From a virus: a stretch of 44,299 nucleotides of DNA. Location: the IMG/VR virus record IMGVR_UViG_3300029854_000006; one strand, 5' to 3'. This document shows, in pieces, positions 1-44,299 of this stretch. The notes under the pieces are model-generated. The model searched no databases. It worked only from the letters and a program-made list of their open reading frames with translations, and was not told where the DNA came from. Each line of letters starts with the position of its first letter. The first letter of the stretch is position 1. The translations under genes were made by a program, and so were the position numbers.

Positions 1-99
1 GAGAAAGAGAGGCTGCCCCATGAAAGGATATAGACACCTGACAGAGCATGACAGAAACAAAATTGCAAAGATGAAAAAAGAGGGGGCGACCATGCGGGA
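1..99. repeat. Terminal direct repeat, copy A (99 bp, identical to 44201-44299)
   Basis: Read base by base: gagaaagagaggctgccccatgaaagg...gaccatgcggga occurs at both contig ends. The repeat runs into the 5' end of the transposase ORF. Confidence 0.95.
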
Positions 100-1066
100 G
101 ATCGGGGCGGCCCTCCATGTGAGTGCGGCCACAGTCTGCCGGGAGATAAAGCGCGGGACATATACATACATGAACGCGGATTACATCGAGGTAACCGAGT
201 ATATACCGGAGCGGTCACACCAGAGATACAGGGCCAACATGGAGGCGAAAGGGCCGGGCTTGAAAATTGGAAGCCACCGGGATTATGCAGAAAAACTGGA
301 GGAGCTGATCGTGGATCAAGATTATAGCCCATCCGCCGCCTTGCATGAAATTGAAAATCACCCGGAGATTTACGGGGATTTTGGGATCCGGGTATGCCGC
401 CAAACTTTGTATTCCTATGTGGACAAGAGGATATTTGCGCGACTGACCAACAAGGACCTGCCATTTAAGGGGGCCAGAAGAAAGAAAAAAACACAGCACA
501 TAAGACGAATGAAAACGGCCCCAAAGGGGGACAGCATAGAAAAAAGACCGGAGGAGGTCAACACCCGCCAGGAACCGGGACACTGGGAAATGGATCTTGT
601 AGTGTCGTGCCGAGGCGGTCATAAGTGCCTCCTGGTACTGACCGAGCGGGTAACGAGGCAGGAAATCATGCGGCTGATCCCGGACAAGACCGCAGCCAGC
701 GTGGTGCGGGCCTTGAACACGATAGAACGGAAATACGGAAAACTATTCCCTACTGTGTTTAAGTCAATCACCGTGGACAACGGATCAGAGTTTGCGGACT
801 GCGCGGGCCTGGAGCGGTCCGTGTTAAAAAAGAGGGGGAAGCGCACGAAAATGTACTACTGCCACCCATATTGCAGTAGTGAAAGAGGAAGCAACGAAAA
901 GCAAAACCAGATGATCCGGCGGAAGTTTCCAAAGGGGACAAACTTTGATAAGGTTTCCCCAAATGAGGTAAAAATGGTGGAGGACTGGCTGAACAGATAC
1001 CCCCGCAAGATCCTGGGATGGTACAGCAGCGCGGACATGTTCCGGGCGCTTATCGAGGCCATTTGA
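20..1066 (+). CDS. IS30-family DDE transposase/integrase
   Basis: 348 aa. N-terminal HTH (REIGAALHVSAATVCREIKRG). Catalytic-core blocks HWEMDLV, TVDNGSEF and CHPYCSSERGSNEKQNQMIRRKFPKG are typical of IS30 transposases. Confidence 0.85.
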   Translation: MKGYRHLTEHDRNKIAKMKKEGATMREIGAALHVSAATVCREIKRGTYTYMNADYIEVTEYIPERSHQRYRANMEAKGPGLKIGSHRDYAEKLEELIVDQDYSPSAALHEIENHPEIYGDFGIRVCRQTLYSYVDKRIFARLTNKDLPFKGARRKKKTQHIRRMKTAPKGDSIEKRPEEVNTRQEPGHWEMDLVVSCRGGHKCLLVLTERVTRQEIMRLIPDKTAASVVRALNTIERKYGKLFPTVFKSITVDNGSEFADCAGLERSVLKKRGKRTKMYYCHPYCSSERGSNEKQNQMIRRKFPKGTNFDKVSPNEVKMVEDWLNRYPRKILGWYSSADMFRALIEAI

Positions 1067-1097
1067 AAAAATTTTTACTTTTTGTTACGCTTACCTA

Positions 1098-1126
1098 TTG
1101 ACATTTGCGCGTGAAAATGCTACTAA
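1098..1126 (+). promoter_or_regulatory. Putative sigma-70-type early promoter
   Basis: TTGACA (1098-1103), 17-nt spacer, TACTAA. It lies just upstream of the HTH/DGR-target operon and overlaps the left arm of the transposase terminator. Confidence 0.4.
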
Positions 1127-1170
1127 TAAGAGTAACAAAGCGTAAAGCGTTGTTACTCTTATTTTTTTAT
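1125..1170 (+). terminator. Rho-independent terminator after the transposase gene
   Basis: Perfect 14-bp stem aataagagtaacaa / ttgttactcttatt (1125-1138 / 1150-1163) followed by TTTTTAT. Confidence 0.75.
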
Positions 1171-1193
1171 CGAAAAACGGAGGTGAAAGGAAC

Positions 1194-1454
1194 ATGAACA
1201 ACAAATATTTGGGGCCTGCGGAGCGGCGACTGATCGCAGAGAAGTGGGCCGCCTATGCGTCAGTGCGTGAGATTGCGGATCTGGTAGGCGTGGCACCAAA
1301 GACCATTTATCAGGAACTGCGGCGCGGCGAAAACGGAAAGCTGGACGAAAACAGCCGCCAAGCGTATGACCCGGATCTGGCCCAGCGTCGTTTCCAGGAA
1401 AGCCTCCGACGGCGCGGCAAGTCCCTGAACAGAACGCGGGCGGCCAATGAATGA
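1194..1454 (+). CDS. Stand-alone IS30-type N-terminal HTH domain protein
   Basis: 86 aa. LGPAERRLIAEKWAAYASVREIADLVGVAPKTIYQELRRGE aligns with LTEHDRNKIAKMKKEGATMREIGAALHVSAATVCREIKRGT of the adjacent transposase. RBS ggaggtgaaagg. Confidence 0.7.
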   Translation: MNNKYLGPAERRLIAEKWAAYASVREIADLVGVAPKTIYQELRRGENGKLDENSRQAYDPDLAQRRFQESLRRRGKSLNRTRAANE

Positions 1455-2134
1455 GTGACCCAACCGCCATAGAGGCGGACAAAGTAAAGGAGGAAATGAC
1501 AATGGCAACCATCATCAAGCAGACGAAAGAGGAAATCAACTGGGCGGAGATCGCCAGGGCCAGGGAGCTGGGCGCACTGGACAAACTGCTGGCGGAGCGG
1601 GATGTGATCCGCTTCAACCTGCGGAGCGGCGCAGAGGCGGCCATCATGGTGGAAAAGGTGGAACCGGGCCGGGCCTGGATGGGATTTGTGGACGGCGTGG
1701 CAGAGCGGCCCATGTATAACCGCCTGGCGCGTCCTGTGTCCTGGAAAGAGAGCGACGCCCGGAAATGGTGCAACACCGATCTGATCCAGGATCTCCCGGA
1801 GGATCTGGTGTCCATCATCACCCACCGCACCATCCGCCAGACCATCAAGGGCGAGGAGCTGGTGACCACGGATCTGCTGTGGCTGCACAGCGTAACGGAG
1901 TTTTTTGGGCGAAAGCCCTGGGCAGATGGGGACGATCCAACGGAGGAGCAACTGCCGGTCTACAAGACCGAGCGGGACCGCGTGAAGATGTGGAACGGGG
2001 AAACCTGGCCGCACCACACCCGTTCCGCCAATGCGGGCACCAGCTACTATTTCTGCCGTGTCAACACGGACGGCACGCCCGGCAACTACTACGCGGACAT
2101 TTCAAGGGCGCTTGCCCCCGGCTTTTGGATCTAA
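1451..2134 (+). CDS. DGR target protein 2 (C-terminal variable region; CLec/DUF6273-like fold inferred)
   Basis: ATGA overlap with the upstream ORF; alternative start at 1502 with an AAGGAGG RBS. The C-terminus HTRSANAGTSYYFCRVNTDGTPGNYYADISRALAPGFWI matches the TR-encoded peptide. Confidence 0.85.
   Translation: MSDPTAIEADKVKEEMTMATIIKQTKEEINWAEIARARELGALDKLLAERDVIRFNLRSGAEAAIMVEKVEPGRAWMGFVDGVAERPMYNRLARPVSWKESDARKWCNTDLIQDLPEDLVSIITHRTIRQTIKGEELVTTDLLWLHSVTEFFGRKPWADGDDPTEEQLPVYKTERDRVKMWNGETWPHHTRSANAGTSYYFCRVNTDGTPGNYYADISRALAPGFWI
2018..2126 (+). repeat. DGR variable repeat VR2
   Basis: Gap-free alignment to TR 37588-37696. There are 10 mismatches, 9 at TR adenines and 1 T->G (TR 37628 / 2058). 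Confidence 0.9.
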
Positions 2135-2158
2135 TCGGCGGAGCGTATCAACGGAAAT

Positions 2159-2178
2159 CCAGCCCCCGCAAGGGGCGG
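2159..2178 (+). promoter_or_regulatory. GC hairpin with GCAA tetraloop downstream of VR2 (putative DGR target-recognition hairpin)
   Basis: Core cccc-gcaa-gggg at 2164-2175, extendable with two bulges to 2159-2178. It sits 37 nt after the VR2 end, as the hairpin does after VR1. Confidence 0.5.
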
Positions 2179-2193
2179 AGAAAGGAACCGGAC

Positions 2194-2511
2194 ATGGCAG
2201 AGAAAAAGGTAATCAAAGGGCGCGGGATTGCCAGGAAGCTCATAGAGGAGCAGAACGAGAAAATGAGGCGCTTATTGATCAAATTGGAGGCGGAGGAAGC
2301 CAAGAGGGCGGCGGCGGACGCCGAAAGGGAGCAAAAAGAAATCCGGGCCGCCGTGGAAGAGGCCAAGGAGTTCCGGGGCAACCTGGAGCGGGCGGGAATT
2401 TCATACACCACACTGCTGCACCTTGTAGAATTGCAAGAAAGCGTGAGCGACCTGGCCCATAATATGCTCCTGGGATATGAACAAGGGGAGGGCTGGCCGG
2501 ATGGGACCTGA
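2194..2511 (+). CDS. Hypothetical coiled-coil protein
   Basis: Internal ATG of track ORF 1765-2511, preceded by ggagaaagg. MAEKKVIKGRG... is charged and helical. The upstream part of the ORF overlaps VR2 in another frame. Confidence 0.6.
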   Translation: MAEKKVIKGRGIARKLIEEQNEKMRRLLIKLEAEEAKRAAADAEREQKEIRAAVEEAKEFRGNLERAGISYTTLLHLVELQESVSDLAHNMLLGYEQGEGWPDGT

Positions 2512-2896
2512 CGGGAAAGACACCGCCCAGGCGGCGGTATACATAGACGGCCAGCCGGTGCAATACGCCGGAGAAATCACCCTGCCGGAGCAAGTGGAGC
2601 GCCCGGCGCCGCCCCTACTTTCGTCAATGGGTTTTACGATGGAGCAGGCCAATGAGGCGGCCCGCTATCTGGCGGAAGCGTTCCGCATTTTCTGTGACCA
2701 ACTGGCGGAGGCCGCCAGAGCGGTGGCAGACACATGGAGTGCCATCATGGAGGCGGAGGCGTTCCGAAAAGCCCTGCGGTGGGCGGAGGCGGCCAACAGG
2801 CCGCTGGCCGCCCGCTACCACCGCACCAAAAAGAAGCGGATCCGCAAGAAGTACGCCAAGCGGATCCTGGCCTGGTATCGGGAGGAGATCCTGTAA
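2501..2896 (+). CDS. Hypothetical protein
   Basis: Track ORF 2477-2896. The ATG at 2501 has better RBS spacing (aaggggaggg). Basic C-terminus. Confidence 0.55.
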   Translation: MGPDGKDTAQAAVYIDGQPVQYAGEITLPEQVERPAPPLLSSMGFTMEQANEAARYLAEAFRIFCDQLAEAARAVADTWSAIMEAEAFRKALRWAEAANRPLAARYHRTKKKRIRKKYAKRILAWYREEIL

Positions 2897-3261
2897 TGCT
2901 GCGATTAAAAGCGAATAAAACCGCCCTGTACAAGCTGGTGGCGGATTATGTGGACAACCTCCCGCCCATGCGGAGCGGGACAGAGTTCATTAAATACCCG
3001 CGCACACCGGACTACGCCCTGAACTGGATCACCCCGGAATGGAACACGGCCCACGCCTTTTTCTCCACCTGTATGGGCCGCCCCCTCCTATCCATTGAGA
3101 TCCGGGACGGAGAAACCGGAAAGGCGGCGAGCCGCACCACCTATTCCCTGACCATCCGGGATCTCCGGGAGCGGGGCATGGTGGAGGAGTTCGTGACGGC
3201 GGCGGAGCGCCGGCGGATAGAAAGGAGTGCCGACAATGGCGGACTTTCTCCCGCTACCTGA
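2896..3261 (+). CDS. Hypothetical protein
   Basis: ATG at 2896 overlaps the upstream stop (TAATG). In-frame part of track ORF 2734-3261. Confidence 0.55.
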   Translation: MLRLKANKTALYKLVADYVDNLPPMRSGTEFIKYPRTPDYALNWITPEWNTAHAFFSTCMGRPLLSIEIRDGETGKAASRTTYSLTIRDLRERGMVEEFVTAAERRRIERSADNGGLSPAT

Positions 3262-3820
3262 AAAGGAATACAGCGTAATTTATGCGGATCCCCCATGGGA
3301 GTACCGCCAGCACGGGACCACGGAAAAGAGCCGGGGCACGGCGCTGAAACAGTACCCAACCATGACCACCGCGGATATATGCGATCTGCCGGTGCGGAAA
3401 GTCTGCGGGGGGGCAGTCTGTTTTCTATGGGCGACTTTCCCAAACATTGCCGAGGGGATCAGGGTCCTGGAGGCGTGGGGGTTTCAGTACAAGACCGCGG
3501 CCTTTGTGTGGGTGAAGAAAAACGCCAAGAGCGGCACCAACTTTTGGGGCATGGGCGCCTACACCCGCGCCAACGCGGAGGTGTGCCTGCTGGGTGTTTC
3601 ACCTGGGTTTAAGGCAAAGGAGAGGATCCGCAGCCACAAGGTACACCAGATCATTGAGGCCCCGTTTGAGGGGCACAGCAAAAAGCCGGACGAAACCCGC
3701 CGGCGGATCGTGGAGCTGCTGGGGGATGTGCCCCGCCTGGAAATGTTCGCCCGCCAGAGGGCGGAGGGCTGGGACGCCTGGGGAAATGAAGCGCCGGAAG
3801 ATATGCAAGGAGGATCGTAA
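3236..3820 (+). CDS. MT-A70 family N6-adenine DNA methyltransferase
   Basis: DPPW motif (VIYADPPWEY) near the N-terminus. The ~195-aa size and layout are typical of phage MT-A70/Dam-like enzymes. RBS aaaggag is 8 nt upstream. Confidence 0.8.
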   Translation: MADFLPLPEKEYSVIYADPPWEYRQHGTTEKSRGTALKQYPTMTTADICDLPVRKVCGGAVCFLWATFPNIAEGIRVLEAWGFQYKTAAFVWVKKNAKSGTNFWGMGAYTRANAEVCLLGVSPGFKAKERIRSHKVHQIIEAPFEGHSKKPDETRRRIVELLGDVPRLEMFARQRAEGWDAWGNEAPEDMQGGS

Positions 3821-4104
3821 TGCCGTATATATTCAGGGTCATTAAAGTGGGACAGAAAGCCGACGCACCGCATGGAGCGCGGCTAAATACAACCTGGAAG
3901 AACGACAAGCAGAAGCAGATTTTTGAAGCGGTGGAAGATTGCATTTTAGACACCGCAAAGCGCCTGAAAGCGGGAGAGCCTGTCAATGCGGATGGACTTC
4001 AAGCCTTATTTGATGGGGTGCGGATCATTCACCACATGCGGAACATGGACCGGGAGGCATTGCGGGATATGATCCAGTTTTCAAACAAGGAGGAGGACGC
4101 ATGA
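3820..4104 (+). CDS. Hypothetical protein
   Basis: 94-aa ORF with TAATG overlap and RBS caaggagga. Confidence 0.55.
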   Translation: MPYIFRVIKVGQKADAPHGARLNTTWKNDKQKQIFEAVEDCILDTAKRLKAGEPVNADGLQALFDGVRIIHHMRNMDREALRDMIQFSNKEEDA

Positions 4105-4319
4105 GCAAAGAAAGAGGACGGCCCGCCCGCCTGGAGGTGGGGATGGAAGTTGTCCGGATCCCGCAATCCCTCTATGAAGCAGACAGAAAAGGAAAGGGTG
4201 AACGCAGGCCCATGCGGGGCCGTGTCGTGTATATCCACCCGCGGGGCCTGTTCCATACAGTGGAATTTCAGACACGCGGCGGAACGGTAAAGGAGAGTTT
4301 TCAGGGGATGGAGGTATAG
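4101..4319 (+). CDS. Hypothetical protein
   Basis: 72-aa ORF with ATGA overlap and RBS aaggaggagg. Confidence 0.55.
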   Translation: MSKERGRPARLEVGMEVVRIPQSLYEADRKGKGERRPMRGRVVYIHPRGLFHTVEFQTRGGTVKESFQGMEV

Positions 4320-4321
4320 CC

Positions 4322-4963
4322 GTGAATTTTTTGGAAATGAACGGACTGCAAACGGCGCAGACCCATTTCAAGGACATTTTTCGGGACAACATCCACCGGG
4401 ACTATGCGGACGCCATGCTGGACTGGCTGGAGCGGGAAACGGACTTTTTCACGGCCCCGTCCTCCACGAAGTACCACGGGGCACACCCCGGCGGCCTGCT
4501 TGTACATAGCCTGAATGTGTATTACCGCCTGCGGGATATTGCAATCCGCGATTTGGCGGACAAGGAGGATCCGGGAAAACACCGCCTTTCGGAAGAACAG
4601 GAGGAAACGGTGGCGATCATTGCCCTGCTGCATGATGTGTGCAAGGTGGAGTGCTACCGTCTGGAAACGAAGCGGAGGAAGAACCCGGAAACTGGCCGCT
4701 GGGAGGATTACGAGGGATATACATACAAGGACCCCATGCCGCTGGGGCATGGAGAGAAAAGCCTGTACCTGATCCAGCGACACATGGACCTGCTGCCGGA
4801 GGAGGCCCTGGCGATCCGGTGGCACATGGGCGCCTATGACAACGCAGCAAAAGCGGACCAACGCGCACTTTCTGCGGCCATGGTGGCCTCTCCGTGGGTT
4901 TGGAGACTGCAAGAGGCAGACATGTGCGCCGCGTGGATCGACGAACGGGAGACACAGGAATGA
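4322..4963 (+). CDS. HD-domain metal-dependent phosphohydrolase
   Basis: H...HD signature (YHGAHPGGLLVHS...ALLHDVCK) plus a later GHGEKS and RWHMG. GTG start with a ggaggt RBS. Confidence 0.7.
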   Translation: MNFLEMNGLQTAQTHFKDIFRDNIHRDYADAMLDWLERETDFFTAPSSTKYHGAHPGGLLVHSLNVYYRLRDIAIRDLADKEDPGKHRLSEEQEETVAIIALLHDVCKVECYRLETKRRKNPETGRWEDYEGYTYKDPMPLGHGEKSLYLIQRHMDLLPEEALAIRWHMGAYDNAAKADQRALSAAMVASPWVWRLQEADMCAAWIDERETQE

Positions 4964-5142
4964 AAAAGACCTTGTGCAAACCATGTGCCATTGCCCTGGA
5001 GGAAAAGGGAAAGACGGTAAAACCTGCCGGCGGGCGGTGCGAGAAAATCACATGCGCAGAGTGTGGCCGCCGTCGTTTCGGTATCGCTTATGAGGTGACC
5101 GGCTGGCCGCGCCGCGTGAAAAAGGAGGACAAGCAGACATGA
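4960..5142 (+). CDS. Small zinc-ribbon-like protein
   Basis: 60 aa with CKPC...CAEC pairs. ATGA overlap with the upstream gene. Confidence 0.5.
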   Translation: MKKTLCKPCAIALEEKGKTVKPAGGRCEKITCAECGRRRFGIAYEVTGWPRRVKKEDKQT

Positions 5143-6053
5143 GCCAGAGAAAGGCCAAGGAATACCGCCAGGCCATGGAGCAGTACCGGGGCGTGGCGGA
5201 AGATGTGGACGATCTGAAACGCCGGATCGGAGCCATGGAAGCCCGCCACCGCCGGGAGGACCAGATGGAGGAGATCCGCCGCAGGCAGGCCAGACGGGAG
5301 GCAGAGAGGCGGGCCGCCATCAGAGAGGAACAACGGGAATGTATGCGGAGGGCCAACGCAGAGAAGCGGCGGCGGAAGATTGCCAGACAGCGGATCGCCG
5401 TCCTGATCATAGGGGCGCTGGTGGTGATCCTGCTGGCGGCGCTGATCATCAAGGAAATGCTGACGGACACCGCAGCGGCAGAGGAGCCGGAGATCATGAA
5501 CGCCTCCCTCGTCACCGTTCTGACGCCATCCAATGCCCCGTGGAATGGTGAGGGCGAGGACCCGATGGAGGCGGAGAAGATCGAGGAGGCCCTGCTGGCC
5601 TCCGGGTATTTTTCCCTGGCGGTGCCCATGAGCTACGAATACCAGGACTATATGCGGACCTACTGCGCGGAATATAAGTGCCCCTATCCCCTGGCCCTGG
5701 CCGTTGCGGAAACAGAAACCAATTTTGATATGGAGGCCGTGGGCGCCGCTGGTGAGGTGGGGATCATGCAGTTAAACCCAGGGCCGAGCGGGTCCTATCA
5801 CGCGGAGCTGGAGGAGGCCACAGGGATGGACCCCGCCACCCCGTCCGGGAATATCGCTGCCGGGTGCTACCTGCTGGGAAAGTACATGGAGGATTATGGG
5901 GACCCGCACAAGGCCGCCATGGCCTACAACATGGGAGTGTCCGGGGCGAGAAACGCCTGGGAGGCTGGGATCACATCCACAGAATACTCCACAGCCGTGG
6001 TGGAGGCCATGAAGCGGTGGGAGGTCACGGTGAACGCATGGAATGGGATTTGA
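5139..6053 (+). CDS. Membrane-anchored lytic transglycosylase (SLT domain)
   Basis: N-terminal Arg/Glu coiled coil, one TM (IAVLIIGALVVILLAALII), then SLT motifs AVAETETNF, GIMQLNP and AMAYNMG. Confidence 0.8.
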   Translation: MSQRKAKEYRQAMEQYRGVAEDVDDLKRRIGAMEARHRREDQMEEIRRRQARREAERRAAIREEQRECMRRANAEKRRRKIARQRIAVLIIGALVVILLAALIIKEMLTDTAAAEEPEIMNASLVTVLTPSNAPWNGEGEDPMEAEKIEEALLASGYFSLAVPMSYEYQDYMRTYCAEYKCPYPLALAVAETETNFDMEAVGAAGEVGIMQLNPGPSGSYHAELEEATGMDPATPSGNIAAGCYLLGKYMEDYGDPHKAAMAYNMGVSGARNAWEAGITSTEYSTAVVEAMKRWEVTVNAWNGI

Positions 6054-6295
6054 GCCGGGAGGCAACGCACAACGGGGCGGCCAGGAGGGCAAGGATCCAC
6101 CGCTGGCGAGTTCCTGGCCGCTCCAGGGTGGTCCACCCTGCCCACGGATCCGTGGTGGTCCCACACGCCTCCAATCTGGCGGCAGTTATGAACGCGGCGG
6201 AGGTGTGGGGCTGCGACTGGGCGGAGATCCTGGACGCGCAGGTGTGGGCGGCGCCGGGGGAAAAGGCGGTCCCTATGCCTACATTATATAAATAA
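6038..6295 (+). CDS. Hypothetical protein
   Basis: Internal ATG of track ORF 5864-6295. It fills the gap before 6309. No clear RBS. Confidence 0.35.
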   Translation: MEWDLSREATHNGAARRARIHRWRVPGRSRVVHPAHGSVVVPHASNLAAVMNAAEVWGCDWAEILDAQVWAAPGEKAVPMPTLYK

Positions 6296-6308
6296 AGGAG
6301 GCGGAGAA

Positions 6309-6887
6309 ATGCTGATCAATGAAAGCGGCCTGGTGCGCTGTATCAAGCGGGCTTATAAATCCGCTGGGTATGCAGTGGCCACAGAGGGCGATTGCATGAC
6401 GATCTACACAGAACAATGGTATATCCAATGCAAGCGGGCGGCCATCCCCCGCAAGGTGCTGGCCACTATCGTGGAACACATGGGGATGATCCCGGACACA
6501 GAGCCTGTGTCCATCGTAAAGGACGGAGAACCACAGCTAATTATGCCAGATGTGGCGGCGGATGAAATAGCACACTGGAGGACCGGGGAGCGCACTGACG
6601 CGGTGACCATGGCAACGGTGATCATGCAGGGCTACCAGATTTTCCAGCCGGATGGTGGCGGGGCCTGCTACGGGGTGAGCCTGCTTGACCTGGCGATCAT
6701 GGAGCGGGACATGGTGGAGCATGGAGCCGCTGCTGTGATCGACGGGGACCGCCTGCTGTGGCACGGGGACACCGAGGTGGTGGCCATGAACGCAGTAAGA
6801 AAGGCCCGGTCAAGCTGGGCCAAGGAATGGGAGCGGGCCGTGTGGAACGCCCTGGAGGGCGTGGATCTGCACAAAGAGGAGGCATGA
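6309..6887 (+). CDS. Hypothetical protein
   Basis: 192-aa ORF with RBS aaaggaggcgg. Confidence 0.6.
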   Translation: MLINESGLVRCIKRAYKSAGYAVATEGDCMTIYTEQWYIQCKRAAIPRKVLATIVEHMGMIPDTEPVSIVKDGEPQLIMPDVAADEIAHWRTGERTDAVTMATVIMQGYQIFQPDGGGACYGVSLLDLAIMERDMVEHGAAAVIDGDRLLWHGDTEVVAMNAVRKARSSWAKEWERAVWNALEGVDLHKEEA

Positions 6888-7102
6888 CCATGGGAAAGAC
6901 GAATTTTGACCGGATCACTGCCTCCCCGGAGGCACTGGCCGCTTTCCTGGCCTCCCTCCCCTGCCTGGACGCGCCATGGGATGACGCTTTCCACCGTCAT
7001 TTCTGCGACAACTGCCCCATGGAGGACTGCCCCAAGGTATGCCCCAACGAGGAAAAAAGAAACAGCCCCGCGTGGTGGCTGGGGCTGGAGGTATCAGAGT
7101 AA
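6884..7102 (+). CDS. Small Cys-rich hypothetical protein
   Basis: 72 aa with ATGA overlap. CDNCPMEDCPKVC motif. Confidence 0.5.
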   Translation: MTMGKTNFDRITASPEALAAFLASLPCLDAPWDDAFHRHFCDNCPMEDCPKVCPNEEKRNSPAWWLGLEVSE

Positions 7103-7335
7103 TGGAAGTAAATGTAAACATGAGCGCCGAGGAGTTCCTGGAGTTCATGGCCTGGAAAAGGGACCGAGAGCAATACAACAATGAAATGGCAGCCAGGGCC
7201 GAGAAAATGAAACTGCTGGCCAAGAAAACGTGCTGGGCCATAGAGAAAGACCCGAAGCGGCCCGGCAAGGTCAAGATCGTGGATCAGGAACACGCGGCGG
7301 AGCTGCTGGAGCTGGCCAATGATTACCTATCATAA
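7102..7335 (+). CDS. Hypothetical protein
   Basis: 77 aa. The ATG overlaps the upstream TAA. Confidence 0.5.
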   Translation: MEVNVNMSAEEFLEFMAWKRDREQYNNEMAARAEKMKLLAKKTCWAIEKDPKRPGKVKIVDQEHAAELLELANDYLS

Positions 7336-7343
7336 AAAGAAAA

Positions 7344-7499
7344 CCACCTGCGCCCGGTGCTGACAACACGGCGCAGGTGGACAGATACGAGGCGGCGCGG
7401 AGGCCGTCCTGGATAGTTGCATTATAGCATACTCCCGGACGGCCTGCAAGCCGCAAAATTCAACGGGGCCGCGGCCCCGTATAGCTCCGGTAAGAGCTA
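7344..7499 (+). promoter_or_regulatory. Hairpin/palindrome-rich non-coding region (putative replication origin for the downstream Rep)
   Basis: 11-bp stem ccacctgcgcc/ggcgcaggtgg (7344-7380), 9-bp stem aggccgtcc/ggacggcct (7401-7445), 18-bp perfect palindrome acggggccgcggccccgt (7463-7480), and tatagcat repeated at 7423 and 7533. Confidence 0.4.
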
Positions 7500-7538
7500 T
7501 TAGTAAAGTGACCAGCAGGCCCAAAGGAGGAGTATAGC

Positions 7539-8288
7539 ATGGCCTATGTCCATAGACGGGTAAAGGCTGGCCGCACAATCGAACACAGGAAAATGCAATC
7601 ATACCGGATCCACACCAAGGGGGTCCAGAGGGGACCGAACCATGGGACCACATCGGAGAAGCAGGCCAAGGTCAACGAACGGGTGGCGGAGGAACACCTG
7701 CGCTGGGATCTCAACGCGAATTTTGATCACCGGGACCTCCACGCCGTCCTGCACTACTACACCAAGGACACCACTTTCCCGGAGATACTGGCGGACAAGG
7801 CCGCTTTTCTGGCCAACCTGCGGAAAGCCTGCCGTAAGCGCGGGATCAAGTACAAGGCAGTGGTGGTGATAGAAACCAAGCGGATGACAAACCCGCACAT
7901 TCATGTGGTAATAACGCGCATGGACCCGGAGATCATCACCGAGGCATGGGAGAGCGTACCAAGGGGCGGTGGGGGTATCAGTTTCAAACCACTGGACCGC
8001 CGAGGGAACCATGAGAAGCTGGCGCATTACCTGGTCAAAGAAAGCAGATCTACCATGGAGAAGTACAAGGAGCTGGGGAAACGGGGAAAGCGGTACAGCA
8101 AGACCCAAAACATGGACAAGCCTGTGATTACATACACCCCCGTGTCTGCCTCCTCCTGGCGAAAGGAGCCAAGGGCCAGCAAGGGCGCCGTGCTGTACAA
8201 GTTCGATGACGGATCCACCACCCGGAGCGGGTGGCACGAGATCAGCGGCTACCCATACCAGGAATATTTCGAGGTTTTCAACGAATAG
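7539..8288 (+). CDS. HUH-endonuclease-like rolling-circle replication initiator (Rep)
   Basis: 249 aa. HUH motif NPHIHVVIT, with the downstream Tyr motif KLAHYLVKES. A structured non-coding region lies upstream. Confidence 0.55.
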   Translation: MAYVHRRVKAGRTIEHRKMQSYRIHTKGVQRGPNHGTTSEKQAKVNERVAEEHLRWDLNANFDHRDLHAVLHYYTKDTTFPEILADKAAFLANLRKACRKRGIKYKAVVVIETKRMTNPHIHVVITRMDPEIITEAWESVPRGGGGISFKPLDRRGNHEKLAHYLVKESRSTMEKYKELGKRGKRYSKTQNMDKPVITYTPVSASSWRKEPRASKGAVLYKFDDGSTTRSGWHEISGYPYQEYFEVFNE

Positions 8289-8300
8289 GAGGACAAGCCA

Positions 8301-8603
8301 ATGAAAATTTACATAGCGGGAAAGATTGCCGGGGATCGGCGCTATCGGGCCAAGTTCCGGGAGGCAGCTAAGACCCTGGAGGCGGCGGGCCATGTAGTCC
8401 TAAACCCTGCCACCCTGCCGGACGGCCTGACCGACGGGGACTATATGCGGATCGCGCTGGCAATGCTGGAGGCGTCGGACCTGGCCGTGTTCCTCCCGGA
8501 CTACCAGGAGAGCCGGGACGCCATGGTGGAATGGGCCTGGTGCCAGCGGACCGGGAAAGAGTGCGCCCTGTATTTGGAAATGACAGGAGGGAGAACAAAG
8601 TGA
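8301..8603 (+). CDS. DUF4406 / nucleoside 2-deoxyribosyltransferase-like protein
   Basis: MKIYIAGKIAG...GHVVLNPA...DYMRIALAMLEASDLAVFLPDYQESRDAMVEWAW matches the DUF4406 pattern. Confidence 0.65.
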   Translation: MKIYIAGKIAGDRRYRAKFREAAKTLEAAGHVVLNPATLPDGLTDGDYMRIALAMLEASDLAVFLPDYQESRDAMVEWAWCQRTGKECALYLEMTGGRTK

Positions 8604-8977
8604 AAGACTTTGCGGAAGCATACAAAGCGGCCCACGCCAAAGCGCGAGAATACACGGGAGCAAAAAGGGCCGGATGGGCAGAGCCGGGGAAACGGACACG
8701 GGAAAATCACGCAATACTAATCCCGCGCAAGGAGGCTGTGGACACGGCAAACAACCTGGCAACAGCAATCTACGCCAAGGAGGTATATATAACCTGGGCC
8801 ATGAACCTGCGGGGCTTTATGGTGCAGCTGGCCACGGGAGAACACGACGCCGTGACATGCCGGGAATGTGGCGGAATTTTCCGCGCTGGGTGGATGAATG
8901 GGAAATGCCCATACTGTGAGGCGAAGCAGGCGGCCACCAGCTATGTGGACGGCATGAGAGAGGCGGCAGGAAAATGA
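8600..8977 (+). CDS. Hypothetical protein with C-terminal zinc ribbon
   Basis: GTG start 8 nt after ggaggga. CRECGG...CPYC near the C-terminus. Confidence 0.5.
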   Translation: MKDFAEAYKAAHAKAREYTGAKRAGWAEPGKRTRENHAILIPRKEAVDTANNLATAIYAKEVYITWAMNLRGFMVQLATGEHDAVTCRECGGIFRAGWMNGKCPYCEAKQAATSYVDGMREAAGK

Positions 8978-10812
8978 GCAAGGCGCAGATCAGCATGTGG
9001 GAGGAAAAGATCGTGGACAGTTTCGCCGGCGGCGGCGGAGCCTCCACAGGGATTGAGCTGGCCACGGGCCGAGTGGTGGACATAGCGATAAACCATGACC
9101 CGGACGCCATTCTCATGCACAAGACCAATCACCCGCACACCGTACACTATCAAGCCAGCGTGTGGGATGTGGACCCGCTCGAAGTTACAGGAGGCAGTCC
9201 GGTGGGACTGCTGTGGGCCTCTCCTGACTGCAAGCATTTCAGCAAGGCCAAGGGCGGAAAACCCGTGGACAAGCGGATCCGTGGGCTGGCCTGGATCGTC
9301 CTGCGGTGGGCTGGGACAGTCCGGCCCCGCGTGATCATCCTGGAGAATGTCGAGGAGTTCCAAACATGGGGGCCAGTGCGACACGGACACCCGATAAAGG
9401 CAAAGACAGGGCAGACATTCAGGCGGTTTATTGAACAACTGGAGGGCCTGGACTATGCCGTGGAATGGCGGGAGCTGGTGGCGGCGGACTATGGAGCGCC
9501 CACAACACGAAAGCGGTTTTTTCTGATCGCAAGATGTGACGGGAGGCCCATTGTGTGGCCGGAGCCTACACACGCGCCAGCGAAAAGCCCGGAGGTGCTG
9601 GCCGGGAAGAAATTGCCCTGGAGGAGCGCGGCGGAAATCATAGACTGGAGCCTGCCCTGCCCATCAATTTTTGATACACGGGAGGAAATCCGGGAGAAAT
9701 ACGGCCTTTCCGCCCAGCGGCCACTCCGGCCCAACACCATGCGCAGAGTGGCAAGAGGCGTGGACAAGTTTGTGATCAAGGCCGCGGATCCGTTCATCGT
9801 GCCGATGGGCTACGGGGAGCGGGACGGGCAGGCCCCGCGGGTCCATAACATCGAGGACCCGGCACCCACGGCGGTGGGAAAAGGAAAACATGGAATTTGC
9901 CAGCCGTACATGGTGCAGGTAAATCACCGTGGAGATTTCAGAGGGCAAACGATGGAAGATCCGCTCCAAACAATTACGGCAAAGCATGGGTATGGAGTGG
10001 CAAGCCCGGCCATGGCACCGTGGACGGTGACGAACACCACCAACTCAACGGGCCACCCGGTCAATGAGCCGATAGACACGGCGCGAACCGGCGGAGGAGG
10101 CGGGCAAATGTTTTTGGGGGCCTCCCTGATCCAGTACCACACGGAACAATCCGAGCATGTGAGAGGCCAGGAGATCACAGGGCCGATTATGACCATTGAC
10201 GCCGCCAACCGCTACGGCTTAACGGCGGCAAGCCTGGTCAAATACTACGGGAGTGCCCAGCACGGACAGAACATCCAGGACCCGCTCCACACGGTAATGG
10301 CAAAGGACCGGGAGGGGCTGACAACTGCCCACCTGGTCAAGATGAAAGGCACAAACCTGGGAGGACCGGCCACGGAGCCGGTGCAGACCATCACCGCCGG
10401 CGGAGGCCACCATGGTGTGATCACAACGCAGATCACCAGAGCGGAGCCGGGGGCGGATCTCCGACACTGGCCGGAGATCCGGGAACTGCTGAATACATAT
10501 TGCGGCTATGACTTGGGGCTGGAGGATGTGATCCTGTTCCAGATCGGCGGTGCATGGTATTTCATGGCGGACATTGGCCTGCGTATGCTGACGCCGCGGG
10601 AACTGTACCGGGCCAACGGTTTCCCGGATGATTACAAGATCGAGCGGGACTATACAGGGCAGACCTACGGAAAAAGCAAGCAGGTGGCCAGGTGCGGAAA
10701 TGCGGTGCCACCTCCCTTTGCCACGGCCCTGGTGCGGGCAAACCTGCCGGAATGGTGCGCGGGGGTGGAGATCAGTACCATGGAGGAGCTGGAAAGGGCG
10801 GTGGCGGTGTGA
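8974..10812 (+). CDS. DNA (cytosine-5) methyltransferase with expanded, internally repetitive target-recognition region
   Basis: Motif I DSFAGGGG, motif IV SPDCKHFS, motif VI IILENVEEF, motif X GNAVPPPF. At 612 aa it carries a ~200-aa repetitive insert before motif IX/X. Confidence 0.85.
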   Translation: MSKAQISMWEEKIVDSFAGGGGASTGIELATGRVVDIAINHDPDAILMHKTNHPHTVHYQASVWDVDPLEVTGGSPVGLLWASPDCKHFSKAKGGKPVDKRIRGLAWIVLRWAGTVRPRVIILENVEEFQTWGPVRHGHPIKAKTGQTFRRFIEQLEGLDYAVEWRELVAADYGAPTTRKRFFLIARCDGRPIVWPEPTHAPAKSPEVLAGKKLPWRSAAEIIDWSLPCPSIFDTREEIREKYGLSAQRPLRPNTMRRVARGVDKFVIKAADPFIVPMGYGERDGQAPRVHNIEDPAPTAVGKGKHGICQPYMVQVNHRGDFRGQTMEDPLQTITAKHGYGVASPAMAPWTVTNTTNSTGHPVNEPIDTARTGGGGGQMFLGASLIQYHTEQSEHVRGQEITGPIMTIDAANRYGLTAASLVKYYGSAQHGQNIQDPLHTVMAKDREGLTTAHLVKMKGTNLGGPATEPVQTITAGGGHHGVITTQITRAEPGADLRHWPEIRELLNTYCGYDLGLEDVILFQIGGAWYFMADIGLRMLTPRELYRANGFPDDYKIERDYTGQTYGKSKQVARCGNAVPPPFATALVRANLPEWCAGVEISTMEELERAVAV

Positions 10813-11402
10813 AAATACCGGACGATGTGTTTATGACCCGTTGCCGCTACTGCGGGCATGGGCAGACGGGAGCAGAAAATAAAGAAATCCCGGACGATAA
10901 ACTGTTTATTCACTTTTGGGCGAAGCAATCGCCGTGCGGGATCATCGGGATTGCACAATGCGATAAGGTCCAGGGCGAGTGTCTGGACTTCAAGCCTAAC
11001 CCCATGTTTGGAATTTGCGAATACTGCACTTTCACAAACAGTTTTCATCCCGGATTTTGTACGACGCCCGGCGGGCCGGTGAACAAGCGGCGGGTATTCC
11101 TGGGATGGAGCGGGATAGGAGATTATTACTCCGGCCACGCACTTTTCACCTGTGACCGCTATCGAGTGAGTGAACGGTGGAAAGACCTAATCCTGAAAAC
11201 CACCGTAGCGGGACGCGCACCGGAAAATTTTGACCCAGGAACATGGGAAGCCATGAAACACATTGACGGGACAGCTACGGCAAAACGGTGGGCGGACCTG
11301 CAAGCCAAACGAAAGGCAGAACTGGAGGCAGAGGCAGAAAAAGAGGCGAGAAAAAGGGCGGAGCTGGAGCAGAAGCAAATTTCCATGTTTGATGATGAAT
11401 GA
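10809..11402 (+). CDS. Cys-rich hypothetical protein with C-terminal coiled coil
   Basis: In-frame GTG at 10809 overlaps the upstream stop; alternative ATG at 10833. CRYCGH...CEYC motifs. Confidence 0.5.
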   Translation: MKIPDDVFMTRCRYCGHGQTGAENKEIPDDKLFIHFWAKQSPCGIIGIAQCDKVQGECLDFKPNPMFGICEYCTFTNSFHPGFCTTPGGPVNKRRVFLGWSGIGDYYSGHALFTCDRYRVSERWKDLILKTTVAGRAPENFDPGTWEAMKHIDGTATAKRWADLQAKRKAELEAEAEKEARKRAELEQKQISMFDDE

Positions 11403-11417
11403 AAACGGGGTGAAGCC

Positions 11418-11594
11418 ATGCAGAACAAAAAGAACATGCGCCGGATCAGCATCTTGGTGACCGCGCAGACAGTCTATAACATGGATAAACTGGCAGCCAT
11501 GTGCGGATACAAGGAGCGGGGCCGCGTGATTGATAAGCTGGTCAGAGAAAAAATGATTATGATGGGAGGCCGGAGAAATGAAAATATGCGATAG
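11418..11594 (+). CDS. Small ribbon-helix-helix-like protein (below ORF-track cutoff)
   Basis: Hand-translated, 58 aa: MQNKKNMRRISILVTAQTVYNMDKLAAMCGYKERGRVIDKLVREKM... It shows a beta-strand plus two helices pattern. Weak RBS. Confidence 0.35.
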   Translation: MQNKKNMRRISILVTAQTVYNMDKLAAMCGYKERGRVIDKLVREKMIMMGGRRNENMR

Positions 11595-11883
11595 GTGCCC
11601 AGGCGCCGGCGGGTGCCTGCTGAACTACATGGAGAAAGCCTGCAAGCACTGGAGAAAAGAAAACGCACCGGAAGTCCTGGCCACCATGGAGGACATGATC
11701 GGGGCGGCCTCCCGCGAGGAACTGGCCAGGATCTTATGCACCGCTGAATTTTGCGCGTGCTGCGACTACGAAAAGGCCGATGGAGTATGCCGTTATATCG
11801 AAGAACACCCGGACGGCAGACTGTTTGACGGGTGCGTGGAGGCCGCCAAGCGGTGGCTGGGGAAAACCGTAGAAAAACTTTGA
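11578..11883 (+). CDS. Cys-rich hypothetical protein
   Basis: 101-aa ORF with CDRCPGAGGC and CACCDYEKADGVC. Confidence 0.5.
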   Translation: MKICDRCPGAGGCLLNYMEKACKHWRKENAPEVLATMEDMIGAASREELARILCTAEFCACCDYEKADGVCRYIEEHPDGRLFDGCVEAAKRWLGKTVEKL

Positions 11884-11896
11884 AAGGGGAAGCAAC

Positions 11897-12697
11897 ATGA
11901 ACAAGACGAAAATTGACTGGGCCACCATGAGCTGGAACCCTGTAACCGGGTGCCGCCATGGGTGCCCCTACTGCTACGCCAGGAGAACTGCCCACCGCTT
12001 TGACGCTGGGCGTGCGGATCCTGCCCCGCTGGCTAATGGCCTCCATGTCCTGGAGCGCAAGATCAAGGCCACACCGTACCCCTATGGATTTGAGCCAACC
12101 CTGCACCGCTACCGGATGAACCAGCCGGAACGCCAGGAGGAGCCGCAAACGGTTTTTGTGTGCAGCATGGCGGATCTTTTTGGCCGCTGGGTGCCAACAT
12201 CCTGGATCGTGGAGGTGCTGGACGCCTGTCAACGCGCTCCGCAGCACCGCTATTTGTTCCTGACAAAGAACCCGGCCAGATACCTGGAACTGGATCACAT
12301 GGCACTCCTGCCCCATACGGAAAACTTTTGGTATGGATCCACGGTGGCAAATGAGGACGCAGCGGCCATGTACACCATGCAGGGCGTGGCAATCAACAGT
12401 TTTTGGTCCATGGAGCCGTTGCTGGGACCGGTGGACATGAGCGCGGCGGAGGGGCTGCCCCAGTGGGTGATCCTGGGGGCAGAAACCGGGAACCGGGCGG
12501 ACAAGGTGACACCACGGCGGGAGTGGGTGGACCAGATTACACAGTTTTGTGCAGAAAATGAGATCCCAGTGTTTTTCAAGGAAAACCTGCGGGAACATTT
12601 CAACGACTTGCCCGCCTCCGCTTTCCCGTGGGATAACAAGGCGGGCGCAGCAGAGTGGGCCGCTCATTACATGGGGCGCTTTGAAAGGCAGGTGTGA
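11897..12697 (+). CDS. Phage Gp37/Gp68 family protein (DUF5131)
   Basis: N-terminus KIDWATMSWNPVTGCRHGCPYCYARR is the family hallmark. 266 aa. Confidence 0.8.
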   Translation: MNKTKIDWATMSWNPVTGCRHGCPYCYARRTAHRFDAGRADPAPLANGLHVLERKIKATPYPYGFEPTLHRYRMNQPERQEEPQTVFVCSMADLFGRWVPTSWIVEVLDACQRAPQHRYLFLTKNPARYLELDHMALLPHTENFWYGSTVANEDAAAMYTMQGVAINSFWSMEPLLGPVDMSAAEGLPQWVILGAETGNRADKVTPRREWVDQITQFCAENEIPVFFKENLREHFNDLPASAFPWDNKAGAAEWAAHYMGRFERQV

Positions 12698-12700
12698 ACT

Positions 12701-12949
12701 GTGGACAAAATCGAAATAGGCTACACCGTGGAGAAAGAGCGGTGGATGGAGGCGGCGGAAAATCTGCATGAGTTTGGGCAGGCCATGGCGCGGAACCTGC
12801 GGAACATGAACCGGGACGGACGCGGCCAGGAGGACGCGGACGATCTCATGGCGGACATTATGCTGGCATGTACGGCCATCGGATATGTGGCGGAGTTTGC
12901 CGTGGATAAATGCCGGTTTATTCCTTTGCCGGGAGGTGGCCAGAAGTGA
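12701..12949 (+). CDS. Hypothetical protein
   Basis: 82-aa ORF with a GTG start. Confidence 0.45.
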   Translation: MDKIEIGYTVEKERWMEAAENLHEFGQAMARNLRNMNRDGRGQEDADDLMADIMLACTAIGYVAEFAVDKCRFIPLPGGGQK

Positions 12950-13191
12950 CCGAGCAGAAAAGGCCACAGCAATGTGAGGGCTGCGCGCTGGCAGAGCATG
13001 ACGCATATATCTGCGCCCGCTGGCGCCTGTCCTATGCGGTGAATGAGCTGAAAAAGGCCATTCCGCTGGTGCGGAGGACGGCGGCGGAAAATATGAAATG
13101 CCCATACCACTACCCCGCCAGCCTTTTGGGCACCGGGGTGGTGATAATGGACGAAATAGGGCCATGGCCGACGAAAGGAAAGGGGCGCTGA
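12946..13191 (+). CDS. Hypothetical Cys-containing protein
   Basis: GTG at 12946 after gggaggtgg, overlapping the upstream stop. In-frame part of track ORF 12910-13191. Confidence 0.45.
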   Translation: MTEQKRPQQCEGCALAEHDAYICARWRLSYAVNELKKAIPLVRRTAAENMKCPYHYPASLLGTGVVIMDEIGPWPTKGKGR

Positions 13192-13592
13192 CTGTGCGGG
13201 CGGTGCTTTTGAGCATAAAACCGGAATGGTGGGAGAAGATCCTGGCCGGGGAGAAAGACCTGGAAATCAGAAAAACAGCCCCGCGGGGCGGAGCCGGGGA
13301 ACCAGAGCCGTGGCCGCTGCTGGTCCTGGCCTATGTGAGCGGGACCGGGGCCGTGCTGGGGCAGTTCCTTTGCATGGGGTGGGTAAAAAGCAACTGCTGG
13401 CGGTATCTGTCCTCCCGATCCTGCGTACCGGCGGAGGACCTGGAGAAATACGCCGGCGGGAAATCCCTGTATGGCTGGATCGTGGGAGAGGCGGAGGAAT
13501 ACGACACCCCAAGCCCGCTGGCAGAGTTCGGGCTAAACCGTCCGCCTATGTCGTGGCAGTACATAGAGATCCCGGACGATAAGGAGGAGTAA
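13164..13592 (+). CDS. ASCH (PUA-like) domain protein
   Basis: AVLLSIKPEWWEKILAGEKDLEIRKTAP is a typical ASCH N-terminal strand/helix pattern. The start is uncertain (13164 or GTG 13194). Confidence 0.6.
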   Translation: MADERKGALTVRAVLLSIKPEWWEKILAGEKDLEIRKTAPRGGAGEPEPWPLLVLAYVSGTGAVLGQFLCMGWVKSNCWRYLSSRSCVPAEDLEKYAGGKSLYGWIVGEAEEYDTPSPLAEFGLNRPPMSWQYIEIPDDKEE

Positions 13593-13595
13593 ACC

Positions 13596-13814
13596 GTGGA
13601 GCGAGTGCTGGAGATAAAAAAACCGGAAAAGGGAGCGGAAGATGAATTATTGCCGTGTCCGTTTTGCGGGAGCAAAGAAGTGGCTTATGAAAAATACGAA
13701 CACGACGCAGGGGAAAGGTGGAAAGTGCTGTGCCTGGAGTGCATGGCTACGGTAGACCAAGGGACTGCACAGCAGAGAGGGCAAGCAAAAAGACTGTGGA
13801 ACAGGAGAACCTAA
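13596..13814 (+). CDS. Lar-family restriction-alleviation-like protein
   Basis: 72 aa with LLPCPFCGSKEV...VLCLECMA...AKRLWNRR. CPFCG, a second C..C pair and a terminal WNRR are the Lar-family signature. Confidence 0.7.
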   Translation: MERVLEIKKPEKGAEDELLPCPFCGSKEVAYEKYEHDAGERWKVLCLECMATVDQGTAQQRGQAKRLWNRRT

Positions 13815-13815
13815 A

Positions 13816-14289
13816 ATGGCCATCGACATTTCGGACCTGCCGCCAAAATATCAGCAGCAGGCCGTGGAAAAGTACATGAAGCAACAGAAGCGGCGGGGGC
13901 CTGTGCCTCCCGCCGCAGCTGTGCAGAATACGGACAGGGCGGCGAAATATCGCAACACCCCAACCGAGCGGGTCACCGCCTCCGGGGTCGTTCTCCGCTT
14001 TGACAGCCAAAAAGAGGCTCGGAGATATGACCACCTGACCATACGGCAGAAAGCCGGAGAAATCCATGATCTGCGCCTCCAGGTGGATTTTACTTTGCAA
14101 GAGGCATACACAGACCCGGAGGGGCGGAGAGTGCGGGCCATCCGCTACCGGGCAGATTTTACATACAGGGAGAGGGACGGGCGGCTGGTGGTGGAGGATG
14201 TAAAAAGCAAGCCCACCAGGACACGGGAATACCTGATTAAGCGAAAGCTGATGAAAGAACGGCGCGGAATTGACATAACCGAGGTGTGA
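13816..14289 (+). CDS. DUF1064 protein (putative Holliday-junction resolvase/nuclease)
   Basis: KYRNTPTE...FDSQKEARRY..L......I.DLRLQV.F.L...........Y.ADF.Y......VVEDVKS matches the DUF1064 pattern. Confidence 0.7.
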   Translation: MAIDISDLPPKYQQQAVEKYMKQQKRRGPVPPAAAVQNTDRAAKYRNTPTERVTASGVVLRFDSQKEARRYDHLTIRQKAGEIHDLRLQVDFTLQEAYTDPEGRRVRAIRYRADFTYRERDGRLVVEDVKSKPTRTREYLIKRKLMKERRGIDITEV

Positions 14290-14291
14290 AC

Positions 14292-14819
14292 ATGAAGCAA
14301 CAGGCAACGGGCGGGGCCACCCGCGAAGCCGTAAAAGAATATTTACAGCAGTACCACATGGCGCGGGAGCGGCGGCGCATACTGGAGCGGCGGCACGATG
14401 TACTGGCGCGGGAGCTAAAGGCACCGGCGCCAGGATCGGCATACATGACCATGCCGGCCTCCCACTCTACGGCAGACAGCGAGGGGGCCGTGTCCGTTGT
14501 ATTTCGCTTGTCAGAGGTTGAGGAGCGCATAGAGGCCCAGCGGATAGCCATGGGCCGAGCTGTCACCATGGTAATGGATCTCATTGACCTGTTGCCAGAG
14601 AACAGCATGGAGCGCACCGTGGTGGAGCTGCGGCATATAGATTGCAAGAAATGGGAACGGATCTGCAAAGAGGTCCACATGAGCAGGTCAAGGGTAAATG
14701 TCTACTACAACGCCGCCCTGGATATTATCCTATCCAATGCACGGGCGCAGAAGTTAGTACAAGAGTTTGAGCAAGGGCAGACACCGGAGGTATGCACAGA
14801 AAAAAATGGGCCATATTGA
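14292..14819 (+). CDS. Sigma-70 region-4-like late transcription regulator (ArpU/RinA/DUF1492-like)
   Basis: The C-terminal ERTVVELRHIDCKKWERICKEVHMSRSRVNVYYNAALDIIL is a sigma region 4 type HTH. It is the last gene before the packaging module. Confidence 0.6.
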   Translation: MKQQATGGATREAVKEYLQQYHMARERRRILERRHDVLARELKAPAPGSAYMTMPASHSTADSEGAVSVVFRLSEVEERIEAQRIAMGRAVTMVMDLIDLLPENSMERTVVELRHIDCKKWERICKEVHMSRSRVNVYYNAALDIILSNARAQKLVQEFEQGQTPEVCTEKNGPY

Positions 14820-14908
14820 AAAGACAGGACACAACAGGACATTCACCTGTGGTATTCTGGTATCGTGGAAAACGACAGGGGCAAGAGCAAAGCCCAAGCC
14901 AAATAGAG

Positions 14909-14950
14909 AAAGGCCGCCAGGGCGTGAGAACCTGGCGGCCTTTCTGTTTC
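14909..14950 (+). terminator. Rho-independent terminator closing the early operon
   Basis: Perfect 13-bp stem aaaggccgccagg / cctggcggccttt (14909-14921 / 14931-14943) followed by ctgtttcc. Confidence 0.6.
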
Positions 14951-15119
14951 CACACCATGGGCCGGGGAGCAGAACCGCAGGGGCTTTTCTCCTTTCACCC
15001 TGCCCTGCCGCATTGTACACGAGCGCGGCGGGCCGGCCCAAACACCCTTTGCCCTGGGCCGCTCATGCCGAGGGGCGGCCCAGGGACTTCCTTGTGAATT
15101 TGCCACCCCCTCCCCTGTT

Positions 15120-15351
15120 CGGGTCCTTTCTGAAAAATAAATCTTTGCGGGGCAAGTGAAGTCCGATTATTTTCCACAAAAAATCAAAAATTTTCAGGGG
15201 TGTTTCGTTACGCTTTTTCAAAAAGCGGGAAAACCATACCCCCTAAAGGGGGTATCAGGCGGAAAGGGGAGGATGAAAACGCGAAATCGCCCACGCCGAA
15301 AAAGCGAAATCCGGCAGGGCGGGGCGAACCGGGCCAGCGGCACAAAAGGAG
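15120..15351 (+). promoter_or_regulatory. Putative cos/packaging-initiation and late-promoter region
   Basis: A/T tracts (tgaaaaataaatc, ccacaaaaaatcaaaaatttt), 17-bp palindrome cgctttttcaaaaagcg (15211-15227), hairpin ataccccc-taaa-gggggtat (15236-15255), and direct repeat gcgaaatc at 15281 and 15304. It lies directly upstream of the terminase genes. Confidence 0.35.
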
Positions 15352-15966
15352 GTGCAGCCGGTGGCGGAGAAAAAAGGGGCCGGAAAGGCCAAAACAGGGG
15401 CGGCCAGCAAGGCGGCGAAAGCGCCGGCGGCCCTGAATACAGTCCCGGAGTGGGCCAGCACTACGGCGGTGGCCAAGCTGCTGGGGAAAACCACACGGAG
15501 GATCCAGCAGCTCACCCAGGACGGCGTGCTGGAAACCGAGGTGCCGCCCGGCGGCGGCGCCCGAAAATATAAAACCTGCGAAACGATCCAGCGTTATATT
15601 GCCCACATCGAGCAAAAGGCCCAGGAAACGGCGGCGGCCAGCTCCACCGCAGAGCTGAACCTGCGGAAGCTGGAGGCGGAGGTGGAGCTGAAAGAGAGCC
15701 AGGGCCAGCTCCACAAGCTGAAAACCGCCATTGCCGAGGGAAAATACATCAAGGCCGAGGAGGCCACCAGAGATCTGGCAGACTTCATGGCCATGTTTAA
15801 GAAATTCGCCATGAACATCCCGCCCCGCACTGTGAAATCCATAGCCGGATATGCAGACCCACAAACGGCCAGGGCTATGGAAAAGGCAATGCGCAAGGAG
15901 CTGGAGGACATGCTGGCCGTATTCGTTGACGCGGCGGAGATCGGACCGGAGGAGGCGGAGCCATGA
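15352..15966 (+). CDS. Terminase small subunit (Nu1-like HTH)
   Basis: HTH TTAVAKLLGKTTRRIQQLTQDGVL followed by a coiled coil. ATGA overlap with the large terminase. The GTG at 15361 has better RBS spacing than 15352. Confidence 0.6.
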   Translation: MQPVAEKKGAGKAKTGAASKAAKAPAALNTVPEWASTTAVAKLLGKTTRRIQQLTQDGVLETEVPPGGGARKYKTCETIQRYIAHIEQKAQETAAASSTAELNLRKLEAEVELKESQGQLHKLKTAIAEGKYIKAEEATRDLADFMAMFKKFAMNIPPRTVKSIAGYADPQTARAMEKAMRKELEDMLAVFVDAAEIGPEEAEP

Positions 15967-17795
15967 GGCCGTATAGGGTAAAGCCGTACACGGTGCCGTC
16001 GTGGATCCACCGGGCGCTCCTGTCCCTGCGGCCAGCGGAACGCCTGCCGGTTTCCAAATGGGCGGAGAAATGGCGGGTCCTGCCCGACACCAACGCCATA
16101 CCGGGGCCATTCCGAAACAGCGTGACCCCGTATCTGGCGGAGATCATGGACGCATTTTCCAACGAGGATGTGGAGCGGATCGTATTTGTGAAGCCCACCC
16201 AGGTGGGAGGCACAACGGCGCTGGAGAACATGCTGGCCAGCGCGATTGACCAGGACCCGGCACCAGCAATGATCGTCTATCCATCCGACAAACTGGCAGA
16301 GCGGACGGTGGAGGCGAAGCTGGAGCCGATGATCCGGCAATGCAAACCGCTGACAGCCAAGTACCGGGAGGCGGAAAGCCAAAAGCTAAAGCTAAAATTT
16401 GAAACCATGTTCGTTTTCCTTTCGGGAGCAAACAGCCCGGCCTCCCTTTCCTCCACACCGATCCGGTATCTGTTTCTCGACGAAGTGGACAAATTTCCGG
16501 GAGCCTCCAAACGGGAGGCGGATCCGGTTTCCCTGGCCATTGAGCGAACCAAGACCTACACCACAAACCGCAAGATCTTCATGGCCTCCACCCCTACGCT
16601 GAAATCCGGCCACATCTGGAAAGCCAAGGAGGAGGCGGAAGCGGAAAAGCATTACTTTGTGCCATGCCCACATTGCGGGGAGTACATCGAATTTGTGTTC
16701 GCGCAGCTGAAATGGCCGAGCAAGGACGATGTGCCGGACAGCGCCGAGCGGGCGGAAATGGCAACCTATGTCTGCCAAGACTGCGGGGCCGTGATCACTG
16801 ACCAGGACAAGGGGAAAATGCTGGCCGCCGGCAGGTGGCAGACGGTCCGACAGACAGCCGCCAGGCCCTCCAGCGTGGCCTATTGGCTGAACACCCTGTA
16901 CTCCCCTTTCACGCGGTTTTCAGAGATTGCCAAGGAGTTCCTGCGGTGTAAGGATGACCCGGAGCTGCTGCAAAACTTTGTCAACAGCTGGCTGGCGGAG
17001 CCATGGGAGGACACCAAACTGCGGACCAATGCGGAGCTGGTGCTGGAGCGGCAGACCGAGGTGGAGGCATACGCCCTGCCGAAATGGACAAAGCTGATCA
17101 CCGCCGGCATAGATGTGCAGGAAAATTGCCTGTACTGGACGATCCGGGCCTGGGGCGATTACATGACCAGCCAGAACATTGCCCACGGCCAGGCGCTATC
17201 CATGAACGAGGTGGCGCAGATCATGAACACCGAGTTTATACACCCGGACGGGCAAAGACTTTTGGTGTCGCTGGCCCTGATGGACAGCGGCGACCAGACG
17301 GATGAAGTTTATGATTTCTGCCTCTTAAATTCGGACTGGGTGCTGCCCAGCAAGGGAACCGGCACCATGCTGTCCAACTACCGCCTGTCCACGATCAACA
17401 AGGCTGGCAGCAACGCCAACGGAATGACACTGGTGCTGGTGGACGGCGGGAAATACAAGGACATGATTGCCGCCCGAATGAGGAAGCCAAACGGGAAAGG
17501 ATCCTGGATGGTCTACAAGGGATGTGATCTGGAGTATGCGGAGCAGGTCACCGCGGAGCATAAAGTGACCGAGCGGGCCAACGGGAAAGTGGTGCAGAAA
17601 TGGGTGCCGAAAACCACCCACGCAGACAACCACTATCTGGACTGCGAGGTGTACGCCGCGGCGGCGGCAGACATGCAGGGTGTACGGTCCCTCTACCTGC
17701 AAAGCCAGGAACCGGAGAAGCCAAAAAAGCCAAAACCGGAGCCTGCGCCGACCCCGGAGGAAAACTGGATCCGGCAGAATGAAAGCTGGGTATAA
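15963..17795 (+). CDS. Terminase large subunit, lambda GpA family
   Basis: 610 aa with the Walker-A-like FVKPTQVGGTT characteristic of GpA-type terminases. Position is upstream of gpW and the portal. Confidence 0.85.
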   Translation: MRPYRVKPYTVPSWIHRALLSLRPAERLPVSKWAEKWRVLPDTNAIPGPFRNSVTPYLAEIMDAFSNEDVERIVFVKPTQVGGTTALENMLASAIDQDPAPAMIVYPSDKLAERTVEAKLEPMIRQCKPLTAKYREAESQKLKLKFETMFVFLSGANSPASLSSTPIRYLFLDEVDKFPGASKREADPVSLAIERTKTYTTNRKIFMASTPTLKSGHIWKAKEEAEAEKHYFVPCPHCGEYIEFVFAQLKWPSKDDVPDSAERAEMATYVCQDCGAVITDQDKGKMLAAGRWQTVRQTAARPSSVAYWLNTLYSPFTRFSEIAKEFLRCKDDPELLQNFVNSWLAEPWEDTKLRTNAELVLERQTEVEAYALPKWTKLITAGIDVQENCLYWTIRAWGDYMTSQNIAHGQALSMNEVAQIMNTEFIHPDGQRLLVSLALMDSGDQTDEVYDFCLLNSDWVLPSKGTGTMLSNYRLSTINKAGSNANGMTLVLVDGGKYKDMIAARMRKPNGKGSWMVYKGCDLEYAEQVTAEHKVTERANGKVVQKWVPKTTHADNHYLDCEVYAAAAADMQGVRSLYLQSQEPEKPKKPKPEPAPTPEENWIRQNESWV

Positions 17796-17810
17796 AAACG
17801 GGAGGACGAA

Positions 17811-18038
17811 ATGGAAAACACACAGATGAAACCAGCGGAACTGCTGGAACAGGTAAACAAAGCCATTGCGGCGGTGCTGGTGGGCGGCCAGTCCTACAAG
17901 ATCGGCAGCCGATCCCTGACACGGGCAGACCTGTCCATGCTGAAAGCCATGCGGGATGATCTGGAGGCCCAAGTGGTGGCGGGGACACCCTCCCACCTGC
18001 TGGATCGAACCTATGTAGCCTACTTTGACGGGAGGTGA
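17811..18038 (+). CDS. gpW-like head-tail joining protein
   Basis: 75 aa between the terminase and a lambda-type portal. YKIGSRSLTRADLSMLKAMRDDLE. Confidence 0.6.
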   Translation: MENTQMKPAELLEQVNKAIAAVLVGGQSYKIGSRSLTRADLSMLKAMRDDLEAQVVAGTPSHLLDRTYVAYFDGR

Positions 18039-18047
18039 CCGCGCCGC

Positions 18048-19568
18048 ATGGGATTTTTGGATAACATCATCACCGCAATTTCGCCGGAAAGAGGCTACCG
18101 ACGGGAGGCGTGGCGGCAAGCCCTGGAGGAGCTGCGGGGATATGACGCGGCCAGCCATGGGCGCCTAAATGCCGGGTGGCGGGTTTTCAACGAAAGCGCG
18201 GAACTGACAGACCGTTACAGCCGGGATGTGATCCGCGCCCGCGCCCGCGACCTGGAACGCAACAGCGACATTGCCCAGTCCGTGATCCACGCATTTCGGC
18301 GGAATGTGATCGGGAAAGGCTATAAACTCCAGCCAAAGACAGAGAGCGAACTGTTAAACGACCAGCTGGAAAAACTGTGGAAGCAATGGTGCCGCAAGGA
18401 AAACTGCGACATAACCGCGTCACAGTCTTTCAATCAGATCATGCGCATGGCTGTGACACGGAAGCAGGTGGACGGCGGGATCCTGTTCATCAAGCGATAC
18501 ACGAGGGGTGGCCTGGTGCCGTTCAAGCTCCAAATGATCGAGGTGGACGAACTGGACACCACCGCCTCTATCCCAAGGCACAAGGGAAACACCGTGGTTG
18601 GCGGGATTGAGTATGACCCGGCCCGCCGGGCGGTGGGCTATTTTATCCAGCAGTACGATGTGGAGGGCTGGAAGCTGACCACCCCGGTGTATATCGAGGC
18701 CAAGCATGTGATCCCATACTGGACCAAGCACCGCCCCAGCCAGCTGCGTGAGGTTTCGGACCTGTCCCCTACCATTACGCGGGTACGGGACACAAACGAA
18801 TTTATCACAGCCGTTTCCGTCAAGGAGCGGATCGCGGCCTGCCTGGCCGTGTTCATTAAGCGGGCAACCCCTACGGGCGGATTTGGCCGCGGCGGCGTGG
18901 TGTCCGGCGGGGACCGAGTGACCTATGAGGGCAAGAGCCTAACCCCCGGCATGATCAAGGAAATGAATGTGGGGGACAGTATCGAAACTGTGGAGCCGAA
19001 AAGCGCGGGATCGGACGCCTCCCAATTCCTGAAAATGCAATGGCGCTTGATCGGAGCTGGCCAGGGCATGAGCTACGAGGCCACCAGCCGGGACATGTCG
19101 GAAAGCAATTATTCCAGCGCACGGCAGGGAGCGAATGAGGATGAAGCCACATTCGCGGCAGAGATCGAGCTGCTGACCGAGATCATGAGCGAAATCTACG
19201 AAACTTTTGTTATTTCCTGTTATCTCACCGGGCTGATCAACCCGCCCGGATTTTGGGATAAAAAGGCGGATTACCTGGCGCACAAATGGGTGCAGGCACC
19301 GAAAAAATGGATCGACCCGGCCAAGGAAACCACCGCCACCAAAACCGCCCTGGCAACAGGTCAAAAGACATTCCAGGATGTCGCAGCCGAACAGGGCAAG
19401 GACTGGAAAGAGGCCGTGGACGAAATGGCCGAGGTCCTGAAATATGGCCGTAAAGCCGGCATTGAGATGGGAGGTGTAATTTATGGCCAAGGAGCAGCAG
19501 CACAGCAGAACGCCGGAACCCAGGGACAAGAGCCAGGGAACCAGGAGCATGGGGGAAATCCTGATTAG
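18048..19568 (+). CDS. Portal protein, lambda family
   Basis: 506 aa. RDVIRARARDLERNSDIAQSVIHAFRRNVIGKG block. Synteny supports the call. Confidence 0.8.
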   Translation: MGFLDNIITAISPERGYRREAWRQALEELRGYDAASHGRLNAGWRVFNESAELTDRYSRDVIRARARDLERNSDIAQSVIHAFRRNVIGKGYKLQPKTESELLNDQLEKLWKQWCRKENCDITASQSFNQIMRMAVTRKQVDGGILFIKRYTRGGLVPFKLQMIEVDELDTTASIPRHKGNTVVGGIEYDPARRAVGYFIQQYDVEGWKLTTPVYIEAKHVIPYWTKHRPSQLREVSDLSPTITRVRDTNEFITAVSVKERIAACLAVFIKRATPTGGFGRGGVVSGGDRVTYEGKSLTPGMIKEMNVGDSIETVEPKSAGSDASQFLKMQWRLIGAGQGMSYEATSRDMSESNYSSARQGANEDEATFAAEIELLTEIMSEIYETFVISCYLTGLINPPGFWDKKADYLAHKWVQAPKKWIDPAKETTATKTALATGQKTFQDVAAEQGKDWKEAVDEMAEVLKYGRKAGIEMGGVIYGQGAAAQQNAGTQGQEPGNQEHGGNPD

Positions 19569-20100
19569 ACAGGAGGAGGGGCAGGACAGCCGCCGGAGAA
19601 CAGTTAGCTTTTCCAGCGAAACGCCATACCGCCGCTATTTCGGAATGGAGATCCTGGACCATGCAGAGGGCGCCGTAGACCTGGGGCGCCTGAACACCGT
19701 GGGCGTCCTGCTTTTCAACCACGATGTGGACAGAGTAGTGGGCCGCGTGATCCGCGCCTGGCTGGAAAACAACCGCGGTATGGCAGAAGTGGAATTTGAC
19801 ACCGACGAGGACGCGGAAAAGGTTTTCAGCAAGGTGCAGAGCGGGACACTGAAAACAACATCGGTGCGGTACAGAGTGGACAGCTGGGAGGAAGTCCGGG
19901 CCGGGGCAACATCGGCGGACGGACGATTTACAGGCCCGTGCAGTATCGCAAGACGATGGACACCCATGGAGATCTCCATTGTTTCCGTACCGGCAGACCA
20001 CACCGTGGGCGTGGGTAGAGCTGATGAAAACACAGGCACGCCGGACCTGTCCGCATACGAGCGGCAGATCCAGGTAAACAAAAACACTTTCAGGAGGTAA
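19549..20100 (+). CDS. Prohead serine protease (HK97/S78 type)
   Basis: Internal ATG of track ORF 19483-20100. EILDHAEGAVDLGRLNTVGVLLFNHD...VGRV...SVRYRV pattern. Confidence 0.7.
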   Translation: MGEILIRQEEGQDSRRRTVSFSSETPYRRYFGMEILDHAEGAVDLGRLNTVGVLLFNHDVDRVVGRVIRAWLENNRGMAEVEFDTDEDAEKVFSKVQSGTLKTTSVRYRVDSWEEVRAGATSADGRFTGPCSIARRWTPMEISIVSVPADHTVGVGRADENTGTPDLSAYERQIQVNKNTFRR

Positions 20101-20107
20101 GAAAGCA

Positions 20108-21667
20108 ATGAACATTCAGGAAATGATTGCCCGGCAGCAGGCGATTGTGGACGGCGCCCGGAACGAGGGCCGGGGCCTGACCCGCGAGGAGCAGGCGGAG
20201 TTTGACCAGCTCCAGGGAAAGATTGACGCCGCCCGGAACGCGGGAGGCCAGGACGGCAACCAGGGCGGCGGAGAACACCCTGCGGAGGGCAACCGCGGCG
20301 CAGGCGATCCCGGCGGTGCGGAGGGCGAGGGCAGAAACAATGACGCTACACGCCAGGCGGCGGTGCAGGCAGAACGCCAGCGCAACAGCGACATTGTGGC
20401 CCTGTGCCGGCAGGTAGGCATGGATCCGGCGGAGTACATCCGCGGCGGCCAGACTATGGACCAGGTGCGCCAGGCGGCGGTGGAGTTCATGATCTCCCAC
20501 GGCGGCCCCGTGGGCACCAGGACCGATGACGGCCAGGGCAATGAGTTCCGCAACGCAGCGGTGGACGCCCTGCTGCTGCGTGCCGGCGTCCCTGTGAGCA
20601 ATCCGGCCAGAGAGGCGGACAGCCTGCGCGGCATGTCTGTGCGGGACCTTATGATCGAGTGCATGGCCCGGAGCGGCGAGGGGTCCACCACCTCCATGCT
20701 GCGCATGGGCAAGAATGACCTGTGGGACATGGCGGTGCGCCAGTTCCTTTCCCCCACGGCCTCTTTCCCCGCAATTCTGGATCAGGCCATCCAGAAATCC
20801 ATTGTACACCAGTACCAGCTTGTGCCCACCACATTTGACCTGTGGACCAGCAAGGGCAGCCTGCCGGACTTCAAGCCCAGCAAGGCCCATGAATACACCA
20901 TCGGCGGCGGCCAGTTCGACAAGGTGACCGAGGGCGGAGAGCTGAAGCACAGCACCCTGGACACCGACATGAACCCCCTGCGCAAGCTGGACACCTACGG
21001 GACCCAGTTCACCATGACCCGTGAGGCGTTCATCAATGATGACATTGGCTTTTTGTCCGAAATGCCGGGCCAGTACGCCCGCGTGGCAAAGCGGAAGATC
21101 AACAAGCAGGTGTATGAGGTCATCGTGAAGAACCCCGCCGTATATGACGGCGTGACCCTGTTTGAAGCTGACGCGCACAAGAACCTGATCGCCACCGGCA
21201 CCGCCCCAACCATTGAGAGCGTCCAGAAAATGATGATGAAGCTGCTGCGCCAGACGGATCCTTTTGGGGAAAGCATTATGGTACAGCCCAAGTACATCCT
21301 GGTGCCTGTGGGGTACGGTTTCCTTATGTCCCAGCTGCTTGAAACCTCCCAGGTGGATGTGGAGGGCATTGGCAGCCACACCGCAAACGCCCTTTACAAG
21401 TACCGGACCCAGCTCCAGGTGGTGGAGGAGGGCGCAATCAACGCCCTGGCCGGATCCAGCGAGGTGCCCTGGTATATCGTGGGCGACAAGACCACAGCCA
21501 AGAGCGTGCAGGTGGACTACCTGAACGGAGTGGAAACCCCCAGTTTCCGCCGGAGCGAAAAGGCCGGTTACCTGGGCTTTGTGTGGGACATTTGGCTGGA
21601 CTGGGGTATCACCGTCATGGACTACCGCGGCATTGTCCGCAATAACGGCGTAGCCATTACCGAGTAA
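20108..21667 (+). CDS. Major capsid protein (HK97 fold) with N-terminal scaffold-like coiled coil
   Basis: 519 aa directly after the protease. N-terminal delta-domain-like helix and Gly/Asn linker. Synteny supports the call. Confidence 0.8.
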   Translation: MNIQEMIARQQAIVDGARNEGRGLTREEQAEFDQLQGKIDAARNAGGQDGNQGGGEHPAEGNRGAGDPGGAEGEGRNNDATRQAAVQAERQRNSDIVALCRQVGMDPAEYIRGGQTMDQVRQAAVEFMISHGGPVGTRTDDGQGNEFRNAAVDALLLRAGVPVSNPAREADSLRGMSVRDLMIECMARSGEGSTTSMLRMGKNDLWDMAVRQFLSPTASFPAILDQAIQKSIVHQYQLVPTTFDLWTSKGSLPDFKPSKAHEYTIGGGQFDKVTEGGELKHSTLDTDMNPLRKLDTYGTQFTMTREAFINDDIGFLSEMPGQYARVAKRKINKQVYEVIVKNPAVYDGVTLFEADAHKNLIATGTAPTIESVQKMMMKLLRQTDPFGESIMVQPKYILVPVGYGFLMSQLLETSQVDVEGIGSHTANALYKYRTQLQVVEEGAINALAGSSEVPWYIVGDKTTAKSVQVDYLNGVETPSFRRSEKAGYLGFVWDIWLDWGITVMDYRGIVRNNGVAITE

Positions 21668-21681
21668 GGAGGTACAGAGCA

Positions 21682-22119
21682 ATGAACGCAAGATACTGGC
21701 AGAGAGGCGAAACCCTGGACTACACCGCCGAGGACGCCGTGGCCAACGGCCAGGTGGTGAGCCTGGGGAACCGGATCGGCGTGGCCGGGAATGACATTGC
21801 GGAGGGCGCAACCGGCGCCCTGCATGTCACCGGCGTGTACATCATGGACAAGAAAGCCTCCGAGAAGATCACCATGGGCGCCCCGGTGTACTATGACACC
21901 GCGGAGGACGAAATCACCGCCACCGAAAAGGGAAATATCCCCGCCGGCTATGCAGCCGCAACGGCGGAGGCCAGCGACGCCACCGTGCTGGTGAACATTG
22001 GGGACCCGGACGGCGCACCAGCAGTCCACAACAGTCTGGCCATGAAAGGCGAGGACGGAAAGGTGTACGACATTACCGTGGCCACCGGCGGAACGCTGAA
22101 AGCCACCGAGCGGGCATAA
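21682..22119 (+). CDS. DUF2190-like head decoration/cement protein
   Basis: 145 aa. Pattern GQVVSLGNRIGVAGNDIAEGATGALHVTGVY...GAPVYYD. Position is after the capsid gene. Confidence 0.6.
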   Translation: MNARYWQRGETLDYTAEDAVANGQVVSLGNRIGVAGNDIAEGATGALHVTGVYIMDKKASEKITMGAPVYYDTAEDEITATEKGNIPAGYAAATAEASDATVLVNIGDPDGAPAVHNSLAMKGEDGKVYDITVATGGTLKATERA

Positions 22120-22133
22120 GGAGGGCGTAAGGC

Positions 22134-22565
22134 ATGAAAAAGCTGATCGCCAAGCGCCCCGTGCTGTACCTGGGGCGGATGTATGACGCGGGCGACACCC
22201 TCCCAGCCAATGACCAGAAGATGGTCACCGCATGGCTGAACGCCAAGAGCGCGGAATGGGGCGGCCAGGAGGCACAGGAAAGCCGCCAGGAGGCCCAGGA
22301 GAGCGCCGAACAGGCGGACGGGTCCCAGGGCAGTCAGGAGCAGAACGAGGGCCAGGAGGCCGAGGAAAACGGCCAGGAGGCGGAAATGGTGGAGGGCCAC
22401 CTGGACGCTGAACAGCTGGCCACCATGAAAAAGGCCGAACTGGAGCAGCTGGCCGCAGACCTGGGCGTGGACATTTCCAACGCCAAGAACAACAGGGAGC
22501 GGGCGGAGCTGATCGCGGCGGTCCCCGTACAGGCCCCCGCCAAAGAAGCAGGGAGCGCCCAGTGA
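22134..22565 (+). CDS. Hypothetical head-associated protein with acidic Q/E low-complexity linker and HeH/Rho-N-like motif
   Basis: GQEAQESRQEAQESAEQADGSQGSQEQNEGQEAEENGQEAE, then LATMKKAELEQLAADLGVDISNAKNNRERAELIAA. Confidence 0.55.
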   Translation: MKKLIAKRPVLYLGRMYDAGDTLPANDQKMVTAWLNAKSAEWGGQEAQESRQEAQESAEQADGSQGSQEQNEGQEAEENGQEAEMVEGHLDAEQLATMKKAELEQLAADLGVDISNAKNNRERAELIAAVPVQAPAKEAGSAQ

Positions 22566-22900
22566 TGGGCGCCCCTGGCTTCAAGGATCTGGTGGCGGCT
22601 GATATTTCCACCGTGTTTCTAAACGGCCAGGAGTTCGCGGACACCCACACCATAGACGGCAGACCCATGACCGTGGTGGTGGATGAAAACGAACTGCTGG
22701 AGCGGGACAAGTCAAAAATGGGGATCCAGGTGGATGGGACCTACAAAGCCCGCCGGCTGATCTATGTGGCCAAGGAGGAATATGGACCGCGGCCCGCCCA
22801 TGGGAAACAGATCAATTTTGACGGGCGCCTGTTCCGGGTGGCCGACTGCACCGAGGAGGCCGGTATGCTGGCCATTACGCTGGAGGCGGTGAGATCGTGA
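22565..22900 (+). CDS. Putative head-tail adaptor/head-completion protein
   Basis: 111 aa. Assigned by position between the head and tail genes only. Confidence 0.45.
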   Translation: MGAPGFKDLVAADISTVFLNGQEFADTHTIDGRPMTVVVDENELLERDKSKMGIQVDGTYKARRLIYVAKEEYGPRPAHGKQINFDGRLFRVADCTEEAGMLAITLEAVRS

Positions 22901-23502
22901 GCGAAAACGGCGCTATGCTGGAAATTAACACCCAAGCGGAGATCGAAAAGATCATACGCCAGCTGGACACCCTGCCCAACCGGATGAAAGCCCCCGATGT
23001 GCTGGCCAGCGCACTGAACGCAACGGCCAACGAAATGAAGCGGAAGATCGGCCAGAGGACCAGAAAACGCTATGCCATCAATGACAAGAAGATCCTGACC
23101 GACAAGAAGCGGGGCGGCATGTATCTGGAGAGAGCCAAGGGGTCCGCCACATCCGCCACGCTGATCTCCAGGGGCGGCATGGTGGAGGCCATGGCATACA
23201 TGACCAGGAAGAACACCGAAACCACGGCGGCCATGCTGAAAGTGCTGAATGAAAGCGCCATGACGGCGCTGGAGGTGGACGGGCGAAAAGCCTTTGAAAC
23301 CACTTTCAAGAGCGGACACACGGCCATTGTGCAGCGCGTAGGCCGCGCAAGACTGCCGGTAAAGTCCCTTATGGCCCCGGCGGTGCCCATGGCATACGGC
23401 AAGACCTACGAGGAAACCACACAGGACTATTACACCATCCTGCAAAAGCACATCCAGCGGGAGGTGGAGCGGGTCCTGGACGGTTTCGGGAGAGCGGCAT
23501 AA
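22897..23502 (+). CDS. Putative tail-completion/neck protein
   Basis: 201 aa with a GTG start after ggaggcgg. Positional call only. Confidence 0.45.
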   Translation: MSENGAMLEINTQAEIEKIIRQLDTLPNRMKAPDVLASALNATANEMKRKIGQRTRKRYAINDKKILTDKKRGGMYLERAKGSATSATLISRGGMVEAMAYMTRKNTETTAAMLKVLNESAMTALEVDGRKAFETTFKSGHTAIVQRVGRARLPVKSLMAPAVPMAYGKTYEETTQDYYTILQKHIQREVERVLDGFGRAA

Positions 23503-23527
23503 AAAAGCGGCCCCGCAGAGGGGCCGC
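23501..23527 (-). terminator. Rho-independent terminator of the minus-strand moron
   Basis: Stem gcggcccc/ggggccgc (23507-23514 / 23520-23527). On the minus strand it is followed by TTTTTT. Confidence 0.7.
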
Positions 23528-23532
23528 AAAAG

Positions 23533-24093
23533 TCAGCAATTATAAAAATCGTCGCTGGTGTAGCCCATTTGCAGGGCAAGGAAATAAATGTGCTTGCACG
23601 GTTTACTGCGTTTATCAAAATCAGGGCAAGAGCAATAGTCCAGTGTGGTGGTGTATTCCGTTCCGGTGGAACCGCTAACCTTTGCTGTACCGCTGTCCAC
23701 ATCATAGCTGATCAGCCCCAAACACTCATGGGACGCTTTTTCAAAACGGTCAGACTGGGCCGCCCCACGGTGTACTTTTTCGTTCCATTCCCCAAATGAG
23801 TGCCCAATGGGGCAATGCCGACTATGGATAGAAACAAGTTCGTTTTTTTTACGCGGGAAAATCAGGAAATACGAAACCGTTTCACGGATCGTTTTACTCC
23901 CCTCTCTCCCCTCTATCGTGCGCAGTTCGCTTGTCTTGCTTACGGGATGTTTCTTTTTCCACTGGCTATATGCAACCAGGGCAGCGGCGAGTATGACACC
24001 GCCTCCAAATGACTGCACCTCCCCGGTAAACAGGCACCCAAGCGCGAGAACGAGAACGACACCAGCGGCAATATACAGCCCTTTCCCTTTCAT
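23533..24093 (-). CDS. Membrane-anchored SWIM zinc-finger protein (moron)
   Basis: Start at the internal ATG 24093 (RBS ggaaagggtgg). Two N-terminal TM helices (LYIAAGVVLVLALGCLF, GGGVILAAALVAY). C-terminal CSCPDFDKRSKPCKHIYF matches the SWIM CxCxnCxH pattern. Confidence 0.7.
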   Translation of the reverse strand: MKGKGLYIAAGVVLVLALGCLFTGEVQSFGGGVILAAALVAYSQWKKKHPVSKTSELRTIEGREGSKTIRETVSYFLIFPRKKNELVSIHSRHCPIGHSFGEWNEKVHRGAAQSDRFEKASHECLGLISYDVDSGTAKVSGSTGTEYTTTLDYCSCPDFDKRSKPCKHIYFLALQMGYTSDDFYNC

Positions 24094-24162
24094 TTTACCA
24101 CCCTTTCCATGCTCTTTTATGCTGATTATTACCACACTTTTCTGAACATTAACACAACCGTA

Positions 24163-24191
24163 ATTATAGGGAAGAAACGGTAAAAAGTCAA
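24163..24191 (-). promoter_or_regulatory. Near-consensus sigma-70/sigma-A promoter for the SWIM moron
   Basis: The minus strand reads TTGACT, 17 nt, TATAAT (-35 at 24191-24186, -10 at 24168-24163). Confidence 0.6.
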
Positions 24192-24205
24192 GGAGGCGCA
24201 AGCAT

Positions 24206-24685
24206 GTGACCCAAGAATTTTTGCAGGACGCCATGGTGGCGGACCTAAAGGCGCTTTTTGCCCATGAGAGGCTGAAAAACTCCCTGGGCGTCGAGCGGGA
24301 GATCCAGATCTACCCACAGGATGTGCCGATCCGGGAAAGCGACGATGAAGCCATGGACAGGGAGGCGCCGCCGGAGCCTTATGTGGTGGTGCGCCTCCGG
24401 GGAGGAAAGACCGAAAGCGACGATGACCCGCAGATCATTGACGCGGTGCTGGTGACCTGTGTCTACGACCCCGATCCGGGGCGCCAAGGCTACCGGGACG
24501 CCCTGCACATCATCAACAAAATTTATCATCACTATTCCGCCTGCGCCGTGATCGGCAACCGATGGGAAGTCCTTTACCCTATGGAGTGGACCACCCAGGA
24601 GGAGGACACACACCCGTACTATTTCACGGCCATGTCCCTGCGGATCCAGGCGCCGGCGGTCCACAAGGAGGTGCCAGAAGCATGA
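24206..24685 (+). CDS. Putative tail terminator/sheath-initiator-side neck protein
   Basis: 159 aa with a GTG 9 nt after aaggagg. It is the first gene of the tail block; positional call only. Confidence 0.45.
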   Translation: MTQEFLQDAMVADLKALFAHERLKNSLGVEREIQIYPQDVPIRESDDEAMDREAPPEPYVVVRLRGGKTESDDDPQIIDAVLVTCVYDPDPGRQGYRDALHIINKIYHHYSACAVIGNRWEVLYPMEWTTQEEDTHPYYFTAMSLRIQAPAVHKEVPEA

Positions 24686-24942
24686 CAGCAAAGAAACAGA
24701 CCAAACCGGCGGCGGAGGCCGGCACGCTGGTGTACTGCGGCCCAACGATCCCCGGAGTGGCCAAGCAATTCACATCCTACCGGGGAGGCATACCGGAGGC
24801 CCTGGCGGCGGCGCAAAAGAAAACCCCGGTGCTGGGCGGCCTAACCGTACCGCTGGACCAGCTGCCGGAGGCCATGCGCCAGCTGCGGGAGAAAACCGGA
24901 CCCATTTATGCCCTGTACCGAAAGGCACAGAAACGAAACTAA
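24682..24942 (+). CDS. Hypothetical virion-module protein
   Basis: 86 aa. ATGA overlap; in-frame part of track ORF 24562-24942. Confidence 0.5.
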   Translation: MTAKKQTKPAAEAGTLVYCGPTIPGVAKQFTSYRGGIPEALAAAQKKTPVLGGLTVPLDQLPEAMRQLREKTGPIYALYRKAQKRN

Positions 24943-24958
24943 CAGGAGGTAAAGCAAC

Positions 24959-26425
24959 ATGGCAACCTATCAGCATGGCGTGTACAACCAGGAGCAGGCC
25001 ACGAGCCTGACCACGCCGATCCGAAGCAGCGCCGCCCTCCAGGTGATTTTCGGCACGGCACCCGTTCACCTGGCGGACGATCCGACCAAAGCGGCCAACA
25101 CCCCGAAACTGTGTTACAGCTTTGCGGAGTGCCAGGCCGCTGTGGGCTATTCCGACGATTTCAAAAACTTCACCCTTTGCCAGAGCATTGACGCAAATTT
25201 CCGGGTGTTCAATAACGCCCCCATTATTCTGGTGAATGTGCTGGACCCCGGCAATTCCAAGCACACCAAGAACAACGAGGAGGAGGACTGCGCGGTGGCC
25301 AACGGGCAGGCGGTCTATACCAAGCCCTATGTGCTGCTGGACACCCTGGTGGTGAAGAAAGACACCACCCCGCTGGTGGCAGAAACGGACTACACGGCGG
25401 CCCACGACGATGACGGGAATGTGGTGATCACGCTGATCTCAGAAACGGCAAAGGAGGCGGAAAGCCTGTCTGTTTCCTCCACCAGCCTGAACCCCACAGG
25501 CGTGACCAAGGAGGATGTGGTGGGCGGCGTGGACACCGAAACCGGCAAGGAAACGGGCCTGGAGCTGGTGCGCCAGATCTATCCCAAGCTGGGCCTGGTG
25601 CCCGGCCTGCTGCTGGCCCCCGGCTGGTCCCACGATCCCGTGGTGGCGGCGGCACTCCAGGCCAAGACCGGCAAGATCAACGGCAATTTCGACTGCAACA
25701 CCTATCTGGACATTGCGGCAGACAGCACGGGCGCCACGGTGTACACCGATGTAAAGACTGCCAAGGAAAAGCTGGGCGCAAGCTCCAACCACGCGGCGGT
25801 ATTCTGGCCCAAGGGAGCGGTGGGTGAAAAGATCTATTGCCTGTCTGCCATGGCGGCAGCGGAAACGGCGGCCACCGACGCAGCCAACGAGGATGTGCCC
25901 CATGAAAGCCCCTCCAATAAGGACCTGAAAATCACCGCCACTGTGCTGGATGACGGAACCGAGGTGGCGCTGGACCAGGAGCAGGCCAACCTCCTGAACG
26001 GCCAGGGCGTGATCACGGCCATCAATGCCAACGGTTTCAAACTGTGGGGCAACAACACGGCAGCCTATCCCTCCACCACGGATCCGAAAGACCGCTGGCT
26101 GGCGGTGCGGCGGTTTTTTGACTGGGATGGAAACAACTTCATCCTGACCTACTTCCAGAAAGTAGACAAGCCGGGCAACAAGCGGCTGATCCAGTCCATC
26201 GTGGACAGCCAGAACATCATTGGCAACGGGTATGTGGCCCGCGACTACTGCGCCGGGTATCGGCTGGAGTTCAAGGAGGATGAAAACCCGATCACCGACC
26301 TGCTGGACGGCAAGCTGACAACCCACACCTACCTGGCGCCATACATCCCCGCGGAGAAGATTGTGAACATCCGCGAGTACGACACCGCGGCCCTGGAGGC
26401 CGCGCTGACCGGAGGAGGCGAGTAA
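24959..26425 (+). CDS. Contractile tail sheath protein
   Basis: 488 aa. The C-terminal GFKLWGNNTAAYPSTTDPKDRWLAVRRFFDW block is typical of sheath proteins. The tube gene follows. Confidence 0.85.
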   Translation: MATYQHGVYNQEQATSLTTPIRSSAALQVIFGTAPVHLADDPTKAANTPKLCYSFAECQAAVGYSDDFKNFTLCQSIDANFRVFNNAPIILVNVLDPGNSKHTKNNEEEDCAVANGQAVYTKPYVLLDTLVVKKDTTPLVAETDYTAAHDDDGNVVITLISETAKEAESLSVSSTSLNPTGVTKEDVVGGVDTETGKETGLELVRQIYPKLGLVPGLLLAPGWSHDPVVAAALQAKTGKINGNFDCNTYLDIAADSTGATVYTDVKTAKEKLGASSNHAAVFWPKGAVGEKIYCLSAMAAAETAATDAANEDVPHESPSNKDLKITATVLDDGTEVALDQEQANLLNGQGVITAINANGFKLWGNNTAAYPSTTDPKDRWLAVRRFFDWDGNNFILTYFQKVDKPGNKRLIQSIVDSQNIIGNGYVARDYCAGYRLEFKEDENPITDLLDGKLTTHTYLAPYIPAEKIVNIREYDTAALEAALTGGGE

Positions 26426-26428
26426 CCC

Positions 26429-26947
26429 ATGAGCAAGAACATTCCGACCAAGGTAAACAACTACAATGTGTACAACGAGGGAGAAAAGCTGCTGGGCGTG
26501 GGGGATGAATTGACCCTGCCGGACTTTGAGGCCACCAGCGAAACGGTGAGCGGCGCCGGGATCCTGGGTGAGATCGACGATCCCACCATCGGCCATTTCG
26601 GAAATATGCAGCTGGAGATCCCTTTCCGCACCCTGGACAAAGAGGCCACCAATATGATGGACCAGACCAGGGCGGTGCAGCTGACGATCCGGGGCGCAGC
26701 CCAGGAGATCGACAGCTCCGGCAACATCGTGCCCAAGTCCATCCGGGTGGTGGTACGGGGCCGGGCGGCCAAGCTGACCGGCGGAAAGCTGAAACGGGCC
26801 AGCACAATGGACAGCGGCGTGACCCTGAATATCCTCTATATCCTGATCGAGGTAAACGGGGAAAGCGTCGTGGAGCTGGACAAGATGAACCCCACATACA
26901 AGGTCAACGGCGTGGATCTGCTGGCCGAATACAAGGAGATGTGCTAA
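26429..26947 (+). CDS. Tail tube protein (P2 FII-like)
   Basis: 172 aa. NNYNVYNEGEKLLGV...TLPDFE N-terminus. Synteny is sheath-tube-chaperone. Confidence 0.8.
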   Translation: MSKNIPTKVNNYNVYNEGEKLLGVGDELTLPDFEATSETVSGAGILGEIDDPTIGHFGNMQLEIPFRTLDKEATNMMDQTRAVQLTIRGAAQEIDSSGNIVPKSIRVVVRGRAAKLTGGKLKRASTMDSGVTLNILYILIEVNGESVVELDKMNPTYKVNGVDLLAEYKEMC

Positions 26948-27334
26948 ATGGATGAAATCAAGAGCAACGCCGCCCTGGAGGCGGATCAGACCACTGCACT
27001 GGCACCGGCGGCCACCGCGGAGGAGCCGGAGGAGGAAAGCCTGGTCCTGAAATTCAGCAAGCCGTACAAGTTCGAGGAGCAGGAATACACCGAGGTGGAC
27101 CTGTCCGCCATGGAGGACATGACGGCGGCGGACCTGTGCGCCGTGGGCAAGATCATGACCAGACTGGGCATTGTGAACCCTGTGGCGGAAATGACCGTGG
27201 ATTATGCCATTTATATGGCGGCCCGCGCCTCCGGCAAGCCTGTGGAGTTTTTCAAGGGCCTCCCCACCAAGGAGGGCATTAAGCTGAAAAACATGGTCAC
27301 GGGTTTTCTTTACGGCGGGGACGGCGAGGACTGA
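26948..27334 (+). CDS. Tail assembly chaperone (gpE/gpG-like), frame-0 product
   Basis: 128-aa acidic protein between the tube and the tape measure. Confidence 0.7.
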   Translation: MDEIKSNAALEADQTTALAPAATAEEPEEESLVLKFSKPYKFEEQEYTEVDLSAMEDMTAADLCAVGKIMTRLGIVNPVAEMTVDYAIYMAARASGKPVEFFKGLPTKEGIKLKNMVTGFLYGGDGED

Positions 27335-27480
27335 CCCCGCCAGAAATCAGAAAGGCTTGTGTGGGCCTGTCCTATCTGCTGCGGACAGGGGTTGACTACT
27401 TTATGGGCCTGCCCATAGAGGAATTGCAAGAACTGGCGGAGGAGGCGATCAGGTTATATGGCAAAAGGAAAAGCCTATGA
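26948..27480 (+). CDS. Tail assembly chaperone, -1 frameshift-extended product (gpE+E'/gpGT-like)
   Basis: The -1 frame is open from 27283 to the TGA at 27478-27480. It encodes ...TPPEIRKACVGLSYLLRTGVDYFMGLPIEELQELAEEAIRLYGKRKSL. The slip heptamer is at 27301. Confidence 0.55.
27301..27307 (+). promoter_or_regulatory. Programmed -1 ribosomal frameshift slippery heptamer G GGT TTT
   Basis: X XXY YYZ in the zero frame (GGT 27302-27304, TTT 27305-27307), inside the window where both frames are open. Confidence 0.5.
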
Positions 27481-29677
27481 GCTGGCGATCAAGATAGCCG
27501 GCAGAGTGGACAGCTCTTTGAAAAAAGCCTGCCTGGACGCGGACGAAAACCTGGGCCAGCTGGCAAAGACAGCGGAAAAGATCGGGAAAGCCGCCAAGGT
27601 GGCCGCCGGCGTAACTGCGGCGGCGGCCACTGCGGTGGGCGTGGCCGCTGTCAAGTCCTATACGGAGCATGAGCAGGCCGTGAACAGCATGGCGGCGGCA
27701 ACCGGAGCCGCCGGCGAGGAACTGGACAACCTCCAGGGAGCAATGGAGGCAGTTTACAAAAACAATTTTGGTGAAAACCTCCAGGACGCGGCGGACGCTG
27801 TGGCCACGGTGGACAGGAACCTGAAAAACATATCCCCGGATGAAATCCAGGAGGCCACGGAGGCGGCCCTGGCGCTCCGGGACACATTCGAGTACGGCGT
27901 GGAGGAAAGCACACGCGCCGCGGCGGCCATTACAAAGAATTTCGGCGGATCCACAAAAGAGGCGTTCAGCCTGATCGCGGCGGGTGCCCAAAACGGCCTG
28001 GACTACTCCGGGGAACTGATCGACACCATCAACGAGTATTCCAGCCAGTTCTCCAAACTGGGATTTACGGCGGACGGCATGTTCCAACTGCTGCAAAGCG
28101 GCGCGGACAGCACGGCGTGGAACTTGGACAAGGTGGGCGACGCCATCAAGGAGTTTTCGATCCGAGCCATTGACGGCAGCGACACCACGGTGCAGGCGTT
28201 CCAGGATTTGGGCTACAATGCCGACGCCATGATGGAAACCTTTGCCGGCGGCGGCGAGGACGCAAACAAGGCATTTTTTGATGTGTTAAACACCCTGATG
28301 GATATGGACGATCAGGTGAAGCGGGACGCGCTGGGCGTGGCCCTGTTCGGAACTATGTGGGAGGACCTGGGCGCGGAGGCCATGCAGGCAATGGCGGACG
28401 CCTCCACGGCAGCCTATGACACCAAAGGGGCACTGGATCAGATCAATTCTGTGCGATACAACGACCTGGAGAGCGCAATGCAGGGAGTGAAACGCCAGGC
28501 GGAGGGGATCCTGTGGACCATCGGGGAACAGCTGGAGCCGTACATACTGGACGGCCTGAACTTCCTATCGGCAACCGTTATCCCAAATGTGCAGACCGCT
28601 GTGGAAAAACTGGGTGGATATGTGAAAAGCAATATCATCCCGACGATCAAGACAGCGGCCCAATGGATCGGGGAAAACAAGGACATGCTGCTGACCCTGG
28701 CCGGGGCCGTTGCCACCGCAGCGGGGGCTTTCGTAACCCTGCGGACAGCGGGGCAAGCAGCGGGGGCCATTAAGGGGATCGGCACGGTATTGGGTACGGC
28801 GGTCAAGCAGGGCGGCCTCCTGAAAACCGTTGTGGGCCTGCTGGGCGGAAAATTCACCATCATCATAGCGATTATTGCGGCGGTGGCGGGTGCTTTTGTG
28901 ATCCTGTGGAACAGAAGTGAAAAATTCCGCACTGCGGCCATGGGGATCTGGCAAAAGGTACAGCCGCTCATACAGGCGTTTGGCAATCTGGTGAGCCTGA
29001 TCGCAACCAGCCTGGCCCCAGTTCTGTCGAACCTGGCCAGCGTTGTGCTGGCGGGACTGGAGGCCGCTTTTGTGGCATTTGCACCGTACATCCAAAATGT
29101 GATTGCAATTTTAACGAGCCTGATCGAGTTTGTAACCAATGTGTTTTCTGGAAACTGGGGCGCCGCCTGGCAGAACATAGTGGACATTTTCGGAAATGTG
29201 TTCGGCATGATCGTGAACCTGGCAAAAGTTCCTATAAACGCGGTAATTTCGGCAATCAACTGGGTTATTTCCAAAATAAACAGCATTTCCGTAACAATCC
29301 CGGACTGGGTGCCGGGCGTGGGCGGCACAACCCTGGGCTTCAATATCCCGACCATTCCGGCCCTGGCTGCCGGCGGCATTGCCACGGCCCCCACGCTGGC
29401 CATGATCGGTGAGGGCGGAGAGCCGGAGGCGGTCATGCCGCTGTCTAAACTGGCGGCCCTGCTGGATGAATGGACCAAGCCGAAACCGAAAGGCGGCGGA
29501 GGCGGCCAGGAGAACGGCGACGGGGACCGGATCGTGTGGTCCCCTGTGTTTAATTTCTACGGCAACACCACCAAGGAGGAGGCCGTGGAAGCCGCCCGCA
29601 TGAGTTTTGCGGAGTTCAAAAAGATGTACAAGCAGATGAAAGCCGAGGAGCGGCGCAAAAAGTTTGCCCCGGCGTAA
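27458..29677 (+). CDS. Tail tape measure protein
   Basis: 739 aa, Ala/Gly-rich helical with a central hydrophobic segment. Position is after the chaperone. Confidence 0.85.
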   Translation: MAKGKAYELAIKIAGRVDSSLKKACLDADENLGQLAKTAEKIGKAAKVAAGVTAAAATAVGVAAVKSYTEHEQAVNSMAAATGAAGEELDNLQGAMEAVYKNNFGENLQDAADAVATVDRNLKNISPDEIQEATEAALALRDTFEYGVEESTRAAAAITKNFGGSTKEAFSLIAAGAQNGLDYSGELIDTINEYSSQFSKLGFTADGMFQLLQSGADSTAWNLDKVGDAIKEFSIRAIDGSDTTVQAFQDLGYNADAMMETFAGGGEDANKAFFDVLNTLMDMDDQVKRDALGVALFGTMWEDLGAEAMQAMADASTAAYDTKGALDQINSVRYNDLESAMQGVKRQAEGILWTIGEQLEPYILDGLNFLSATVIPNVQTAVEKLGGYVKSNIIPTIKTAAQWIGENKDMLLTLAGAVATAAGAFVTLRTAGQAAGAIKGIGTVLGTAVKQGGLLKTVVGLLGGKFTIIIAIIAAVAGAFVILWNRSEKFRTAAMGIWQKVQPLIQAFGNLVSLIATSLAPVLSNLASVVLAGLEAAFVAFAPYIQNVIAILTSLIEFVTNVFSGNWGAAWQNIVDIFGNVFGMIVNLAKVPINAVISAINWVISKINSISVTIPDWVPGVGGTTLGFNIPTIPALAAGGIATAPTLAMIGEGGEPEAVMPLSKLAALLDEWTKPKPKGGGGGQENGDGDRIVWSPVFNFYGNTTKEEAVEAARMSFAEFKKMYKQMKAEERRKKFAPA

Positions 29678-29689
29678 GGAGGTGCGCAC

Positions 29690-29902
29690 ATGGCAAAAAC
29701 CTACACCACCCAACAGGGGGACGCCTGGGACGCTATCGCGCACAAGGTATATGGAAGTGAAACATATACAGGCTGGCTTATGCAGAACAACCTCCCCATG
29801 CTGGATATTTTCGTATTTGAGGCGGGGACGGTGCTTCAAACACCGGACCTGCCGGAGGATGACAAGGCAGAAAACATGCCGATCTGGAGGACGGGAGCAT
29901 GA
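29690..29902 (+). CDS. Tail protein X (LysM-like, P2 gpX family)
   Basis: 70 aa. YTTQQGDAWDAIAHKVYG...LQTPDL pattern. The gpD-like gene follows. Confidence 0.7.
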   Translation: MAKTYTTQQGDAWDAIAHKVYGSETYTGWLMQNNLPMLDIFVFEAGTVLQTPDLPEDDKAENMPIWRTGA

Positions 29903-31194
29903 AAACACGCAGGGCGGCGGTAGATCTGACCTGGAACGGCGCGGCAGTTCAAAGCAAAATGCTGGGCCAGAACACAGAGATCACCTACACGGACCCAGCC
30001 AGCGGAGAGGCGGACAGCCTGGACATTGCGATCCACGACCGGGACAGGCAATGGACGGTGGCGTGGCTGCCCCTGGCGGGCGATACGCTGGAGGCCACCA
30101 TAAAACTCTCCGACTGGGAGCGGGAGGGCGACAACCGCGCCCTCCCCTGCGGGTTTTTCATCCTGGACAATTTCGAGTTTGCGGGGTGGCCTATTACAGG
30201 GACCATTTCCGCCGTGTCGGTGCCGGCGGACGGCGCTTTCCGGGAAACCGAGCGGACAAAGACCTGGGAAAAGGTAACCGTCCAGGAGATCGGGAAAGAG
30301 ATCGCCAGCCGGGCGGGCATTGCCCTGGCCTGGGATGTGGAGGGAACGCCTTTCACGATCCAGTCCATTGAGCAGTCCGGGCAAACCGACTGCGATTTTT
30401 ACATGGAGCTGTGCGACACATACGGCTACGCCATGAAAGTGTATGCCCAAAAAATCGTGGTATTTGACCGGGAGGCATACAAGAAAAAGGACCCGGCGCT
30501 GACCATACGGGAAAGCGACATTGAAAGCTGGAACTGGAAAAAGACACTGGCCGGGACATACACCGGAGGGGAGTACGCCTACACGGACCCGATCACCGAG
30601 GAGGAGATCAAGGCCACGGTTGGAACCGGCAGCCGGATTTTGAAACAATCGGGAAAAGCGGACAACCTGGCCGACGCGGAGCGGAGGATCCAGGCAGCGG
30701 TGGACAAGGCGAACCACGGAGCCACCACCCTGTCCGTGACCATGACAGGAAACGCCGCCCTGGTGGCCTCCCAGTGTGTCACTGTGGTGGGCCTGGGGCG
30801 CCTGTCTGGAAAGTATTACATAGACAGCATTACACACCATGTCGGGGCGGGGTACACCATGGACCTGGAGCTGTCCCTGGTGGAAGCCATGACCGAGGAA
30901 GTGATCAAGGACGCCACAGAGCGGCTGGCCGCCGTGGGCGTCATGGCCTCCCCGGAGTATTGGGTGGCCCATTACAAGGATGTGAAGCACCTGGACGGCC
31001 TGATCCTGAACATGGCAACCCGGATCAAGGTCAACCTGGGCGGGAAAAGTATCACGACGGTGGACGCGGCGCTGAAAGTGCTGACCAACACCGGGGTGAT
31101 CAACTCCCCGGACTACTGGGCCACCGCCTACTCCTCCCTGGCATGGCTGGACACTCTGCTGATCAGCGCGGCCAACGCCCTGACAGCGGATTGA
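29899..31194 (+). CDS. Late control D / baseplate hub protein (P2 gpD-like) with C-terminal SPxYW repeats
   Basis: 431 aa. Synteny is X-D-V. Two C-terminal repeats: GVMASPEYWVAHY...LDGLIL and [13 protein letters not shown]...LDTLLI. Confidence 0.75.
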   Translation: MKTRRAAVDLTWNGAAVQSKMLGQNTEITYTDPASGEADSLDIAIHDRDRQWTVAWLPLAGDTLEATIKLSDWEREGDNRALPCGFFILDNFEFAGWPITGTISAVSVPADGAFRETERTKTWEKVTVQEIGKEIASRAGIALAWDVEGTPFTIQSIEQSGQTDCDFYMELCDTYGYAMKVYAQKIVVFDREAYKKKDPALTIRESDIESWNWKKTLAGTYTGGEYAYTDPITEEEIKATVGTGSRILKQSGKADNLADAERRIQAAVDKANHGATTLSVTMTGNAALVASQCVTVVGLGRLSGKYYIDSITHHVGAGYTMDLELSLVEAMTEEVIKDATERLAAVGVMASPEYWVAHYKDVKHLDGLILNMATRIKVNLGGKSITTVDAALKVLTNTGVINSPDYWATAYSSLAWLDTLLISAANALTAD

Positions 31195-31204
31195 GGAGAA
31201 CGAC

Positions 31205-31600
31205 ATGGCAAATGAAATTTTCAGGGTGGGCAAGGTTTCATCCATTGACTACGCCGCCGGCCTGGTGCGGGTGGTCTACCCAGACAAGGACAACAGCGTG
31301 ACCGCCCCACTGCCCATGCTATGCACAGAATACAACATGCCAAAGGTGGGGGATCCCGTAATGGTGCTGCACCTATCCAACGGGACCGAGGCGGGGCTGG
31401 TGCTGGGCCGGTATTGGTCCGGCAATAACAAGCCCACGGAGGGCGCGGAGGGCCTGTACCGCAAGGACCTGGGCCGGACGCCGGGGGAAGCCATGATCCG
31501 GTATGACGGCAGCACCCTGACCATCCAATGCGCCGGGGCCATCAACATTGAGGCCGGAGGGGCGGTGACCATCAACGGCGCTACTATCGACCTGAACTAA
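31205..31600 (+). CDS. Baseplate spike protein (gpV-like OB fold)
   Basis: 131 aa. FRVGKVSSIDYAAGLVRVVYPDKD...GDPVMVL pattern. Confidence 0.75.
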   Translation: MANEIFRVGKVSSIDYAAGLVRVVYPDKDNSVTAPLPMLCTEYNMPKVGDPVMVLHLSNGTEAGLVLGRYWSGNNKPTEGAEGLYRKDLGRTPGEAMIRYDGSTLTIQCAGAINIEAGGAVTINGATIDLN

Positions 31601-31614
31601 AGGAGGCGGGATCC

Positions 31615-31953
31615 ATGCCGCAGGCGGCAAGAATAACCGACGCGGTGGCGGGAACCACCGCCGGGGAACACACAGGGCATGTGCCGCCCCACTCCCCGGA
31701 ACCGTTCAGCGGGGAGATCTCCGGGGCGTGTTCGGGGACAGTGCGGATCAATGGCCTGTCCGCCGCTACGGTGGGGAGCATTACCACCGAGCGGGACGGG
31801 TGCTGCGGGTCCAGCAAGGGCGCCGTGGGCGCCGGAAGCGGGACGGTACGGATCAACGGGAAGCCGGCGGCCCGCACGGGCGACGCCCTGACCGCGCACA
31901 GCGGGAGCGGGACCGTGACGGGCGGCAGCCCTGATGTAAGGATAGGAGGGTAA
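31615..31953 (+). CDS. PAAR-domain spike-tip protein
   Basis: 112 aa. AARITD...GSGTVRINGKPAARTGD...GSPDVRIGG, with PAAR-like repeats. Confidence 0.75.
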   Translation: MPQAARITDAVAGTTAGEHTGHVPPHSPEPFSGEISGACSGTVRINGLSAATVGSITTERDGCCGSSKGAVGAGSGTVRINGKPAARTGDALTAHSGSGTVTGGSPDVRIGG

Positions 31954-31956
31954 GCT

Positions 31957-32352
31957 GTGACCATTGGAACGCTGGGGCGGAAAATCGTCTTTGAGGTGAG
32001 CGACGAAACCGCCCTGATCCTCCAGGAAATGACCAGGGAAACCTCTGGGCGTTGGGCAATCCATGAAGCAATGGGAGCAAAGCCAAAGGCGGAGTTTTTA
32101 GGCCCTGGCCTCCAGACTGTAAACCTGACCATATACCTGTCCGCCGGGCTGGGGGTGCGACCCCGGTCCGTGCTGGAGGCGGTGGAGGGCATGGTGGAGG
32201 CAGGGACGGCGGAATATTTGGTCATCGGCAACAGGCCGGTGGGAAAAAATCCGTTTCGGCTGACCGGATCAAGCGAAACCTGGTCCACCATATTCAGCCG
32301 CGGGGAGCTGGTCAAGGCCGCCCTGTCCATCACGCTGGAGGAATACGCATGA
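31957..32352 (+). CDS. GpU-like tail protein
   Basis: 131 aa with a GTG after ataggaggg. Pattern W..HE..G.KP..EFLGPGL..V.L.I.L... Confidence 0.5.
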   Translation: MTIGTLGRKIVFEVSDETALILQEMTRETSGRWAIHEAMGAKPKAEFLGPGLQTVNLTIYLSAGLGVRPRSVLEAVEGMVEAGTAEYLVIGNRPVGKNPFRLTGSSETWSTIFSRGELVKAALSITLEEYA

Positions 32353-32651
32353 ATATTTCACCTTTTGATTTTCAACTGCAATTCACATTTGCCAATGACG
32401 CCATGGCGGAGCTGGACCGAAAGCTGGCCTTGCTTTACTCCACAAGGGAGGGAACCATGCCACTGGATCGGGAATTTGGGATCAACATGGATTTTGTAGA
32501 CATGCCGCCGGAGGTGGCAAAGAGCCTTTACACGGCGGAGATCACGAAAAAGACGGCCCAATTCATCCCGGAGGTGCGGGTGCAGTCCGTCCAATGGACC
32601 CATGGCGGCGAGGGCGTATTTTATCCCAAGGTGGTGATTACAAGTGCCTGA
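32349..32651 (+). CDS. Baseplate wedge protein (gpW/gp25-like)
   Basis: 100 aa upstream of gpJ. LLYSTREGTMPLDREFGI pattern. Confidence 0.7.
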   Translation: MNISPFDFQLQFTFANDAMAELDRKLALLYSTREGTMPLDREFGINMDFVDMPPEVAKSLYTAEITKKTAQFIPEVRVQSVQWTHGGEGVFYPKVVITSA

Positions 32652-33798
32652 CATGTCAGCAATCGAGAACACGCCGGAAATCAGTTTTATTGACAATAAG
32701 ACGGTGGAAGATGTGCGCAGCGAAATGGTGGCCGATTATGAGGAACACATGACGCAGGCCCAGGGCGTGACTGTTTCCCTGGACCGTGCCAGCGTCCACC
32801 GCATGATCCTGTACGCCGCGGCGGCGCAGATCTACCAGGCCATGCAGTACATAGACCGGCAGGGAAAGCAAAGCCTATTGAAATACAGCTATTCCGACTA
32901 CCTGGACAATCTGGCGCTTTTTAAGGGCGTCACCAGAAGCCCAGCCACGGCGGCAACCTGTACCCTGCGCTTTACCCTGGCGGCGGAGCGGGAAACGGCA
33001 ACGGCCATCCCGCAAGGCACCAGGGTGGCGTCCTCCGGGTCCGTGTACTTTGCCACGGACGAATACGCGGAGATCCCACCAGGCGGCACCGAGGTGGAGG
33101 TGGCGGCCACATGCACCGAAACCGGAAGCGCCGGAAACGGCCTGACCGCCGGGGAACTGTCCACCATGGTGGATCCCGTCCCCTATGTGGCCAGCGTAAC
33201 CAATACCGCGACCACGGAGGGCGGGGCGGAGATCGAGAGCGACGCGGACCTGGCGGAGCGGGTTTTCCTGGCACCCGGCGCCTATTCCACGGCGGGACCG
33301 GAGGACGGCTACCTGTACCACGCCAAGGCGTACAGCCCGGCTATTGGGGATGTGGTGGCCACCAGCGACCAGGAGGCCGGAACGGTGGACATTGTTTTCA
33401 TCATGGCGGATGGGGCAAAGCCTGGGCTGGAAATGATCAACGGGCTAAAGGGCTATCTGCAAGACAAGACGATCCGGCCCATGACGGATCTGGTCAATGT
33501 ATCGGCCCCGGAGGAAGTCCAGTACACCATCAACATGACCTATTACATCAACCGGAGCGACAGCGCCAAAGCCGTGACCATCCAGGCGGCGGTGGCCAAG
33601 GCCGTGGCGGATTATCAGACCTGGCAGCGTGCCATTGGACGGGACATAAACCCCTCCAAGCTGGTGGCCATGGTCATGGAGGCCGGGGCCAAGCGGGTGA
33701 CCGTGACGGCCCCAGCATACACCGCCGTGGCGGCCACCAAGGTGTCCGCCCTCCAGGAAGAGGCCACCGTGACCTATGGAGGGCTGGAGGATGATTAA
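32644..33798 (+). CDS. Baseplate J-like protein
   Basis: 384 aa. Synteny is W-J-I. Typical N-terminal FIDNKTVEDVRSEMVADYE. Confidence 0.8.
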   Translation: MPDMSAIENTPEISFIDNKTVEDVRSEMVADYEEHMTQAQGVTVSLDRASVHRMILYAAAAQIYQAMQYIDRQGKQSLLKYSYSDYLDNLALFKGVTRSPATAATCTLRFTLAAERETATAIPQGTRVASSGSVYFATDEYAEIPPGGTEVEVAATCTETGSAGNGLTAGELSTMVDPVPYVASVTNTATTEGGAEIESDADLAERVFLAPGAYSTAGPEDGYLYHAKAYSPAIGDVVATSDQEAGTVDIVFIMADGAKPGLEMINGLKGYLQDKTIRPMTDLVNVSAPEEVQYTINMTYYINRSDSAKAVTIQAAVAKAVADYQTWQRAIGRDINPSKLVAMVMEAGAKRVTVTAPAYTAVAATKVSALQEEATVTYGGLEDD

Positions 33799-34444
33799 AC
33801 TTTCCGGGAGCCGCTTTACAGACATTATGCCGGAAAACCTGGCCAGCCAGGCGGAGGTCCAGGCGATTGCCTACGCTGTGGGGCGACAGGTGGAAAAACT
33901 GTGCGCCTATTCCGACGCAGCCAGGACCTATGCGGCCATTGCCACCATGCCGGAGTGGCTGCTGGATTACATGGCCGTGGAACTACGCACACCGTCCTAT
34001 GATGAAAACTATTCTGTCAAGACCAAGCGGGCACTGATCGAGGGGTCCCTGTTGTTTTACACACAGATGGGCACCCCGGCGGCGGTCAACCGGATTATTG
34101 AAACCATCTTTGAAACCGGGTACATCGAGGAGTGGTACGAGTACGACGGCGATCCGCACCATTTCCGGGCCTATGTGGGGGACGGCGGCGAGGTAGGGCC
34201 GGGAGAGCTGGAGGAGTTCCGGCGGGTCCTGGCCTCTGTCAAGCGCCTTTCATCCTGGCTGGATGATATTATCACCATTTCACAGATGGATCCGGCGGCC
34301 CTGACCATAACAGGCGCCATGGGGCGGGGCTACATGTCCACCGCCCTGCCGGCGGCGCCCATGGACTACGGCATGGAGGCCCCGATCCGAGCGGGCGGGG
34401 TTTTCGGAACCATCACACAGACCGCCATACCGGCGGCGGAGTAA
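33791..34444 (+). CDS. Tail protein I (P2 gpI-like)
   Basis: The ATG at 33791 overlaps the gpJ stop. The protein begins MIKLSGSRFTDIMPENLASQAEVQAIAYAV. Confidence 0.7.
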   Translation: MIKLSGSRFTDIMPENLASQAEVQAIAYAVGRQVEKLCAYSDAARTYAAIATMPEWLLDYMAVELRTPSYDENYSVKTKRALIEGSLLFYTQMGTPAAVNRIIETIFETGYIEEWYEYDGDPHHFRAYVGDGGEVGPGELEEFRRVLASVKRLSSWLDDIITISQMDPAALTITGAMGRGYMSTALPAAPMDYGMEAPIRAGGVFGTITQTAIPAAE

Positions 34445-34456
34445 GAGGAGGCAACC

Positions 34457-36970
34457 ATGTTTTACGGATTTGTCATTACAGAGGCCGGCAACAATCTGCT
34501 GGCCAAAATGGTGGCCGGCGACAAGCTGACCATTACCAAGGTGGTCATGGACAAGGGCACGGCGGAGAGCGCGGAGGCCGCCCGGAAGCTGACCGCCCCC
34601 ATTGACCCAGGCCCAAACGGCACCAGCACCGTGCCCACGGTGGAGGGCGCCGCCGTCAACATGCTGGTGGAATACCGCAGCGACCTGAACGGCGGATTAC
34701 AGGAGGGTTTCTGGATCGGCGGTTTTGCCGTGTTCGGCAAGGTAGAGAACGGGGCCGAAACCATGATTTATTATGGGTCCATGGGAGAACAAAAGCAGTA
34801 TGTGAGCGCCTATGTGGAGGGAACCGCCCCGGATGTGCGCCGCTACCCCGTTTCCATCACCGTGACCGCCGGCGTGGAGGTAGAGGTGTCCTATCCTGCG
34901 GAGGCATGGATGACTGCCGAGGAGGTGGCGGAATACTTCAACGGGACCCTAAAGCCGGAGCTGGAGGAGAGCCTGGGCGGCCTGATCAAAACACACAACG
35001 AGGATCAAAACGCCCATAACGGTGCCCTGAAAGACAAGCAGGACGCCATCAAGGTGGAGGGCCTGCTGAAAGGGACCAAGACCGCCGGCGAGGGCGGGGA
35101 CACCTACACCGTAGGCGCGGCCACACCGGGCACCGACTACCAGCAGCCCACCAACAAGCTGACGCCGGCGGAGGCCATGACCACACAGGACTTTATCCCG
35201 TTCTATGACCACGACAGCGGCCAGCACATGCGGGCCACGCTCCAGAGCCTGAAAGAGGCCATCGGCGTGCAAAGCCCCACCATCAAGGTGACCACCTGCG
35301 CCGGCGCGTCTGTGACCTGTTCGGACGGGGAAACCACCCTGGAGGGCACGGGATCCACGGAGTTTGAGCTGCCCTATGTGGGGGACTGGACCGTGACCGC
35401 CTCCCTGGGCGGAGCAAACGCCAGCCAAGTGGTGGATGTGAGCGGCGCCCTGCTGTACGAGGTGGATCTGATGATCACCAGCGGCATTGCCGTGACCGCC
35501 CAGCCCAGCAAAAAGACCTATTACATCGGGGAGGCATTTGACCCGGCAGGCATGGTGGTAACTGCTACCTTTGCGGATGACACCACCGAAAATGTGACAA
35601 ACGACTGCACTTTCTCCCCTGTCACCATTTCCAAGGGCACAACGGCCATCACGGTGAACTACCAGCGGGCGGGGATCAAGAAAACCGCCAGCGTGCCGGT
35701 GACGGTGCGGGTGCTGTCCAGCATTGCGATCACAACCGCCCCCGCAAAGACGGCGTACAAATACGGGGAGATCTTCAACCCCTCCGGCATGGTGGTGACG
35801 GCCCACTACACAGACGGCCAGAGCCGGACGGTGACCGGGTACACATTCTCCCCCGACACGGCCCTGGGCATGAGCAACACCACCATTACGATCTCCTATA
35901 CGGAGGGGGATGTGACCAAGACCACAACCCAGGCCATCACGGTGGCCAAGGTGCTGGACCGTATCGCCGTCACAACGCCACCCAGCCGGACCAGCTATTT
36001 TTCCGGGGAGAGTTTCAGCACCTCCGGCATGGTGGTGACCGCCTATTACACCGATGACAGCAGCGCGGCGGTGAGCGGGTACACCTATTCCCCCACCGGC
36101 GCCCTGGCGGCGGGAAACAAAACGATCACCATTTCGTACAGCGAGGGCGGCGTGACTAAGACCACCACGCAAGCAATCACGGTGACCACGATCAGCACAA
36201 CGCTGAACTCCAACAGCTGGGCCACCATCAAGGCGGTTTCTGACGCTGGACAGGGGGACAATTACTGGGATGTGGGCGACACAAAGACCATCACCATCAA
36301 TGGAACGGTGCAGGGCTTTACATTCTCCAACCTGTCCATTGCTGTCTTTATCCTGGGTTTCAACCACAACAGCAGCCGCGAGGGAAGCAACCGGATCCAT
36401 TTCCAGATCGGGAAGATCTCCAGCAAGCTGGTGGGCCTGTGTGATAACAGTTACGGCAGCTATGTATCAAGCGGTTTCTGTATGAATACCAGCCGGACCA
36501 ACTCCGGCGGATGGAATGGCAGCTACATGCGAAAAACCGTACTGGGCAATAGCGGGACCCCATCCAGCCCGCCGGCCAACTCCCTGCTGGCGGCCCTGCC
36601 GGCAGACCTCCGGGCTGTGATGAAGCCGATCACAAAATATAGTGACAACACCGGAGGCGGGAACAATACGGCCAGCTATGTGACTGCCACCACGGATTAT
36701 TTAACCCTGCTGGCAGAGTTTGAATACCACGGCAGCCGGAGCTACGCCAACAGCGCGGAGCAGAACTACCAAAAGCAGTATGACTATTACAAGGCGGGAA
36801 ACAGCAAGGTGCATTACAGGCACGACAACACGGGATCGGCGGTCTTTGCGTGGACCCGTTCCGCCTATGCGGGCGGCAGCAGCATTTTCTGCCTTGTCAG
36901 CACGGCTGGCACGCCCGGCAGCACCAACGCGGACTCTTCAAGGGCGCTTGCCCCCGGCTTTGCCGCCTAA
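34457..36970 (+). CDS. Tail fibre: collar-like N-terminus, three Ig-like repeats, C-terminal DGR-diversified ligand-binding domain
   Basis: 837 aa after gpI. The C-terminus FAWTRSAYAGGSSIFCLVSTAGTPGSTNADSSRALAPGFAA is encoded by VR1. Confidence 0.9.
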   Translation: MFYGFVITEAGNNLLAKMVAGDKLTITKVVMDKGTAESAEAARKLTAPIDPGPNGTSTVPTVEGAAVNMLVEYRSDLNGGLQEGFWIGGFAVFGKVENGAETMIYYGSMGEQKQYVSAYVEGTAPDVRRYPVSITVTAGVEVEVSYPAEAWMTAEEVAEYFNGTLKPELEESLGGLIKTHNEDQNAHNGALKDKQDAIKVEGLLKGTKTAGEGGDTYTVGAATPGTDYQQPTNKLTPAEAMTTQDFIPFYDHDSGQHMRATLQSLKEAIGVQSPTIKVTTCAGASVTCSDGETTLEGTGSTEFELPYVGDWTVTASLGGANASQVVDVSGALLYEVDLMITSGIAVTAQPSKKTYYIGEAFDPAGMVVTATFADDTTENVTNDCTFSPVTISKGTTAITVNYQRAGIKKTASVPVTVRVLSSIAITTAPAKTAYKYGEIFNPSGMVVTAHYTDGQSRTVTGYTFSPDTALGMSNTTITISYTEGDVTKTTTQAITVAKVLDRIAVTTPPSRTSYFSGESFSTSGMVVTAYYTDDSSAAVSGYTYSPTGALAAGNKTITISYSEGGVTKTTTQAITVTTISTTLNSNSWATIKAVSDAGQGDNYWDVGDTKTITINGTVQGFTFSNLSIAVFILGFNHNSSREGSNRIHFQIGKISSKLVGLCDNSYGSYVSSGFCMNTSRTNSGGWNGSYMRKTVLGNSGTPSSPPANSLLAALPADLRAVMKPITKYSDNTGGGNNTASYVTATTDYLTLLAEFEYHGSRSYANSAEQNYQKQYDYYKAGNSKVHYRHDNTGSAVFAWTRSAYAGGSSIFCLVSTAGTPGSTNADSSRALAPGFAA
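35474..36184 (+). repeat. Three tandem Ig-like domain repeats within the fibre gene (78-80 aa each)
   Basis: Units 35474-35707, 35708-35944 and 35945-36184. Each reads IA(V/I)T..P.K..Y..GE.F...GMVVTA.Y.D...V.....SP........T.I.Y......K.....ITV. Confidence 0.8.
36837..36961 (+). repeat. DGR variable repeat VR1
   Basis: 125-nt gap-free alignment to TR 37571-37695. There are 17 mismatches, 16 at TR adenines and 1 C->T (TR 37641 / 36907). Confidence 0.92.
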
Positions 36971-36995
36971 TCGCCGCAGCATATCCGGCCCCAAT

Positions 36996-37018
36996 CCCGT
37001 CCCGCGGAAGCGGGCGGG
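36996..37018 (+). promoter_or_regulatory. GC hairpin with GGAA tetraloop downstream of VR1 (putative DGR target-recognition hairpin)
   Basis: cccg-t-cccgc GGAA gcggg-cggg forms 9 bp with one bulge, 34 nt after the VR1 end. Confidence 0.55.
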
Positions 37019-37057
37019 ATGACCAGAGCGCAGAAACCAAGAGAGGAGGACACCACC

Positions 37058-37516
37058 GTGTCCGTTTTGAAAGAGAAACGCACCACCAGCAAGGCGGAGT
37101 ATGTGAACACAGCAAACCAGATCTATGTGAAAACCGTGGATTTTCTTTCGCGGCTGTCCGCCCGATACTCCCGGCTGATCGCGGCGGACACCTCACACCT
37201 GGCCGGGCAGGTCATGGACCACGCGGAGCAGGCAAACAAGATCTTTCCGTCCGACGGGCAGAGAAAGGAACTGCGGAAAGCGCACCACCTGGAGGCCCTG
37301 GGCGCCCTGTCCGCCCTGGATGTGCGCCTGACCCACTGCTATGAAATCCTGTACTGCAACCCGCAGGGCGCTTTCACCGACAACAAGGGAAAGAGCGTGG
37401 CGCCCAGGGAGGCCATGGAGCGGCTGGACCGCATGGCCCAGGAGCTGGGGGAGCTGATCGACCAGGAGGAAACCCTGCTGCGGAACATCATGGAGAGCGA
37501 TAAGAAACGAAAATAG
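37058..37516 (+). CDS. avd: DGR accessory variability determinant (Avd-like helical bundle protein)
   Basis: GTG 7 nt after gaggagga. ~150-aa helical, basic protein located between the target gene and TR. The call is mostly positional. Confidence 0.6.
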   Translation: MSVLKEKRTTSKAEYVNTANQIYVKTVDFLSRLSARYSRLIAADTSHLAGQVMDHAEQANKIFPSDGQRKELRKAHHLEALGALSALDVRLTHCYEILYCNPQGAFTDNKGKSVAPREAMERLDRMAQELGELIDQEETLLRNIMESDKKRK

Positions 37517-37570
37517 GTCATAACTGGGTGTATTTCTGAACAAGTGCCGTGCGGCAGGGCGACACTCCGG

Positions 37571-37696
37571 CGGCGGTCAATGCGTGGACCCGTTCCGCCA
37601 ATGCGGGCAACAGCAACAATTTCTGCCTTGTCAACACGGACGGCACGCCCAACAACAACAACGCGGACAATTCAAGGGCGCTTGCCCCCGGATTTT
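37571..37696 (+). repeat. DGR template repeat (TR)
   Basis: Non-coding copy of the VR sequence. In the target frame it carries 11 AAY codons (…NAWTRSANAGNSNNFCLVNTDGTPNNNNADNSRALAPGF). Confidence 0.92.
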
Positions 37697-37965
37697 ATAG
37701 AATGGGTTGAAAGCGGACGCCAGGCGCGTCCCGAACCCGTATAAAAGGAGAAATACTTCCCTGGGTGTAAATCCCTAAAACTGCGCCGCTTGGGAGAGCG
37801 GCATAGGGTATAACCCACGAAAATGGCCGATACCCTATCTTTTGAAGCCTTTACACGGACGCTTTTTGCATGGCGGGTGATGTGCCTTACCCCGTTTCAT
37901 GTGTCGAGGCAAAGCAGATTAGACGGCACCCTACAATTTATCTGCACGAAAGGCGAATACCAATT
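37697..37965 (+). ncRNA. TR-RT spacer, probable structured part of the DGR RNA
   Basis: 269 nt with no convincing ORF. Hairpins are ggacgc/gcgtcc (37715-37731), gccgc/gcggc (37785-37802) and tagggtat/ataccCta (37804-37837). Confidence 0.4.
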
Positions 37966-39123
37966 ATGACAAGTCAAGAGCGCCGGGAGGCGCGATACCA
38001 ACGCCGCAAGGCGCGGCGGAGAAGAAACAGGCAGGCCCGCAGCGACGGCCTGGGCGGGCTGGCGGGCGTTTTCAGCTACCGGAACATGTTCAAGTACGGG
38101 AAAAAGTGCTGCAACGGCGTGCGCTGGAAAGGATCTACACATAACTTTGAGCTGCACCTGTTTTCCGGCACGGCCAAGCGGCGGCGCAGGATCCTGGACG
38201 GGAAATGGAGGCCGGGAAAAACCATCCGCTTTCCCCTGCGGGAGCGGGGAAAGTTTCGGACCATCGACGCACCGCACATCACGGACCGACAGATCCACAA
38301 GGTTTTCACCAGGGAGGTGCTGGCGCCGCTCTACTGCCCCAGCATGATCTATGACAACGGGGCAAGCCAAAAGGGAAAGGGCCTGCACTTTCATTTCCAG
38401 AGGCTAAAGGAACAGCTGCGCTGGCATTACCGGCGGCACGGGCGGCAGGGCGCCATCATGCTGGCGGATTTCCACCACTTTTTCCCGGACGCGCCACACG
38501 CGCTGCTGTATGAACGGCACCGGCGCCTGATCCTGGACCAGGACCTGCGGGCGCTGGCGGATCTGATGGTGGCGGCGGTGCCGGGCGAGGTGGGCATGTA
38601 CCTGGGCGTGGAGCCGAGCCAGCAGGAAATGGTGGCCCTGCCCTCCTATCTGGACAACTGGATGAAATGCCAGCTTTCCCTCCACGGCATGGGCCACTAT
38701 ATGGATGATTACAACGCGATCCTGGAGGGTACGGAGCAGGCGGAGAGGGTCCTGGCGGAAATGATCCGCCGGGCGGCGGAAAAGGGACTGACGATCAACC
38801 GGAACAAATGCCATGTGATCAGCCTGGACAAGCCTTTCCGTTTCTGCAAAGCCAAGTTTCAGATTTTGCCCAGCGGGCGGGTCATCACCCACGGCTGCCG
38901 GGACGGCATGAAGCGGGCGCGGCGGAAAATGCGATATTTCCGCAAGCAGGTGGACGCCGGGGAAAAGACCGTGGAGCAGGTGGCGGAATGGCTGAAAGGT
39001 CCAATCGCCTACTATGAGCAATTCAACGACCATGGGCGGGTGCTGAAACTGCGCCGCCTGTATTACGCCCTGTTCATCAAGGGCAGGAAAACAGAGGAGG
39101 TAAAACCATGTATCGGATCGTAA
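37966..39123 (+). CDS. DGR reverse transcriptase
   Basis: 385 aa from the internal ATG (track ORF 37870-39123). LGVEPSQ matches the DGR-specific [ILV]GxxxSQ motif. YMDD catalytic motif. Confidence 0.9.
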   Translation: MTSQERREARYQRRKARRRRNRQARSDGLGGLAGVFSYRNMFKYGKKCCNGVRWKGSTHNFELHLFSGTAKRRRRILDGKWRPGKTIRFPLRERGKFRTIDAPHITDRQIHKVFTREVLAPLYCPSMIYDNGASQKGKGLHFHFQRLKEQLRWHYRRHGRQGAIMLADFHHFFPDAPHALLYERHRRLILDQDLRALADLMVAAVPGEVGMYLGVEPSQQEMVALPSYLDNWMKCQLSLHGMGHYMDDYNAILEGTEQAERVLAEMIRRAAEKGLTINRNKCHVISLDKPFRFCKAKFQILPSGRVITHGCRDGMKRARRKMRYFRKQVDAGEKTVEQVAEWLKGPIAYYEQFNDHGRVLKLRRLYYALFIKGRKTEEVKPCIGS

Positions 39124-39806
39124 AAGACGGGGCAAAGCTGGCGCTGATCGAGGCCCCCAGCTATGTGCGGAAGGCCGAAAACGGGTGCTTTGTGCTGTGC
39201 CAGGAGGCGGAAGCAACGGGGATCGCCCATAACGGCACCGTGTACCACCTGCTGGGCCGGGAGGCACTGGAGGGCGCGGAGAGCGTGATCTTGGAGGCGG
39301 CGGACGCGGGCGCGGAGATCCAGACCACAAAGGAAAGCACGGCCAACAATGCCAAGCTGTCCGGCCAGCTGTCCGCGGCGGCACGCCTGTATGTCCAAAC
39401 GGCGGCGGATGTGCCGGACGAAACGGCGCTGGAAATGCCGGATCTGTTCAAGACCTGGGAGGAGGTCCTGGCAGAGGGCAAAACCGTGGCGGAAAACTCC
39501 ATCATCAACGACGGCGGCACCCTGTACCGCGTCGTGTCACCCGGCGGCGTACTCCCCCAGGCGCACCAGCCGCCCCATGGTGAGGGTATGCTGGCGGTGT
39601 ACCGGCCCATTGATACGGTCCACGCAGGCACCCAGGAGGACCCGATCCCGTGGGTGTACGGCATGGACTGCACCAATGGCCTGTATTACTCCTATAACGC
39701 CACTGTGTACCTTTGCAAGGCGGATATGAAGCCGTGCGTATGGGCGCCCGGCACCGCTGGCCTGTGGCAATGGGAGGCCGTGGACGCCATGGAAGCGGAG
39801 GCGTAA
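39108..39806 (+). CDS. Hypothetical protein with CBM5/12-like aromatic C-terminus
   Basis: 232 aa. The C-terminus YYSYNATVYLCKADMKPCVWAPGTAGLWQWE resembles small carbohydrate-binding modules. It overlaps the RT stop. Confidence 0.5.
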   Translation: MYRIVKDGAKLALIEAPSYVRKAENGCFVLCQEAEATGIAHNGTVYHLLGREALEGAESVILEAADAGAEIQTTKESTANNAKLSGQLSAAARLYVQTAADVPDETALEMPDLFKTWEEVLAEGKTVAENSIINDGGTLYRVVSPGGVLPQAHQPPHGEGMLAVYRPIDTVHAGTQEDPIPWVYGMDCTNGLYYSYNATVYLCKADMKPCVWAPGTAGLWQWEAVDAMEAEA

Positions 39807-39809
39807 CCA

Positions 39810-40211
39810 ATGAGCCGGAGATACATTGTAAAGCAGAGGGCCAGGATCGACACCATCACCGGCCCGGTCAATCTCCCATACGGCACAGAGGTGGAAGCCG
39901 TGGGCGATTACCTGACCCACCAGGGGAACCGGCTGTGTGCGGTGACCAGCCGAAAGGCACACCTGTATTTTGCACCGGATGATGACGGACAGGGACGGGA
40001 ACGGGGCGCCCTAACCATGGCCATCACCAGGCGGCTGGAGAAGCGGGACAGGGACCATCAACGGCGCTGGGATCTGGCGTGGGAGGATCCCGTGTGCCAG
40101 AAACACCGGAACCTGGAGCATGAGGATCACTTCCTATGGGGGCACACATTTTACGAGGCCCCGGTGGAGGATCTGCGGCACATTGCCGCCCTGATCGGCG
40201 CAAGGGGGTGA
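39810..40211 (+). CDS. Hypothetical protein
   Basis: 133-aa ORF. Confidence 0.5.
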   Translation: MSRRYIVKQRARIDTITGPVNLPYGTEVEAVGDYLTHQGNRLCAVTSRKAHLYFAPDDDGQGRERGALTMAITRRLEKRDRDHQRRWDLAWEDPVCQKHRNLEHEDHFLWGHTFYEAPVEDLRHIAALIGARG

Positions 40212-40216
40212 CGGCC

Positions 40217-40387
40217 ATGGACAACACAAAGCTGGTGGCGGAGCTGTGCGCCATCATTGACCGGATGAATGTACTTTTGCAGGCCCAGGCCGTGGAGCTG
40301 GCCCAGCTCCACGCGCTCCAGCATGAGGAGGAGATCGCGGCGGTCCGCCGGGACTATGCCCAGGCCATTGGGGAGGTGCGGCCATGA
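40217..40387 (+). CDS. Small coiled-coil hypothetical protein
   Basis: 56 aa from the internal ATG of track ORF 40136-40387. Confidence 0.4.
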   Translation: MDNTKLVAELCAIIDRMNVLLQAQAVELAQLHALQHEEEIAAVRRDYAQAIGEVRP

Positions 40388-40803
40388 CTATGGAGGAGAT
40401 CGCCACCGGCGGCGGGATCCTGCTGGCGGCCATGACACTAATCCAGATTGCACCGATCAAACTAAATCCATGGTCCGCGCTGGCAAAAGCCATTGGGCGG
40501 GCAATCAACGGAGAAGTGATCACAAAGGTGGACCGGCTGGAGCGGGAACTGCTGGGCATGAAAGAAAATCTGGAGGAGCGGGACGCGATCAGCTGCCGGG
40601 CCAGGATCCTGCATTTCGGGGATGAAACCATCCACGGGGTACGGCATACAAAAGAACACTTTGACCAGATCCTGCGGGACATTACCACCTATGAGCGATA
40701 TTGCGACGATCACCCGAATTTTGAAAACAATACCACAGTGCTGACCTCCCGGAGGATCAAGGATATTTATGAGGACTGCCTGAAAACGGCGGACTTTCTG
40801 TGA
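40384..40803 (+). CDS. N-terminally membrane-anchored hypothetical protein (lysis-module associated)
   Basis: 139 aa. TM GGGILLAAMTLIQIAPI followed by a coiled coil. ATGA overlap. Confidence 0.5.
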   Translation: MTMEEIATGGGILLAAMTLIQIAPIKLNPWSALAKAIGRAINGEVITKVDRLERELLGMKENLEERDAISCRARILHFGDETIHGVRHTKEHFDQILRDITTYERYCDDHPNFENNTTVLTSRRIKDIYEDCLKTADFL

Positions 40804-40818
40804 GGAGGAGCGGGATCA

Positions 40819-41232
40819 ATGAAAACGCTACTGATTGCAGTGGTAGCCATGATCGGAGGTGCGACCCTGGGTTTTTTCCTATGCTGGGCCGTCCACCGCC
40901 TGGCCAGGGGAAACCACACACCAGCCAGGCGTATGGCCGCAACGGAAAAAAGAAAAATAGGGACCATGGACAAGGTGCTGGTGCTGGAGGGCGTGATCCT
41001 GGTGGCCTATACCGTGGCCGCGCTGGCCGTGTTCTGGCATACAGGCGGGGAGCCATCCACCCTGACTGCCTGCGTGTTCGGCGTGTGTGGCCTGGAAAAC
41101 GGCGTTATGGGATGGATTAAGACCAACAAGGACAAGGCGGCAGAGGCCGCCAGAACGAGCGGGAACGGCCACAAGGCCGGACCGGAGGAACCGCCCGCGG
41201 ACCGGCCAGAGCCGCCGGATGTGGGCATTTAA
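40819..41232 (+). CDS. Putative holin/membrane protein (3 TM)
   Basis: 137 aa. Hydrophobic helices at the N-terminus, the middle ([21 protein letters not shown]) and [12 protein letters not shown]. Charged tail. Directly upstream of the endolysin. Confidence 0.5.
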
Positions 41233-41245
41233 GGAGGGGTTACCA

Positions 41246-42235
41246 ATGACAGAGAACCAACTGCGGCAGAAAGTTGCCGACATTATCAACGCATGGGTGG
41301 GCGCCACCAAGGGCAGCGCCAAGCACCTGGAGATCCTGGAGATCTACAACGGCCACAAGCCACTGGCCCGCGGCTACAAAATGCAGGTGAAAGACGCCTA
41401 TTGCGCGGCCACGGTGAGCGCGGCATACATAAAGGCCGGGATCGCGGAGTACACCGGGACCGAGTGCGGCGTGGAGAAGTTCGTGCAGATCGCAAAGAAC
41501 AAAGGCATTTGGGTGGAGAATGACGCCCATTTCTGCCATGTGGGCGGTGCCTGCGTGTATGACTGGGACGACACCGGGAAAGGCGACTGCACCGGAGCCG
41601 GGGATCATATCGGCATTGTGACCCAGGTAAACAGCGCGGCGGGCACCTTTGTGGTGACAGAGGGCAACATGAGCGGCGGAAAGGTGGGAAAGCGTACCAT
41701 GGCCATCAACGGGAAGTATATTCGCGGGTTTATCTGCCCGGATTTCGCCGCTATTGCCAAGAAACTGGGCGGGACCTCCGGGGGAACGGACACAGCGGGC
41801 GGCCCTACCATTTACACGGTGAAATCCGGGGACACCCTTTCCAAGATTGCAAGCACCTACGGCACCACCGTGGACACCATGGTGGAGATTAACGCCATTC
41901 AAAACAAGAACCTGATCCGGGTAGGCCAGGTGCTTATGCTCCAGGACACAGCCCAGGCGGCGGCGGATAAGCTGGAGGAACTGGGGGTGATCAATTCCCC
42001 GGACTACTGGGCGGACGCGGCGGAGGCCGGAAAGGTGCAATACCTGGAGATCCTGCTGAAAAAGGTTGCGCAGATCATCACAAAGGCCGGAACCCGCACC
42101 GACACGCCGGAGCAGGGTGTGGCCGCCCTGGTGGCCGCTGGAGTGATCAACACACCGGACTATTGGTTGGCCAACTACGACACATTCCCATCCCTGGACC
42201 TGCTGCTGTGCGCCCTGGGTGGGGCTGTGAAATAA
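41246..42235 (+). CDS. Endolysin: CHAP-like peptidase + LysM + two SPDYW repeats
   Basis: ATG after aaggagggg. Catalytic Cys context DAYCAATVS and His GDHIGIV. Lys[30 protein letters not shown]. Repeats [13 protein letters not shown] and [13 protein letters not shown]. Confidence 0.8.
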
Positions 42236-42253
42236 TTTAAGGAGGACATACAA

Positions 42254-42592
42254 ATGGAAACTATTATGCAGTACATCCCCATGGCGGTGTCCGCCGTCCT
42301 GCTTGCGGCCCTGATCCTGACAGTGATCACCAACATTATCACCCAGGTGGTGAAGAAAATCACATGGGACAAGATCCCAACCAATATCCTGGCAGTAGTG
42401 GTGGCCATGGCTGTCACCCTGGTGGCGTTTTTTGCGGTATGCCAGATCATGGGCTGGGCTGTCGCCTGGTACATGGTAGCTGGCGCGGTGGCCCTGGGCC
42501 TGTTCGTAGCCTATGCAGCTATGTTTGGATTTGACAAGCTGCGGGAGGCACTGGAGCAGATCACAAACTGGGGAAAGGATAAAACGGAGTAA
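42254..42592 (+). CDS. Holin-like membrane protein
   Basis: 112 aa with three hydrophobic helices and a charged C-terminus. Adjacent to the endolysin. Confidence 0.6.
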   Translation: METIMQYIPMAVSAVLLAALILTVITNIITQVVKKITWDKIPTNILAVVVAMAVTLVAFFAVCQIMGWAVAWYMVAGAVALGLFVAYAAMFGFDKLREALEQITNWGKDKTE

Positions 42593-42595
42593 GAG

Positions 42596-42626
42596 AACCC
42601 CCGGCACCTACATGGTGCCGGGGGTT
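42596..42626. terminator. Bidirectional hairpin terminator between the lysis genes and the minus-strand operon
   Basis: Perfect 13-bp stem aacccccggcacc / ggtgccgggggtt with loop tacat. It is followed by an AT-rich tract. Confidence 0.7.
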
Positions 42627-42636
42627 ATTATATATA

Positions 42637-42843
42637 TTAAATTATACTATCATCAGCGGAGACAATGCAAATACCTCCACTTCCAACATGGAACACATTG
42701 CCACCATCATCAGAGTAAGATTTCACGCCGCTGTGCCGTTTGCTTCCATCATACATGTTTGTTTCGTATTCCCATTCAGGGTGACGGGTCAGTTTTCCGA
42801 TCACTTCAAAGCCAACCGATTTGGCGTATTCTCTAATTTTCAT
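42637..42843 (-). CDS. Hypothetical small protein (minus-strand accessory operon)
   Basis: 68 aa from the internal ATG 42843 (RBS ggaaaggtg): MKIREYAKSVGFEVIGKLTRHPEWEY... Confidence 0.5.
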   Translation of the reverse strand: MKIREYAKSVGFEVIGKLTRHPEWEYETNMYDGSKRHSGVKSYSDDGGNVFHVGSGGICIVSADDSII

Positions 42844-42883
42844 AAAAGACACCTTTCCGCCGGAGGGCGCCTGATCCACCGGA

Positions 42884-43105
42884 TCAGGCGATTGCCTCCA
42901 ACTCCATATCTTCAATTTCGGCCCAGGGAAAACCAAGGCGGTGCATATCGTCCCCGGCACTGGAGAGAACCACGCTGGCCTCCATGGTGAGGTCTGCATA
43001 ACAAAGTGCAGCAAACATTTTATAGACCTCCACGGCACGCTCCATGGTGAAAACACGGATATTGCCAACCATGGCCCCATACTTCCCGTTTTGCTTAATC
43101 AACAT
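42884..43105 (-). CDS. Hypothetical small protein (minus-strand accessory operon)
   Basis: 73 aa from ATG 43105 (RBS aaaggtgg, 8-nt spacing). In frame with track ORF 42884-43117. Confidence 0.5.
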   Translation of the reverse strand: MLIKQNGKYGAMVGNIRVFTMERAVEVYKMFAALCYADLTMEASVVLSSAGDDMHRLGFPWAEIEDMELEAIA

Positions 43106-43196
43106 GATTTTTACCACCTTTCAAAATTCTACGGAACAACCGGCGGAGCGGGACAAACACCGCAACAAATATCACAAGAGAAATTAGAAATTTCAT
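43095..43196 (-). CDS. 33-aa hydrophobic peptide, type I toxin-like (below ORF-track cutoff)
   Basis: Hand-translated: MKFLISLVIFVAVFVPLRRLFRRILKGGKNHVD. GGAGGG lies 6 nt upstream. It overlaps the next gene start by 11 nt. Confidence 0.4.
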   Translation of the reverse strand: MKFLISLVIFVAVFVPLRRLFRRILKGGKNHVD

Positions 43197-43210
43197 CGTC
43201 TGCCCTCCTA

Positions 43211-43240
43211 TTGACAAAACCGGATGATTTGTTTTATATT
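43211..43240 (+). promoter_or_regulatory. Strong-looking promoter antisense to the minus-strand operon
   Basis: TTGACA (43211-43216), 18 nt, TATATT (43235-43240), pointing into the hairpin and the 43-aa ORF on the opposite strand. Confidence 0.4.
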
Positions 43241-43241
43241 T

Positions 43242-43271
43242 GGGGTGCGGAGGTTAGGGCCTCCGCACCCC
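43242..43271. other. 12-bp GC-rich hairpin just 3' of the 43-aa minus-strand ORF
   Basis: ggggtgcggagg ttaggg cctccgcacccc. There is no U-tract on either strand. Confidence 0.6.
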
Positions 43272-43277
43272 TGGCCT

Positions 43278-43409
43278 TTACCAGTCCAGCAATTTGAGGA
43301 TTGCGGCTGTGATCAGGCCGGAGATTGTACCAGCGAGAATGTCAGCTGCCAGGCTTTCCATTCTGCTGGGCGCCGTGGGCTTTCGCCTGCGGCGTTTTTT
43401 CTTGCTCAT
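43278..43409 (-). CDS. 43-aa peptide with polybasic N-terminus and hydrophobic C-terminal helix (below ORF-track cutoff)
   Basis: Hand-translated: MSKKKRRRRKPTAPSRMESLAADILAGTISGLITAAILKLLDW. RBS ggaaaggaag. First gene after the leftward promoter. Confidence 0.45.
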   Translation of the reverse strand: MSKKKRRRRKPTAPSRMESLAADILAGTISGLITAAILKLLDW

Positions 43410-43442
43410 TTCAACCACTTCCTTTCCCCTTGAACTGATTAA

Positions 43443-43471
43443 ATTATACATCTAACAGGAGATAAAAACAA
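43443..43471 (-). promoter_or_regulatory. Leftward promoter of the switch region
   Basis: The minus strand reads TTGTTT, 17 nt, TATAAT. Operator copy 1 lies in the spacer. Confidence 0.45.
43450..43464. promoter_or_regulatory. Operator repeat O1 (ATCTAACAGGAGATA)
   Basis: 15-mer with palindromic ends ATCT-N6-AGAT; identical to O2. Confidence 0.6.
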
Positions 43472-43487
43472 GCGTTAAACTTAACAA

Positions 43488-43502
43488 ATCTAACAGGAGA
43501 TA
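43488..43502. promoter_or_regulatory. Operator repeat O2 (ATCTAACAGGAGATA)
   Basis: Exact copy of O1, 38 bp away. Confidence 0.6.
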
Positions 43503-43511
43503 TTTATATAA

Positions 43512-43526
43512 ATCTAACAGTAGATA
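43512..43526. promoter_or_regulatory. Operator repeat O3 (ATCTAACAGTAGATA)
   Basis: 14/15 match to O1/O2. It overlaps the -35 of the rightward promoter. Confidence 0.6.
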
Positions 43527-43549
43527 AAAATAAAAACATGTGGTATTAT
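43521..43549 (+). promoter_or_regulatory. Rightward promoter of the switch region
   Basis: TAGATA, 17 nt, TATTAT, with TG one base upstream of the -10 (TGgTATTAT, extended -10). Confidence 0.45.
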
Positions 43550-43567
43550 GTGGGTGAGGTGATAAGA

Positions 43568-43774
43568 ATGGGCAGACCGAAAAAAGAGGGTGGAATAAGC
43601 GCCACAGACTACAAGCGGGCTTTCAATGAAAAGAACTATGACCGGCTTTCCCCCTATGTAAAGCGTGGAAAGAAAGAGAGATACAAAGCCGCGGCGGCGG
43701 CTGCCGGGTGCAGCCTTAATGAGTTCATGGAAAGGGCCATGGACAAACTGGCGGAGGAAATCCTGGGAGAATAA
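43568..43774 (+). CDS. Ribbon-helix-helix (Arc/CopG-like) DNA-binding protein
   Basis: 68 aa from the ATG after gaggtg: MGRPKKEGGISATDYKRAFNEKNYDRLSPYVKRGKKERYKAAAAAAGCSLNEFMERAMDKL. First gene of the rightward operon. Confidence 0.6.
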   Translation: MGRPKKEGGISATDYKRAFNEKNYDRLSPYVKRGKKERYKAAAAAAGCSLNEFMERAMDKLAEEILGE

Positions 43775-43880
43775 CGCCCCACGAAAAACCGGCAATTATC
43801 CTCCATTTGGTGGACTATATTTTCTTGTGCTGAATATTACCACGGGTTTTGACGCCGGCCTGTGTTAATATCAAGAAAAA

Positions 43881-43897
43881 TGTGGGTTATATCCACA
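43881..43897. promoter_or_regulatory. Palindrome TGTGG-N7-CCACA upstream of the XRE gene (possible autoregulatory operator)
   Basis: tgtgggttatatccaca lies immediately before RBS ggaggagg and GTG 43914. Confidence 0.35.
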
Positions 43898-43913
43898 GTG
43901 GAGGAGGCGCCGG

Positions 43914-44156
43914 GTGAAGTTTTACGAGATCAACGGGAAAAGAAATTTATGCGGGGATAGGATCCGGGAGGCAAGACAGAAAAAGAGGCTTTCCCAGTCT
44001 GAACTATGCAAGCTGCTGCAACTGCGGGGGATCATGGTGGAGCGTGATGTGATCAGCCGCATGGAGAGCAGGGCCAGGATCGTGACTGACTTCGAGGCCG
44101 TGGCTATTGCGGAGGTGCTGGAGGTCCCTGTACTGTGGCTGCTGGATAAAGAATAG
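43914..44156 (+). CDS. XRE-family HTH transcriptional regulator (cI/Cro-like)
   Basis: 80 aa. GDRIREARQKKRLSQSELCKLLQLRGIMVERDVISRME is a classic HTH_3 pattern. Confidence 0.8.
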   Translation: MKFYEINGKRNLCGDRIREARQKKRLSQSELCKLLQLRGIMVERDVISRMESRARIVTDFEAVAIAEVLEVPVLWLLDKE

Positions 44157-44192
44157 GCCGGCGTGGTAGAAGAACCACGCCGGCCTATTTTC
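44155..44192 (+). terminator. Rho-independent terminator after the XRE gene
   Basis: 12-bp stem aggccggcgtgg / ccacgccggcct followed by ATTTTCGC. It ends 27 nt before the transposase ATG across the junction. Confidence 0.7.
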
Positions 44193-44200
44193 GCATATCA

Positions 44201-44299
44201 GAGAAAGAGAGGCTGCCCCATGAAAGGATATAGACACCTGACAGAGCATGACAGAAACAAAATTGCAAAGATGAAAAAAGAGGGGGCGACCATGCGGGA
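44201..44299. repeat. Terminal direct repeat, copy B
   Basis: Exact copy of bases 1-99. It restarts the transposase ORF (ATG at 44220). Confidence 0.95.

Follow-up and report, generated by a model that had tools for sequence, protein, structure and literature searches.

Positions 2018-2126 of the phage DNA analysed here are very probably a genuine and recently used second target of its single diversity-generating retroelement (DGR), lying in a gene for a small, early-encoded and putatively soluble binding protein. The window, meaning the whole 44,299-nt stretch (IMG/VR record IMGVR_UViG_3300029854_000006), is a circular contig whose first 99 nt are repeated at its end, giving a unit of 44,200 bp. 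Apart from adaptive immunity, no natural system other than DGRs is known for targeted protein hypermutation, and phage DGRs are nearly always interpreted in terms of host range (adsorption). According to the mechanism proposed here, the template repeat (TR) would be transcribed, the reverse transcriptase (RT) would copy it with errors at adenines, and the cDNA would then replace either the first variable repeat (VR1) in the tail fibre or the second (VR2) in the small gene. VR2 encodes the C-terminal strands of a DUF6273 domain, the same scaffold as that of the fibre tip. The product may be a soluble protein that binds a ligand and is produced alongside the early genes, with its specificity tuned apart from that of the fibre.

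Table 1. Features of the window discussed in the text.
Feature	Position	Strand	Details
IS30-family DDE transposase, the phage's integrase (right prophage end)	20..1066	+	NCBIfam NF033563, 222 bits vs cutoff 80; phrog_4646
Phage-end junction (attP)	1080..1142	.	Right-end inverted repeat ~1080-1108, spacer, left-end inverted repeat from 1112
HTH_38 DNA-binding protein	1194..1454	+	PF13936, E 3e-11; phrog_11420; first gene of left-end operon
RBS AAGGAGG	1487..1493	+	8 nt upstream of ATG 1502; invariant in 21 copies
Small DGR target gene	1502..2134	+	210 aa; single stand-alone DUF6273 (predicted C-type-lectin-like) domain
VR2 variable repeat	2018..2126	+	Codons 173-208 of 210 of small target gene
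3' GC box GGGCGCTTGCCCCCGG followed by CTTTT (IMH-like)	2106..2126	+	TR has ATTTT
Box CTAATCGSCGSAGCRTATC	2131..2149	+	19 nt; common to VR1 flank, absent from TR
GC-rich hairpin downstream of VR2	2158..2179	+	Folds as stem-loop; predicted target-recognition hairpin
Tail-fibre gene, first DGR target	34457..36970	+	837 aa; VR1 at 36837-36962
Avd-like accessory gene	37019..37516	+	165 aa, between VR1 and TR; phrog_30516; assigned by position only
Template repeat (TR)	37571..37696	+	Adenine-rich (AAC codons), non-coding, between avd-like gene and RT
DGR reverse transcriptase (RT)	37870..39123	+	Pfam RVT_1, E 1.2e-10; phrog_1423, E 5.6e-65

One template and two variable repeats

The first target of the DGR is the tail-fibre gene (Table 1). 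The fibre has a phrog_7037 tail fibre N-terminus, three Big_3 repeats and a weak C-terminal DUF6273 domain. The product of the avd-like gene found no Avd match in Pfam, NCBIfam or PDB sequences, and among relatives the gene is present or absent together with the TR and RT. From the end of the TR to the start of VR2 the distance across the circular junction measures 8,522 nt, in agreement with the roughly 8.5 kb of the original prediction; the small target gene is 8.5 kb from the DGR cassette in the circular form and 35 kb from it in the prophage.

The portion of the TR copied into VR2 is 37588-37696. It aligns without gaps over 109 nt to 2018-2126, and the mismatch counts given in the original prediction were reproduced: ten in total, nine at TR adenines and a single one elsewhere (T37628->G2058). 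The VR2 peptide given there was likewise correct. Adenines occupy 29 of the 109 TR positions, so that nine or more of ten mismatches falling on them has a hypergeometric P of 1.9e-5. VR2 lies in frame at the 3' end of the small ORF, where 27 of the 29 TR adenines correspond to codon positions 1 or 2 (AAY codons). When the TR was used as a BLAST query against the whole window, the only matches were VR1, VR2 and the TR itself. At the majority of adenine positions VR1 differs from VR2, which bears out the claim that the two were diversified independently from one TR.

One of the nine adenine mismatches is of another kind. A37692->C is common to VR1 and VR2 and invariant across all relatives, and it appears to be a marker that distinguishes VR from TR (IMH from IMH*) and not a product of mutagenesis. 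With this change reclassified, the VR2 tally becomes eight adenine substitutions, one marker and one T->G, so that eight of the nine originally claimed adenine changes stand as substitutions. A second genome with the TR and VR2 on one contig (L021/L004) again has nine adenine mismatches and one other. G2058 is retained in 5 of 16 slot-A copies, though the corresponding position is T in every TR seen, and a simple full-length overwrite would not account for the persistence of this non-templated base.

Ordinary recombination or gene conversion between the 3' end of the fibre gene and the small gene, as opposed to retrohoming, could in principle have produced the similarity of TR and VR2, and the 19-nt box and similar hairpins common to the VR1 and VR2 flanks do offer some homology. 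The repeats themselves point elsewhere: the differences fall only on TR adenines, the non-coding TR is nearer to VR2 than VR1 is, and A37692, which the TR alone has, never passes into a variable repeat. TR-VR2 homology also ends abruptly at 2018, whereas the VR1 match reaches 17 nt further 5' (36837-36962 against TR 37571-37696). Recombination of this kind is therefore very improbable.

Recognition elements and variation among relatives

Beside both variable repeats lie the elements by which a DGR target would be recognised. The GC box is identical in VR1, VR2 and the TR; the VR1 copy (36942-36957) is followed by C and the TR copy (37676-37691) by A. The C after the VR GC box is invariant in all relatives, and the repeats diverge after the TTT beyond the box. 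The GC box with its C/A switch is what would be expected of the predicted difference between IMH and IMH* that gives directionality. The CTAATCGSCGSAGCRTATC box is 10 nt from the VR2 GC box, and its VR1 counterpart (36967-36985) is at the same distance. Likewise, the VR2 hairpin and the VR1 hairpin (36994-37020) both begin 37 nt past the GC box; the VR2 hairpin is kept in relatives, with a modest z-score for the VR2 segment alone (-1.05). A GC-rich IMH-type 3' element with a downstream hairpin is also found in Bordetella phage BPP-1. Since the same recognition elements are present at both targets, each site would be rewritten independently.

Comparison with relatives suggests that this rewriting is recent. 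The window differs from its closest relative (L002) at 3 of 1,206 flanking nt, taken from the HTH gene, the scaffold and the next gene, versus 14 differences in the 109-nt VR2, with 13 of these 14 at TR adenines. Among 15 VR2 copies, 27 of the 29 TR-A columns are variable compared with 22 of the 80 non-A columns, and mean column variability is 0.34 for TR-A and 0.05 for non-A. The scaffold has a dN/dS of 0.19, the VR one of 1.8. Each VR2 fits one TR variant with 0-2 non-A mismatches, as against 3-9 to other, close variants and 14-22 to two divergent types, and lineage-specific non-adenine changes of the cognate TR are mirrored in VR2 across relatives. Judged by these alignments, VR2 evolves in concert with the TR variants, through what would be repeated homing into the remote site. 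A search of related phages for a VR-bearing ORF at this position, a check proposed along with the original prediction, thus found one, with VR2 tracking the cognate TR across lineages. Neither chance nor paralogy was accepted as the origin of the match to the TR, in view of the adenine bias, the abrupt end of the homology and the covariation with TR type.

The small gene can also outlast its cassette. Two relatives (L005 and L006) have lost the avd-TR-RT cassette and kept the gene, and a third (L010) keeps the gene together with a non-cognate cassette, its VR2 having 19 non-A mismatches to its own TR. The retention of the gene by these three without a cognate cassette indicates that the protein also works without diversification. 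These cases are evidence that the fibre-plus-DGR cassette may be exchanged or lost without the small target going with it. The same orphan states could be taken to mean that VR2 is a frozen relic, either a fibre-tip paralogue that still resembles the TR or a one-time target at which rewriting has ceased, and two further observations can be read in the same way: an F. porci prophage carries two small paralogues with VRs of different TR types, and the Faecalibacterium phages Lelie and CP11 gave no read-level signal at either VR in culture (Gulyaeva et al., PMC11792537). In the present phage, however, VR2 has one non-A mismatch to the resident TR and its recognition elements are intact; moreover, the near-identical L002 differs almost solely at the TR-adenine positions of VR2, and VR2 follows the TR variants from lineage to lineage. 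A relic is accordingly an improbable explanation, and recent rewriting of VR2, with activity that is probably ongoing, is what we infer.

The small target protein and its genomic setting

The original prediction described an ORF of 210-227 aa, translationally coupled (ATGA) to the HTH gene. ATG 1502 is conserved and preceded by the invariant AAAGGAGGAAA. ATG 1451, on which both the longer form and the overlap depend, is out of frame in six relatives, so the start is taken as ATG 1502 and the protein as 210 aa; the 227-aa start was dropped because of these frameshifts, and the coupling is not conserved. Residues 70-210 match Pfam PF19789 (E 1.8e-11, 44.7 bits vs cutoff 23.5) over profile positions 23-170 of 172, with VR2 at the C-terminal end of this DUF6273 domain, and the protein matches phrog_21980. 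The suggestion that the last ~130 aa resemble the C-terminal domain of the fibre is upheld, given that DUF6273 is common to the small protein and the fibre tip.

In an AlphaFold2 model (pLDDT 96, pTM 0.91) the chain forms a single compact domain, to which neither a separate N-terminal module nor a membrane anchor is attached. Unlike the 837-aa fibre, the small protein has no phrog_7037 or Big_3 match. The original prediction was therefore right that a fibre-like N-terminus is absent; as for the lack of a transmembrane segment or signal peptide, which it also claimed, the evidence that bears on it is the compact model. The best solved structure found by Foldseek was 9qa6 (E 1.6e-4, query-normalised TM 0.60, identity 12%), and further structural matches were phage DUF6273 proteins. 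The matched part of 9qa6 is the N-terminal domain of ThomasA, an IgA peptidase from Thomasclavelia ramosa, and the depositors annotate this domain as DUF6273 (PMC12402451). ThomasA is a secreted, cell-wall-anchored bacterial protease, neither a DGR target nor a phage protein. A PDB sequence-profile search with the small protein returned no Mtd, TvpA or other DGR-target structure. PADLOC models gave no match to the small protein and marginal matches only to its neighbours, which leaves a known defence role unsupported.

At the left prophage end the HTH gene comes first and the small target directly after it, and the order HTH, small target, p2194, p2477 is kept in all close relatives. The wider neighbourhood runs through endolysin, XRE regulator, integrase, HTH, small target, methyltransferases and replication initiator, and the gene lies ~14 kb upstream of the 610-aa ORF at 15963-17795, which is assumed to start the packaging/structural block. 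This arrangement supports its assignment, made in the original prediction, to the lysogeny/early/replication part of the genome and outside the tail module.

The neighbouring transposase gene had by implication been read as part of an inserted IS30 element. In three bacterial genomes, however, homology to the window begins exactly at 1112, with unrelated flanks and no transposase gene upstream. At the phage-end junction, circular relatives differ in the 2-4 nt spacer alone, and the end inverted repeats are imperfect. An inserted IS that carried the small gene in was rejected, since the integrated copies have no transposase ahead of their start at 1112 and since the inverted repeats enclose the entire 44-kb genome; the IS30-family transposase is instead the phage's own integrase. 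The early-looking promoter that had been proposed is only partly sustained: its -35 (TTGACA, 1098-1103) is perfect and its -10 is poor. A consensus promoter scan did not call the element at 1098, and it is for this reason treated as weak. No second promoter-like element lies upstream of the operon, and as this one spans the joined phage ends, expression of the small gene might, more speculatively, be tied to excision.

Small DUF6273 targets in other phages and their possible role

Stand-alone DUF6273 proteins form a family of 461 clusters at 50% identity, and many members are 205-230 aa long and align end to end, including the N-terminal 60-70 residues. Their neighbourhoods were surveyed by single-protein scans and exact-protein look-ups. 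In all inspected lineages (seven genomic settings), the ~210-aa protein is found among early or DNA-metabolism genes and never in a structural module; this holds for Roseburia phage Shimadzu, Dulem virus 34, the F. porci prophage and four more diverse lineages (L039-L042), and the present window is no different.

The original prediction could not tie the small target to a described function, yet small DUF6273 second targets have been published. A close parallel is orf43 of Shimadzu. A tblastn search of annotated phages with the small protein returned two records only, and Shimadzu was reached with more distant family members as queries. The orf43 product is a full-length family match (hhalign 99.9%, E 2.3e-32, 199 columns) of ~209 aa with a C-terminal VR. 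A single TR serves a tail gene adjoining the RT as first target and orf43 as second. The orf43 gene sits in an early/replication block, between a methyltransferase and Erf. The differences are that the identity of its product to the present protein is ~25%, that Shimadzu integrates by a serine recombinase and that orf43 is mid-operon, as opposed to at the prophage end. In Shimadzu, ~2% of virion reads carry 10-15 DGR-type mismatches at both VRs, and both VRs were also diversified in evolved isolates (Cornuault et al., bioRxiv 10.1101/575076).

A pair of targets, one large and one small and both with a DUF6273 domain whose C-terminal end holds the VR, has also been described in Lelie and CP11 (Gulyaeva et al. 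2024, PMC11792537) and in Toutatisvirus (bioRxiv 10.1101/2024.10.15.618418). In the former, 16-23 kb separate the second VR from the TR (Table S3, PMC11792537); in the latter the separation is 17,480 nt, and the second VR belongs to the core genome (bioRxiv 10.1101/2024.10.15.618418). In some Toutatisvirus phages the cassette is lost and both targets are kept (bioRxiv 10.1101/2024.10.15.618418), as in L005 and L006 here. These phages belong to other lineages, unreached by tblastn with the present protein and likened to it by description, and their first target is a Hoc-like or tentaclin protein instead of a Big_3 tail fibre. A similar likeness by description applies to nd4_tgt2 and nd12_tgt2, small second targets sharing one TR; these have 234-294 aa, DUF6273 as their only domain and a C-type-lectin-like fold in which the VR at the 3' end forms a beta-hairpin (Baykov et al. 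2023, PMC10743442). Their genes lie inside the DGR cassette beside the tentaclin gene, in contrast to the remote gene of the present phage. Most of the published small DUF6273 second targets are remote from the TR. The same two-target arrangement is already described in at least four publications, and the present phage is a further case.

What the small protein does is a separate matter from its status as a DGR target. If VR2 is such a target, we consider the chances about even that its product acts as a soluble, early ligand-binding protein and not as a tail component. It is also possible, at a lower level of confidence, that the protein is a virion component, an accessory receptor-binding protein or adhesin with an Mtd-like function on the fibre, baseplate or particle, and hence an ordinary second adsorption protein. 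Such a role would fit the scaffold and TR that it shares with the fibre tip. Among its structural neighbours in BFVD are some that carry the annotation tail-collar fibre or receptor-binding protein, DUF6273 often occurs at the tips of proteins annotated as receptor-binding, and a receptor-binding role is favoured by the authors who described nd4_tgt2/nd12_tgt2 (PMC10743442) and the Toutatisvirus second target (bioRxiv 10.1101/2024.10.15.618418).

The prototype DGR target is Mtd of BPP-1, which has a C-type-lectin-fold binding domain; the domain of the present protein is predicted to be C-type-lectin-like. In both proteins the VR is C-terminal and subject to adenine mutagenesis from a TR. Mtd, however, is a trimeric protein of 381 aa at the tail-fibre tip, built with a beta-prism at its N-terminus and a beta-sandwich (PMC10743442), whereas the single compact domain of the present protein has no such anchor and no detectable sequence similarity to Mtd, or link to TvpA, and its gene lies outside the tail module. 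Nor does any of the seven inspected settings place the family among structural genes. This consistent early-module location favours the putative non-tail role and lends support to a function other than adsorption.

As a proposal for the ~210-aa stand-alone family as a whole, it may tentatively be suggested, with considerable doubt, that these are non-virion, early-expressed binding proteins, cytoplasmic or released on lysis, that are retuned by the DGR. Possible ligands would be variable components of host defence or surface biosynthesis, or a receptor; in the last case, superinfection exclusion or the shielding of progeny from cell debris would be the outcome. If this is true, a phage DGR target would for the first time have a function other than adsorption.

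Taken together, a temperate gut phage very probably uses one TR for two structurally related targets that are deployed differently, one as a fibre tip and the other as a free-standing domain encoded among early genes. To the published cases, the comparison made here adds the apparent concerted evolution of VR2 and TR, the swapping or loss of the cassette with the small target left behind, and a consistent early-module location, by virtue of which the purpose of the small target becomes a well-posed question.

Anatomy of the DGR and recent rewriting of VR2

The window is a circular contig with a 44,200-bp unit (G+C 58.7%; the initial 99 bases are repeated at the end) whose + strand holds almost all of the long ORFs and which carries a complete diversity-generating retroelement (DGR). 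VR2 (2018-2126), the variable repeat of the small gene, aligns with positions 37588-37696 of the template repeat (TR) as originally described, ungapped and with 10 mismatches, nine at TR adenines (hypergeometric P = 1.9e-5) plus T37628->G2058. In the small ORF, 27/29 TR adenines correspond to first or second codon positions, and homology to the TR has a sharp boundary at 2018. No further TR copies besides VR1 and VR2 were found within the window. Not all nine adenine mismatches can be read as products of mutagenesis, however, as A37692->C is common to VR1 and VR2 and invariant in all relatives; it is a VR-versus-TR marker and did not arise by mutagenesis. VR1 and VR2 also share a 16-nt GC box, followed by C, a 19-nt box that is not in the TR and a GC hairpin, with the 19-nt box 10 nt and the hairpin 37 nt after the GC box at both sites. 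Through these shared, putative recognition elements, one TR and one reverse transcriptase (RT) serve both the fibre and the small target. VR1 also has one non-adenine mismatch, C->T at 36907 (TR 37641), beside an adenine substitution at 36906. A stable stem-loop (37693-37745, z = -2.4) is predicted directly 3' of the TR and may belong to the spacer of the DGR RNA that priming requires.

Features of the window and slot-B paralogues in relatives (locus coordinates where a locus is named)
Feature	Position	Description
IS30-family transposase	20-1066	NF033563, 222 bits
Small target gene	1502-2134 (+)	carries VR2
Complete DGR	34.4-39.1 kb
Tail fibre		837 aa; N-terminus matches phrog_7037, followed by three Big_3 repeats and a weak DUF6273 match at the C-terminus
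VR1	36837-36962	within tail-fibre gene
165-aa gene		Avd (DGR accessory gene) position of DGR
TR	37571-37696	adenine-rich
Reverse transcriptase		RVT_1; part of DGR
Endolysin	41087
XRE-type regulator	43914
Slot-B paralogue, Flavonifractor porci	L030:7587-8255	33-35% identical
Slot-B paralogue, Dulem virus 34	L001:8995-9660 (35648-36313)	33-35% identical

A VR-bearing ORF at the same place had been proposed as a check, and it was found in close relatives (14 full-length and 2 truncated copies on viral contigs, 6 from bacterial genomes or MAGs), which keep one order: HTH gene, small gene, p2194 and p2477. Four lines of evidence indicate that VR2 has been rewritten repeatedly and recently. Across 15 copies, 27/29 TR-adenine columns of VR2 vary compared with 22/80 others, with mean variability of 0.34 and 0.05, respectively. 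The dN/dS ratio is 0.19 in the scaffold (codons 1-172) and 1.8 in the VR. Compared with L002, its closest relative, the window has differences at 3/1,206 flanking bases (HTH gene, scaffold and next gene) but at 14/109 bases within VR2, 13 of them at TR-adenine positions. Lastly, an exact-pattern scan recovered 11 TRs from relatives, representing seven further sequence variants, and each VR2 fits one variant with 0-2 non-adenine mismatches, as opposed to 3-9 for other close variants and 14-22 for two divergent types, while adenine mismatches number ~8-15 whichever variant is compared. In one relative, the TR and VR2 lie on a single 45-kb contig (L021/L004) and differ by 9 adenine mismatches and 1 other. 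Copying is the only way for non-adenine changes in a TR to arrive at a site 8.5 kb distant, so VR2 has been rewritten from its TR on many occasions. On these sequence comparisons, VR2 is a genuine DGR target that was active recently, with VR1 and VR2 each rewritten independently. Clusters of the 210-aa protein at 90% identity (P0029, P0007, P0015 and P0004) comprise as many as 3,125 different sequences, an unusually high count of the kind that a hypervariable C-terminus would give.

The mismatch at G2058 is of another kind. All 12 TRs with a readable position have T at 37628, hence G2058 is non-templated. It is nevertheless found in 5/16 small genes at the place after the HTH gene (slot A: window, L004, L002, L006 and L012), across two TR types, as well as in the slot-B paralogue of Flavonifractor porci (L030). 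It replaces CTT Leu with CGT Arg ("FCRV") and is retained although adenine positions on either side are rewritten. Simple full-length overwriting from the TR does not account for this persistence.

Cassette loss, cassette exchange and movement of the small gene

In two relatives (L005 and L006), avd, the TR and the RT are gone while both VR-bearing genes are kept, the fibre being directly followed by the homologue of p39108 (L005:3578-3644, L006:1807-1873; compare window 36970-39108). Their fibres are 84-87% identical, and, against the TR type that fits best, their VR2 copies show 2 (L005) and 4 (L006) mismatches outside adenines. The cassette of L010 (L010:1014-1875) is divergent (RT 63% identical); its TR is cognate to its own VR1 but differs at 19 non-adenine positions from the resident VR2 (L010:10517-10625), which is a perfect match to the L020-type TR. 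This indicates that a fibre-plus-DGR module was swapped in L010, leaving VR2 orphaned.

Neither MT835543.1 nor Dulem virus 34 has a small gene after the HTH gene. Dulem virus 34 occupies slot B only, with a paralogue (33% identical) between the methyltransferase and replication genes whose VR is cognate to its own TR. In the Flavonifractor porci prophage, both slots are filled, and the two VRs belong to different TR types. By these arrangements, the small gene is evidently movable. In four further diverse family members, its neighbours are genes for methyltransferases, YopX, SSB, DNA polymerase A, ThyX or dCMP deaminase, and the stand-alone protein is encoded in the early region in every lineage inspected (seven genomic settings). 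In a distant member (L040), a 44-nt stretch near the small-gene 3' end (L040:5026-5069) recurs with 91% identity at L040:1-44, the very start of a 60-kb contig, where the TR or other VR of this phage probably has its edge.

The IS30-family integrase and expression of the small gene

Across the circular junction, the endolysin gene is followed by those for the XRE-type regulator and the transposase, and next come genes for an HTH_38 protein, for the small target and for two unknown proteins, a methyltransferase, a phosphohydrolase, a transglycosylase, a replication initiator and a large methyltransferase. In a Clostridiales MAG, Flavonifractor porci and Ruminococcaceae AM07-15, sequence homologous to the window begins precisely at 1112 (L029:9541-9700, L030:1762-1920, L034:6942-7100). 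The host DNA upstream is AT-rich and different in each of these three assemblies, and none has a transposase gene there. Because integrated copies start at 1112 without an upstream transposase, the transposase lies at the right prophage end and is the phage's own integrase. The phage ends are imperfect inverted repeats of each other, and the sole variation among circular relatives is 2-4 bases between ...TTGACATTTGC and TGAAAATGC..., a variable spacer like that of IS30 circle junctions. The whole 44-kb phage behaves as an IS30-type element of giant size, selecting its targets with low specificity. In the prophage, the left end opens with the HTH gene, the small target comes second and the TR-VR2 distance is ~35 kb.

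Translational coupling to the HTH gene through an ATGA overlap at 1451 is not borne out, as that frame is lost in six relatives. ATG 1502 is conserved, is preceded by an invariant AAAGGAGGAAA and agrees with the N-termini of distant homologues; the predicted protein is therefore 210 aa. A small conserved inverted repeat, CCGCC...GGCGG (1461-1480), lies between the HTH stop codon and the small-gene ribosome-binding site. The early-looking promoter of the original prediction holds for its perfect -35 (TTGACA, 1098-1103) and less so for its weak -10 (TACTAA, 1121-1126), and a consensus promoter scan did not call the element at 1098. The HTH/small-target operon has no other promoter-like element in front of it, and because the -35 and -10 of this one sit in the right-end and left-end repeats, respectively, it exists only when the phage ends are joined. 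This hints that expression of the operon may depend on excision. A terminator-like hairpin (1128-1160) and a T7 run lie downstream; the hairpin shows compensatory changes between relatives (GCG/CGC and GGG/CCC), and a transcript from near 1133 would be without its 5' arm.

Protein family, published counterparts and role

Residues 70-210 of the small protein match Pfam DUF6273 (44.7 bits, cutoff 23.5), and the protein also matches phrog_21980. Its predicted likeness to the fibre C-terminal domain amounts to 41% identity over 94 aligned positions. An exhaustive search returned 461 homologue clusters at 50% identity, and since many members of 205-230 aa align end to end, proteins of this stand-alone architecture form a separate family. 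An AlphaFold2 model from the family alignment is a single compact domain (pLDDT 96, pTM 0.91) with the VR as its last beta-strands; a distinct anchoring module at the N-terminus is absent. Among solved structures, the T. ramosa IgA peptidase (9qa6), whose N-terminal domain is labelled DUF6273 by its authors, matches best; similarity is moderate to the Legionella Lcl C-terminal domain and weak to classical C-type lectins. No sequence match to Mtd or TvpA was found, and the protein matched none of the defence-system models.

The small target joins a kind that is already published. In Roseburia phage Shimadzu, Cornuault et al. described a second VR in orf43, with 10-15 DGR-type mismatches at both VRs in ~2% of virion reads and 10-15 mutations per VR in evolved isolates (bioRxiv 10.1101/575076). 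By our comparison, orf43 belongs to the small-target family over its full length (hhalign 99.9%) and is placed between a methyltransferase and Erf. Gulyaeva et al. reported "large and small" DUF6273 targets in Faecalibacterium phages Lelie and CP11, with 16-23 kb from TR to second VR (PMC11792537). In Toutatisvirus, the second target is core and 17,480 nt from the TR, and some phages without a DGR still have both targets (preprint, 10.1101/2024.10.15.618418). The small targets of nd4/nd12 consist of DUF6273 only, with a C-lectin fold (Baykov et al., PMC10743442). What the present comparison adds is cassette loss, cassette swap, a movable gene, two paralogues in one prophage and a consistent early setting.

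The original observation is thus confirmed and its interpretation partly supported, and the question that the small target raises is its function. Published authors prefer a virion-associated adhesin or receptor-binding protein, which we consider a real but minority possibility; neighbours in a viral structure library are phage DUF6273 proteins, either stand-alone or parts of annotated fibres or receptor-binding proteins. Non-adsorption roles for DUF6273 are already under discussion because, in a recent preprint, a prophage DUF6273 DGR target (tentaclin) was expressed in lysogens and present in the secretome. For the small protein, we put a role outside the tail at about an even chance: it would be a soluble binding module produced with the early genes.

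Follow-up and report, generated by a model that had tools for sequence, protein, structure and literature searches.

What is a single gene doing on the opposite strand of a phage late operon, with neck genes on one side and tail genes on the other, and what might its product do for the phage? The locus lies in a stretch of 44,299 nucleotides (the window) from a temperate myovirus of about 44.2 kb, whose hosts are Oscillospiraceae of the human gut, for example Dysosmobacter and Ruminococcaceae AM07-15. Human-gut metagenomes very commonly contain it, with the exact protein present in 552 assembly index blocks, and cultured isolates of Dysosmobacter and Ruminococcaceae harbour it as an integrated prophage, D. 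welbionis and D. segnis BX15 being among the lysogens; the occurrence of the exact protein on contigs of 50 kb to 1 Mb and in cultured-isolate genomes fits the temperate lifestyle. In the GenBank phage collection, one relative only was found, the unannotated MT835543.1. An earlier note on this DNA had described the gene as a self-contained minus-strand moron that encodes a membrane-anchored SWIM zinc-finger protein. The ORF of 186 aa is indeed present at the neck/tail junction (24093..23533, minus strand; 23533..24093 from ATG start to TGA stop, stop included), preceded by a ribosome-binding site read from the sequence (AAAGGGTGG, 24098..24106, minus strand) 4 nt ahead of the ATG. It is flanked on the left by a Neck1/tail-completion gene (22897..23502, plus strand; phrog_27, E = 1e-16) and on the right by the gene of a 159-aa virion structural protein, p159 (24206..24685, plus strand; phrog_2581, E = 3e-27), after which comes the sheath gene.

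The ORF has a GC content of 0.50 against a window mean of 0.587, a value equally low in 3.6% of same-size segments, and a GC3 of 0.54 against 0.77-0.82 in four late-operon structural genes, both immediate neighbours among them. The counts that had led to the island being called AT-rich, 43 G+C at 23533-23632 and 41 at 20161-20220, are both exact. Upstream, a -35 box TTGACT (24186..24191, minus strand) and a -10 box TATAAT (24163..24168, minus strand) separated by 17 nt match 11 of the 12 consensus positions of a sigma-70-type promoter. This exact pattern (24191..24163) occurs once in the window, compared to 0.00 occurrences expected from shuffles, and is the sole such site between positions 20 and 28 kb; one other 11/12 site was found in the whole 44 kb, on the plus strand at 43211..43240. 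The -35 box is kept as CCTCCTTGACTT in all slots examined, whatever their cargo, and the -10 box as TTATAAT in related loci. At the other end of the unit, a predicted intrinsic terminator (23501..23527, minus strand) abuts the Neck1 stop codon and is conserved around all cargo types; it consists of an 8-bp all-G+C stem followed by T6 (GCGGCCCC-TCTG-CGGGGCCGC, then T6), with a folding energy of -20.5 kcal/mol (z = -3.1). Because AAAAG follows the stem when the hairpin is read on the plus strand, it should not halt late transcription. The putative promoter and terminator that the earlier note had assigned to the gene are thus both present and conserved in relatives, and together with the gene and its atypical composition they make up the self-contained minus-strand unit that had been claimed.

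We then compared the junction in 45 related IMG/VR contigs, namely those where both slot flanks could be placed. A gene for a TM-anchored SWIM protein was found in 24 of them and another cargo in 16, while five were empty (L156, L158, L160, L161 and L162), with 18-42 nt from Neck1 to p159 compared to an insert of 703 nt in the window. The alternative cargos that were read are either lipoproteins, of 140, 241-243 or 267 aa, or exported proteins with a TM anchor, of 208 or 260 aa. Each is encoded on the opposite strand, and their GC content of 0.47-0.53 is below that of the flanks (0.59-0.63). The slot houses no fewer than five unrelated cargo families, and whichever cargo type was examined, the promoter, two 17-nt repeats and the terminator had been kept around it. 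Close relatives that are 96% identical in the p159 gene carry a lipoprotein in place of the SWIM gene, and in all ~60 SWIM-carrying loci of this phage lineage the SWIM gene sits antisense at the neck/tail junction. The junction therefore has the same core flanks, diverse unrelated cargo and empty sites of a cargo hotspot, and the unit combines DNA that is extra relative to relatives, a deviant GC content and its own predicted promoter and terminator, as morons do (PMC3594210). This synteny survey, with empty junctions or other cargo in the same frame, upholds the moron reading, and the view that the SWIM gene is an optional accessory gene is strongly supported by these comparisons. The possibility that it encodes a virion component, which the earlier note had held open through its homologues, was rejected, as the gene is antisense and 21 of the 45 relatives lack it or carry a replacement.

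Natural variants further indicate that the SWIM gene is dispensable. An A8 homopolymer tract in the linker-coding part (23843..23850, minus strand) is shortened to A7 in 15 or more contigs whose flanking genes are intact, compared to 552 index blocks with the intact protein. Of 15 contigs read, eight, from eight samples, were viewed at this site; apart from A7, the window gene is matched exactly in six of them, and two have one further base change. The product of this allele is a 126-aa protein without the SWIM module. Other frameshifts occur at other positions, and at least 10 distinct frameshifted clusters exist. A tract inside the ORF with frame-switching natural length variants (A8 and A7) is what phase variation requires. 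The A7-A8 tract is confined to the closest clade, being absent in L001, L004, L006, L009 and L016, and broken alleles are rare; adaptive phase variation at A8 was thus rejected as a lineage-wide feature.

The encoded protein is predicted to consist of an N-terminal membrane anchor, a linker and a C-terminal zinc-finger module. The two N-terminal TM helices proposed earlier are likewise predicted here: hydropathy places hydrophobic segments at residues 3-27 and 28-43, AF2 models helices at residues 4-22 and 27-48, and the hairpin (codons 3-43; 23965..24087, minus strand) is flanked by K/R-rich sequences, MKGKG before and WKKKH after. From hydropathy and flank charges, the hairpin is predicted to be N-in/C-in, which would place the SWIM module in the cytoplasm. 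All 47 homologues examined have N-terminal hydrophobic segments whose sequences are mutually non-homologous; across lineages, anchors have been exchanged on a conserved module. This extended module (codons 97-186; 23536..23805, minus strand) has the layout FGxW..VH..AQxDRFE..H, three strands and then the CxC..CxH helices. Its C-terminal end, as the earlier note had recognised, is a SWIM finger, with a PF04434 match at residues 153-175 (E = 7e-8) scoring 32.2 bits against a gathering cut-off of 19.6. The zinc-ligand core C154 x C156 ... C166 x H168 (23590..23634, minus strand) is invariant in 47/47 homologues and in 147/147 representatives of the wider family, so the Cys/His residues, on whose conservation the earlier reading had been made to depend, are conserved; a natural variant, P0012, has the third ligand changed from Cys to Ser. 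In total, 63 homologues were found, the most distant at 44% identity, and 27 residues are invariant, all four ligands among them; a 94%-identical protein is already named 'SWIM zinc finger family protein' by NCBI. The module is a putative zinc binder.

SWIM domains (PF04434) occur in MuDR/FAR1 transposases, SNF2 ATPases, MEKK1 and ZSWIM proteins. The window protein resembles them in its CxCxnCxH signature above the Pfam threshold and its invariant ligands; it differs from PF04434 proteins at large in that the finger is the C-terminal part of a module of ~90 aa with an extra FGxW..H..Q..R helical part, and in its membrane anchor. The extended module at the C-terminus defines an uncharacterised family of 1741 representative clusters, among the top 147 of which 81 representatives contain TM-like segments or TM2 domains. 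The statement that SWIM proteins are normally soluble and a membrane-tethered version unusual does not hold for this family. No member of the extended-SWIM sub-family with a described function or a solved structure was found.

How the gene would be controlled is suggested by its leader. Two 17-nt direct repeats, conserved across relatives, lie just downstream of the -10 box, unit 1 (TGTGTTAATGTTCAGAA) at 24140..24156 in the transcribed leader and unit 2 (TGTGGTAATAATCAGCA) at 24120..24136, both on the minus strand, with scores of 26.4 and 29.1 bits for a position weight matrix (PWM) made from slot leaders alone. Because the leader RNA gave no Rfam match at E <= 1 and no significant fold (z = -1.06), the repeats were read as DNA sites, and a riboswitch or other structured leader was rejected on the same results. 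The best independent matches of the PWM, for which the maximum over 30 shuffles was 17.3 bits, both lie upstream of a gene for an 80-aa XRE/HTH_3 regulator with its own terminator (43914..44156, plus strand; Pfam HTH_3, E = 1.5e-7): CGTGGTAATATTCAGCA at 43828..43844 on the minus strand (24.9 bits), and TGTGTTAATATCAAGAA, inverted relative to the first, at 43861..43877 on the plus strand (20.3 bits). As strong matches, the leader repeats recur in the genome only there; 0.00 matches are expected for the 24-nt composite motif, and the unit at 43828..43844 is kept in the XRE-upstream regions of relatives. The product of the XRE gene matches PHROG families of transcriptional repressors and regulators. 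An RHH-like protein is encoded at 43568-43774. These data suggest that the 17-nt repeats are an operator common to the cargo and the XRE gene, for which the XRE protein would most simply be the candidate binder. No convincing -35/-10 pair was found when a canonical promoter of the XRE gene was sought between and around its two units.

This arrangement casts doubt on the claim of a constitutive-type promoter, since two conserved repeats that otherwise occur only near the XRE gene stand just downstream of its -10 box; the cargo promoter is probably not constitutive. Operators in this position usually repress. The repeats look like an operator, so one state of the phage may keep the SWIM gene repressed, and the gene may or may not be expressed from the prophage. 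If the prophage repressor binds the units, lysogens would keep the gene OFF, and it would turn ON early after infection or induction.

Searches for a described counterpart of the protein returned little. The window protein and four homologues had zero matches at E <= 1 in PADLOC-DB v2, the SWIM protein matched no PHROG family and no NCBIfam model, and no sequence or profile membership in a described superinfection-exclusion (Sie) family was found in PHROG, PADLOC or NCBIfam. Nor did any cargo of the slot match a known system. The AF2 models reached a pLDDT of 65 for the full protein and of 75, with a pTM of 0.71, for the C-terminal module, and a Foldseek search of the PDB yielded no match below E = 0.3. 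In BFVD, only unnamed viral SWIM-type proteins and one 130-aa 'DNA ligase' (E = 1.7e-4) were matched, which is uninformative on function. The sole profile match among PDB sequences, archaeal ribosomal protein uS10 (TFGxW..VH, E = 0.07), was treated as chance. Literature searches that paired SWIM with prophages, anti-phage activity or bacteriophages brought up no relevant work.

Based on these data, we propose that the SWIM island is one occupant of a conserved, swappable moron slot between Neck1 and the tail genes. The slot supplies a predicted strong promoter of the sigma-A type, a two-repeat leader, a ribosome-binding site and a predicted terminator, all directed against the late operon. The 17-nt repeats would act as operators bound by a phage regulator, with the XRE protein as the simplest candidate, such that the cargo is switched with the phage immunity circuit and independently of late transcription. 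The TM hairpin and the variable linker would hold the zinc-binding SWIM module at the cytoplasmic face of the membrane, where, in phage-carrying cells, the tethered module may bind an incoming component, either the DNA of a competing phage or one of its proteins, ejected or made early. Such binding would block the establishment of the competitor, resulting in superinfection exclusion or defence, and the gene would give an optional competitive benefit while being unneeded for virion production. We hold this explanation as a whole, a regulated slot cargo that excludes other phages from the cytoplasmic membrane face, to be nearly but not quite an even bet; envelope-level phage exclusion is our best guess for the function of the SWIM protein. 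An exclusion-type function gains support because the alternative cargos of the slot are envelope proteins, and prophage lipoproteins and membrane proteins such as TP-J34 Ltp (PMC3952083) and HK97 gp15 (PMC3594210) are classical exclusion proteins; one alternative cargo, L164, also has weak PHROG 'superinfection exclusion' matches (E = 2e-5). Several observations bear on the other side. These weak matches concern a cargo other than the SWIM protein and cover its N-terminal anchor only, and the SWIM protein has no homology to a known Sie or defence family. An OFF-in-lysogen pattern would suit exclusion less well, although exclusion during lytic growth exists too. Lipoprotein cargos act extracellularly and the SWIM module is predicted to lie inside, so the cargos of the slot need not have a common function.

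Known systems resemble this unit in part. The founding 'moron', HK97 gp15, is an inner-membrane superinfection-exclusion protein (PMC3594210) and, like the SWIM gene, forms an independent promoter-gene-terminator unit of atypical composition among tail-morphogenesis genes and is absent from related phages; it encodes a small inner-membrane protein, as the SWIM gene is predicted to do (PMC3594210). It has no zinc finger and no sequence similarity to the SWIM protein, and its host is E. coli rather than a Gram-positive-type member of the Clostridia; the SWIM unit, by contrast, runs against the late operon and has operator-like repeats in its leader. The lambda bor gene is a lipoprotein moron with its own promoter, transcribed opposite to the late operon. 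In this orientation and promoter it resembles the SWIM unit and provides the best parallel to the slot's lipoprotein cargos, whereas the window cargo is a cytoplasm-facing SWIM protein without homology to it. Ltp of Streptococcus thermophilus TP-J34 and the lactococcal proteins of the Sie2009 type, all from Gram-positive hosts, are prophage-encoded, anchored by membrane or lipid, and block DNA entry (PMC3952083). They resemble the slot cargos in prophage origin and predicted anchoring, L164 providing the weak Sie matches, but their active domain lies outside and their genes stand in the lysogeny module, unlike the predicted cytoplasmic SWIM module.

The most substantial rival is that the SWIM gene serves the phage's own early functions, being repressed in the lysogen and switched on at infection or induction; the membrane-bound module would then anchor phage DNA, or sequester the sigma-like late activator (14286-14819) or the XRE protein, in the manner of phi29 p16.7, a membrane anti-sigma or an anti-repressor. 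Membrane-anchored p16.7 is a DNA-binding protein of the early operon that organises phi29 replication, and its N-terminal anchor, linker and cytoplasmic domain of nucleic-acid-binding type resemble the layout predicted for the SWIM protein; there is no homology, and p16.7 serves its own phage's replication, whereas the SWIM gene is dispensable and interchangeable. The repressive position of the operator-like units directly past the -10 box, common to the XRE region, would suit this reading, as would the sigma-70 region-4-like regulator that the phage encodes at 14286-14819, the fusions of the module to BRCT (11 members), Mrr_cat and zinc ribbons in the wider family, which link it to DNA, and a distant homologue, L079, encoded divergently from an XRE gene like a genetic-switch partner. 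However, a gene of the phage's own cycle should not be so dispensable or so interchangeable with extracellular proteins: a lipoprotein replaces it in relatives 96% identical in p159, other relatives are empty, and frameshifted alleles persist naturally. We therefore consider an early function unlikely, and place exclusion ahead of it. The same frameshift alleles, by their recurrence, suggest a fitness cost, as would be expected of an abortive-infection or toxic membrane effector in which SWIM senses phage DNA or protein and the hairpin oligomerises, depolarises the membrane and kills the cell. Such a role would suit a membrane protein of this small size whose cytoplasmic domain resembles a sensor and whose promoter and operator would exert tight control. 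In the wider family, the module is also fused to TM2 domains (6 members) and, in one case, to a SpoIISA-type membrane toxin. Yet PADLOC gave no match, the two-helix hairpin has no amphipathic or pore-forming signature, the intact allele is far commoner than the broken one (552 index blocks vs about 15 contigs), and the co-cargo types are lipoproteins rather than toxins; we regard killing of the cell as very unlikely.

Beyond phage competition, the protein could be a lysogenic-conversion factor that alters the envelope physiology or signalling of the host to the benefit of the gut lysogen, for instance through membrane recruitment of a host protein. Protein-protein binding is among the roles of SWIM domains, as in MEKK1 and ZSWIM8. 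Moron cargos, lambda bor and others among them, often serve the host (PMC3594210), and the alternative cargos here are surface lipoproteins of unassigned function. Against this, no domain indicates a host pathway, and the rapid swapping of anchors and cargos, with presence/absence polymorphism, is more typical of conflict genes, making lysogenic conversion a decidedly unlikely account. Finally, the frameshifted alleles might mean that the ORF is a remnant without function or arose by chance within an AT-rich spacer. The 63 homologues, as distant as 44% identity, and the 27 invariant residues, with the four zinc ligands among these, the conserved promoter, ribosome-binding site and terminator, and a module common to 1741 representative clusters effectively refute this reading, to which we give hardly any probability.

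Under the preferred exclusion model, the slot may be compared to the antiviral hotspots of P2 and P4 (PMC9122126), which likewise have a fixed position, many alternative cargos and an empty state. It differs from them in holding single small envelope-associated genes with no recognisable defence systems, and in a common promoter-operator-terminator frame that is conserved around the cargo. A broader proposal, that extended-SWIM proteins with a TM anchor form a new and widespread class of phage-encoded anti-phage proteins acting at the cytoplasmic face and that the junction in these abundant gut phages is an XRE-wired, regulated defence hotspot with swapped cargos, is in our view conceivable but doubtful. 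To our knowledge, almost no phage-host biology has been experimentally tested in gut Clostridia. Should the slot prove to be a regulated cargo socket, it would provide for these bacteria a catalogue of candidate exclusion and defence genes, comprising TM-SWIM proteins, several lipoproteins and anchored exported proteins, and the first functional handle on a SWIM sub-family of 1741 clusters, more than half of the top ones being membrane-anchored. If the gene is instead an ordinary moron of unknown benefit, the analysis would still give the correct annotation of a conserved phage feature. In the distant homologue L079, which combines DUF4236, TM2 and SWIM domains, the gene is divergent from an XRE-XRE-IS30 module and likewise has its own terminator and its own promoter, the latter flanked by two other repeats of 16 nt.

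The gene encoding the SWIM zinc-finger protein (186 aa, 24093..23533, minus strand) lies between the gene for the Neck1/tail-completion protein (phrog_27) and p159, the gene for a 159-aa virion structural protein (phrog_2581), beyond which follow the sheath, tube, tail-assembly chaperone and tape-measure genes. The earlier note had described this island as a self-contained moron, and every element in its description was found in place. The near-consensus promoter (TTGACT-17-TATAAT, 24191..24163) matches 11 of 12 consensus positions and is the sole such site within 20-28 kb, with 0.00 occurrences of the exact pattern expected; the only other 11/12 site in the whole 44 kb is at 43211..43240 (plus strand). 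The terminator (23527..23501) is a hairpin, GCGGCCCC/GGGGCCGC, followed by T6, and folds at -20.5 kcal/mol (z = -3.1). On the plus strand this hairpin is followed by AAAAG, and late transcription should therefore pass through it. The G+C counts proved exact on recount, and the island is indeed AT-richer than its surroundings, the GC of the ORF being 0.50 against a genome mean of 0.587 and its GC3 0.54 against 0.77-0.82 in four late-operon structural genes, both immediate neighbours among them.

In every lineage contig reached via the SWIM protein (about 60 loci, whose structural proteins are as little as about 40-60% identical), the SWIM gene was antisense between Neck1 and p159. Synteny among relatives was surveyed by an independent IMG/VR search that started from the p159 flank (alignment A5) and gave 45 contigs in which the two flanks could both be located. 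The slot between them held a SWIM gene in 24 contigs and something else in 16, and only 18-42 nt separated the flanks in the remaining 5. Eight representative loci were examined for their alternative cargos. Some encode lipoproteins with clear lipoboxes (140, 241-243 and 267 aa), others exported proteins with an N-terminal anchor (208 and 260 aa). All these cargos were antisense, with a GC of 0.47-0.53 against 0.59-0.63 in the flanks. Two loci (L137 and L138) carry a lipoprotein cargo although their p159 gene is 96% identical to that of the window. Around every cargo type the same frame is kept, comprising the promoter CCTCCTTGACTT-17-TTATAAT, a leader with one or two copies of (T)GTGGTAATAATCAGCA, and the terminator GCGGCCCC..GGGGCCGC-T6-ATGCC. 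A moron has been defined as extra DNA of deviant GC with its own promoter and terminator (PMC3594210), and the slot unit shows these features; with the junction swapped or empty in 21 of the 45 contigs, the moron reading is strongly supported. Our data show that the SWIM unit is a dispensable, horizontally swapped and separately transcribable cargo, in a slot similar to the cargo hotspots of P2 (PMC9122126).

Some slots hold more than one gene. Between p159 and the cargo promoter, three loci (L163, L166 and L170) have an additional small plus-strand ORF (58-98 aa, MTEYSNIYRSEDGTEVEIKMKTGCKT...), and in L166 a zinc-ribbon-like ORF on the minus strand, with a TATACT box of its own, comes in addition. 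On a 1461-nt contig, a 158-aa chimera (P0062) joins a Neck1-like N-terminus to a SWIM-finger C-terminus, produced across the slot by a deletion or by faulty assembly.

Directly after the -10 box, the leader carries two 17-nt operator-like repeats (24156-24140 and 24136-24120, minus strand); the leader RNA showed no significant fold and no Rfam match. With a PWM of the repeat unit built solely from the slot leaders of several phages, the best independent matches in the window were at 43828-43844 (minus strand, 24.9 bits) and 43861-43877 (plus strand, 20.3 bits), compared with a maximum of 17.3 bits in 30 shuffles. Both are 37-86 nt upstream of an 80-aa XRE/HTH_3 gene (43914-44156), which has its own terminator, and 14 variants from other contigs show conservation of this unit-bearing region. 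A 24-nt composite motif (0.00 expected) is present only at the slot leader and upstream of the XRE gene. Locus L079 has a distant homologue that combines DUF4236, TM2 and SWIM domains, placed between the gene for the endolysin and an XRE-XRE-IS30 module and oriented divergently from the XRE gene. This homologue has a promoter (TTGACG-17-ATAATA) and a terminator of its own, and one copy of a different 16-nt repeat lies on each side of the promoter. We infer that a phage regulator would control slot expression, the XRE protein being the simplest candidate. The promoter is thus probably not of the constitutive type proposed earlier, given that operator-like leader repeats recur upstream of the XRE gene. 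The gene may be ON or OFF in lysogens, and "constitutive" is therefore not a safe label. The plus-strand unit TGCTGA(T/A)TATTACCAC ends exactly 70 nt before the GTG starts of both p159 (24136 to 24206) and the XRE gene (43844 to 43914), and GGAGGCGC precedes both starts. This shared spacing may be fortuitous, or it may mean that the unit has an additional effect on expression from the plus strand.

The SWIM finger was recovered as an above-threshold Pfam domain (residues 153-175, E = 7e-8), and the two N-terminal TM helices as a helical hairpin predicted at residues 3-43 by hydropathy and AF2. Lys-rich flanks on either side of the hairpin predict an N-in/C-in topology, which would place the SWIM module in the cytoplasm. 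The homologue search yielded 63 sequences, each an unnamed protein from metagenomes. Their C-terminal ~90 aa are strongly conserved (FGxW..VH..AQxDRFE..H, three strands, then CSCPDFxKRxxPCKHIYxLA), and 27 positions are invariant across 47 full-length sequences. These include all four zinc ligands, so that the earlier note's refuting condition of unconserved Cys/His residues does not apply. The N-terminal anchors vary by clade and are not alignable, and hydrophobic segments precede the module in 47/47. A profile search with the C-terminal module retrieved 1741 representative clusters at E <= 1e-3 (465 at E <= 1e-10). In the top 147 representatives, the four ligands are invariant and the Q and R of the upstream helix nearly so; many family members have tandem modules, and partner domains in the wider family include BRCT (11 members), TM2 (6), zinc ribbons, one Mrr_cat and one SpoIISA. 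Contrary to the earlier note, a membrane-tethered SWIM domain is not unusual, because TM-like segments occur in 81 of these 147, which makes the architecture a widespread one, though uncharacterised. Nothing in the PDB resembled the module at a useful level, BFVD matches to it were other unnamed viral SWIM proteins only, and PADLOC, NCBIfam and PHROG gave no match for the protein. A SWIM cargo variant in the slot (P0070, L131 and L163) has a Cys-rich C-terminal extension (CRVYHxxPxCRGL...RPCKxCC). P0070 pairs the TM hairpin of clade P0006-P0008 with a divergent SWIM module, pointing to domain shuffling within the slot.

Broken alleles were also found, with at least 10 frameshifted clusters lacking the SWIM module. 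In at least 15 metagenome contigs the majority sequence has A7 in place of the window's A8 (23843-23850, minus strand). The eight A7 contigs shown, of 15 read, come from eight samples; six are otherwise identical to the window's gene and two have one further base change, and in all eight the product is 126 aa, ending before the SWIM module. We read these alleles as recurrent loss at a slippage-prone site. They do not have the look of an evolved phase switch, the A8 tract being confined to the closest clade and the intact allele predominating (552 index blocks versus at least 15 A7 contigs). As one added A leads to a stop seven codons later, transcriptional slippage at the tract could also give an anchor-only product.

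The cargo product is predicted to be a cytoplasm-facing, membrane-anchored zinc-finger module. Tethered in this way, it could target an incoming or early component of a competing phage at the membrane's inner face, and such action would result in exclusion or defence. We tentatively favour this function by analogy, since the other cargos of the slot are envelope proteins of known exclusion type, anchors and cargos are rapidly swapped, and one alternative cargo has a weak PHROG match to "superinfection exclusion". Envelope proteins of such type mediate exclusion in Gram-positive prophages (PMC3952083), and another example is the exclusion protein gp15 of HK97 (PMC3594210). An early function for the phage itself, with the gene repressed in lysogens, is a less probable reading of the unit; a conversion factor directed at the host is unlikely, an abortive-infection effector more unlikely still, and that the gene is junk is hardly credible. 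The slot can be put to the test as a cargo socket in phages abundant in the gut, and it opens to study a SWIM sub-family that is large and unknown.

A 99-nt direct repeat at both ends (1-99 and 44201-44299) marks the window as a complete phage genome, circularised and ~44.2 kb long. It encodes a GpA-type terminase, portal, S78 protease, capsid, contractile tail, endolysin, small XRE regulator, sigma-like regulator and a diversity-generating retroelement on the tail fibre (34457-39123). In this element, the tail-fibre gene has at its 3' end one member of a 143-nt repeat pair (VR, 36819-36961), and the other is a template copy (TR, 37553-37695) upstream of the reverse transcriptase (37870-39123, phrog_1423). 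The two are 83% identical, with 16 of 25 mismatches at template adenines. Directly after the XRE gene lies a low-GC IS30-like DDE recombinase (20-1066, plus strand; HTH_38 + rve; phrog_4646, E = 4e-125), a 47%-identical copy of which adjoins the XRE genes in L079. As the window ORFs scanned included no integrase of the tyrosine or serine type, this recombinase is probably the integrase of the phage. The exact SWIM protein is indexed in 552 public assembly blocks, including contigs of 50 kb to 1 Mb, and near-identical copies occur in the genomes of Dysosmobacter welbionis (named "SWIM zinc finger family protein" by NCBI) and Ruminococcaceae bacterium AM07-15, with more distant ones in D. segnis and others. 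These occurrences, in cultured organisms among others, identify the phage as temperate and common, with human-gut Oscillospiraceae as its hosts.

Some contigs of the phage carry, ~10 kb from the SWIM gene, a restriction-alleviation gene (Lar_restr_allev, 72 aa) that is missing from otherwise identical contigs (L025, L027 and L030 versus L026, L028 and L029), a further minor polymorphism of presence and absence. Between the lysis and regulator genes there is a second minus-strand, low-GC (0.43-0.50) cluster of tiny genes (42637-43451, minus strand, and 43440-43520), whose products include a tail-anchored protein (43 aa), a TM peptide (33 aa) and two others (73 and 68 aa), with three CTGTTAGAT repeats around a TATAAT box. 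In L079, the equivalent position is occupied by the TM2-SWIM homologue.

Follow-up and report, generated by a model that had tools for sequence, protein, structure and literature searches.

Among the closest described systems, a DGR with two DUF6273 targets has already been published for phages of Faecalibacterium (PMC11792537), and the combination described here is not new. As described there in 2024, the prophages Lelie and CP11, which are phages of gut Clostridia like ours, possess one DGR with two variable regions, a large and a small target, DUF6273 in both of them and the variable repeat (VR) at its C-terminus, while the accessory gene, the RT-2 RNA and the target hairpins considered below are without discussion in that paper. 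Lelie and CP11 were absent among the nucleotide matches of our cassette and are likened to it by their published description. For two other Faecalibacterium phages, Roos and Pioen, DGR activity was shown at read level (PMC11792537). The domain DUF6273 itself has been called C-lectin-like in published work. Of the RT motifs in the original paper of Weinberg et al. in 2017 (PMC5737381), only RT-10, that of BPP-1, was tied to DGRs, and a role of the other RT motifs was merely speculated on.

The stretch analysed here (the window, 44,299 nucleotides; all features are given on the + strand) is circular, with a terminal direct repeat of 99 nt. In our reading, which we hold with high confidence, it carries the DGR of a circular, approximately 44.2-kb temperate myophage from gut Oscillospiraceae that diversifies two genes. 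The first-pass annotation had described a complete DGR in the BPP-1 order, and as a whole its reading is supported: every element it named is present in that order, but it had missed another variable repeat (VR2), which lies in a second target, as well as the RT-2 structured RNA and the target-site hairpins.

Target gene 1 (34457-36970) encodes an 837-aa protein in tail-fibre position, preceded directly upstream by Baseplate_J (32644-33798) and then Tail_P2_I (33776-34444). Its N-terminal part without family match is followed by three Big_3 stretches (Pfam), in agreement with the three Ig-like repeats noted earlier, and by a DUF6273-type domain at the C-terminus, whose end is the first variable repeat, VR1. 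The DUF6273 match is weak (18.5 bits, under the Pfam cutoff of 23.5), and homologues of the C-terminal 264 aa of the fibre carry PF19789. The model of this domain matched none of the C-type-lectin structures and, being weak over the VR (pLDDT below 50), could not confirm the fold of that type expected in the first pass.

VR1 (36837-36961) forms the 3' end of the fibre gene and aligns over 125 nt with the template repeat (TR, 37571-37695; 31 adenines), as delimited from TR/VR alignments. The ungapped comparison at an offset of 734 reproduced the 17 mismatches reported previously. The earlier count of 16 at TR adenines was likewise reproduced, but one of these, A37692/C36958 (GGATTT/GGCTTT), is not a product of mutagenesis: judged by the alignments, it is a fixed, IMH/IMH*-type difference that marks TR and VR, because C occurs in every VR1 and VR2 displayed, with A in every TR displayed. 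The single C->T mismatch (TR C37641 to VR T36907), also known from the first pass, is a synonymous third-base change in a codon whose A was changed as well (GAC->GCT); together with T37628->G in VR2 it makes up the total of two non-adenine differences from TR. In the fibre frame TR reads AVNAWTRSANAGNSNNFCLVNTDGTPNNNNADNSRALAPGF and, on recounting, holds the 11 AAY codons claimed for it, its adenines being distributed over codon positions 1, 2 and 3 as 16, 13 and 2. The 3' end of VR1 (36942-36961; GGGCGCTTGCCCCCGGCTTT) combines a GC-rich run free of A with the fixed C36958, and from the IMH/IMH* of BPP-1 (PMC3240598) we infer an IMH-like role for it. A search for a sigma-70-like promoter of the TR RNA gave none.

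The gap between TR and the reverse transcriptase (RT) gene is filled by a structured spacer, RT-2 RNA (Rfam RF03077; 37702-37974), which overlaps the RT start codon and scores 110 bits over the full model length (gathering score 40). The same RNA was found at the same place in eight of nine relatives tested, and the copy in the window carries a 54-nt insertion at 37785-37838. The RT (37966-39123; 385 aa, RVT_1) has an Arg-rich N-terminus and both motifs listed in the first pass, LGVEPSQ (as YLGVEPSQ, of the [LIV]GxxxSQ type) and YMDD. The one PDB entry that the RT matches in sequence is bRT, the DGR enzyme of BPP-1 (8ub7, E 8e-7), with [LIV]GxxxSQ and YMDD aligned, and its 50 bits against the group II intron RT model fall far below the cutoff of 300 bits, which bears out the assignment to DGR enzymes.

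Since the window is circular, VR2 lies approximately 6.5 kb downstream of the RT (approximately 36 kb in the prophage); the RT and the small target are 6.5 kb apart also in the L013/L121 contig. Target gene 2 (1451-2134) encodes a small DUF6273-only protein of 227 aa from ATG 1451 (44.5 bits, cutoff 23.5), although its true start may be ATG 1502, 8 nt after AAGGAGG; this gene and the RT are conserved in the same phages. VR2 (2018-2125) ends this gene and matches TR 37588-37695, the identity extending one base more, to 37696. Of the 10 mismatches, nine fall at TR adenines, including the fixed A37692/C, and the tenth is T37628->G2058. In L106/L082, L107/L084 and L115/L010, the non-A polymorphisms of the TR recur in the VR2 that belongs to it, and between the window and L104, 18 of 47 mismatches fall inside VR2, 16 of these at A. 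From these patterns we read VR2 as a live target. In the prophage of strain AM07-15 VR2 shows six non-A mismatches to its own TR, and it is therefore not re-homed in every lineage.

Both variable repeats are followed by the same kind of sequence features. A conserved CTAATC holds the stop codon TAA of the fibre gene (36967-36972), and another that of target gene 2 (2131-2136); across the family, nearly all copies of VR1 and VR2 have CTAAT/CTAAC 5-6 nt past GGCTTT. Beginning 33 nt past the end of VR1 is a hairpin/cruciform, a candidate target site (36994-37020; ATCCCG-T-CCCGC GGAA GCGGGCGGGAT), with a GC-rich stem, a one-base bulge and a GGAA tetraloop (DNA fold -19.5 kcal/mol, z -2.0). With equal spacing, a hairpin follows VR2 (2158-2179; TCC-A-GCCCC CGCAA GGGGCGGA, with the 5-nt loop CGCAA); it is present in the fold, although the 76-nt stretch as a whole folds with no better energy than shuffles. 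At the VR2 loci of relatives this hairpin is conserved with a GCAA loop. An equivalent hairpin stands after nearly every VR of the family, in 14 distinct stems that covary, with both-side changes at six of six stem pairs, and with loops that are mostly GNRA tetraloops. These hairpins match the published features of DGR targets, namely GC-rich stems of 7-10 bp with GRNA loops, 4-34 bp from the VR (PMC3240598).

Across 57 distinct pairs in relatives, 857 of 881 TR/VR1 mismatches fall at TR adenines, and a chance origin of the pattern is thereby excluded. The heterogeneity of the VRs, which the first-pass annotation had tied to TR adenines, was examined among near-identical genomes sharing the same TR, whose VRs differ almost only at these sites. 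L004, with an identical TR and 99% identity to the window over 4.6 kb, has 17 of its 47 mismatches inside the 125-nt VR1, 16 of them at TR-A sites (binomial p 3e-15; Fisher p 7e-11). In L081 the RT is 99% identical, the TR is identical and VR1 is different again, the differences from the window lying at TR-adenine sites except for the synonymous C->T at 36907, which is peculiar to the window. Different VRs over the same TR in near-identical relatives argue for recent activity, and on this genome-to-genome comparison the DGR is apparently active. It is unlikely that the element was once active and is now decayed or dormant in this phage, with the VR/TR differences as fossils and VR2 as an orphan. 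Decay could account for the two non-adenine mismatches, for the AM07-15 VR2 and its disagreement with its own TR, and for the 54-nt insertion, which lowers the RT-2 score to 110 bits where most relatives reach 145-181; moreover, the published relatives Lelie, Lagaffe_CP and CP11 were without read-level variation (PMC11792537). However, all ORFs are intact, VR2 equals the window's TR at all non-A sites but one, and L081 possesses the 54-nt insertion and the same TR, yet a VR1 different at TR-adenine sites, so that homing must have taken place after the insertion arose.

The ORF in the Avd position (accessory gene, 37058-37516; 152 aa) starts at GTG 37058 and not at ATG 37019, because all of its 1276 homologues begin with MSVLK. 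It had been taken for a helical, basic Avd; its predicted fold is indeed helical and Avd-like, but the protein is only mildly basic (pI 8.5, below the 9.5 +/- 0.7 reported for Avd, PMC5758913) and no sequence relation to Avd was detected (hhalign probability 0.3%; no PF05635 or bAvd homology). Its AlphaFold2 model is a four-helix bundle (pLDDT 90) with 2GSC, a PF05635 representative, as the top match in PDB (Foldseek E 0.047), an Avd-family protein according to PMC10053308; in BFVD, Avd-like proteins occupy ranks 2-5, 8 and 13. A tail-fibre assembly chaperone, like gene G, which follows fibre gene H in P2-like phages, could be expected directly 3' of the fibre gene in such a P2-like baseplate/fibre module, and the lack of sequence similarity to Avd, the PHROGs entry of the family as of unknown function, the commonness of four-helix bundles and the weak Foldseek E-values (0.047 in PDB) would all suit it. 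We nevertheless consider a chaperone very unlikely, as Avd-family proteins are the best structural matches (probability 0.97-1.0) in each of two independent libraries and the gene follows the RT clade and not one fibre type: it is present at 85 of 102 RT loci (43-99% identity), among them the locus of Taranis, which has another protein, of 546 aa, as its target and an Arc-like gene intercalated. In 15 of the 17 loci without the gene, the RT lies within approximately 700 nt of a contig end. The accessory protein is thus predicted to be Avd-like in position and fold only, and not in sequence.

By analogy with BPP-1, the RNA of TR and the RT-2 spacer would be bound by the RT together with the accessory protein, and cDNA synthesis, self-primed from the spacer, would copy TR faithfully except opposite adenines. 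The cDNA would then replace VR1 or VR2, the A-free GC-rich IMH-like end setting the 3' junction and homing being made more efficient by the small-looped GC hairpin downstream. Up to approximately 1e17 fibre-tip variants would be possible, and this variation presumably tracks changes in host-surface receptors. That it arises instead by recombination or gene conversion among cassettes (VR1, VR2, TR, co-infecting phages) is extremely improbable, since such exchange, although compatible with the identical 3' end of all three repeats, the visibly mosaic spacer and small target of relatives and a recurrent T->G at one site that could spread by conversion, cannot confine 97% of the 881 differences to TR adenines or create new bases there while TR stays invariant.

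With the BPP-1 DGR (mtd-avd-TR-brt), this mutagenic cassette shares the order target, accessory gene, TR, spacer RNA and RT, a receptor-binding tail protein (here one in tail-fibre position) with the VR at its 3' end, the adenine-specific pattern in AAY codons, the GC-rich IMH-like VR end, a GC hairpin with a 4-nt loop downstream of the VR, and an RT with [LIV]GxxxSQ and YMDD. It differs in an accessory protein that is no detectable homologue of bAvd or PF05635, in a DUF6273 target without profile similarity to Mtd, in the second target, in the Arg-rich N-terminal and the C-terminal extensions of the RT, in its host, a Gram-positive-type anaerobe, and in the spacer RNA, which is RF03022 (Phage_DGR) in BPP-1 and RT-2 here, at the same position. 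Compared with RT-2 as entered in Rfam (PMC5737381), the RNA is placed here, in the window and eight of nine relatives, between TR and a DGR RT, and the window copy has its 54-nt insertion. The gut phages nd4/nd12 also have two DGR targets ('tentaclins'; PMC10743442, 2023), but there DUF6273 is N-terminal in target 1 and followed by Ig domains, whereas in our target 1, a gene at the tail-fibre position, the Ig domains precede a C-terminal DUF6273. Finally, the Faecalibacterium phages Taranis, Roos and Pioen, together with Dulem virus 34 and MT835543, share the cassette at 68-73% nucleotide similarity and in the same order (DUF6273 target, 152-153-aa accessory gene, TR, RT-2 RNA, RT), but on different phage backbones and with different target N-terminal parts; a single VR is reported in each of Roos, Pioen and Taranis, and Taranis carries the extra Arc-like gene between target and accessory gene.

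The template repeat (TR, 37571-37695) and VR1 (36837-36961), the variable repeat that ends the gene in the tail-fibre position, pair without gaps over 125 nt at an offset of 734. They differ at 17 positions, 16 of them with an adenine in TR, exactly as the first-pass annotation had it when it proposed a complete DGR (fibre VR1-Avd-TR-RT) at 36837-39123. The lone non-adenine mismatch, TR C37641 to VR T36907, is a synonymous third base in a codon whose adenine has also been changed. Read in the fibre frame, TR holds 11 AAY codons, a count from that annotation which we reproduced, and its adenines are spread over codon positions 1, 2 and 3 as 16, 13 and 2. A stop codon is unreachable through any A substitution in TR, and about 1e17 protein variants are attainable via its adenines. 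The second variable repeat, VR2 (2018-2125, plus strand), is the counterpart of TR 37588-37695 and departs from it at 10 positions, nine of which are TR adenines, the remaining one being T37628 to G. When both strands of the window were scanned with the TR adenines masked, no VRs other than VR1 and VR2 were found. TR A37692 (in GGATTT) is C in all VR1 and VR2 sequences displayed (36958 and 2122 in the window); judged from these alignments, this position is a fixed marker of the IMH/IMH* type that sets the direction of transfer, and no mutagenised site.

The element combines TR/VR differences at TR adenines, a reverse transcriptase (RT) of the DGR type, a VR ending its target ORF, target-site signals, and VR heterogeneity at TR-A sites between genomes (for VR1, among genomes with identical TRs; such heterogeneity is also seen in VR2). 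We regard it, from sequence comparison, as a complete DGR with two targets that is probably active, and the DGR interpretation of the first-pass annotation is supported. In a search for a promoter of the TR RNA, no sigma-70 site was detected in 36700-39400, a null result that is uninformative because the scan is ill-suited to the promoters of Clostridia phages.

The fibre gene (34457-36970) encodes 837 aa with three Big_3 Ig-like stretches, corresponding to the three Ig-like repeats claimed for it, and a weak C-terminal match to DUF6273 (PF19789; 18.5 bits, under the cutoff of 23.5); its close homologues are annotated as PF19789. The small target ORF (1451-2134, with a start possibly at ATG 1502) ends in VR2 and is made up almost entirely of a DUF6273 domain (44.5 bits against the PF19789 gathering cutoff of 23.5), and across this domain the two targets share 32% identity. 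An AlphaFold2 model of the C-terminal 264 aa of the fibre, built from 40 sequences, had a pLDDT of only 69 and produced zero Foldseek matches in the PDB. A profile search of PDB sequences with this domain was likewise without match, and hhalign against Mtd, the target of Bordetella phage BPP-1, gave a probability of 0.1%. These null results do not refute the C-type-lectin fold that the first-pass annotation expected for this part of the fibre. Positions 1-99 and 44201-44299 of the window form an exact terminal direct repeat of 99 nt, and the identity of the two ends shows that the window was assembled from a circle of about 44,200 bp, with VR2 downstream of the RT by about 6.5 kb. The spacing between RT and small target is 6.5 kb in the contig of a relative (L013/L121) and approx. 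36 kb in the 97% identical prophage of Ruminococcaceae bacterium AM07-15 (RT locus L081, small-target locus L108). A second ORF matching HTH_38 only (1194-1454) lies just upstream of the small target, and an MT-A70-family adenine methyltransferase gene (3227-3820) about 1 kb downstream of it.

The RT ORF (37966-39123) matched Pfam RVT_1. It contains both the LGVEPSQ and the YMDD motifs previously read from the sequence, in register with IGSLTSQ and YMDD of the BPP-1 reverse transcriptase (bRT); [LIV]GxxxSQ is a DGR-specific motif. An origin from a group II intron or a retron was rejected: the group II intron RT model scored 50 bits against a cutoff of 300, the sole PDB sequence match at E<=0.01 was the BPP-1 DGR RT (8ub7, E 8e-7), and Rfam returned no intron or retron RNA. 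The protein also has an arginine-rich N-terminal extension, MTSQERREARYQRRKARRRRNRQARSD (37966-38045), outside the region aligned to bRT.

Relatives of the RT were retrieved from a viral set (77 loci) and a genome set (22 loci) of collections, and a TR/VR pair was present in nearly all of those with sufficient sequence upstream. Among 57 distinct TR/VR1 pairs of these relatives, 857 of the 881 mismatches fell on TR adenines. The TRs of the closest relatives, L081 (the AM07-15 prophage, with an RT 99% identical) and a second locus, L004, are identical to that of the window, and the VR1s of all three nevertheless differ. Over 4.6 kb, L004 is 99% identical to the window. VR1 contains 17 of the 47 mismatches between them, and TR-A sites account for 16 of those in VR1 (p about 1e-15 and 1e-10). 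Differences of VR2 from its relatives are likewise almost confined to TR-A sites. In the three lineages for which both are known, VR2 agrees with its own TR at the non-adenine polymorphisms, as repeated homing predicts. The VR2 of the AM07-15 small target (L108, QUDE01000011.1) has six non-adenine mismatches to its own TR in L081, and at those six sites it matches the TR type of another lineage (L011/L013). This small target therefore looks recombinant, and the pattern suggests that no re-homing has taken place since.

The sole non-adenine difference of VR2, T37628 to G at 2058, converts CTT (Leu) into CGT (Arg) and lies in the TR context TCTGCC[T]TGTCAA (in RNA, UCUGCC[U]UGUCAA). The same change was found at the equivalent site in 9 of the 57 TR/VR1 pairs, in clades whose RT identity is 66-94%, and several VR2s have it too; the VR1 carriers include L010, L017, L020, L030, L031, L074, L083 and L092, and the VR2 carriers include the window itself, L105, L109, L111, L112 and L118. 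It is always T to G, every TR keeps the T, and it accounts for 9-10 of just 24 non-adenine mismatches in the TR/VR1 set. Candidate sources are selection for arginine, gene conversion between VRs and a site-specific error of the RT. That this RT clade has a site-specific non-adenine mutagenic event at TR U37628 seems to us improbable; if the change did arise from the RT, and not from selection or gene conversion, it would represent a programmed non-adenine hotspot in a DGR, and the recurrent site deserves biochemical attention.

VR1 and VR2 share the 3' end GGGCGCTTGCCCCCGGCTTT. Five nucleotides past each of them begins CTAATC (36967-36972 and 2131-2136), which holds the stop codon and is kept 5-6 nt past the VR ends at all related VR loci, in clades that share only 45-55% RT identity. 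As this conservation exceeds the needs of a stop codon, CTAATC may be part of target recognition. Further downstream, a GC hairpin starts 33 nt past the end of each VR, with the loop GGAA after VR1 (36994-37020) and (C)GCAA after VR2 (2158-2179). Equivalent hairpins are located 26-39 nt past nearly every VR1 and VR2 of the relatives, with 14 different stems and loops that are mostly GGAA, GCAA or GAAA. The stems covary, all six of the six inner pairs having changed on both sides; the alignment was anchored on the best hairpin in each sequence, which makes the percentage paired circular, but not the covariation. The VR2 hairpin region as a whole folds no better than shuffled sequences (z -0.15), and support for this hairpin comes from conservation and not from energy. 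In published DGR target sites, the hairpin lies 4-34 bp from the VR and has a GC stem of 7-10 bp and a 4-nt loop of the GRNA type (PMC3240598). The hairpins of the window fit these features, but the GCAA loop is of the GNRA and not the GRNA type.

The spacer between TR and RT is occupied by an RT-2 RNA (Rfam RF03077, 37702-37974), extending from 7 nt past TR to the RT start codon. It scored 110.1 bits with the covariance model against a gathering threshold of 40, with all model positions 1-222 matched, and was detected at the equivalent place in eight of nine relatives tested. The corresponding spacer of BPP-1 differs in being the unrelated Phage_DGR RNA (RF03022). In the paper defining these RT motifs, only RT-10 (BPP-1) was linked to DGRs and the rest were speculated on (PMC5737381); Rfam RT-2, too, can be classed with DGRs, in which it is the equivalent of the spacer RNA of BPP-1. 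A structured insertion of 54 nt in this RNA (37785-37838) recurs only in L081 and is missing from L004, with its identical TR, and from every other relative; the remaining spacer sequence is mosaic between close relatives. The Shine-Dalgarno-like AAAGG of the RT sits in the long-range helix that closes the RT-2 RNA, a position that hints at coupling of RNA folding to RT translation.

Between the fibre gene and TR lies an accessory gene (37058-37516) encoding 152 aa. All of its 1276 homologues at E<=0.001 begin with MSVLK, which places the start at GTG 37058, preceded by AGAGGAGG. The family comprises at least 500 clusters at 50% identity, and we inspected the best 150 of 501 clusters. A mir-7180 match inside the gene was dismissed as noise (22 bits, where the gathering score is 78). 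The product had been described as a helical, basic protein in the Avd position; its helical nature was borne out by the structural model, and its basic character is weakly true, with a pI of 8.5, below the 9.5 +/- 0.7 reported for Avd (PMC5758913).

Membership of Avd by sequence (PF22296/PF05635) was rejected, since every sequence method was negative. The accessory protein had zero matches in Pfam, including the BPP-1 Avd (bAvd) family PF22296, and in NCBIfam, whereas BPP-1 Avd itself matches PF22296 at 123 bits. None of 34 diverse family members matched PF05635 or PF22296 in a Pfam scan; phmmer and two profile searches of PDB sequences returned no Avd; and in hhalign each of two profiles of the family gave a probability of 0.3% with BPP-1 Avd. 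PHROGs places the protein in phrog_30516, of unknown function. With all sequence searches negative, the protein is tied to Avd only by structure comparison. Its AlphaFold2 model (pLDDT 90) consists of four long helices in a four-helix bundle of the Avd topology. The best match among PDB structures was 2GSC (probability 1.0, target-normalised TM 0.74, E 0.047), the structural representative of the Avd-like family PF05635 (PMC10053308). In the viral structure library BFVD, proteins named Avd-like or bAvd-like occupied ranks 2-5, 8 and 13. The E-values of these structure matches are weak (0.01-0.05), and bAvd (4DWL) was absent from the top 50.

The gene is encoded between target and TR and is co-inherited with the RT, being present in 85 of 102 RT loci and always upstream of TR. 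In 15 of the 17 loci without it the contig ends no more than about 700 nt from the RT, the other two being L053 and L066. The locus of Faecalibacterium phage Taranis holds the accessory gene despite a different target protein, which is annotated in RefSeq as a DGR target. We conclude that the accessory protein is very probably the functional counterpart of Avd in this large DGR clade, either as a very remote homologue or as an analogue. The family phrog_30516, which has no Pfam entry, is unannotated, and profile-based tools would score its cassettes as lacking Avd; should the family be a hidden form of Avd, a number of DGRs now counted as Avd-less would be Avd-dependent. Wu et al. found 26-29% of DGRs to be without a recognisable accessory gene (PMC5758913), and a cryptic Avd-like family of this kind may explain some of them.

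The phage is a myovirus, as the first-pass annotation had it, and encodes a tail sheath, tape measure, Baseplate_J, a P2 gpI-like protein, large terminase and portal. Its overall GC content is 59%. The nearest genomes are Oscillospiraceae prophages (Ruminococcaceae bacterium AM07-15 and Dysosmobacter MAGs), and the nearest named phages, with 68-73% over the cassette, are Dulem virus 34 and the Faecalibacterium phages Taranis, Roos and Pioen. Among the ORFs scanned, which cover part of the window, neither a tyrosine nor a serine integrase was found. An IS30-type transposase-like ORF (20-1066; HTH_38 and rve integrase core) begins within the terminal repeat, and its product may act as the phage integrase. 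In the AM07-15 prophage this ORF comes after the lysis module, and some 36 kb separate it from the small target upstream. Three conserved ORFs of unknown function (39108-40803; phrog_27545, 29409 and 37604) lie between the RT and the genes for lysis, which include a LysM/CHAP endolysin (41240-42235); the first of the three shares 16 nt with the end of the RT gene, stop codon included.

As a DGR the element is ordinary, and gut Clostridia phages are known to be DGR-rich. The layout of a DGR with two DUF6273 targets is already published and is not new as a kind: the Faecalibacterium prophages Lelie and CP11 each have a single DGR whose DUF6273 targets are one large and one small protein (PMC11792537), and two DUF6273 targets, of which one is a small protein with a single domain, occur in the gut phages nd4 and nd12 (PMC10743442). 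Neither study discusses the accessory family, RT-2 RNA or hairpins of the window's clade. The value of the system lies in its being a clean, fully delimited example in which every cis element has been mapped: TR, two VRs, the IMH marker, CTAATC, hairpins and spacer RNA. It works like the DGR of BPP-1, from which it differs in the family of its accessory protein, the family of its spacer RNA, the scaffold of its targets and the possession of two of them.
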